Assembly (NCBI GenBank): GCA_020434415.1
Contig: JAGRAW010000073.1
Location: 1 to 13,338 of the forward strand
From: Bdellovibrionales bacterium
GTDB taxonomy: Bacteria; Bdellovibrionota_C; UBA2361; SZUA-149
Direction of reading: 5' to 3'
Length of the DNA: 13,338 nt
Shown: positions 1 to 13,338 of the stretch, piece by piece
Layout: the number at the start of each line of letters is the position of its first letter
Numbering within the stretch: the stretch's first letter is position 1
Notes under the pieces: model-generated
Told to the model about the DNA's origin: nothing
The model's input: the letters and a program-made list of their open reading frames with translations, nothing else
Database searches by the model: none
Program-made: the position numbers and the translations under genes

Positions 1-710
1 CATACGACAAACGCAAACAGAAGATCGCTCGCGCAATGGCTAAAATACTCAATACCTCGGGCCTCTCATGGGGCATTCTCGGCACCGGAGAGCATTGTTC
101 GGGAGACCCGGCCCGCCGCCTAGGTGAAGAGAACCTCTTTCAGAGCGCCGCCAAGGTCAATCTGGAGACTCTCCGTAGTATTCGCTTCGAGAAGCTGGTT
201 GCCAACTGTCCACATTGCTTCAATACGCTTCGCAACGAGTATCCGGCTTTGGGCAACCTCGCGGAGGATCGTTCTGTCGAAGTAATCCACCACAGCATCT
301 TCATCAAATCGCTGTTGGCCGAAGGGCGCCTGTCGGTAGCGAAAGATTTCGATCGTGACCTCACCTACCACGATCCCTGCTATCTAGGCCGTTATAACGA
401 ACACTACGAAGAGCCTCGGGACGTGCTGGTGCAGCTCGGCTCGAAGCCCATCCGTGAAATGCGAGACAATCGCCAAACAGGGCTGTGCTGTGGCGCCGGC
501 GGCGGACACTACTGGTTCGACATGAAAGTCGGTGAGCGTGTCAATTCCCTCCGAGTCGATCAAGCCGCCGAAACAGGTGCTCCGGTTATCGCCACCGGCT
601 GTCCTTTCTGCATGCAGATGCTGGAGGATGGCGTCAAGCTCACAGGACGAGAGGAAACCTTGGCCGTCAAAGATCTCGCCGAGCTTGTTGCCGATGCGCT
701 GATCGAGTAG
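1..710 (+). CDS. C-terminal portion of an Fe-S oxidoreductase with cysteine-rich CCG domains (HdrD/GlcF/LutA-like); the 5' end lies upstream of the window
   Basis: The frame of the 36..710 ORF stays open back to nt 3 (YDKRKQKIARA precedes the first Met), so the gene is truncated by the window edge. The translation has the spacing of two CCG-type cysteine-rich modules: HCSGDP ... NCPHCFNTL ... DPCYLGRY ... GLCCGAGGGHYW ... ATGCPFCMQM. It ends with stop TAG at 708-710. Confidence 0.7.
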   Translation, partial: YDKRKQKIARAMAKILNTSGLSWGILGTGEHCSGDPARRLGEENLFQSAAKVNLETLRSIRFEKLVANCPHCFNTLRNEYPALGNLAEDRSVEVIHHSIFIKSLLAEGRLSVAKDFDRDLTYHDPCYLGRYNEHYEEPRDVLVQLGSKPIREMRDNRQTGLCCGAGGGHYWFDMKVGERVNSLRVDQAAETGAPVIATGCPFCMQMLEDGVKLTGREETLAVKDLAELVADALIE

Positions 711-748
711 CAACGCCCGTTACGCCGCCGCTACGATCATCGGGAGCC

Positions 749-1585
749 TCAGCGTGATGTCGAACGCGATCCCAGTCGAGCTCGAGCGTAGGCGAACGCC
801 AAATCAAAAGCTGTCGCAAAAGCTCCTGCTCCCGGCACAAGCTGAAGCGCTCGCCCAGCTTCGCTGCCCGCAAGCAGTATGGCGTCTCGTGCCGTAAAGG
901 ACCCTTGATCGACGCGCTCCGCTACCCGACGCAACTCTGTTAGCAGCCCGCTTGAGGCACCCGCCGCACCCAGCAGTCTTGCCGGTCCGGCTAGTCGCTC
1001 GCTGCGCCTTGCGAGCGAGACTCCGAGGGCAAGCGGATCCGCCACCTGAAGGATCTGCGTTGCGGTGCGAACGGCGGCATCAAACATACCTCCCAGCCCG
1101 CTCTTCTTCTTGTAATAGAGAACTCGAGGCACGCCGGTTTCCTTATCAAACGAAAAGCGAAAGCGACGCTTTCCGTCGTTCACCCGTAGCTCGTCTAGCG
1201 GGTTCGCCAGGAATTCTCTCAGCTCCGAGTCGAAGCGATCGATAACGCGATTTACCCATTGGTTGTGTCGTTCGCTCGTCCTAACCTCGTATTCGCATCT
1301 CGCTGGAAGCTTCTCGACCGGAATACCGTAGCGCAAACTAATCTCGGCCAATCGCCGGTTCTGTTCCCCCGTGAGGTTCGGGTTGCGCAGGCGAGCAAAT
1401 CCGAGTTCGCTCCATGCAAGGTACCCCTCTCGAGCGTTGCCCGTACCGCCGTTTCGACCGACGGCCTCTGCGACATCACGTCGCCACTGAGGCATAAGAA
1501 AATGCGCCAGTCCCTGAGCACTGAGCTCTCCCGAGTGCGCCGCTGTGGGAATATAGCCTGCCAAGTAAGGCTTTTCTGAAACCAT
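749..1585 (-). CDS. hypothetical protein (279 aa from ATG at 1585-1583; the ORF track starts it at a TTG at 1591)
   Basis: An 840-bp ORF convergent with the CCG gene. GGTAGGAAA-like purine tract lies ~9 nt upstream of the ATG on the - strand. The N-terminal two-thirds look globular (KPYLAGYIPTAAHSGE ... HNQWVNRVIDRFDSELREFL ... VLYYKKKSGLGGMFD). The C-terminal third is Ala/Gly/Leu/Arg-rich (LLGAAGASSGLL ... LVPGAGAFATAFDLAFAYARA). I could not place it in a family. The + strand ORFs overlapping it (952..1245, 1259..1579) are short and low-complexity. Confidence 0.5.
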   Translation of the reverse strand: MVSEKPYLAGYIPTAAHSGELSAQGLAHFLMPQWRRDVAEAVGRNGGTGNAREGYLAWSELGFARLRNPNLTGEQNRRLAEISLRYGIPVEKLPARCEYEVRTSERHNQWVNRVIDRFDSELREFLANPLDELRVNDGKRRFRFSFDKETGVPRVLYYKKKSGLGGMFDAAVRTATQILQVADPLALGVSLARRSERLAGPARLLGAAGASSGLLTELRRVAERVDQGSFTARDAILLAGSEAGRALQLVPGAGAFATAFDLAFAYARARLGSRSTSR

Positions 1586-1696
1586 GTGCAATTTCCTACC
1601 GTTCCTGTAGCCTTCAAAATTTACCGCTCACCGAAGAAGTATTCGCCGTTTTTCTGCAAAGGTTTCCGCTGTCGGAGTAAGCACTCCAAGGGTAGG

Positions 1697-1724
1697 CTGG
1701 TGCCCACCGCACGGTCGGCACCAG
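1697..1724. other. perfect 8-bp inverted repeat (CTGGTGCC / GGCACCAG) with a 12-nt loop, in the divergent intergenic region between the 279-aa gene and the TerB gene
   Basis: Read directly: ctggtgcc-caccgcacggtc-ggcaccag. No T-run follows on either strand, so it is not a canonical intrinsic terminator. It lies ~105 bp upstream of the - strand gene start and ~150 bp upstream of TerB. Confidence 0.3.
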
Positions 1725-1864
1725 TAAAAGGATATTGTCCCCCGAAGCCGGGAATCCAATAATGAGGGCGGACACTATCAGGTTTCTTGGCGACCGCGAC
1801 GATACAACGGGAGCGAAGCGTATTGGTGGGCTAGAGCGGCGCAAACGCAGGCTCTTTTAGCGTC

Positions 1865-1870
1865 AGGAGG
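1865..1870 (+). promoter_or_regulatory. Shine-Dalgarno sequence AGGAGG for the TerB-family gene
   Basis: AGGAGG lies 3 nt upstream of ATG 1874. The spacing is short but the motif is strong. Confidence 0.45.
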
Positions 1871-1873
1871 CGT

Positions 1874-2335
1874 ATGTTCGAGAAGATCAATCAGTTCCTA
1901 GCCGGGACGGCGAGCCTTGGAGTCGAATCCTCGGGACAGCCCACTGCGCGCGACTTGCAGATCGCGACAGCCGCGTTACTGGTCAAGATGGCCTTCGTCG
2001 ACGAGCGGCTGGCGGATGAAGAGATGAAAGCACTCGTCGGCAATCTCAATCGCCAGTTCCATCTCAGCGACACCGAGGCCGGAGATCTGTTGGAAGTCGC
2101 GGACTACCTTCGACGAGACCAGGCGAAACTCTCGGAATTGATCAACCTCATTCATAAACGCTTCGAGGAGGCTCAGCGCATCACCATCGTCGCAATGCTT
2201 TGCCGAGTCATGCACGCCGACGGCGTGGTCACGAAACTCGAAGCGCATCTTGCCAGTGAAGTCGCTCAATCCCTGAAGCTCTCCATCGCGCAGATTGAAG
2301 CGGCGCAGGAAATGGCCGAGACTGGTCAAGTGTGA
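1874..2335 (+). CDS. TerB-family (tellurite-resistance TerB-like) protein, 153 aa
   Basis: The translation is colinear with E. coli TerB as I recall it. N-terminus MFEKINQFLAG matches MSFFDKVKGAL. Two helical repeats each have a conserved acidic/hydrophobic core: IATAALLVKMAFVDERLADEEMKAL and ITIVAMLCRVMHADGVVTKLEAHL ... IAQIEAA. The length is typical for TerB (PF05099). Confidence 0.8.
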   Translation: MFEKINQFLAGTASLGVESSGQPTARDLQIATAALLVKMAFVDERLADEEMKALVGNLNRQFHLSDTEAGDLLEVADYLRRDQAKLSELINLIHKRFEEAQRITIVAMLCRVMHADGVVTKLEAHLASEVAQSLKLSIAQIEAAQEMAETGQV

Positions 2336-2369
2336 GCACCTAACGGCCCAACCACGCAGCTACGCTTTT

Positions 2370-2376
2370 AAGGAGA
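2370..2376 (+). promoter_or_regulatory. Shine-Dalgarno sequence AAGGAGA for the SPFH gene
   Basis: AAGGAGA lies 7 nt upstream of ATG 2384. Confidence 0.55.
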
Positions 2377-2383
2377 CTTTCAC

Positions 2384-3397
2384 ATGATCTTCAACATTCG
2401 AGAACAGCTTCGCTCCGTCATTGAATGGGAAAACGCCAACAAGGCGAACCTTTTCGAGCAATGGACCCGCAACGGCGACGAGATCAAGAACGCTTCGAAG
2501 CTCATCGTAAAGCCCGGCCAAGGCGTCATCTTTGTCTACGAAGGAAAGATCGAAGCCGTTCATCTCGACGAAGGTCTCTACAGTCTCGAAACGGCGAACA
2601 TTCCTTTCCTGACGACAATAACGAAGCTCCTCCAGTATTTCGAGAGTGAGCACAAAGTCGGCCTTTACTATTTTTGGCAGACTCAGTTTATCGATCAGAA
2701 GTGGGGCACCCCGACCACCATCAAGTACGATGATCCGGTCTACGGTTTCCCCGTAGCACTTCGTGCCCACGGTAACTTCAGCTTTCGAATAGACCGTCCG
2801 GAATTTTTCTTCGTCAATGTCGTCGGTGGAGAGCCGTTATTCACGGTTGAACAGGCCCGACGCACGATCGCCGACCGGTTCCTGCAAGAGCTAGGAGATG
2901 TGTTGGCGTCCTCGGGCTACAGCTATGCAGAAGTCGACCGAAATCGGGTCGAACTCGCAGCGCGCTTGACTGAAAGTCTAGCGCCGACCTGCGCCGCTCT
3001 CGGATTCCAACTGACCGACTTCCGAATCGAGGGCACAGACTTCGATGCCGACACCCAGGCGCGGATCGCGAGAATCGCGGATTTGACAGCCGAGGCCGAG
3101 GGAGCACGACGAGCAGGTCTCAGCTATGCCGAGCTCCAACGACTGGAGGCTCTCCGAGAAGCCGCCCGGAACGAAGGTGGGCTTGCAGGTGCCGGTGTCG
3201 GTCTCGGAGCAGGCCTTGGCATCGGACAAGCGTTTACCGCGGGAATGGCGCCGGGACTGCAACCGCCCCAGGCGGCAGCAGCGGCTCCTTTGGATCCGAC
3301 AGCGCGCCTGGCGCAACTCAAAGGCCTGCTTGACTCGAAGCTGATCAGCCAAGAAGAGTTTGATTCCAAGAAAGCGCAAATTCTGGCAGATCTGTAG
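2384..3397 (+). CDS. SPFH/band-7 (stomatin-prohibitin-flotillin-HflKC) domain protein of the COG4260 / Bacillus YdjI type, with a Gly/Ala-rich linker and a C-terminal SHOCT domain
   Basis: The N-terminal 230 aa align by eye with B. subtilis YdjI. VIEWENANKANLFEQWTRNGDEIKNASKLIVKPGQGVIFVYEGKIEAV corresponds to VVEWEEFRDDMIFYKWNNREIKKGSRLIIRPGQDAVFLNNGRVEGV. ETANIPFLTTI corresponds to ESEIIPFLSTL. A low-complexity linker follows: GGLAGAGVGLGAGLGIGQAFTAGMAPGLQPPQAAAAAPLDP (~3175-3295). The C-terminus ARLAQLKGLLDSKLISQEEFDSKKAQILADL (~3305-3394) fits the SHOCT consensus (L.eLk.LldkGlIteEEFe.kKakiL). Confidence 0.85.
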   Translation: MIFNIREQLRSVIEWENANKANLFEQWTRNGDEIKNASKLIVKPGQGVIFVYEGKIEAVHLDEGLYSLETANIPFLTTITKLLQYFESEHKVGLYYFWQTQFIDQKWGTPTTIKYDDPVYGFPVALRAHGNFSFRIDRPEFFFVNVVGGEPLFTVEQARRTIADRFLQELGDVLASSGYSYAEVDRNRVELAARLTESLAPTCAALGFQLTDFRIEGTDFDADTQARIARIADLTAEAEGARRAGLSYAELQRLEALREAARNEGGLAGAGVGLGAGLGIGQAFTAGMAPGLQPPQAAAAAPLDPTARLAQLKGLLDSKLISQEEFDSKKAQILADL

Positions 3398-3483
3398 TGT
3401 GCGATGAGCAAGATTCGCTCGTGCGCGTGCACCGGGTAACAACTCTTCCGAGTGCCTAATCCAAAGGACTTACGCAAGAGCGC

Positions 3484-4098
3484 ATGACCGTCCAGCAATA
3501 CAACTGCCCGACCTGCGGGGCACCGCTTCCTGTCGAGAACCGCTTTTCTCTGCAAGTAATCTGCAGCTACTGCGGCCAGTCCTCTCGGATTACTCCGCAG
3601 GGGCTTGACCCCAGCGGAGAGAAGGCGCTGCTCGCCGACTTCCCTTCTATCTTGTCAATCGGCGCTACAGGAATGCTCCGCGGCACACCGTTTAAAGTGC
3701 TCGGAATGCTTCGGTTCAAGTATGACGGCGGGTTCTGGGATGAATGGTTTCTGGCGCTGGACACCGGCAAAAAGCTTTGGCTGCAAGAAGACGAAGGCGA
3801 GTTCACCGCCTTCGAGAAAGAGCAGTTGACGTCACCGGTGCCGCCCTTCGAGGAAATGCAAGTGGGCTCCCTTGTTCCGGTCAACGGCAAGCAATTTTTC
3901 ATCATGGAAAAACGCCGCGCGGTGCTTGCCGGCGGCCGCGGCGAGCTGACTTTCGTTGTCACTCCCCACAGCGCCGTCGGCTGCGTAGATGGCAACGCCG
4001 GGGGGATCTTGATGAGCATCGAATATCTTCCGGATGAGATCAACCTTTCCTGGGGAGCGGAGGTCCCTCTCGAGGAGCTGCAAGTCGACGCTCCATGA
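3484..4098 (+). CDS. zinc-ribbon + DUF4178-like domain protein (YdjG-like partner of the SPFH protein), 204 aa
   Basis: The N-terminal CPTCGAPL ... CSYCGQ (nt 3505-3516 and 3562-3573) is a CxxC...CxxC zinc ribbon. The remaining ~150 aa (GTPFKVLGMLRFKYDGGFWDEWFLALDTGKKLWLQEDEGEF ...) match my recollection of the DUF4178 family pattern. It sits immediately downstream of the SPFH gene. The stop TGA 4096-4098 overlaps the next ATG (ATGA). Confidence 0.65.
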   Translation: MTVQQYNCPTCGAPLPVENRFSLQVICSYCGQSSRITPQGLDPSGEKALLADFPSILSIGATGMLRGTPFKVLGMLRFKYDGGFWDEWFLALDTGKKLWLQEDEGEFTAFEKEQLTSPVPPFEEMQVGSLVPVNGKQFFIMEKRRAVLAGGRGELTFVVTPHSAVGCVDGNAGGILMSIEYLPDEINLSWGAEVPLEELQVDAP

Positions 4099-5279
4099 GC
4101 GGCAAGTTCAAACCGGAATCGTTTCTCGCGCTGGGAAAAGAGTGTACCTATCGAGACGTCCGCTACCAAATCATCGGTCGGATCTGTAAAGAAGCACAAA
4201 TCAGCGAATGGGATGCTGAAGACCAACGCTACTATGATGAACCCTGGAGTTCCGACCTCTGGGTGTTGGTTGGCGCCCAGAAAGAGTATCTGTACATCAC
4301 GGAGGATCGCGAAGGCTATGCGATCTCGACCGCCTTCACACCCAGTGCTCCGAGCATCCCACCGGAAGATGCAAGAACGATGACGCTGGAGACAGCCACG
4401 CCTCCACGACGAATCTTGGAACGCGGCACTGCCAAAACTGTCTATTTCGAAGGCGAGTTTACCTGGACCCCAGCCATCGGAGACATCGACAAATACTGCG
4501 AGTATGATGCAGGCGGGGTTCGCTACAGCGTCGAATGGAAAGTGTCGCCTGACGGCGCGGGCATCGAAGAGGTCGAGTTTTTCGCGACCCGCCCCATCGG
4601 CAAGCTCGAGCTTGCCGAACTCTTCGGAGAACAGTCGATACTGGATGAAGCTCGCCGAGCGTCTCAGCATAAAGCACAGTACCGACAGTGGTCGGTGCTA
4701 TTCTGGGTGGCCGGAATGATCTCGACGCTCTTCGCTGTCACCGCCCTCTTTCGTGAAGGCACCCTCGTCGATCGCTTCGAAATCGAGATGGCCAAGATTG
4801 CTGACACCGGGCTCATTCGGGGCCCCTTTCAGCTTGATCAGGTGGGCCGGGTCCACGAGCTCGTGCTCAGCACCTCCATCCCCGACAACAGTGAAGCATG
4901 GGGAGCTGCAGAGCTTCTTAACGGTGAACAGGCAGCGATCAATGCGCTGGAGGGAGAATTTTGGCGGGAATCAGGGTATGACTCGGATGGGCACTGGTCA
5001 GAGAGCGACACCACCCATAGCAGGCTCTTCCGCCTCGACCACCCCGGAACCTACTATGTCCGTCTGATGGCCGACGGGGCATCGGCACCTGCGGCAACCC
5101 TGCGCTTCGAATTATACAAAGACGTACCGCTCGCCCGCTGGTATATTCTGACAACCCTGCTTTGCTTCGGGCTAGCGGTCGCGATGGTCAAATATCAGTC
5201 GACGAATCCCCTCTACATTGTCGCTGGGCTTTTCGCCGTCGGATATTTCGTGCTGTCGATGCTTGCCGACGATGATTGA
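4095..5279 (+). CDS. membrane protein with an N-terminal DUF4178-like soluble domain, one central TM helix, a ~125-aa intervening domain and a C-terminal double TM anchor (394 aa)
   Basis: It is translationally coupled to the previous gene through the ATGA at 4095-4098. The N-terminal ~190 aa repeat the pattern of the preceding protein: TYRDVRYQIIGRI ... EWDAED ... YDEPW ... LWVL versus TPFKVLGMLRF ... GGFWDEWFLAL. Hydrophobic segments: WSVLFWVAGMISTLFAVTALF (~nt 4689-4758), and WYILTTLLCFGLAVAMV ... LYIVAGLFAVGYFVLSML (~nt 5130-5265). Confidence 0.6.
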   Translation: MSGKFKPESFLALGKECTYRDVRYQIIGRICKEAQISEWDAEDQRYYDEPWSSDLWVLVGAQKEYLYITEDREGYAISTAFTPSAPSIPPEDARTMTLETATPPRRILERGTAKTVYFEGEFTWTPAIGDIDKYCEYDAGGVRYSVEWKVSPDGAGIEEVEFFATRPIGKLELAELFGEQSILDEARRASQHKAQYRQWSVLFWVAGMISTLFAVTALFREGTLVDRFEIEMAKIADTGLIRGPFQLDQVGRVHELVLSTSIPDNSEAWGAAELLNGEQAAINALEGEFWRESGYDSDGHWSESDTTHSRLFRLDHPGTYYVRLMADGASAPAATLRFELYKDVPLARWYILTTLLCFGLAVAMVKYQSTNPLYIVAGLFAVGYFVLSMLADDD

Positions 5280-5299
5280 CAGATCAAGGTAGGCCACGG

Positions 5300-5533
5300 A
5301 TGACGCCATTTTCGAAATTCTTGATTGCAACACTTGCCGGATCGGCACTGTTGCTTCCGTATTTTGCGTCGTCTCGCGGGTGGGGAGTCGGCTCAGAGCG
5401 AAACGCCGGCATCGCGGCGCTCGCTGCCCAGGACTGCCTCCGAAAGGATGCTGCCGGCCGCTGTATCGCCGGTCATCGAAGCTATTTTCGGCGCCGCAAT
5501 TACATCGGGGGCGGCATGCGCTCCGGCAAGTGA
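5300..5533 (+). CDS. possible small (77-aa) signal-peptide-bearing protein in the repeat-rich spacer; very tentative
   Basis: ATG 5300 is preceded by AAGGTAGG (5285-5292) at a 7-nt spacing. The translation is MTPFSKFLIATLAGSALLLPYFASS|RGWG..., which has a signal-peptide shape. The mature part is Gly/Arg-rich with 2 Cys. Codon usage is not clearly like the neighbouring genes, and it could be spurious. Confidence 0.2.
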   Translation: MTPFSKFLIATLAGSALLLPYFASSRGWGVGSERNAGIAALAAQDCLRKDAAGRCIAGHRSYFRRRNYIGGGMRSGK

Positions 5534-5535
5534 AC

Positions 5536-5565
5536 GGCACGCAGTGACCTCGCACGCAGTGACCT
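5536..5565. repeat. 15-bp tandem direct repeat x2 (sGCACGCAGTGACCT)
   Basis: ggcacgcagtgacct / cgcacgcagtgacct, read directly at 5536-5550 and 5551-5565. Confidence 0.9.
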
Positions 5566-5588
5566 GTCGAGGAGGGACCTATATGCAT

Positions 5589-5621
5589 GAAAAGCAGACC
5601 ATATACAGGAAAAGCAGACCA
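5589..5621. repeat. 13-bp direct repeat GAAAAGCAGACCA x2 with 20-bp periodicity
   Basis: gaaaagcagacca at 5589-5601 and again at 5609-5621. Confidence 0.9.
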
Positions 5622-5622
5622 C

Positions 5623-5667
5623 GCAATGAAGCGCGGGGCAATGAAGCGCGGGGCAATGAAGCGCGGG
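5623..5667. repeat. perfect 15-bp tandem direct repeat x3 (GCAATGAAGCGCGGG)
   Basis: gcaatgaagcgcggg occurs three times head-to-tail at 5623-5637, 5638-5652 and 5653-5667. It lies 44 bp upstream of the DUF350 start codon. Confidence 0.95.
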
Positions 5668-5695
5668 CTGAACAAGTCTTTGGCAATGACCACAC

Positions 5696-5700
5696 GGAGG
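5696..5700 (+). promoter_or_regulatory. Shine-Dalgarno sequence GGAGG for the DUF350 gene
   Basis: GGAGG lies 10 nt upstream of ATG 5711. Confidence 0.5.
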
Positions 5701-5710
5701 AACACCATCC

Positions 5711-5938
5711 ATGCATTCAACGTTTACCGGTAACCCTGTTGTAGACGGCGTCCTCGCCACGATACTCTATAGCGGCATCGGCATCTTGATGGCCTTCATC
5801 GCGTTCAAAGTCGTAGACATGATAACGCCTGGTGACCTTGGCAAGGCGATTTCCGAGAATAATCTGGCCATGGCAGTACTTGCCGGGTGCAGCATTCTCG
5901 GCATCAGCATCATTATTGCCGCGGCAATTGTCGGCTAG
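5711..5938 (+). CDS. DUF350 family small membrane protein (75 aa, two TM helices)
   Basis: MHSTFTGNPVVDGVLATILYSGIGILMAFIAFKVVDMITPGDLGKAISENNLAMAVLAGCSILGISIIIAAAIVG. The size, two hydrophobic helices, the central ITPxDL-E motif and the N-AVA-L-G-IL-AIII-AAI tail are as I remember DUF350 (PF03994). Confidence 0.75.
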   Translation: MHSTFTGNPVVDGVLATILYSGIGILMAFIAFKVVDMITPGDLGKAISENNLAMAVLAGCSILGISIIIAAAIVG

Positions 5939-6056
5939 GTCGCCGGAACTACCTCTCGCCAGTCCGGCAGCATCAAAGGCCGCGGCTGCCGGTGCGCTCT
6001 CCGGGCTCGGGCGACGCTGTCACACGGTTCTCGCCCGACGAAAAAGCGCCTAAGCA

Positions 6057-7622
6057 ATGTCCGAACTATCGCAGCATTCTCCGGCCGAAGCGCTTGAGTC
6101 CGCGGCCCGCCCGGCAACCAGCCGGGAAATTGCGGTGCTCGGCACGGCCATTCTCATTACCTCCGTTTGCGCCATCGTCTACGAACTGCTGGTAAGCACC
6201 CTTTCCTCGTATCTCCTCGGCAGCAGCGTCCTACATTTTTCTCTGACCATCGGACTCTTCATGACGTTCATGGGTGTGGGTGCCTTCTGGTCGAAGTTCA
6301 TCGACACCCGATTGCTCGACTGGTTCATCTTCATCGAACAATTGGTCGGCCTCATCGGCGGCTGCGCCGCGTTTCTTCTCTATCTCAGCTTCAGCCTGAC
6401 CGAGTACTACTACCTGGTAGCGTTTCTGCTGATTGCGGCAATATCGACCTGCGTCGGCTTGGAGATCCCGCTTGTCACGCGAGAGCTACGGAAACATCGC
6501 GAACTAAAAGATGCCTTGGCCAATATTCTGGCCATCGACTACCTGGGGGCGCTGATCGCCTCGATTCTGTTTCCGATCGTGCTAGTCCCCTACCTAGGAC
6601 TAATGCGTACCGCGTTTCTGATGGGAATGCTGAACGTGGGAACGGCAATAGCTACGGCGGTGGTGTTCCGAACGCGACTGACTTTTTTTCGCTTTCATCT
6701 TACCCTGGGTCTGAGCTTTCTTGTCGTGCTCGGCAGCGGGTTCCTATATTCCTTTCACTTGATCGGTTTCTATGAGCAAAATCTCTATCAAGACGAGATC
6801 ATTCACTCCGAGCAGAGTAGCTATCAGCGCATCATTCTAACCCGCTTCGACGACGATATCCGCCTCTATCTCAACGGAAGTCTGCAATTCAGCACGATTG
6901 ACGAGTATCGTTACCACGAGACACTGACGCATATCCCGCTCGGTGTTGTCCCCAACCGGGAGAACATCCTGATTCTGGGCGGGGGTGACGGACTCGCCGC
7001 ACGAGAAGCCTTGAAGTATCCTGATGTGCAGTCGATAACGCTCGTCGATATCGATGAACGTATGACCACGCTTGCGGCGGAGCACCCGATTTTGCGGAAA
7101 CTGAACGCAGAGTCACTCTCGGCGGCGCGGGTGAAGGTAATAAATCAGGATGCCTGGGAGTTTCTTGCAACCGATCCTTCGCTCTACTCCGCAATTATCA
7201 TCGACTTGCCCGATCCGGACGATTTTGCGGTCGGCAAGCTGTATACACAGGAGTTCTACCGGCTTGCGAAGCGACGACTCGCCGCCGACGGTGTGTTGAT
7301 AACTCAGGCGTCATCACCGTTTTTTGCACGAGAACCCTTCTGGTGTATTCACCACACGCTCGAAGCGGTGTTCAGCCACGTCCAACCACTGACGCTTTAT
7401 GTCCCTTCCTTCGGTCCCTGGGGATTCCACCTAGCCTCCGGTCGTAAATTTGACGTAAGCGACGTCAAGTTAGTCGTACCCACTCGCTTCCTGAACGCGG
7501 TAACGCTCGAAAGCGTTTTCACCGTAGCACCCGATGAGGGTGAGGTTTCGACGGAGCTAAACCGACTCGACAATCAACATCTGGTAACTCTCTACGAGCA
7601 AAGCCTGGATGACTGGAACTAA
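6057..7622 (+). CDS. speE: membrane-anchored polyamine aminopropyltransferase (spermidine/spermine-synthase family) with an N-terminal ~7-TM domain, 521 aa
   Basis: The C-terminal half carries the spermidine-synthase signatures: ILILGGGDGLAAREALKYPDVQSITLVDIDERM (GGGDG ~6978-6992), IIDLPDPDD (~7199-7222) and GKLYTQEFY. The N-terminal 230 aa are a run of hydrophobic helices (ILITSVCAIVYELLV ... LTIGLFMTFMGVGAFW ... LVGLIGGCAAFLLYL ... YLVAFLLIAAISTCVGL ... LGALIASILFPIVLVPY ... GMLNVGTAIATAVVF ... GLSFLVVLGSGFLY). This is the same architecture as the large TM-fused SpeE proteins that follow DUF350 genes in other bacteria. Confidence 0.85.
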   Translation: MSELSQHSPAEALESAARPATSREIAVLGTAILITSVCAIVYELLVSTLSSYLLGSSVLHFSLTIGLFMTFMGVGAFWSKFIDTRLLDWFIFIEQLVGLIGGCAAFLLYLSFSLTEYYYLVAFLLIAAISTCVGLEIPLVTRELRKHRELKDALANILAIDYLGALIASILFPIVLVPYLGLMRTAFLMGMLNVGTAIATAVVFRTRLTFFRFHLTLGLSFLVVLGSGFLYSFHLIGFYEQNLYQDEIIHSEQSSYQRIILTRFDDDIRLYLNGSLQFSTIDEYRYHETLTHIPLGVVPNRENILILGGGDGLAAREALKYPDVQSITLVDIDERMTTLAAEHPILRKLNAESLSAARVKVINQDAWEFLATDPSLYSAIIIDLPDPDDFAVGKLYTQEFYRLAKRRLAADGVLITQASSPFFAREPFWCIHHTLEAVFSHVQPLTLYVPSFGPWGFHLASGRKFDVSDVKLVVPTRFLNAVTLESVFTVAPDEGEVSTELNRLDNQHLVTLYEQSLDDWN

Positions 7623-7670
7623 CGATGGTCGGCGTGCTACTATCCCTGCTCCGCTCTGACCACCTAGCCC

Positions 7671-7676
7671 AAGAGG
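7671..7676 (+). promoter_or_regulatory. Shine-Dalgarno-like AAGAGG for the Mre11/SbcD-like gene (TTG start)
   Basis: AAGAGG lies 4 nt upstream of TTG 7681. The gap to the speE stop is only 58 bp. Confidence 0.4.
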
Positions 7677-7680
7677 TTTC

Positions 7681-8997
7681 TTGTCCGCGAGTGCTCGCAT
7701 TCTCTGTATTGGCGATGTCCACCTCGGTCGCGCTCCGACGCGCCTGCGTCTGGACAACGAGTGGTATGAAGGTCTTGGCCCTCGAGAAGCCCTGCGCCGG
7801 GCGGCTCGAGAGGCAATCGAACTGCAAGTCGATGTGGTCGTCTGCACCGGTGATGTCATCGACCAATCAAACGCCTTCTTCGAGGCTCATCGGGTGCTTC
7901 GAACCGTCGCAGGACAACTGACTGAAGCGGGCATTCCGTTCGTAGCGATAAGCGGCAATCACGACTACGAATCCTTACCCGAATGCCAAAAGCAGGTACC
8001 AGGGCTCACCATCCTTGGTCGGAACGGCAGTTGGGAAGAATTCGTCATTGTGCGTGACGGGACGCCCCTGCTTCGACTGCTTGGTCGGTCGTTTACCGAC
8101 CGCTATCAAAAGACCAATCCCCTGGAGGGCTTCGACCTTCCTGCAGACGGCGTTCCCAGCGTCGGACTTCTGCACTGCGATGTGGACGTTCCCGACAGCC
8201 CGTATGCTCCAGTCGATCTGAGAAGCCTTTTAGCGACCGCCCCGTCCGCCTGGCTCCTAGGCCATGTACATAAACCGCAACTTCTTTCCACACGACCTCT
8301 CATCTTGTATCCCGGTAGCTTGCAGGGCCTTGATCCGGGCGAGCCGGGAGTCCGCGGACCCTGGCTAGTCGAGGTCTCCGCCGACGGTCAAACCACCGCC
8401 AACCAACTGCCGCTGGCTCCTGTGCGCTACGAGCGGCTCGAGGTAGCAATCGACGATCTCGAGTCGATCGAGCAAGTCAGTGGTGCAATCGCGGAAGCGG
8501 TAAGTTCGTGGAGAACGATCAATTCCGCGGAGCTTCGACTGACACGCTTCGTGTCGCTGCGGTTGGTGTTGACCGGCAGTACGACCCTACAGCAATCTCT
8601 CGCTGTCCTTGCAGCTCGGCTCACGAGTCAAAGAGAGCGCTTCGACGACGACGAACCGTACATCGTCATCGACAAGGTACTGATCGAGTGCAGCCCCCGA
8701 ATCGACCTTGCGACATTGGCAAGAAGTAACGATGTTCCCGGCTTGTTGGCGAAGCGGTTGTTGGTACTGAAAAACCAAAATCCGCATGAGGCATACCGTT
8801 CCCTGATCGAACAAGCAGGCGCAAAGTTGGCGAACGTGCATGCCGATCCGCTCTTTTCTGATATCGCAAAAGACCGGGCACTAAGTGAAGTCGCTATCCG
8901 TGACACGCTTATTCGTGCAGGCACCGTTGCGCTTCATACTCTGCTTGCCCAACAAACTCCCGCCGTCGACCATCCGTCGCCTGAGAATTCCGGATGA
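7681..8997 (+). CDS. Mre11/SbcD-type calcineurin-like metallophosphoesterase (DNA repair exonuclease family; B. subtilis YhaO-like), 438 aa, apparent TTG start
   Basis: Phosphoesterase motifs are in canonical order: GDVHLG (7711-7728), GDVIDQ, GNHD (7954-7965), HCDVDV, GHVH (8260-8271). A ~200-aa C-terminal extension follows the catalytic core. The stop TGA 8995-8997 overlaps ATG 8994 of the next gene. Confidence 0.8.
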   Translation: MSASARILCIGDVHLGRAPTRLRLDNEWYEGLGPREALRRAAREAIELQVDVVVCTGDVIDQSNAFFEAHRVLRTVAGQLTEAGIPFVAISGNHDYESLPECQKQVPGLTILGRNGSWEEFVIVRDGTPLLRLLGRSFTDRYQKTNPLEGFDLPADGVPSVGLLHCDVDVPDSPYAPVDLRSLLATAPSAWLLGHVHKPQLLSTRPLILYPGSLQGLDPGEPGVRGPWLVEVSADGQTTANQLPLAPVRYERLEVAIDDLESIEQVSGAIAEAVSSWRTINSAELRLTRFVSLRLVLTGSTTLQQSLAVLAARLTSQRERFDDDEPYIVIDKVLIECSPRIDLATLARSNDVPGLLAKRLLVLKNQNPHEAYRSLIEQAGAKLANVHADPLFSDIAKDRALSEVAIRDTLIRAGTVALHTLLAQQTPAVDHPSPENSG

Positions 8998-11900
8998 AGC
9001 TTCAAAAACTGCACATTAGACGCATGCCGGGAGTTTCCGACTTCGAGCTCTCCGATCTCGCCACCGGCGTCACTGTCGTCACCGGACCGAACGGGTCCGG
9101 GAAGACAACCGCCTGCCGAGCCATACGCGGATTGCTCTGGCCGGAGGAGCTCCGCAACGTCGTCTTTCCTGAACTCGAAAGCACGTGGCTTCTTGACGAC
9201 GGTCGAACCGCCACGCTGAGTGTTTCCGGAGCAGACCGCCGCTGCTACATTGAGGGAAGCGTGCAGGAGTCCCTCTCCCTACCTCCCTCCCACCTCGCGT
9301 CATGTTATACCATCACGATTGATGACTTATTCGCGGACAACGATGCCGAACTCGCCCGTGAGGTCGAGCGGGAACTGTCGGGCGGGTTTGATCTTGCTGC
9401 AGTGATGCAGGCGGAGGCGCTGCAGGTAAAGCGCACACGTATACGAGACGCCGTACGGCACATCCAGCAACTTTCGCTCCGCGTCAGAGAACTGCAGTCG
9501 GCGCAGCGTGCACTACACCTCAAACGCGAAAAGCTCGCTGAGATGGAGACGCGAGCGAGCGAAGCCAGACGCGCGCAAACCCGCCTAGCTCGAATAGATG
9601 ACGCACTTCGCCACAACACAGTACTGCGTGATCTTGAAGCACTTCGTTCGCGACACACGCAGTTTCAACCGGCAGTAGCTCGTATCTGCGGCGGAGAAAG
9701 ACGTGAGCTCGAGCGTCTCCAAAGTGAAAGTATTGAACGTCGGCAGGAGGCCGCAAGCGCGGCGGAAGCTCTAGAGCAAGCCGCAGAGCGGCTTGCAACG
9801 ACAGGAACAACCTTTGCCGACTTAGCGCTGCGAGACCAGCTACACTGTCGCGACCAGATCGAAACGCTTCGAGCTCTTCAAGCAGACATCGAGCAGCGCG
9901 AAGCTCATATCGAGGGATTACTGACCACGTGCCGTTCTCTGCAGCGGAAGCTCGGAGGTCTAGGGAATCCCGCCTCGTTGGCGTTGCTCGAGCCTCAAGA
10001 GCTCGAGGAGATCGAACAGTTCCAGCGACTCGTAGAAAGCCACGAAGCGAAGGTCTTACAGCTGCGCACACAACTGCAGATTGCCGAAACCGAGCTAGGT
10101 TCCGGGCCCCTGCCTGCGTCGGAAGAACTACGCGAACAGATTCGCCTACTCGAACAGTGGCTCGCGCTTGACAGTACGCACCGCATCGCGACCGTTCGCA
10201 CGCTGGTGGCAGCGGGCAGCGTTGCTGCCGTTGTAGCAATCGTGACAACTCTCTTCCTTGCAACCGACGGTTTTCGCGCGAACAACAGTGACCCGCTCTG
10301 GTTTACAGCCACGGCAATTTCGTTAGGAACGCTGCTCTTCTTACTCTTCGCCGCGCGCGGCGATGCTCGCCGAAAGCGAGCACTGGAGGAGGAGTTCCTC
10401 AGCCGCTACCAACCGCAGGCGGTTCCCTTCGAAGCGCCCTACGTCAGATCCACGATCAGTTCCTTACTTGAAACATACGAGCAAAGCCGTCGTGTGGAGC
10501 ACGCGGAACAAACGGCGAAAGACGTCCGAACCCTTTTGAAGGGTATGGAAACAGAGGAAGCTCGAATCCAACGAACCCAGGGTCTACTCGCTGAGCGCTT
10601 GGGGTGCGCCCCGAGCGCCTCCACACTGACGTTAGTCGCCTTTGCGTCTTCCCTTCGCGATTTCCAACAAAGCTACCAAGCTCTCGAAGCTTCGAACGCG
10701 GAACTGGAACACCGAATCGAGGAACGAAATCGCATCCTCGGAGCGGTCAATCGCTTCTTCGGACAGTTTTCCGTACCGGAAGTAGCGTCTGGAGCGGCGG
10801 CGAGTGCCTCGTATGCCGAACTCGAGGTTCGTGCCGCACAGGGAAGAACGGCGACGCAAGAGCACAAGCTCGCGCAGGCGGCCGTAGAACGAGCACAAGC
10901 AGCCCTCGAGCGAATAGATGCGGCGCGAAAGGCTTTTTTTGAGCGCTTCGATTTACCCGACGACGCGGACGCTGCTTTCGAAACGCTGATGTCCGATTTC
11001 GAAGCATTCGAACAGTCGAAACTCAAGATTCAAGAACTCGAACGGGAACGCGTCTCCATCGTCGACCGCCTGGAAAGGGATGCGCCTGACCTACTACAAC
11101 TATCTGAGGACGAACTAATCGTCGAGCAACTGGAGGCGCACCAACTCGGCGAACAAGCGGATGCGCTTTGGTCTACTGTGGTCGAGACGCGCCTTCTGAT
11201 CGGGCAAGCGGAACAAGAGACGGTGCTCGAAGAAGCACTTCGTGATCTTGAAGAGTCCCGCGCTGCACTTGCGGAATACCACGAGCAGACGCTTCTAGCA
11301 GGTGCTGCCGATGTGCTGCTCGCTACCGTAGTGAACGAACACGAGAGCACCCGCCTGCCCGCAGTACTGCTTAGAGCGAACGAGCTGTTCGAACGCTTTA
11401 CCCACCAGCGCTACGGTTTGCTCCGCGCGGAACAAGGGGAGCGAGAACCGACGTTTCGTGCTCGAGACCTTGCGACCGGAGCGGTGGTCTCGCTGGAAAG
11501 TCTTTCGCGAGGCACACGATCGCAGCTTCTGCTCGCGGCACGAGTCGCTTTTGCTGAGCATCAAGAGCGGCGGGAGCGACTACCTTTCGTCCTCGACGAA
11601 GTTCTCAGCAGCACCGACCCTCAGCGGTTCCAGCGTGTCGCGGAAGCCCTATTCGCACTCGCCGCAGACGGACGTCAGCTTTTGTATTTCAGTTGCCAGC
11701 CCTATGATGCAGAGCAGTGGGCACTTGCGGCGTCAGCAAACCCTGCTGTTGCCGTGCGCTTTCTCGAGTTGACTCACAGTGGACGAGCGTCTACGGCGCC
11801 CGCACCCCTTGCCGCCCAGGCCATTGCACGGCTCGAAAGTGCAGTCGAAGCCCCGAACGGACGCTCCATTAGCGCCTACATCGAAGCGCTACGTCTCCCA

Positions 11901-12551
11901 CCTCTCAAAGTGTTACAAGGAGCAGAGGCTGCTCATCTGGGCCACCTGGTTACCGATCCGGAGCTGCTTTACCGGCTACTGAGTACCGGTCTTCATCGCT
12001 TTGGACAGCTTCGCCGTCTTATCGCAGCAAATGCTTCCGCTGGCTATATTGGCGAAGCTGATCGGGCCCAAGTCGAAGCGCGTGCTAAACTTATCGATCG
12101 CCTCTGCGCCGATGCCCGGATTGGACGAGCGAAGGTCCTTTCGACGGAGGCACTTCTTTCGTTTGTGAGTACGAGTAAACGGCTCGAACAGGAGCTGGTC
12201 CAGCTTACTACTACCCTGGGCGGCGATGCCACACTGCTGCTTCAGCTGATCGATCCCGCTCGCCCGGGAGGATCGCTGATTCCCGGCTTTCGTAAAAATA
12301 CCTTCGAGAAGCTACGCGAGCGTCTAATCGAGGAAGGATACGTCGCTTTCGAAGCACGGTTGCCCCGGGAAGAAACGTGGTTACGCTTTCTCGCCCATGC
12401 CGAACCCGCAGTTACATCCGGGATTCTCGATCCTGGGGAGGTCAGCGCATTTTTCGCACTGCTGTGGGACACCATTCCGCAAGCTCCGTCGGAAGTGGTA
12501 CCGCCGGCCTCAGCGCAGGAGCTTTCCAATGTCGCACAAGCGGGACGCTAA
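8994..12551 (+). CDS. SMC-like Rad50/SbcC-family ATPase (B. subtilis YhaN/SbcE-like), 1185 aa, with a two-helix transmembrane hairpin inserted in the coiled-coil arm
   Basis: Walker A GPNGSGKTT (9084-9110). Long heptad-like, Arg/Glu/Leu/Gln-rich coiled-coil halves (aa ~140-395 and ~460-900). ABC signature-like SLSRGTRSQLLLAARVAF (11499-11522) precedes Walker B/D-loop FVLDEVLSSTD (11586-11618). Mid-protein hydrophobic hairpin: TLVAAGSVAAVVAIVTTLFLA - TDGFRANNSDPLW - FTATAISLGTLLFLLFAA, followed by RGDARRKRA (nt ~10199-10355). Confidence 0.8.
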   Translation: MKLQKLHIRRMPGVSDFELSDLATGVTVVTGPNGSGKTTACRAIRGLLWPEELRNVVFPELESTWLLDDGRTATLSVSGADRRCYIEGSVQESLSLPPSHLASCYTITIDDLFADNDAELAREVERELSGGFDLAAVMQAEALQVKRTRIRDAVRHIQQLSLRVRELQSAQRALHLKREKLAEMETRASEARRAQTRLARIDDALRHNTVLRDLEALRSRHTQFQPAVARICGGERRELERLQSESIERRQEAASAAEALEQAAERLATTGTTFADLALRDQLHCRDQIETLRALQADIEQREAHIEGLLTTCRSLQRKLGGLGNPASLALLEPQELEEIEQFQRLVESHEAKVLQLRTQLQIAETELGSGPLPASEELREQIRLLEQWLALDSTHRIATVRTLVAAGSVAAVVAIVTTLFLATDGFRANNSDPLWFTATAISLGTLLFLLFAARGDARRKRALEEEFLSRYQPQAVPFEAPYVRSTISSLLETYEQSRRVEHAEQTAKDVRTLLKGMETEEARIQRTQGLLAERLGCAPSASTLTLVAFASSLRDFQQSYQALEASNAELEHRIEERNRILGAVNRFFGQFSVPEVASGAAASASYAELEVRAAQGRTATQEHKLAQAAVERAQAALERIDAARKAFFERFDLPDDADAAFETLMSDFEAFEQSKLKIQELERERVSIVDRLERDAPDLLQLSEDELIVEQLEAHQLGEQADALWSTVVETRLLIGQAEQETVLEEALRDLEESRAALAEYHEQTLLAGAADVLLATVVNEHESTRLPAVLLRANELFERFTHQRYGLLRAEQGEREPTFRARDLATGAVVSLESLSRGTRSQLLLAARVAFAEHQERRERLPFVLDEVLSSTDPQRFQRVAEALFALAADGRQLLYFSCQPYDAEQWALAASANPAVAVRFLELTHSGRASTAPAPLAAQAIARLESAVEAPNGRSISAYIEALRLPPLKVLQGAEAAHLGHLVTDPELLYRLLSTGLHRFGQLRRLIAANASAGYIGEADRAQVEARAKLIDRLCADARIGRAKVLSTEALLSFVSTSKRLEQELVQLTTTLGGDATLLLQLIDPARPGGSLIPGFRKNTFEKLRERLIEEGYVAFEARLPREETWLRFLAHAEPAVTSGILDPGEVSAFFALLWDTIPQAPSEVVPPASAQELSNVAQAGR

Positions 12552-12643
12552 CGCTCCGGACTCGGTCGCCTTCGGCGAGGCCATCAGTGTTCCGGTGAGG
12601 GCGTCAGGTTTCAGAGAGTTCTCGCAGATGGAGCAGCACCAGG

Positions 12644-13300
12644 CTAGCGACCGACAGAGATCGGATCACTAGCCGGAAACGAGTCTTCCAGCGCCTGGTC
12701 AAGCTTTTCGTTCAATGCTTTTCGCTCAGCCTTCGATGCACCACTTCCGCCTCGTTCATCCACTTTTTCAGGCGAATTTGCCTGTTCGTACAGGTGCTTC
12801 GTCTCACCAGCACCCGGCCCCGTTTGATCGACCGGCCTTTGATCAGCAGTAAATTGATCAACAGTAAATTGATCAGCATGGCGCGGCACCATAAAGGCGT
12901 CGATCATTGCATGTGCAGCGATCAAAGGGGCGATCCATTCGCTATGGGCTACGAAGTCGCCATCAACGAGCAAAGCGTGGTCACCTGTCGTGTCACATAT
13001 CACTATATACCACTCACTCGCAGCGCCTTCGTGTGCAAGGTCACCTAGCTCAATTCGAAAGCGACCAGGCAACGCCTGCACTCTTTGCTCATCAAGCAAC
13101 GACGGGGAATCAATCAGCGTCTGACGCCGCGGCTCCAGATTGCTGGTCGACAATATGCCCCCGGCCAGCACCTGCTCCTGCACGGCCTCAGGCACCTGGC
13201 GCACCCACGAAGGCATTTCCGTGTTTTGACGAGCAAGGTGTCCCCATTGAAGGAGCATAATTCGCTCCAAGCGGTCTCTCGGTATGATCGGTAGCTTCAT
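12644..13300 (-). CDS. hypothetical protein; the reading frame stays open to the window edge at 13338, so the true start may lie outside the window
   Basis: The 219-codon ORF is convergent with the SMC-like gene. Upstream of ATG 13300-13298, codons continue without a stop (IVISDDEANTGL-MKLPIIP). The N-terminal part looks globular (EWYIVICDTTGDHALLVDGDFVAHSEWIAPLIAAHAMIDAF). The C-terminal part is low-complexity and charged (GPGAGETKHLYEQANSPEKVDERGGSGASKAERKALNEKLDQALEDS). I recognised no family. Confidence 0.4.
   Translation of the reverse strand: MKLPIIPRDRLERIMLLQWGHLARQNTEMPSWVRQVPEAVQEQVLAGGILSTSNLEPRRQTLIDSPSLLDEQRVQALPGRFRIELGDLAHEGAASEWYIVICDTTGDHALLVDGDFVAHSEWIAPLIAAHAMIDAFMVPRHADQFTVDQFTADQRPVDQTGPGAGETKHLYEQANSPEKVDERGGSGASKAERKALNEKLDQALEDSFPASDPISVGR
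12841..12878. repeat. 15-bp tandem repeat x2.5 (GATCAGCAGTAAATT / GATCAACAGTAAATT / GATCAGCA) with recurring TTGATC(A) cores, inside the minus-strand ORF
   Basis: Read directly. Two more TTGATC copies lie at 12823-12828 and 12839-12844. On the - strand the repeat is in frame and encodes (A)DQFTVDQFTADQ. Confidence 0.85.
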
Positions 13301-13338
13301 CAAGCCAGTATTGGCTTCGTCATCGGAAATTACTATGA

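Follow-up and report, generated by a model that had tools for sequence, protein, structure and literature searches.

Organisation of the locus

All eight open reading frames reported in the preliminary description lie on the + strand of the window, the 13,338-nucleotide stretch of Bdellovibrionales DNA analysed here. The sequence itself shows the two ATGA stop/start overlaps (4095-4098 and 8994-8997), and the gaps of 48, 86, 118 and 58 bp are as stated. The domains predicted for the products (TerB, Band_7, SHOCT, DUF4178, DUF350, Spermine_synth, Metallophos and SbcC-like) all hold by profile search. The repeats described within a 430-bp spacer are present, but the spacer itself is shorter than supposed, as a gene coding for a 77-aa membrane protein lies inside it and only 177 bp (5534-5710) follow this gene. 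Since the small gene is also present in related module loci, the cluster comprises nine genes. These form two units, Unit A (1874-7622) and Unit B (7681-12551), which are found separately elsewhere. The features of the locus are as follows:

1735..1763, + strand: promoter-like site TTGTCC-17-AATAAT (consensus match only)
1874..2335, + strand: TerB-domain protein, 153 aa (Pfam TerB 73.6 bits)
2384..3397, + strand: SPFH (Band_7_1) protein with Gly/Ala-rich linker and C-terminal SHOCT, 337 aa (Pfam)
3484..4098, + strand: gene 3, N-terminal zinc-ribbon-like segment and DUF4178, 204 aa (DUF4178 36.1 bits)
4095..5279, + strand: gene 4, divergent DUF4178-like protein, 394 aa (DUF4178 17.9 bits, below cut-off)
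5300..5533, + strand: small conserved membrane protein, 77 aa, MTPFSKFLIATL...GGGMRSGK (conserved ORF position)
5537..5667, no strand assigned: three short tandem-repeat arrays (15, 20 and 15 nt units) within the 177-bp spacer
5711..5938, + strand: DUF350 (YjfL-type) 2-TM protein, 75 aa (Pfam 52.5 bits)
6057..7622, + strand: 7TM N-terminal domain fused to spermidine/spermine synthase, 521 aa (NF002956, Spermine_synth)
7623..7680, + strand: junction between Unit A and Unit B, 58 bp (sequence scan)
7681..8997, + strand: gene 7, Mre11/SbcD-fold metallophosphoesterase, 438 aa, TTG start (motifs, AlphaFold2 model)
8994..12551, + strand: gene 8, Rad50/SbcC-like ABC ATPase, 1185 aa, long coiled coils (motifs, family profile)
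10203..10352, + strand: two hydrophobic segments of gene 8, aa 404-422 and 435-453 (putative membrane hairpin)
11706..12548, + strand: C-terminal extension of gene 8, ~280 aa, all-helical

The site at 1735..1763 is located within the divergent intergenic region, 5' of the TerB gene, and could be the promoter of the cluster, in a window where five promoter-like sites were observed versus 3.9 expected by chance. The gaps on the + strand contain no terminator-like site, as had been noted previously. The same scan is, however, equally blank in the convergent region that ends the cluster (12552-12643), and the absence of terminators is therefore uninformative.

The membrane and polyamine module

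TerB is an accessory first gene of Unit A, confined to the sublineage formed by the window and the contigs L030 and L084. The SPFH protein scores 128.5 bits against Band_7_1 and 29.5 bits against SHOCT (Pfam), and shares 61-71% identity across eight module loci. The zinc-ribbon-like segment of gene 3 scores 17.9 bits against Zn_ribbon_3, which is under the cut-off of this profile. Three hydrophobic segments (aa 201-219, 344-362 and 373-391) are found in the gene 4 product, for which only 18 relatives were found among the 5.8 billion proteins searched and which serves as a marker of this version of the module. The spermidine synthase, with seven hydrophobic segments, scores 130.5 bits against Pfam Spermine_synth and 576 bits against NCBIfam NF002956 (cut-off 472).

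A Shine-Dalgarno-like AAGGTAGG at 5286-5293 precedes the 77-aa gene, a homologue of which occupies the same position in the ten related module loci inspected (including L030, L084-L088, L092, L094 and L095), while its product matches no Pfam family. The DUF350 product contains two hydrophobic segments and no N-terminal signal peptide. A signal peptide is present in eight of eight aligned relatives, and the tandem repeats stand where these relatives encode it; the DUF350 gene has lost its signal peptide here.

Operons combining DUF4178, DUF350 and 7TM-spermine-synthase genes are known from the work of Ravi et al. (2024; PMC11237479), who also report a variant with a Band-7-2TM-SHOCT protein in place of the PspA dyad. 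The neighbourhood of DUF4178, DUF350 and TM-fused synthase genes mentioned in the preliminary description fits their account, and Unit A is the PspA-free Band7-SHOCT/DUF4178/DUF350/7TM-spermidine-synthase neighbourhood already described there. As in the PspA-free variant, the Band-7 and SHOCT, DUF4178, DUF350 and 7TM-fused synthase genes are co-directional, and an AdoMet decarboxylase gene adjoins the module in relatives, a further likeness to the operons of Ravi et al. Unlike the operons set out there, Unit A contains two DUF4178-type genes, one with TM segments, and adds the 77-aa membrane protein and, in one sublineage, TerB. The sections of that study on these operons make no mention of an Mre11/Rad50-like pair.

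The nuclease/ATPase pair

The product of gene 7 scores 50.6 bits against Metallophos (Pfam) and retains every phosphoesterase motif. The best 50 PDB matches of its AlphaFold2 model (pLDDT 93) are all Mre11/SbcD (E down to 7e-15), and some of the alignments extend over ~420 columns with Mre11 chains from Mre11-Rad50 complexes. In gene 8 the Walker A, signature and Walker B motifs are all found, split by long coiled coils as in SbcC and Rad50. Its product matches AAA_23 (28.3 bits) and SMC_N in Pfam, and the family profile matches Rad50 in the PDB (E = 1e-11). The translational coupling of the two genes is a further likeness to SbcCD/Mre11-Rad50. By contrast, gene 7 falls far below the cut-offs of the NCBIfam SbcD and Mre11 models, while gene 8 carries an extra C-terminal domain and no CxxC hook. 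The two hydrophobic segments of gene 8 sit mid-protein, between two coiled-coil arms, and are predicted to form a membrane hairpin in place of the zinc hook. In the family alignment the hydrophobic centre is followed ~25 residues on by a nearly invariant proline and tryptophan (P476 and W479).

The SbcE/SbcF (YhaN/YhaO) pair of Bacillus subtilis consists of an SMC-like ATPase and an SbcD-like nuclease with DNA-repair and transformation phenotypes, and SbcE/YhaN has a hydrophobic apex (PMC2811018). The likeness of the present pair to YhaO/YhaN, suggested previously, is supported: the Metallophos gene is directly 5' of the Rad50/SbcC-like ATPase gene, and gene 8 resembles YhaN, as the latter is described, in combining the lack of a CxxC hook with a hydrophobic centre and a conserved proline. 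Two homologues carry the JGI name 'uncharacterized protein YhaN'. The ATPases of the Unit B family differ from YhaN in their length of ~1150-1190 aa and in an additional conserved C-terminal helical domain of ~280 aa, and gene 8 scores just under the AAA_27 cut-off (21.6 vs 22 bits). In the sample the family belongs to Gram-negative phyla and haloarchaea rather than to the Firmicutes.

Unit B forms a self-contained cassette of two genes. It is carried by at least 559 sampled genome stretches, bacterial and archaeal, and ranges from many bacterial phyla to haloarchaea and their plasmids. The Metallophos gene lies directly 5' of the ATPase gene in 76 of the 77 loci with enough upstream sequence, and of 86 loci, at most 6 share any third gene family beside the pair.

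Origin of the junction

The 58-bp junction contains neither a terminator-like nor a promoter-like site and folds no more stably than shuffled sequence (z = 0.66). The co-occurrence of the two units beyond the window, on which the preliminary description had staked its idea, was found in four other contigs, L030, L084, L085 and L086, where the equivalent gaps measure about 117, 64, 104 and 327 bp, respectively; on this point the idea is not refuted. In a tree of 79 taxa the five linked pairs group together as a single clade (bootstrap 1.0), and their branching order, ((WIN,(L030,L084)),(L085,L086)), where WIN is the window, is that of the module tree. The junction therefore has a single origin, within a small uncultured lineage related to the Bdellovibrionales, in which it has since been passed on vertically. 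The informative module contigs are a small sample of nine, and the split that separates the linked clade from the modules without the pair has a bootstrap of only 58%. Between L030 and L084 the SPFH protein is 96% identical, the spermidine synthase (SpeE) 79%, the Metallophos protein 64% and the ATPase 52%; the pair consistently evolves faster than the module, at rates consistent with vertical descent.

It had been proposed that the genes of the cluster form an integrated operon of joint function, in which the membrane-stress/polyamine module senses or scaffolds and thereby positions or gates the anchored nuclease. Several observations fit this proposal. All genes share one strand, the 58-bp junction is free of terminator-like sites, both units encode membrane-associated products, and every linked copy of the pair retains its catalytic motifs. 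The SPFH-to-ATPase block is likewise intact in three deep sublineages with differing upstream flanks, the junction being kept on the same strand down to ~52-57% spermidine synthase identity and the gap being short in three of the five linked loci (58, 64 and 104 bp). Such persistence would also result from selection for an operon. The proposal is nonetheless unlikely, as the five occurrences represent one evolutionary event and each unit stands alone elsewhere: four sister modules (L087, L088, L089 and L096) lack the pair, and no Unit A gene accompanies the pair in any of the ~80 distinct loci sampled from other phyla. In addition, the Metallophos gene of L030 is frameshifted, and a conserved intergenic block common to L085 and L086, the latter with the longest gap, could be the pair's own promoter. 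Synteny in the region is moreover conserved regardless of the pair, with flanking genes common to the window lineage and the pair-less L087, in which other genes occupy the corresponding interval that separates SpeE from the shared downstream genes.

Possible roles in defence or on other substrates

A second reading, more doubtful still, regards the pair as a mobile accessory cassette for anti-phage or anti-plasmid defence, destroying incoming DNA at the envelope. As in Lamassu, Wadjet, Gabija and PARIS, an ABC/SMC-like ATPase is combined with a nuclease. The patchy range of the pair across bacteria and archaea, its presence on haloarchaeal plasmids, its faster divergence than that of its neighbours and the different genes at its site in L087 would suit such a cassette, and in Salinibacter ruber the pair is located in a defence island, between Gabija/BREX-like genes and reverse transcriptase, toxin-antitoxin and integrase genes. 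However, no PADLOC system model matches the pair, gene 7 having no match and gene 8 only generic P-loop matches to the ATPases of such systems. Of the 123 genes nearest to the pair in 40 loci, essentially only those of the Salinibacter locus include defence families, the others being housekeeping-type families, and the neighbours are not enriched for defence genes. No homologue was found in the phage genomes searched, the pair is flanked in the window by neither repeats nor an integrase, and its vertical inheritance in this lineage is atypical of the rapid turnover of defence genes.

The Metallophos superfamily also includes non-nuclease enzymes, and the predicted hairpin and unannotated C-terminal helical domain of gene 8 would be compatible with a membrane or nucleotide substrate matching the neighbouring module. 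Such a substrate is highly improbable given the uniformly Mre11/SbcD structural matches of gene 7, Rad50 as the best match of gene 8 and the DNA-related phenotypes of the B. subtilis homologues (PMC2811018).

Two autonomous units side by side as the probable explanation

Of the preliminary interpretation, the domains, the gene families and the SbcCD-like character of the pair are supported; the functional fusion and the defence role are not supported. The most probable explanation is that two autonomous units lie side by side, Unit B having come to lie behind the spermidine synthase gene in a single event, in an ancestor of the small Bdellovibrionales-related lineage, and inherited vertically thereafter. 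As the 58-bp gap in the window lacks a terminator, Unit B is probably read through from an upstream promoter, and co-transcription of the two units here is plausible. Their functional coupling is unsupported: units joined once in one lineage, and each alone elsewhere among the sampled loci, provide no evidence of working together, and the data are explained without mechanistic coupling.

Unit A represents a PspA-free membrane/polyamine module in which an SPFH-SHOCT scaffold is combined with a pair of DUF4178 proteins, DUF350, the small membrane protein, a 7TM-fused aminopropyltransferase and, optionally, TerB. Modules of this kind have been tied by comparative genomics to polyamine-dependent membrane homeostasis. 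Unit B comprises a nuclease of the Mre11/SbcD type and a Rad50-like ATPase, whose genes are translationally coupled. In the ATPase the predicted hydrophobic hairpin takes over the position of the zinc hook, which would place its heads and the nuclease in the cytoplasm, tethered to the inner membrane, where the pair may process DNA ends or hairpins, as has been proposed for SbcEF of B. subtilis.

Gene content and organisation of the cluster

The window, 13,338 nt long, is a complete contig from a metagenome-assembled genome that carries the label Bdellovibrionales bacterium. The eight plus-strand open reading frames (ORFs) of the preliminary description are all found where it had placed them, with the membrane-polyamine module (genes 1-6) at 1874-7622 and the nuclease-ATPase pair (genes 7 and 8) at 7681-12551, and the ATGA overlaps it had reported at 4095-4098 and 8994-8997 are both readable in the sequence. 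Its domain predictions are likewise borne out by Pfam and NCBIfam searches, which identify TerB (gene 1), Band_7_1 with a C-terminal SHOCT domain (gene 2), DUF4178 (clear in gene 3 and under the Pfam cut-off in gene 4), DUF350 (gene 5), spermidine synthase (gene 6, SpeE; NF002956, 576 bits versus a cut-off of 472), Metallophos (gene 7) and an ABC/SMC-type ATPase (gene 8). The gene 8 product, which is identical to a database entry, matches AAA_27 (PF13514, the YhaN N-terminal model) with 21.6 bits against a Pfam gathering cut-off of 22, and its homologues mostly carry a precomputed PF13514 match. By hydropathy analysis, the spermidine synthase has seven hydrophobic segments and gene 4 has three, with two each in DUF350 and gene 8.

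The stretch preceding DUF350 had been described as a 430-bp repeat-rich spacer. The repeats are present, but a non-coding spacer of that size is not, as most of the stretch is a gene for a 77-aa protein:

5300-5533, plus strand: small membrane gene (77 aa), with AAGGTAGG upstream of the ORF
5534-5710, no strand: true spacer before DUF350 (177 bp), containing three short tandem-repeat arrays
5537-5565, 5576-5621 and 5623-5667, no strand: the tandem-repeat arrays

The 77-aa protein, which matched no Pfam family, has a hydrophobic segment in its N-terminal part, a GGGxRxGK motif at the C-terminus and two cysteines that are conserved. A homologous small ORF is encoded at the equivalent position in all ten related module loci inspected, and the cluster thus comprises nine genes. 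The 75-aa DUF350 product lacks the N-terminal signal peptide (~25-30 residues) present in eight of eight relatives, and the tandem repeats at 5537-5667 occupy the site where this peptide would be encoded; this configuration may have arisen by recent rearrangement or be an artefact of assembly.

As reported, the gaps contain no terminator of the hairpin-plus-T-run type in our scan, yet this absence is uninformative, since the scan detects no such site at the cluster's convergent end either, and its total of 22 sites, versus 15 expected, is unremarkable. No structured RNA was found in an Rfam search, and the intergenic regions fold with no greater stability than shuffled sequences. The cluster is flanked by two minus-strand ORFs. 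The first (749-1591) is divergent from TerB and codes for a 280-aa protein without a Pfam family, which is conserved together with TerB solely in the sublineage comprising the window and the related contigs L030 and L084. The second (12644-13303; 219 aa), for which neither a family nor a homologue in the related contigs was found, contains a 15-nt tandem repeat, TTGATCAGCAGTAAA, in ~2.7 copies at 12824-12878.

The membrane-polyamine module

Ravi et al. (2024; PMC11237479) describe PspA-CesT/Tir operons that include DUF350, DUF4178 and a spermine/spermidine synthase fused to a 7TM domain, together with a related polyamine operon that has a Band-7-2TM-SHOCT protein in place of the PspA dyad and an AdoMet decarboxylase nearby. 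Genes 2-6 of the window combine components of both operon types as set out there. The module had been presented as PspA-free, and within the 13.3-kb contig this holds: the Band-7-SHOCT, DUF4178, DUF350 and TM-SpeE genes are co-directional, without PspA. Gene 4, which has 18 relatives in a set of 5.8 billion proteins, is the marker of a rare module version. Contigs with gene 4 relatives display a constant order of SPFH-SHOCT, DUF4178, DUF4178-TM, the small protein, DUF350 and TM-SpeE, and the order is identical in the eight related loci spanning the whole module (L030, L084-L089 and L092). A metagenome scan for the gene 4 family yielded two short contigs and no added neighbourhoods; the contigs P0073 and P0071 stop short of the gene following SpeE.

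Neither an AdoMet decarboxylase nor other linked polyamine genes occur within the window. In the related contigs L092, L096 and L088, an AdoMet decarboxylase gene adjoins the module, while fusions of this domain with spermine synthase are encoded a few genes downstream in three others:

L092 7406-7789 and L096 3993-4367: AdoMet decarboxylase beside a module without the pair
L085 19353-20444, L086 13062-14141 and L087 15953-17056, opposite strand: AdoMet_dc-spermine-synthase fusion

These adjacent genes reinforce a polyamine role for the module.

The nuclease-ATPase pair

Gene 7 retains all of the metallophosphoesterase motifs (DxH, GD, GNHD, H and GHxH), with D12/H14, G57-D58, G92-N93-H94-D95, H165 and H195/H197 invariant or nearly so in 54 homologues and the module-linked copies. 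An AlphaFold2 model built with the 54 homologues as input (pLDDT 93) was compared with the PDB using Foldseek, and the best 50 matches are all Mre11/SbcD proteins, led by 3tho_B (E = 6.9e-15, 426 columns) and the SbcCD chain 7yzp_B. The model aligns over ~420 columns to Mre11-Rad50 complexes and shows the Mre11 fold, with a domain after the phosphoesterase core and C-terminal helices, although TM-scores of only 0.43-0.67 make the placement of the C-terminal domain less certain. In NCBIfam, gene 7 falls under the curated cut-offs for SbcD (TIGR00619, 39.2 bits versus 77.65) and for the Mre11 equivalogs (~26-33 bits versus 500-600).

The gene 8 product contains a Walker A motif (GPNGSGKT, aa 31), a signature motif (LSRGTRSQ, aa 837) and a Walker B motif (VLDE, aa 866) in an ABC head that is split by a long coiled coil, and the best PDB match of the family profile is Rad50, in both N and C lobes (E = 1e-11). 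No zinc-hook CxxC occurs anywhere in the gene 8 protein sequence. In its place, between the coiled-coil arms, are the two hydrophobic segments (aa 404-453), and a central hydrophobic segment is found in every gene-8-family locus listed in the hydropathy output. Residues P476 and W479, ~25 residues past these segments, are nearly invariant in 27 homologues. In Bacillus subtilis SbcE/YhaN, which is partnered by the SbcD-like YhaO/SbcF, the hook is replaced by a 'unique central domain' that is hydrophobic and has a conserved proline (PMC2811018). The hydrophobic centre and following proline of gene 8 agree with SbcE/YhaN as described there, a likeness drawn from that description. Searches of the literature for COG4717, AAA_27 and SbcEF returned nothing beyond the 2009 SbcE paper. 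Gene 8 also codes for an additional domain:

11706-12548, plus strand: C-terminal extension of gene 8 (~280 aa), conserved across the family

The extension is confidently predicted to be all-helical (pLDDT 86.5), without a convincing structural match in the PDB or a Pfam family; a few weak matches to cullin winged-helix domains were observed. Bacillus SbcE/YhaN is not known to have such an extension.

Distribution and genomic setting of the pair

When one genome per species was scanned by pattern, at least 559 stretches were found to encode gene 8 relatives, in hosts including Planctomycetota, Bacteroidota, Gemmatimonadota, Chloroflexota, several proteobacterial groups and many haloarchaea. 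Relatives are also encoded on ten haloarchaeal plasmids and megaplasmids (H1-H10), all predicted to be non-mobilizable, where they are annotated merely as SMC or AAA family ATPases; none were found in phage genomes. The Metallophos gene lies directly upstream of the ATPase gene in 76 of the 77 retained loci with sufficient upstream sequence, and no third gene family recurs in more than six of 86 pair loci. The pair is therefore a self-contained two-gene cassette, found in many bacterial phyla and in haloarchaea.

A role of this cassette in defence is possible, with little in its favour. The pair locus of Salinibacter ruber lies in a region resembling a defence island:

L003 1-23543 (S. ruber): PglZ, SNF2 helicase, BREX-like, GajA/GajB (Gabija)-like, reverse transcriptase, toxin-antitoxin and integrase genes

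Defence families are, however, essentially confined to this locus, and in 40 other loci the 123 genes closest to the pair belong to heterogeneous housekeeping-type families (Pfam, PADLOC). A defence-island setting was rejected, as no enrichment was seen among these neighbours. Mobile-element boundaries were looked for around the pair in the window and rejected, as it is bounded by no tRNA, no integrase and no repeats beyond chance level. A comparison with the catalogued systems of PADLOC-DB 2.0 places the pair in none of them: gene 7 has no match, and gene 8 has generic P-loop matches alone, which are short, N-terminal and at most 31 bits. SpeE matches mad2 through the generic methyltransferase fold only.

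Origin of the junction

Viewed from the pair, module genes occur within 10 kb in none of ~80 distinct loci from other taxa, and the single co-occurrence besides the window is in L030, another Bdellovibrionales genome. Viewed from the module, nine contigs extend past the spermidine synthase gene, and the pair follows SpeE in five of these (the window, L030, L084, L085 and L086), so that the linkage reported in the preliminary description extends to four further contigs. In the remaining four, SpeE is followed by minus-strand genes (L087), gyrB and gyrA (L088), unrelated genes (L089) or an AdoMet decarboxylase gene (L096). Among the minus-strand genes of L087 (13536-15209) are two neighbouring DUF2130 fragments that may be a single split gene.

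Identity among the three groups of linked pairs is 35-41% for the nuclease and 23-28% for the ATPase. In a neighbour-joining tree of the concatenated pair proteins from 79 loci, the five linked pairs form one clade (bootstrap 1.0), and their topology, ((window,(L030,L084)),(L085,L086)), is identical to that of the module proteins, which indicates that the junction arose in a single event and has since been passed on vertically. The 23-41% identities had suggested repeated insertion at a hotspot, a reading that was rejected because the single clade and the congruent trees contradict it. Modules without the pair fall outside the linked clade, with only 58% support. The pair evolves faster than the module, as seen between L030 and L084 (SPFH 96%, SpeE 79%, nuclease 64% and ATPase 52% identity).

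Functional implications of the linkage

The cluster combines a membrane/polyamine module of known type with, downstream of it, an SbcEF-like Mre11-Rad50 cassette that is putatively membrane-anchored; a single event in one small lineage brought the two together. This lineage-specific joining means that the apparent fusion is no evidence for a new system. The gene order and domains on which a fused system had been proposed stand, whereas the fused-system reading has partial support, and mechanistic coupling of the units is not supported, one inherited adjacency being its sole basis. Co-transcription of the module and pair in the window is plausible from their arrangement.

It is unlikely that the SPFH/DUF4178/DUF350/polyamine module and the membrane-anchored Mre11-Rad50-like complex constitute one functional machine in this Bdellovibrionales-related lineage. 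In such a machine an SPFH-organised membrane patch might, for example, recruit or license the DNA-end nuclease at the inner membrane, with envelope disturbance or DNA crossing the envelope as the trigger. The block from the SPFH to the ATPase gene is intact in three deep sublineages with different upstream flanks, which leaves this reading open, and the catalytic motifs of the pair are intact. The junction gap is short (58, 64 and 104 bp) in three of the five loci, against 327 bp in L086. Wider synteny is, however, conserved in the lineage regardless of the pair, as L087, which lacks it, has upstream genes in common with the window and L084, and downstream genes in common with L084, L085 and L086. 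Each unit also works alone elsewhere. In L030 the nuclease gene is frameshifted, with the Metallophos N-terminus (MPHDTS...CLADLHLGR; 8640-8830) in a different frame from the remainder, reflecting either a pseudogene or a sequencing error in the metagenome-assembled genome. Furthermore, a conserved intergenic block precedes the nuclease gene in two loci:

L085 13480-13554 and L086 6975-7047: TTGACC...TTGGGATCTTC...TAACGATGTA, just upstream of the Metallophos start

This block is a candidate for the pair's own promoter or operator. One of its 8-mers, TAACGATG, recurs in the window across the stop codon of SpeE.

Aside from the question of joint function, the analysis describes a self-contained pair cassette, whose ATPase has a conserved extra C-terminal domain, and a previously unannotated small conserved gene in the membrane module. 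If the junction is functional, it would provide the first contextual clue to two systems that are poorly understood, namely the SbcEF-like membrane-anchored Mre11/Rad50 pairs, whose role is almost unstudied although they are widespread, and the PspA-free polyamine/SPFH modules, whose role it would likewise bear on.

Follow-up and report, generated by a model that had tools for sequence, protein, structure and literature searches.

A seven-helix membrane-fused aminopropyltransferase homologue at the distal end of a conserved six-gene envelope module

We analyzed a 13,338-nucleotide stretch of DNA from a Bdellovibrionales bacterium (GCA_020434415.1, JAGRAW010000073.1:1-13338), hereafter the window, in which all features described below lie on the plus strand. 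A 75-aa ORF with an ATG start (5711-5938) is preceded by a GGAGGA ribosome-binding site and followed, after 118 bp, by a 521-aa ORF that likewise starts with ATG (6057-7622). The former encodes a DUF350 (YjfL-family) protein and the latter a fused enzyme, here called TM-SpeE, with an N-terminal domain of seven transmembrane (TM) helices (6057-6791) and a C-terminal aminopropyltransferase domain of the dcSAM (decarboxylated SAM) type (6792-7622). Upstream of this pair are genes for a TerB-domain protein (1874-2335; Pfam TerB E 2.1e-20), a Band-7/SPFH protein with a C-terminal SHOCT domain (2384-3397), a soluble zinc-ribbon protein with a DUF4178 domain (3484-4098), a second DUF4178-like protein with TM helices (4095-5279) and a small protein of 77 aa (5300-5533). 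Downstream are genes for a metallophosphoesterase (MPE; 7681-8997) and an SMC/ABC-type ATPase of 1185 aa (8994-12551). A first-pass annotation had reported the DUF350 gene, the 521-aa protein, their spacing and each of these neighbors except one, and the ORFs and domain matches agree with it, the second DUF4178 match being below the cut-off. The conserved 77-aa gene between the second DUF4178 gene and DUF350 had been overlooked. Searches of the intergenic regions against Rfam returned no riboswitch or other RNA at the gathering threshold, and scans near the genes gave no promoter or terminator above the shuffled expectation.

The Band-7/SPFH protein matches Pfam Band_7_1 (E 3.4e-37) and SHOCT (E 6e-07); it has no hydrophobic segment and is thus predicted to be cytoplasmic. 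Its homologues in the relatives L081-L086 are 59-69% identical. The soluble DUF4178 protein scores above the Pfam cut-off (36.1 bits, cut-off 25, E 8.9e-09), and the second one gives a weak match below it (17.9 bits, E 0.0035). The latter consists of a DUF4178-like N-terminus, TM helices (residues 199-220, 344-365 and 372-393) and an extracytoplasmic domain, with DDD at the C-terminus; an iterated HMM recovered this DUF4178-TM protein in 59 of 80 distant loci. The 75-aa protein has two hydrophobic helices, and its DUF350 match (52.5 bits, cut-off 26, E 6.8e-14) spans only profile positions 3-66 of 133, so that it represents one 2-TM repeat, or a half-size DUF350. TerB is a lineage-specific accessory gene 5' of the other genes; it is conserved in L081 (50% identity), and in L086 a TerB-DnaJ (DjlA-like) gene follows speE. 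TerB was not detected in the 80 distant loci, although distant homologues could be missed in searches begun, as this one was, from single sequences. Searches of the same kind with orf280 and orf219 found no match in these loci either.

The small protein is encoded by a 77-aa gene (5300-5533) whose ATG is preceded by AAGGTAGG. It has a signal-peptide-like N-terminus, an RGWG motif, two Cys residues that are conserved in the window's subfamily, and a tail rich in Gly, Arg, Ser and Tyr that ends in GGGMRSGK. No Pfam family matched it. In the family as found in 50 loci and the window, the C-terminal residue is Lys in 51/51 sequences, and the only invariant alignment columns are this Lys and the start Met. 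Other tails end in YHK, HHK or YGK, an aromatic or basic residue often standing before the terminal Lys. The seeds of the family HMM were partly picked by eye; a database-wide search that was independent of those seeds returned representatives of 65-82 aa, all of which end in GK (25/25; a 26th match, local and to a 691-aa protein, was left out of this count). The naive longest ORFs in the gap, counted by eye, end in K in 31/40 cases. One database representative is encoded immediately upstream of DUF350 and Spermine_synth genes, and the association is thus reciprocal. In Firmicutes (L013, L022 and L079), the Lys-terminated tail is fused to the DUF4178-TM protein, which there consists of a cytoplasmic DUF4178 domain, a single TM helix and then the tail. 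We also looked for co-variation of the tail type (GK or HK) with TM-SpeE columns; the associated columns are scattered over both domains of the enzyme and are uninformative, the comparison being confounded by phylogeny since the HK-type enzymes form a subclade (55.7% versus 48.7% identity).

Together, the genes for Band-7/SHOCT, zinc-ribbon DUF4178, DUF4178-TM, the small Lys-terminated exported protein, DUF350 and TM-SpeE constitute a six-gene envelope module, of which the DUF350 and TM-SpeE pair is the 3' (distal) end. The module was already known, as Ravi et al. 2024 (mSystems, PMC11237479) report its neighborhood, including Rv2597-Rv2601 of Mycobacterium tuberculosis. The mycobacterial order given there is Rv2597 (TM and DUF4178), DUF2617, DUF4247, YjfL/DUF350, TM and Spermine_synth, and the first-pass annotation was right to recall Rv2600-Rv2601 as an example. 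Among 63 loci drawn from many phyla, each with over 3 kb of sequence upstream of TM-SpeE, DUF4178 genes were found in 53, DUF350 in 49 and an upstream SPFH homologue in 22, and the order was fixed. DUF350 was immediately upstream on the same strand in 40 loci. The upstream genes keep their order across phyla, and it is the downstream genes that vary, being a flavin amine oxidase, a MacB-type ABC transporter or DjlA depending on the locus. The commonest downstream neighbor is the flavin amine (polyamine-type) oxidase, immediately downstream in 27 loci; of 37 oxidase sequences, 24 have a twin-arginine motif. A speD gene is inside the module in about 17 loci and also in L086.

TM-SpeE matches Pfam Spermine_synth over residues 284-463 (E 6.8e-38). 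Its best full-length assignment is to NCBIfam NF002956 (PRK03612, polyamine aminopropyltransferase; 575.8 bits, cut-off 472, E 6.7e-173), where residues 15-519 align end to end with positions 9-520 of the 522-position model. Database clusters that match the family at E <= 1e-10 number more than 7,500 and include M. tuberculosis Rv2601. TM-SpeE scores above the cut-off of NF037959, the fused MFS/spermidine synthase model (44 bits, cut-off 40), but below the curated cut-offs of the canonical SpeE models TIGR00417 (138.6 versus 249.55) and NF002010 (173.4 versus 260). With 521 aa and seven TM helices, it is not a canonical soluble SpeE of about 280-300 aa, as the first-pass annotation had maintained in describing a distinct conserved module. 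A PADLOC match to mad2 of MADS (E 7.5e-17) covered the Rossmann core only and was read as generic methyltransferase-fold similarity.

The aminopropyltransferase motifs that had been noted as intact, GGGDG (residues 308-312) and DLPDP (383-387), proved to be invariant in 71 homologues. Also invariant (71/71) are YQ, DExxYxE, D333, D365, D383 and D386, and D331 is Asp in 70/71. The acidic residue of GxG(D/E)G distinguishes users of dcSAM from methyltransferases (PMC10349129); as Asp311, at the fourth position of this motif, is invariant (71/71) and not replaced by a non-acidic residue of the methyltransferase type, use of dcSAM by TM-SpeE is indicated. The best PDB matches of the catalytic domain are ACL5 (6BQ2, E 1.9e-34), 1IY9 and 1UIR, to all of which its dcSAM- and amine-binding residues align. 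Over soluble SpeE (1IY9, 1INL, 3O4F), the thermospermine synthase ACL5 and the triamine/agmatine aminopropyltransferase of Thermus thermophilus (1UIR), the whole catalytic fold and its motifs align (E 1.9e-34 to 1e-18), and the gate loop, DLxDP...KLYT.EFY, resembles the ACL5/1UIR type. TM-SpeE differs from these soluble enzymes in its extra 245-residue membrane domain, its scores below the SpeE equivalog cut-offs and its fixed genomic context, as well as at Arg285 (in DEYRYHE), which is invariant in the 71 family sequences and aligned with F, Q, F, Y and Y in the PDB enzymes. By these alignments, the catalytic domain is nearest to thermospermine synthase and the triamine/agmatine-type enzymes, and TM-SpeE retains every residue for binding dcSAM and for deprotonating the attacking amine. 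The residue pattern suggests that, as the NF002956 name implies, an aminopropyl group is passed from dcSAM to a polyamine; a literature search found no biochemical data on any NF002956 member.

The N-terminal domain was predicted to have about seven TM helices in the first-pass annotation, and both hydropathy and an AlphaFold2 model (pLDDT 87.3) place seven at residues 22-243. Six of them form a half-MFS transporter fold, to which the seventh is added. A PDB sequence search found no solved structure that spans this domain. Among the 71 homologues, the TM domain is conserved as well as the catalytic domain is, down to its charged residues, with near-invariant buried positions at E43 (69/71), E94 (64/71), E136 (71/71), R142 (70/71) and D161 (71/71). 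The mean numbers of Lys and Arg are 1.28 at the N-terminus, 2.17 in loop 2-3, 3.34 in loop 4-5 and 2.66 in loop 6-7, versus 0.01 in loop 1-2, 0.13 in loop 3-4, 0.76 in loop 5-6 and 0.87 in the stretch after TM7, which is acidic. From this charge bias we predict a periplasmic catalytic domain, a topology newly proposed here. Such a placement would require export of dcSAM, and we know of no bacterial precedent for an outward-facing dcSAM-dependent enzyme.

The closest described system is group 2 of Ravi et al. 2024, represented by the Shewanella SO_3765 locus, to which M. tuberculosis Rv2597-Rv2601 is related. Both group 2 and the window have a SpdSyn domain fused to seven TM helices, located after YjfL/DUF350 and an exported protein, and in both cases the operon also contains DUF4178. 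The window differs in that PspA, CesT/Tir and RHH are missing and Band-7/SHOCT and TerB are upstream instead; no scanned window ORF matched PspA_IM30, CesT or DUF2170, and among the relatives a PspA gene was seen only in L083, 8 kb away. Where group 2 has a lipoprotein with a Ctha_1186 domain upstream of DUF350, the window has the 77-aa Lys-terminated peptide, with no lipobox Cys. The MFS-SpdSyn fusions (NF037959; Li et al. 2019, Biochem J 476:2579, a paper that Ravi et al. (PMC11237479) cite for "aminopropylation of other substrates") likewise combine an N-terminal transporter-type domain with a SpdSyn-like domain and cluster with DUF350. They cluster often with speD, whereas a Pfam scan found no AdoMet_dc in the 13.3-kb window, though many related loci have speD; moreover, TM-SpeE has only half an MFS (6+1 helices) and matches NF002956 better over its full length.

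Two further systems resemble the window in part. E. coli has yjfL (DUF350), yjfM (DUF1190, ending in RGHWGG) and yjfC and, separately, ygiB (ending in SRSMGG) and ygiC. YjfC and YgiC, ATP-grasp enzymes both annotated as peptide-spermidine ligases (Pederick et al. 2023, Biochemistry 62:899), adjoin DUF1190 lipoproteins (YjfM, YgiB) that end in Gly-Gly, as do 18/18 YjfM homologues. The yjfIJKLMC and ygiBC loci thus share with the window DUF350, an exported protein with a conserved Gly-rich C-terminus and an enzyme of polyamine chemistry in one operon, and a Gly-Gly carboxylate ligated to spermidine would be nearly identical in structure to an aminopropylated Gly-Gly-Lys. The E. coli enzyme, however, is an ATP-grasp ligase and that of the window a dcSAM aminopropyltransferase. 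Since an hhalign comparison of the small protein with DUF1190 revealed no homology (probability 0.4%), the parallel is one of analogy only, and the relation of YjfC/YgiC to DUF1190 proteins as their substrates is itself putative because the ligases reside in the cytoplasm, whereas the DUF1190 proteins have the appearance of exported proteins. We know of no established natural substrates of YjfC or YgiC. The second system is the fungal methyltransferase NHMT (AN4663), which modifies secreted LPMOs in the ER by methylating their N-terminal His and needs its TM domain for activity (Batth et al. 2023, PMC10349129). Its architecture is like that of TM-SpeE, with about 215-245 residues of seven TM helices followed by a SpdSyn-fold domain, and its target is a terminal residue on secreted proteins, as is proposed below for the window. 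NHMT, in contrast, uses SAM, and the acidic position of GxG(D/E)G is taken by Ile, while GGGDG is invariant in TM-SpeE.

We propose that TM-SpeE may transfer aminopropyl groups locally at the cytoplasmic membrane, rather than make bulk cytoplasmic spermidine, and so belong to a system for envelope maintenance or stress. The half-MFS domains of two protomers would pair to form a transporter-like cavity for a cationic substrate (dcSAM or amine), and the catalytic domain, on the outer face of the cytoplasmic membrane, would meet exported partners. The small Lys-terminated protein is a testable candidate substrate that the first-pass annotation had overlooked. Our leading, though tentative, suggestion is that the aminopropyl acceptor is its invariant C-terminal lysine, whose epsilon-amine would yield a peptide C-terminus with an N-epsilon-aminopropyl (carboxyspermidine-like) group. 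A product of this kind has been proposed for the DUF350-linked system of E. coli (YjfL/YjfM/YjfC), and the module may reach it by a second route. Our certainty in these inferences declines from a role other than bulk spermidine synthesis, through pairing of the half-MFS domains and the outward catalytic domain, to the lysine acceptor. In its fullest form, which we consider speculative and rather unlikely as a whole, the proposal is a new post-translational modification in which an outward-facing TM-SpeE, supplied with dcSAM through a dimeric half-MFS, aminopropylates the C-terminal lysine to give a polyamine tethered to an envelope protein. One or more aminopropyl groups might then be added per lysine, in Firmicutes the tail of the DUF4178-TM protein would serve as acceptor, and the reaction would be the aminopropyltransferase counterpart of the ligation of spermidine onto DUF1190 Gly-Gly ends by YjfC/YgiC. 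As a counterpoint to the proposal, the window has neither speD nor an amine oxidase.

It is also possible, if somewhat doubtful, that TM-SpeE acts on a free di- or polyamine acceptor, such that spermidine, thermospermine or a longer polyamine is made at the membrane and the half-MFS couples synthesis to transport. The polyamine would then be local, at or outside the membrane, which corresponds to the localized polyamine production suggested by the first-pass annotation, and the Lys-terminated protein would be a regulator, sensor or scaffold. All dcSAM-binding residues are invariant, as are D383 and D386, the pair that in canonical SpeE holds the two amines of putrescine and that would suit a free diamine or polyamine no less well than a lysine side chain. 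The best structural relatives of TM-SpeE, thermospermine synthase and the triamine/agmatine aminopropyltransferases, accept long amines, and the buried acidic residues of the MFS-like domain are typical of amine or cation transporters. The Tat-exported flavin amine oxidase downstream and the name of the NCBI family point in the same direction. A free amine, however, leaves unexplained why the C-terminal Lys is invariant and why the tail is fused to DUF4178-TM. Related MFS-SpdSyn fusions, moreover, reportedly failed to complement an E. coli speE mutant and came from hosts said to lack spermidine, which counts against this reading.

An invariant C-terminal Lys also has another known meaning and, in this respect, is a counterpoint to a lysine acceptor. 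Braun's lipoprotein ends in YRK, and its C-terminal Lys is linked to peptidoglycan. The small protein could similarly be a tether that an L,D-transpeptidase cross-links to peptidoglycan through its Lys, with TM-SpeE acting on a free polyamine or on a peptidoglycan-linked amine. Small size, export, the invariant Lys after an aromatic or basic residue and the envelope-stress partners in the module (SPFH, TerB) are all reminiscent of such a tether. We consider it improbable nonetheless, as loci of Firmicutes and Chloroflexota also encode members of the family, which is specific to the neighborhood of TM-SpeE, and we saw no L,D-transpeptidase among the neighbors that recur.

It is even less probable that TM-SpeE is a housekeeping spermidine synthase that is merely anchored in the membrane among functionally unrelated neighbors. 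The active site is intact, the NCBIfam model bears an equivalog name, Rv2601 is called speE in the literature and the window contains no other speE. On the other hand, the upstream order is kept across many phyla, the TM domain with its invariant charged residues is conserved like the catalytic domain, and TM-SpeE is under the cut-offs of the canonical models. The citation of Li et al. 2019 by Ravi et al. for other substrates points the same way. Furthermore, L081-L084 carry, 3.7-8.2 kb downstream of TM-SpeE, a separate soluble AdoMet_dc and Spermine_synth fusion (3.7-4.0 kb beyond the SMC-like gene in those relatives that have the MPE/SMC-like pair), which argues against a housekeeping role and supports the doubt expressed in the first-pass annotation that the product serves bulk polyamine synthesis.

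The MPE/SMC-like pair (7681-12551) is an unrelated cassette and not a part of the module. The phosphoesterase (Metallophos E 4.3e-13) is named "DNA repair exonuclease" by NCBI, but its score against the SbcD model TIGR00619 is 39.2, below the cut-off of 77.65. The ATPase, with two central TM helices (residues 398-455), gives sub-threshold matches to SMC_N (34.7 bits, cut-off 40) and AAA_27 and a match to AAA_23; against Rad50/SMC models it reaches only E near 0.001-0.01, so that neither protein attains the level of SbcCD/Mre11-Rad50. PADLOC had no match for the phosphoesterase and only P-loop-level matches for the ATPase (E 6e-08 or weaker). The pair follows speE only in the window and its two nearest relatives (L081, L082), and in L083 and L084 a Mokosh MkoC helicase-nuclease separates DUF350 from speE. 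That TM-SpeE cooperates with the pair, for example through polyamines that condense or protect DNA in repair or defense, is nevertheless very improbable, as single-sequence searches found the pair in 0/80 distant TM-SpeE loci (in 65 of which the sequence extends more than 2 kb past the gene), what lies downstream of TM-SpeE varies, the pair has diverged faster (39% and 30% identity to L081 versus 56-69% for module genes), it occurs without SpeE in L090-L092, twice among defense-type genes, and the predicted chemistry would be remote from DNA, at the membrane or in the periplasm. The module proposed in the first-pass annotation therefore stands, while its link to a DNA nuclease finds no support in these comparisons.

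The family is routinely annotated as plain spermidine synthase despite its different context and architecture, and the identity of its acceptor substrate is a question for the polyamine field. With the nuclease neighbors removed as a false lead, the family now offers concrete handles in a co-encoded exported peptide with an invariant C-terminal lysine and in a predicted topology with the catalytic reaction on the outer side of the membrane. Should this lysine prove to accept the aminopropyl group, the reaction would be a new protein modification, and the DUF350-linked polyamine operons, yjf and ygi of E. coli among them, would share a unifying logic.

The first-pass annotation described a DUF350 gene followed by a spermidine-synthase-like enzyme fused to seven transmembrane helices, and this description is correct in its reading frames, spacing, family matches and helices. 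A gap of 118 bp lies between the two ORFs, 5711-5938 (+, 75 aa) and 6057-7622 (+, 521 aa). The 75-aa protein, whose gene carries a GGAGGA ribosome-binding site, is a hit to Pfam DUF350 (E 6.8e-14; 52.5 bits, cut-off 26). It has two hydrophobic helices and covers a single repeat of the Pfam model, which consists of two 2-TM repeats. Residues 284-463 of the 521-aa protein, TM-SpeE, match Pfam Spermine_synth (E 6.8e-38), and its seven helices lie within residues 22-243 according to hydropathy and an AlphaFold2 model (pLDDT 87.3). TM-SpeE belongs to the family of the 522-position NCBIfam model NF002956/PRK03612, which it matches end to end at 575.8 bits (cut-off 472). Its scores against two models for canonical SpeE fall short of their cut-offs (TIGR00417, 138.6 vs 249.55; NF002010, 173.4 vs 260).

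The C-terminal half of TM-SpeE aligns across the whole aminopropyltransferase fold with ACL5 thermospermine synthase (6bq2, E 1.9e-34), B. subtilis SpeE (1iy9) and the T. thermophilus triamine/agmatine enzyme (1uir). The active site is of the dcSAM type and intact: among 71 homologues from many phyla, DExxYxE, GGGDG, D333, D365, D383 and D386 are invariant, D331 is Asp in 70 and the Tyr of the YQ motif is present in 68. Within this fold, an acidic residue in GxG(D/E)G sets aminopropyltransferases that use dcSAM apart from SAM methyltransferases (PMC10349129); this residue and the invariant motifs indicate that TM-SpeE is very probably a genuine aminopropyltransferase. Arg285, within DEYRYHE, is also invariant in the 71 family sequences, and the aligned PDB enzymes have F, Q, F, Y and Y at this position. 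In PADLOC, the catalytic core (residues 300-455) also hits mad2, a model belonging to the MADS defense system (E 7.5e-17), probably through a shared Rossmann methyltransferase fold.

To judge from the genes of four closer relatives of the window, TM-SpeE is not the sole aminopropyltransferase in the lineage. These relatives encode a soluble AdoMet_dc+Spermine_synth fusion of 357-361 aa on the opposite strand, 3.7-8.2 kb downstream of TM-SpeE (L081, 19764-20837 (-); L082, 13062-14141 (-); L083, 12131-13216 (-); L084, 8923-10008 (-)); the corresponding position lies beyond the end of the window, which is a complete contig of 13,338 bp. Fusions of the same kind from Pelagibacter have polyamine synthase activity (PMC11107197).

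The neighborhood was compared across 80 distant TM-SpeE loci (one genome per species, 41-51% identity) from Bacteroidota, Chloroflexota, Acidobacteriota, Pseudomonadota, Campylobacterota, Bacillota, Spirochaetota, Myxococcota, Melainabacteria and Bdellovibrionota, whose ORFs were searched with iterated HMMs built from the window proteins. The module is conserved. Upstream sequence exceeds 3 kb in 63 of the loci; among these, DUF4178 genes were found in 53, DUF350 in 49 (directly upstream of SpeE on the same strand in 40) and a Band-7/SHOCT gene in 22, and the gene order was constant: [SPFH]-DUF4178-DUF4178TM-DUF350-SpeE. Clustering of neighbors placed a flavin amine oxidase (PF01593) directly downstream of SpeE in 27 loci, with a twin-arginine export motif in 24 of 37 oxidase sequences. 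A class-1b AdoMet decarboxylase (PF02675, E 1.1e-26) lies within the module in about 17 loci, and a polytopic unannotated protein of about 362 aa with no Pfam match (e.g. 13130-14227 in the distant locus L073) follows the amine oxidase as the second gene downstream of speE (position +2) in 11, with one extra copy at position +5. The window has none of these three genes.

This neighborhood is already in print and the module is not new. Ravi et al. 2024 (PMC11237479) described YjfL/DUF350, DUF4178 and an exported lipoprotein in the company of a spermine/spermidine-synthase-like gene fused to 7 TM helices. They listed Shewanella SO_3765 and, from M. tuberculosis Rv2597, the order TM+DUF4178, DUF2617, DUF4247, YjfL, TM+Spermine_synth, and they cite Li et al. 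2019 for the aminopropylation of non-polyamine substrates. Their listing bears out the mycobacterial example Rv2600-Rv2601 given in the first-pass annotation, and the proposal there of a distinct module outside bulk polyamine synthesis is both supported and previously published. The window differs from their PspA-linked operons in having Band-7/SHOCT plus TerB instead of the PspA-CesT/Tir dyad. We are fairly confident that the role of the module is envelope-localized and non-housekeeping.

Several smaller features of the region were recorded. A TerB gene lies upstream of the module in the window (1874-2335) and in L081 (5905-6366), and a DjlA-like TM-TerB-DnaJ protein is encoded directly downstream of speE in another close relative (L086, 11568-12374); a TerB-domain gene may be a recurrent accessory of the module. 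DUF4178-TM proteins without a Lys tail typically end in an acidic run (DDD, DDE, DE or EE), as in the window (5265-5279) and in the orthologues of L010, L014, L020, L030, L045, L046 and L073; this end is a second conserved C-terminus within the module. A 280-aa protein with no Pfam match (749-1591 (-)) is kept in L081 at 39% identity, and the 224-aa CCG-domain ORF at the contig start (36-710 (+)) corresponds to the C-terminal end of a 737-aa Fe-S/CCG oxidoreductase in L081.

A functional link between TM-SpeE and the adjoining DNA nuclease, suggested from the sequence at first, is unsupported. L081 (59% identity) and L082 (56%), the nearest relatives, share the gene order of the window, with both the metallophosphoesterase and the SMC-like ATPase (about 1,150 aa) present; among the loci compared, the adjacency is limited to these three. 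The pair was found in none of the 80 distant loci, 65 of which have more than 2 kb downstream, and speE is followed in other close relatives by a MacB-type ABC system (L085), a DjlA-like TerB-DnaJ gene (L086) or other genes. Compared with L081, the pair of the window is 39% and 30% identical and its module genes 56-69%. A search from the phosphoesterase, which carries the annotation 'DNA repair exonuclease', recovered the two-gene cassette without any SpeE in three unrelated contigs, in two of them beside defense-type genes: OLD-type ATPase, UvrD, SNF2 and PglZ (BREX PglZ) genes in L090, and an MkoC-like helicase-nuclease, a TIR protein and a type I R-M system in L092; the context in L091 is housekeeping. 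In L083 and L084, a Mokosh MkoC gene (PADLOC E 2.7e-286) encoding a 1057-aa SF1 helicase + PLD nuclease (4805-7978 and 1597-4770, respectively) splits the otherwise conserved DUF350/speE pair. Because of this absence, faster divergence, SpeE-free occurrence and the MkoC insertion, the cassette is separate from and independent of the module, and we conclude that the operon edges accept mobile repair- or defense-type cassettes in this lineage. Nor does the adjacency, in our reading, hold a functional clue about polyamines and DNA. In the cassette (window 7681-12551; L090-L092), the ATPase is about 1,150-1,185 aa long; a pair of TM helices (residues 398-455) interrupts its coiled-coil region midway, and it weakly matches the AAA_27/YhaN type. 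The metallophosphoesterase matches no PADLOC model.

The membrane domain of TM-SpeE has a half-MFS fold, and a PDB sequence search returned no match for it among solved structures. Aminopropyltransferases are oligomers. It is possible for this reason that two TM-SpeE protomers rebuild a full MFS-like cavity, whose acidic lining would fit a cationic substrate. The mean number of K+R per homologous sequence is 1.28 at the N-terminus and 2.17, 3.34 and 2.66 in L2-3, L4-5 and L6-7, against 0.01, 0.13 and 0.76 in L1-2, L3-4 and L5-6 and 0.87 in an acidic stretch of 15 residues that follows TM7 (D+E 3.04). By the positive-inside rule, which is clear-cut here, the N-terminus is predicted inside and the catalytic domain outside the cytoplasmic membrane. 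Because this charge bias is accompanied by exported partners, we are moderately confident of an outward-facing catalytic domain.

One such partner may be a 77-aa protein that the first-pass annotation overlooked. Its gene (5300-5533) sits between those for DUF4178-TM and DUF350 and has AAGGTAGG upstream, and the protein has the sequence pattern MTPFSKFLIATLAGSALLLPYFASSRGWG...C...C...HRSYFRRRNYIGGGMRSGK. Its N-terminus resembles a cleavable signal peptide and two Cys are conserved in its subfamily, so that it looks like an exported, disulfide-bonded peptide. Most loci have an ORF of 43-80 aa at the same position. Counted by eye, 31 of 40 naive longest ORFs in the DUF4178-TM/DUF350 gap end in Lys; an HMM finds the family, which has no Pfam model, in 50 loci and the window, and here the Lys end is invariant (51/51; ...GGK, ...YGK, ...HHK, ...YHK). 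In an alignment of 30 members, this Lys is the sole invariant column besides the start Met. With the window protein as a lone query against 1.84 billion representatives there were 26 hits, and all 25 of 65-82 aa end in GK, the 26th being a local match to a 691-aa protein that was left out of this count. One representative, picked up by its sequence alone, has its gene immediately before those of DUF350 and a 511-aa Spermine_synth protein. Three Firmicutes loci have no separate small gene; there, one TM helix and an extracellular domain precede the end ...SSGGGTSSGK of the DUF4178 protein itself, a fusion that links the Lys tail to the module and locates it on the outer side of the membrane. 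In the window, the small gene and DUF350 are 177 bp apart (5534-5710), and within 5537-5667 this spacer contains three short tandem arrays, perfect or nearly so (15 bp x 1.9, 20 bp x 2.2 and 15 bp x 3.0). Since the two genes are only 15-36 bp apart in L081 and L082, the spacer is a window-specific insertion; it could represent regulator binding sites, a mobile-element remnant or an assembly artefact.

We tentatively propose that the acceptor of the aminopropyl transfer by TM-SpeE would be the C-terminal Lys of the co-encoded small protein. An enzyme of this architecture that works on protein ends outside the cytoplasm has a functional precedent in fungal NHMT: this 7-TM protein is fused to a SpdSyn-fold methyltransferase and, in the ER, modifies secreted proteins at their N-terminal residue (PMC10349129). 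The main rival, only slightly less likely in our view, is that the acceptor is a free polyamine and that synthesis is coupled to transport; the invariant D383/D386 pair, an ACL5-like gate loop and the exported amine oxidase fit it, but it does not account for the invariant Lys tail. As a further reading, the Lys tail may be an Lpp-like peptidoglycan tether.

Aminopropylation of the encoded lysine would have a parallel in the other type of DUF350-linked operon, E. coli yjfIJKLMC, where RefSeq names YjfC and its paralogue YgiC 'peptide--spermidine ligase' (Pederick et al. 2023). Each ligase gene is directly preceded by a gene for a DUF1190 protein, yjfM (L088, the K-12 yjf locus, 7388-8026, ending ...ARGHWGG) or ygiB (L089, the ygi locus, 3745-4416, ending ...SRSMGG). 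The last 20 or so residues are the best-conserved part of these proteins, and 18 of 18 YjfM homologues (44-76% identity) end in GG. The conserved ends and the adjacency make them obvious candidate substrates; the relation is putative and unproven, as the ligase is cytoplasmic and DUF1190 looks exported. The small protein has no detectable homology to DUF1190. A spermidine-amidated Gly-Gly carboxylate and a Gly-Gly-Lys with an epsilon-aminopropyl group differ only by one carboxylate, and by this analogy we infer that both operon types may produce a protein C-terminus with a spermidine-like group, by ligation in E. coli yjf/ygi and by aminopropylation of an encoded lysine here. As far as the literature searched shows, the Lys-terminated partner and the predicted topology have not been described before, and together they make the substrate question of TM-SpeE directly testable.

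Follow-up and report, generated by a model that had tools for sequence, protein, structure and literature searches.

The two adjoining genes at 7681-8997 and 8994-12551 of the window, i.e., the whole 13,338-nucleotide stretch of Bdellovibrionales DNA analysed here, likely form a two-gene module for a membrane-tethered Mre11/Rad50-like complex of the SbcF/SbcE (YhaO/YhaN) type. The ATPase carries the motifs of an ABC head and a conserved hydrophobic hairpin, its gene is paired with that of a Mre11-type nuclease, and the protein is homologous to YhaN. Coordinates of all features are collected in Table 1.

Table 1 Features of the nuclease-ATPase locus, with nucleotide positions in the window and the basis of each assignment
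Feature	Position	Strand	Basis or remark
Mre11/SbcD-type (YhaO/SbcF-like) metallophosphoesterase, 438 aa	7681..8997	+	Pfam, TIGRFAM and PDB matches
SMC-like ABC ATPase	8994..12551	+	1185 aa; AlphaFold2 mean pLDDT 80.6; Foldseek matches
N-terminal head lobe, aa 1-146	8994..9431	+	mixed beta/alpha fold, pLDDT >90
N-terminal helical arm, aa 147-391	9432..10166	+	model helices; heptad periodicity
Predicted transmembrane helix 1, aa 401-423, VRTLVAAGSVAAVVAIVTTLFLA	10194..10262	+	hydrophobicity, insertion energy, conserved hydrophobic block
Polar loop TDGFRANNSDP, aa 424-434	10263..10295	+	turn proline P434; predicted periplasm-facing
Predicted transmembrane helix 2, aa 435-454, LWFTATAISLGTLLFLLFAA	10296..10355	+	hydrophobicity, insertion energy
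Basic patch RGDARRKRA, aa 455-463	10356..10382	+	predicted cytoplasmic side
C-terminal helical arm, aa 472-802	10407..11399	+	model helices, conservation, heptad periodicity
C-terminal head lobe, aa 803-935	11400..11798	+	signature, Walker B, D-loop; residue conservation (55 sequences)
Linker and subfamily-specific helical C-terminal domain	11799..12548	+	folded part ~aa 950-1165

The ATPase is identical to a protein listed at NCBI as 'MAG: AAA family ATPase [Bdellovibrionales bacterium]'. As in Rad50 and SbcC, its ABC head is split between the two termini, with Walker A (GPNGSGKTT, aa 31-39, nt 9084-9110) in the N-terminal lobe and the signature SLSRGTRSQ (LSRG; aa 836-844, nt 11499-11525), Walker B with the catalytic Glu (FVLDEVLSSTD, aa 865-875, nt 11586-11618) and the D-loop in the C-terminal lobe. 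The translation bears out the places that a preliminary description of this DNA had given for these motifs, although the two blocks are separated by about 800 aa and not by the ~850 aa claimed there. Across 55 sequences G31, N33, G36 and K37 of Walker A are invariant, as are L837, S838, D868 and the D-loop residue D875 in the C-terminal lobe, and the catalytic E869 is found in 52. Gln902 (nt 11697-11699) sits where the H-loop His is expected; this position is Gln in 42 of the 55 sequences, Asp in nine and His in a single one, whereas Bacillus YhaN reads 'FFTCHAH'. With the His swapped for Gln or Asp, ATP turnover may be atypical. Foldseek returned matches to condensin, Rad50, Smc5/6 and MukB with E values down to 2e-14, as well as to JetC, which agrees with the Rad50/SbcC-like ATPase proposed earlier and suggests a fold that is SMC/Rad50-like overall. 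Sequence searches of the PDB with the ATPase gave matches at the level of the P-loop only.

Near the midpoint of the sequence, between the two head lobes, we recovered the two hydrophobic helices and the basic patch of the preliminary description; the loop between the helices is likewise present, but with re-set boundaries it is 11 rather than 13 aa long. Helix 1 reaches a Kyte-Doolittle 19-mer maximum of 2.43 and an approximate Hessa sum of -0.95, helix 2 reaches 1.94 and -1.09, and the next-best window elsewhere in the ATPase has an approximate insertion energy of +4.85. Six Lys/Arg residues lie within 21 aa after helix 2. None of the nine cysteines of the ATPase belongs to a CxxC, and the protein, whose centre is occupied by the hydrophobic hairpin, has no Pfam match to SMC_hinge; the earlier statement that neither zinc hook nor hinge is apparent thus holds. 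A shuffle test of single 19-mers was not significant (35% of shuffles reach a Kyte-Doolittle value of 1.94 and 3.5% reach 2.43), a single hydrophobic 19-mer being unremarkable because the ATPase is rich in Ala and Leu. It was replaced by a two-window test and by conservation within the family. None of 3000 shuffles produced two 19-mers with approximate Hessa values of -0.95 kcal/mol or lower inside a stretch of 70 aa.

Of 135 relatives with 22-32% identity, 134 have a charge-free span of ~46 aa (median) in the corresponding place of the alignment, and the hydrophobic peak lies at the same relative position (0.35-0.38, counted in correctly delimited ORFs) in 54 of 55 database homologues and in all 80 genome loci. 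At the level of sequence, this conservation is the decisive evidence for the hairpin, and a chance origin is ruled out. The possibility that homologues carry a zinc hook at this position was checked, and a central CxxC at or near the hairpin was found in none of the 135 relatives. The feature first noted in the window gene is hence real, but its unusual geometry is common to the whole family and not peculiar to this gene. Across the family, the hairpin span has a median of zero charged residues, a median of four Lys/Arg falls within the 15 aa past it, and conserved Trp residues flank it. Of 55 sequences, 36 have the turn proline, and in most homologues the turn is tighter and of an 'NPW' type.

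Homology to YhaN extends along the entire ATPase, including the arms, when the comparison runs via a Pirellulales group: hhalign aligned the two with a probability of 100% and an E value of 1e-45 across 877 columns in which the hairpins coincide. The Pirellulales partners in this alignment are 'YhaN AAA domain-containing' proteins that are AAA_27-positive and possess the central hairpin; a homologue search with P0059 recovered close Pirellulales relatives only and no Firmicutes. Against a single Bacillus YhaN sequence, hhalign gave 97.8% and 8e-13, confined to the C-terminal lobe. The window protein scores 21.6 bits with Pfam PF13514 (AAA_27), just under the cut-off of 22 and over profile positions 1-51 of 206, compared with full-coverage scores of 95 bits for Bacillus, 82 for Listeria and 51 for Pirellulales. 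A precomputed Pfam list assigns PF13514 to the window protein and most of its homologues, and two close homologues bear the JGI label 'uncharacterized protein YhaN'.

For B. subtilis SbcE, a central domain has been described that is conserved, hydrophobic and insoluble and contains a conserved proline but no CxxC; the protein interacts with SbcF and plays a role in double-strand-break repair and transformation (PMC2811018). The window pair resembles SbcE/SbcF (YhaN/YhaO, AAA_27/COG4717) in the succession of a Mre11-like phosphoesterase gene and a long SMC-like ATPase gene, and in an ATPase that lacks CxxC and has a hydrophobic hairpin with a turn proline between long arms. The yhaO-yhaN-yhaM operon of Bacillus sp. 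N5-665 encodes a YhaN of 974 aa that is devoid of CxxC; halfway along the chain from Walker A (aa 29) to the signature (aa 888) it carries a pair of very hydrophobic helices (aa 466-484 and 488-506), which directly bears out the predicted membrane association of YhaN that the preliminary description had mentioned. A similar central hydrophobic stretch is present in Listeria YhaN, also from a yhaO-yhaN-yhaM operon, where the two-window scan scored the first helix only. These Firmicutes sequences were taken from chromosome-sized records in a plasmid collection. Differences from the Firmicutes proteins concern the N-terminal arm, which is shorter in the window ATPase, and the C-terminus, as Firmicutes YhaN has 52-61 residues from the start of Walker B onward and no counterpart of the C-terminal domain described below. 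The LexA regulon includes the yhaONM operon (PMC2731908). Unlike in B. subtilis, no gene resembling yhaM follows the pair in the window locus, and a LexA box is missing; searches for TTACN3GTAA and CTGTN8ACAG gave none or chance-level numbers. The yhaM operon and LexA control are traits of the Firmicutes operon and are perhaps not diagnostic of the protein family.

The transmembrane assignment draws on hydrophobicity scales, on the length of the segments, on the distribution of charges and on conservation. Alternatively, the hydrophobic pair could lie outside the membrane and form the buried interior of a soluble dimerisation domain, similar to a hinge, at the end of the arm. This would be compatible with the low AlphaFold2 confidence at the hairpin (pLDDT 50-60), with a second segment that is short or marginal in many homologues (family median approximate energy +2.8), and with the findings of Krishnamurthy et al. 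(PMC2811018), who characterised the central domain as no more than novel and insoluble and observed dynamic SbcE-YFP foci, some of them on the nucleoid. We nevertheless consider a soluble core very unlikely given the uncharged ~46-aa span, Kyte-Doolittle values of up to 3.4 in the Bacillus YhaN hairpin, negative insertion energies, the basic C-flank and the aromatic residues at the helix ends. The hairpin is moreover conserved in hydrophobic character and not in sequence, a pattern typical of helices that face lipid but not of the core of a soluble hinge, and the YhaN orthologue of S. haemolyticus is a predicted membrane protein that was recovered by surface shaving (PMC7137321). In homologues with a marginal second segment, the membrane hairpin may be re-entrant rather than fully spanning.

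In the AlphaFold2 model the helical arms span aa 147-802, about 655 aa. In the N-terminal arm, 27% of the windows show heptad periodicity above the 95th percentile of shuffles, compared with 0% in the head. Together with the model helices and the full-length Foldseek matches to SMC/Rad50 proteins, this would be compatible with a long, putatively antiparallel coiled coil. Conserved motifs adjoin the hairpin on both sides: the N-terminal arm ends in a juxtamembrane motif L386..W389 ('LRxWL'; W389 in 54 of 55 sequences), and the C-terminal arm starts with W479 (in 54 of 55 sequences; F in the window protein), V484 and L491. The arms are unequal, with ~245 aa ahead of the hairpin and ~330 aa behind it, and due to this difference of ~85 aa some of the C-terminal arm must be packed in some other manner. 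Unequal arms and the several helix breaks in the model could also be taken to mean that the hairpin is a membrane-binding insertion on the side of one arm, that the true reversal of the coiled coil lies elsewhere (e.g., at the helix break around aa 537-543) and that the arm runs along the membrane. Such an arrangement appears quite improbable, as the Bacillus YhaN hairpin (aa 466-506) is located almost exactly midway with nearly equal arms, ~70 extra residues just before helix 1 in Pirellulales were apparently lost in the window subfamily, and two antiparallel helices with a turn of 3-11 aa already reverse the chain.

Directly upstream, the nuclease gene starts with TTG, preceded by AAGAGG, and its stop codon overlaps the ATPase start (ATGA). 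The product matches Pfam Metallophos (4e-13), TIGR00619 sbcd (7e-10) and T. maritima Mre11/SbcD chains (1e-7), with the SbcD/Mre11 match reaching beyond the catalytic core, and across 73 partner proteins the motif residues D12, H14, D58, N93-H94, H165, H195 and H197 vary hardly or not at all. In 78 of 86 loci the gene is the direct upstream neighbour of the ATPase gene, and the two mostly overlap by 4 nt; this is the position of a YhaO/SbcF-type phosphoesterase gene in the YhaN/SbcE family and of an adjoining Mre11/SbcD gene with catalytic motifs in Rad50/SbcC systems. All-against-all clustering of ORFs from the 86 loci yielded the two genes and antisense shadow ORFs but no third conserved gene, and no recurrent partner emerged when 117 flanking ORFs were scanned with Pfam and PADLOC. 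The ORF downstream of the ATPase is encoded on the other strand and matched no family. Context genes in the surveyed loci gave no pointer to a specific pathway.

In the lineage of the window, the upstream genes encode TerB, SPFH, DUF4178 and a membrane-fused spermidine synthase, a membrane-stress-type set. A functional link to this cluster was rejected because its synteny is shared only with loci L012 and L034 (three related genomes) and is thus lineage-specific. These neighbours, together with the loss of the catalytic motifs in the partner of the Pirellulales clade, would fit a membrane-organising coiled-coil ATPase without a role in DNA metabolism, whose phosphoesterase partner acts on another substrate. 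We regard this as highly improbable, because besides the restricted synteny, the window partner matches SbcD/Mre11 specifically and retains all catalytic residues, the C-terminal domain of the ATPase resembles DNA-binding modules, and B. subtilis genetics links the family to DNA repair (PMC2811018, PMC2731908).

This C-terminal domain of ~250 aa was overlooked in the preliminary description, whose outline of the ATPase was otherwise sound. It is part of ~285 aa beyond the head (aa ~900-1185), is exclusive to the subfamily of the window ATPase, and has no match in Pfam and none that is meaningful in a PDB sequence search. Its best structural matches are helix-hairpin-helix (HhH) DNA-binding modules and, weak as this resemblance is, the modelled domain is probably DNA-binding.

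The window pair shares with SbcCD and Mre11-Rad50 the ABC head motifs and a nuclease with Mre11 motifs I-V that is encoded immediately upstream and translationally coupled; a long antiparallel coiled coil like that of Rad50 is predicted for the window ATPase. However, the apex of SbcCD is a CxxC zinc hook and that of the window ATPase a predicted hydrophobic hairpin, sequence similarity between the ATPases is confined to the P-loop region, and the window ATPase has its extra C-terminal domain. SMC, MukB and JetC are similar in architecture and fold (Foldseek E values of 2e-14 to 1e-8); unlike these, the window ATPase has no hinge, no kleisin or KITE genes accompany it, and its partner is a Mre11-type nuclease. 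Lamassu LmuB, PARIS AriA, Gabija GajA and Septu PtuA gave weak matches to the N-terminal P-loop (E values of 1e-7 to 1e-3) that cover ~50 residues of the window protein; the effector partners of these defence ATPases differ, and none of their PADLOC v2 models has a central transmembrane hairpin.

Members of the subfamily are known from at least 553 species and fall into ~1500-2000 clusters at 50% identity, and their patchy spread over many bacterial phyla and haloarchaea suggests horizontal transfer. Haloarchaeal megaplasmids carry copies, and a copy in Salinibacter ruber lies amid PglZ, SNF2 helicase, OLD/Gabija-like, reverse transcriptase, toxin-antitoxin and integrase genes. As B. subtilis SbcE localises to the competence (DNA-uptake) pole (PMC2811018), these observations could indicate defence against invaders, with a membrane-tethered nuclease that intercepts linear DNA ends of incoming phage, plasmid or transforming DNA. 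We judge this unlikely: PADLOC v2 yielded no full-length component match, only the generic N-terminal ~50 residues for the ATPase and nothing for the nuclease; the ORFs that flank the pair in 80 genomes are a mixed set (117 ORFs with 125 Pfam families), and hardly any of them match defence genes; the phage collection contains no phage-encoded relative; and deletion of sbcE in B. subtilis lowers transformation rather than raising it (PMC2811018).

In the membrane-tethered complex that we favour, the two-gene module would be self-contained. The N- and C-terminal lobes would assemble into one ABC head and the intervening helices into an antiparallel arm of ~35 nm, at the tip of which the chain would reverse through a two-transmembrane-helix hairpin instead of a zinc hook or hinge. 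The head and both flanks of the hairpin would be cytoplasmic and the short loop periplasmic, such that the hairpin would anchor the complex in the inner membrane. Hairpins of two subunits probably pair and would act as a constitutive apex dimeriser in place of the hook. Head, catalytically intact nuclease and HhH-like domain would then work on membrane-proximal DNA, for which DNA ends or hairpins appear the likeliest substrates and repair or the handling of incoming DNA the likeliest purpose. A further reading, which as a whole we hold to be doubtful and advance only tentatively, is that of a widespread prokaryotic Mre11/Rad50 paralogue that serves as a sentinel for free DNA ends: its 'hook' would be an intramembrane four-helix bundle formed by two hairpins, the complex would be suspended on the inner side of the membrane with the HhH-like domain as an extra grip on DNA, and it would process either breaks close to the membrane or DNA that arrives across the envelope by transformation, conjugation or phage injection.

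The Rad50/SMC field regards the coiled-coil apex, whether hook or hinge, as a soluble dimerisation module. Among the papers that could be searched, none dealt with a transmembrane Rad50-like protein or with the hairpin as a membrane anchor. A hook-for-hinge swap is reported to work (PMC6969161). The YhaN/SbcE family is known but barely characterised, and the hairpin is notable without being unique to the window sequence: the membrane hairpin would be a third apex solution, common to Firmicutes YhaN/SbcE, YhaN-like proteins of Planctomycetes and a large uncharacterised subfamily, and it could explain why SbcE was reported in 2009 to have a 'unique insoluble central domain'. Cultured members of genetically tractable genera, e.g., Haloferax and Salinibacter, carry the subfamily. 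Anchoring through the hairpin predicts that the nuclease would be active only within ~35 nm of the membrane, and it yields testable hypotheses on the presence of SbcE at the competence pole.

The 1185-residue product of the open reading frame at 8994–12551 (+), identical to the NCBI entry 'MAG: AAA family ATPase [Bdellovibrionales bacterium]', carries the Rad50/SbcC-like motifs named in the preliminary description: Walker A at aa 31–39, the signature at aa 836–844 and Walker B at aa 865–875. Its two hydrophobic stretches (helices 1 and 2, aa 401–423 and 435–454), the basic patch RGDARRKRA (aa 455–463) and the lack of any CxxC in a sequence scan were likewise recovered. Pfam gave only weak, head-level matches (AAA_23, 28.3 bits; AAA_27, 21.6 bits, the cut-off being 22 bits; SMC_N), and NCBIfam, PADLOC and PDB sequence searches found no match beyond the P-loop region. 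An AlphaFold2 model built from 55 homologues (mean pLDDT 80.6) groups as a whole with condensin, Rad50, Smc5/6, MukB and JetC in Foldseek (E 2e-14 to 1e-8), and a crude test detected heptad periodicity in the two arms but not in the heads.

Features of the window and of the AlphaFold2 model of its ATPase
Feature	Location	Strand	Remark
ORF with two CCG cysteine-rich domains	36–710	+	
Flanking ORF, 280 aa	749–1591	-	no Pfam or NCBIfam match
TerB	1874–2335	+	upstream membrane-stress-type run
SPFH/Band_7_1 with SHOCT tail	2384–3397	+	upstream run
DUF4178 protein, first	3484–4098	+	upstream run; zinc-ribbon-like N-terminus
DUF4178 protein, second	4095–5279	+	upstream run
Membrane-fused polyamine aminopropyltransferase (spermidine synthase), 521 aa	6057–7622	+	PRK03612, 576 bits
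Flanking ORF, 219 aa	12644–13303	-	no Pfam or NCBIfam match
N-terminal lobe, mixed alpha/beta	aa 1–146		model
Helices before hairpin	aa 147–391		model
Helix pair	aa 395–425 and 435–471		model; pLDDT 50–60
Helices after hairpin	aa 481–802		model
C-terminal lobe	aa 803–935		model
Extra helical domain	to ~aa 1165		model; well predicted

A single hydrophobic 19-mer was common enough in shuffles of this Ala/Leu-rich protein; two windows as good as the hairpin helices within 70 aa occurred in 0 of 3000 shuffles. Approximate insertion energies on the position-independent Hessa scale are negative for both helices (−0.95 and −1.09), the lowest value elsewhere in the protein being +4.85, and the flanks fit the positive-inside rule, with six Lys/Arg in the 21 aa beyond helix 2. 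Conservation is a stronger argument against a chance hairpin than these single-sequence statistics. The hydrophobic peak at aa ~400–450 recurs in 54 of the 55 homologues (22–32% identity) and at the corresponding place in all 80 loci from species-representative genomes, as a charge-free span whose median length is 46 aa and whose median number of charged residues is zero. The aligned block runs from an 'LRxWL' motif through helix 1, a tight turn (often Asn/Ser-Pro-Trp; Pro in 36/55 homologues) and helix 2 to basic residues and a second conserved Trp motif. The post-hairpin Trp (aa 479, nt 10428–10430) is present in 54/55 homologues, the window ATPase alone having Phe. No CxxC occurs at or near the hairpin position among the 55 homologues and 80 loci. 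The hydrophobic hairpin is confirmed as an observation, and the earlier reading of it as a predicted transmembrane hairpin in place of a hinge or zinc hook is supported. When a rigid 19-residue window is used, many homologues have a shorter second segment of marginal hydrophobicity, and their hairpin could be re-entrant; the 11-residue polar loop of the window ATPase argues for a predicted hairpin that fully spans the membrane.

Several lines of evidence connect this protein to YhaN/SbcE, a known and poorly characterized family. Two close homologues bear the JGI label 'uncharacterized protein YhaN'. A distant Pirellulales relative, P0059, scores 51 bits on AAA_27, and its group is named 'YhaN AAA domain-containing protein' in UniRef. 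Profile–profile alignment of this group with that of the window starts at the N-terminus and covers everything up to the head's end (E 1e-45, 877 columns), with the hydrophobic hairpins in register; the C-terminal domain of the window subfamily is absent from the Pirellulales group. Upstream of P0059, at L004:6687–7931 (+), lies a recognizably Mre11-like partner, matched to the nuclease of the window by BLASTP at E 2e-5, with lost catalytic motifs: SSDWRL for GDVHLG, AGEILD for GDVID, GGIAD for GNHD and GGRVR for GHVH. This clade pairs an apparently inactive nuclease with a predicted membrane-anchored ATPase.

Searching by tblastn with P0059 retrieved Firmicutes loci in Bacillus sp. (NZ_CP093325.1, 5.52 Mb) and Listeria monocytogenes (NZ_CP030101.1, 2.90 Mb), both records chromosome-sized though labelled 'plasmid'. 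Both show the classical yhaO-yhaN-yhaM order (Metallophos, AAA_27 protein, OB+HD protein), and their YhaN proteins score 95 and 82 bits, respectively, on AAA_27. The 974-aa Bacillus YhaN has hydrophobic helices at aa 466–484 and 488–506 (Kyte-Doolittle 2.66 and 3.36; approximate insertion energies −2.8 and −5.9), placed halfway from Walker A (aa 29) to the signature (aa 888), and no CxxC. The Listeria translation has a comparable central hydrophobic stretch, of which a rigid two-window scan scored the first helix only. B. subtilis YhaN is annotated in UniProt as a multi-pass membrane protein. The Bacillus features match the published description of B. subtilis SbcE, which has a unique conserved central domain, hydrophobic in its first half, insoluble on expression, containing a conserved proline and lacking CxxC; SbcE interacts with SbcF, contributes to transformation and to the repair of double-strand breaks, and gathers in foci at the competence pole (Krishnamurthy et al., PMC2811018). 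The yhaONM operon is reportedly under LexA control (PMC2731908). A staphylococcal YhaN is counted among the membrane proteins and was picked up by surface shaving (PMC7137321). The central helices of Bacillus YhaN bear out the earlier suggestion that YhaN is predicted to be membrane-associated. The predicted hairpin is shared generally by YhaN/SbcE-type proteins and is not an oddity of the window gene.

Within this family, the window ATPase falls in a large, undescribed subfamily whose members carry an additional C-terminal domain of ~250 aa, predicted confidently (pLDDT ~90) and without a Pfam or PDB sequence match. Against 1.84 billion proteins, the profile of this domain retrieved 1985 representatives with E ≤ 1e-3, of which 1461 reached E ≤ 1e-30. 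Among the 150 best matches listed the domain is always C-terminal, in full-length proteins of ~1150 aa, and therefore marks one large subfamily; shorter matches look like fragments. Firmicutes YhaN lacks the domain (61 residues from the start of Walker B onward in Bacillus), and relative to it the subfamily N-terminal arm is shorter (~245 aa; C-terminal arm ~330 aa). The H-loop position (aa 902, nt 11697–11699) is Gln in the window ATPase and 42/55 homologues and Asp in 9/55; His is retained in the YhaN proteins of Bacillus and Pirellulales. The replacement may mean that ATP is hydrolysed slowly or under different regulation. The subfamily occurs in at least 553 species genomes from Planctomycetota, Bdellovibrionota, Myxococcota and other Deltaproteobacteria, Bacteroidota, Verrucomicrobiota, Chloroflexota, Gemmatimonadota, Acidobacteriota, Gammaproteobacteria, Rhodothermota and Halobacteria.

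The 7681–8997 product is an Mre11/SbcD-type phosphoesterase, and its stop codon overlaps the ATPase start codon. Of 86 loci, 78 have a nuclease homologue as the immediate upstream neighbour of the ATPase, and most of these keep the 4-nt overlap; the metal-binding motif residues are (nearly) invariant across 73 sequences. The sole complete-genome locus in which no nuclease homologue was found upstream is in Salinibaculum litoreum (CP046866.1, upstream of 5980), where the partner gene may have been displaced by insertion because the upstream ORF faintly matches a DDE-transposase (E 0.02), its only match. All-against-all clustering of every ORF in the 86 loci revealed no third conserved gene; the 117 closest flanking ORFs matched 125 different Pfam families, with very few defence-system matches. 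In the window, the membrane-stress-type run (1874–7622, +) lies directly upstream of the nuclease gene on the same strand, with no obvious terminator seen between them, and recurs only in two related metagenome-assembled genomes, one of them from Bdellovibrionales (L034 and L012). The Salinibacter ruber pair (NCQX01000015.1, 1–23543) sits in a mobile/defence-type island with PglZ, an SNF2 helicase, an OLD-family ATPase-TOPRIM plus UvrD helicase (Gabija-like), a reverse transcriptase, an HTH-peptidase M78 gene, PemK and MqsA-like toxin-antitoxin genes, an integrase and a transposase. Another genome has the pair near AddAB-like and PafBC-like genes, some copies are on haloarchaeal megaplasmids, and elsewhere the neighbours are housekeeping genes.

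Since both termini contribute to the ABC head, the chain has to turn back on the way from one to the other, and the two antiparallel hydrophobic helices with their short turn at the sequence midpoint would be the natural reversal point. The complex would then hang from the inner membrane face by an arm of ~35 nm (245 residues at ~0.15 nm each). The Rad50 zinc hook provides constitutive apex dimerization; here that role is probably taken by two subunits' hairpins packing together within the bilayer, and the apex interface may be extended by the conserved juxtamembrane Trp motifs and by the excess length of the C-terminal arm that is left unpaired. The probable function of the pair, as indicated by the intact ATPase and nuclease motifs, the B. 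subtilis genetics and the HhH-like C-terminal domain, is to process DNA ends or hairpins close to the membrane in an ATP-dependent manner. This activity may serve repair, the handling of incoming DNA or defence, and genomic context tips slightly towards a housekeeping role or an accessory one in repair rather than that of a dedicated defence island gene.
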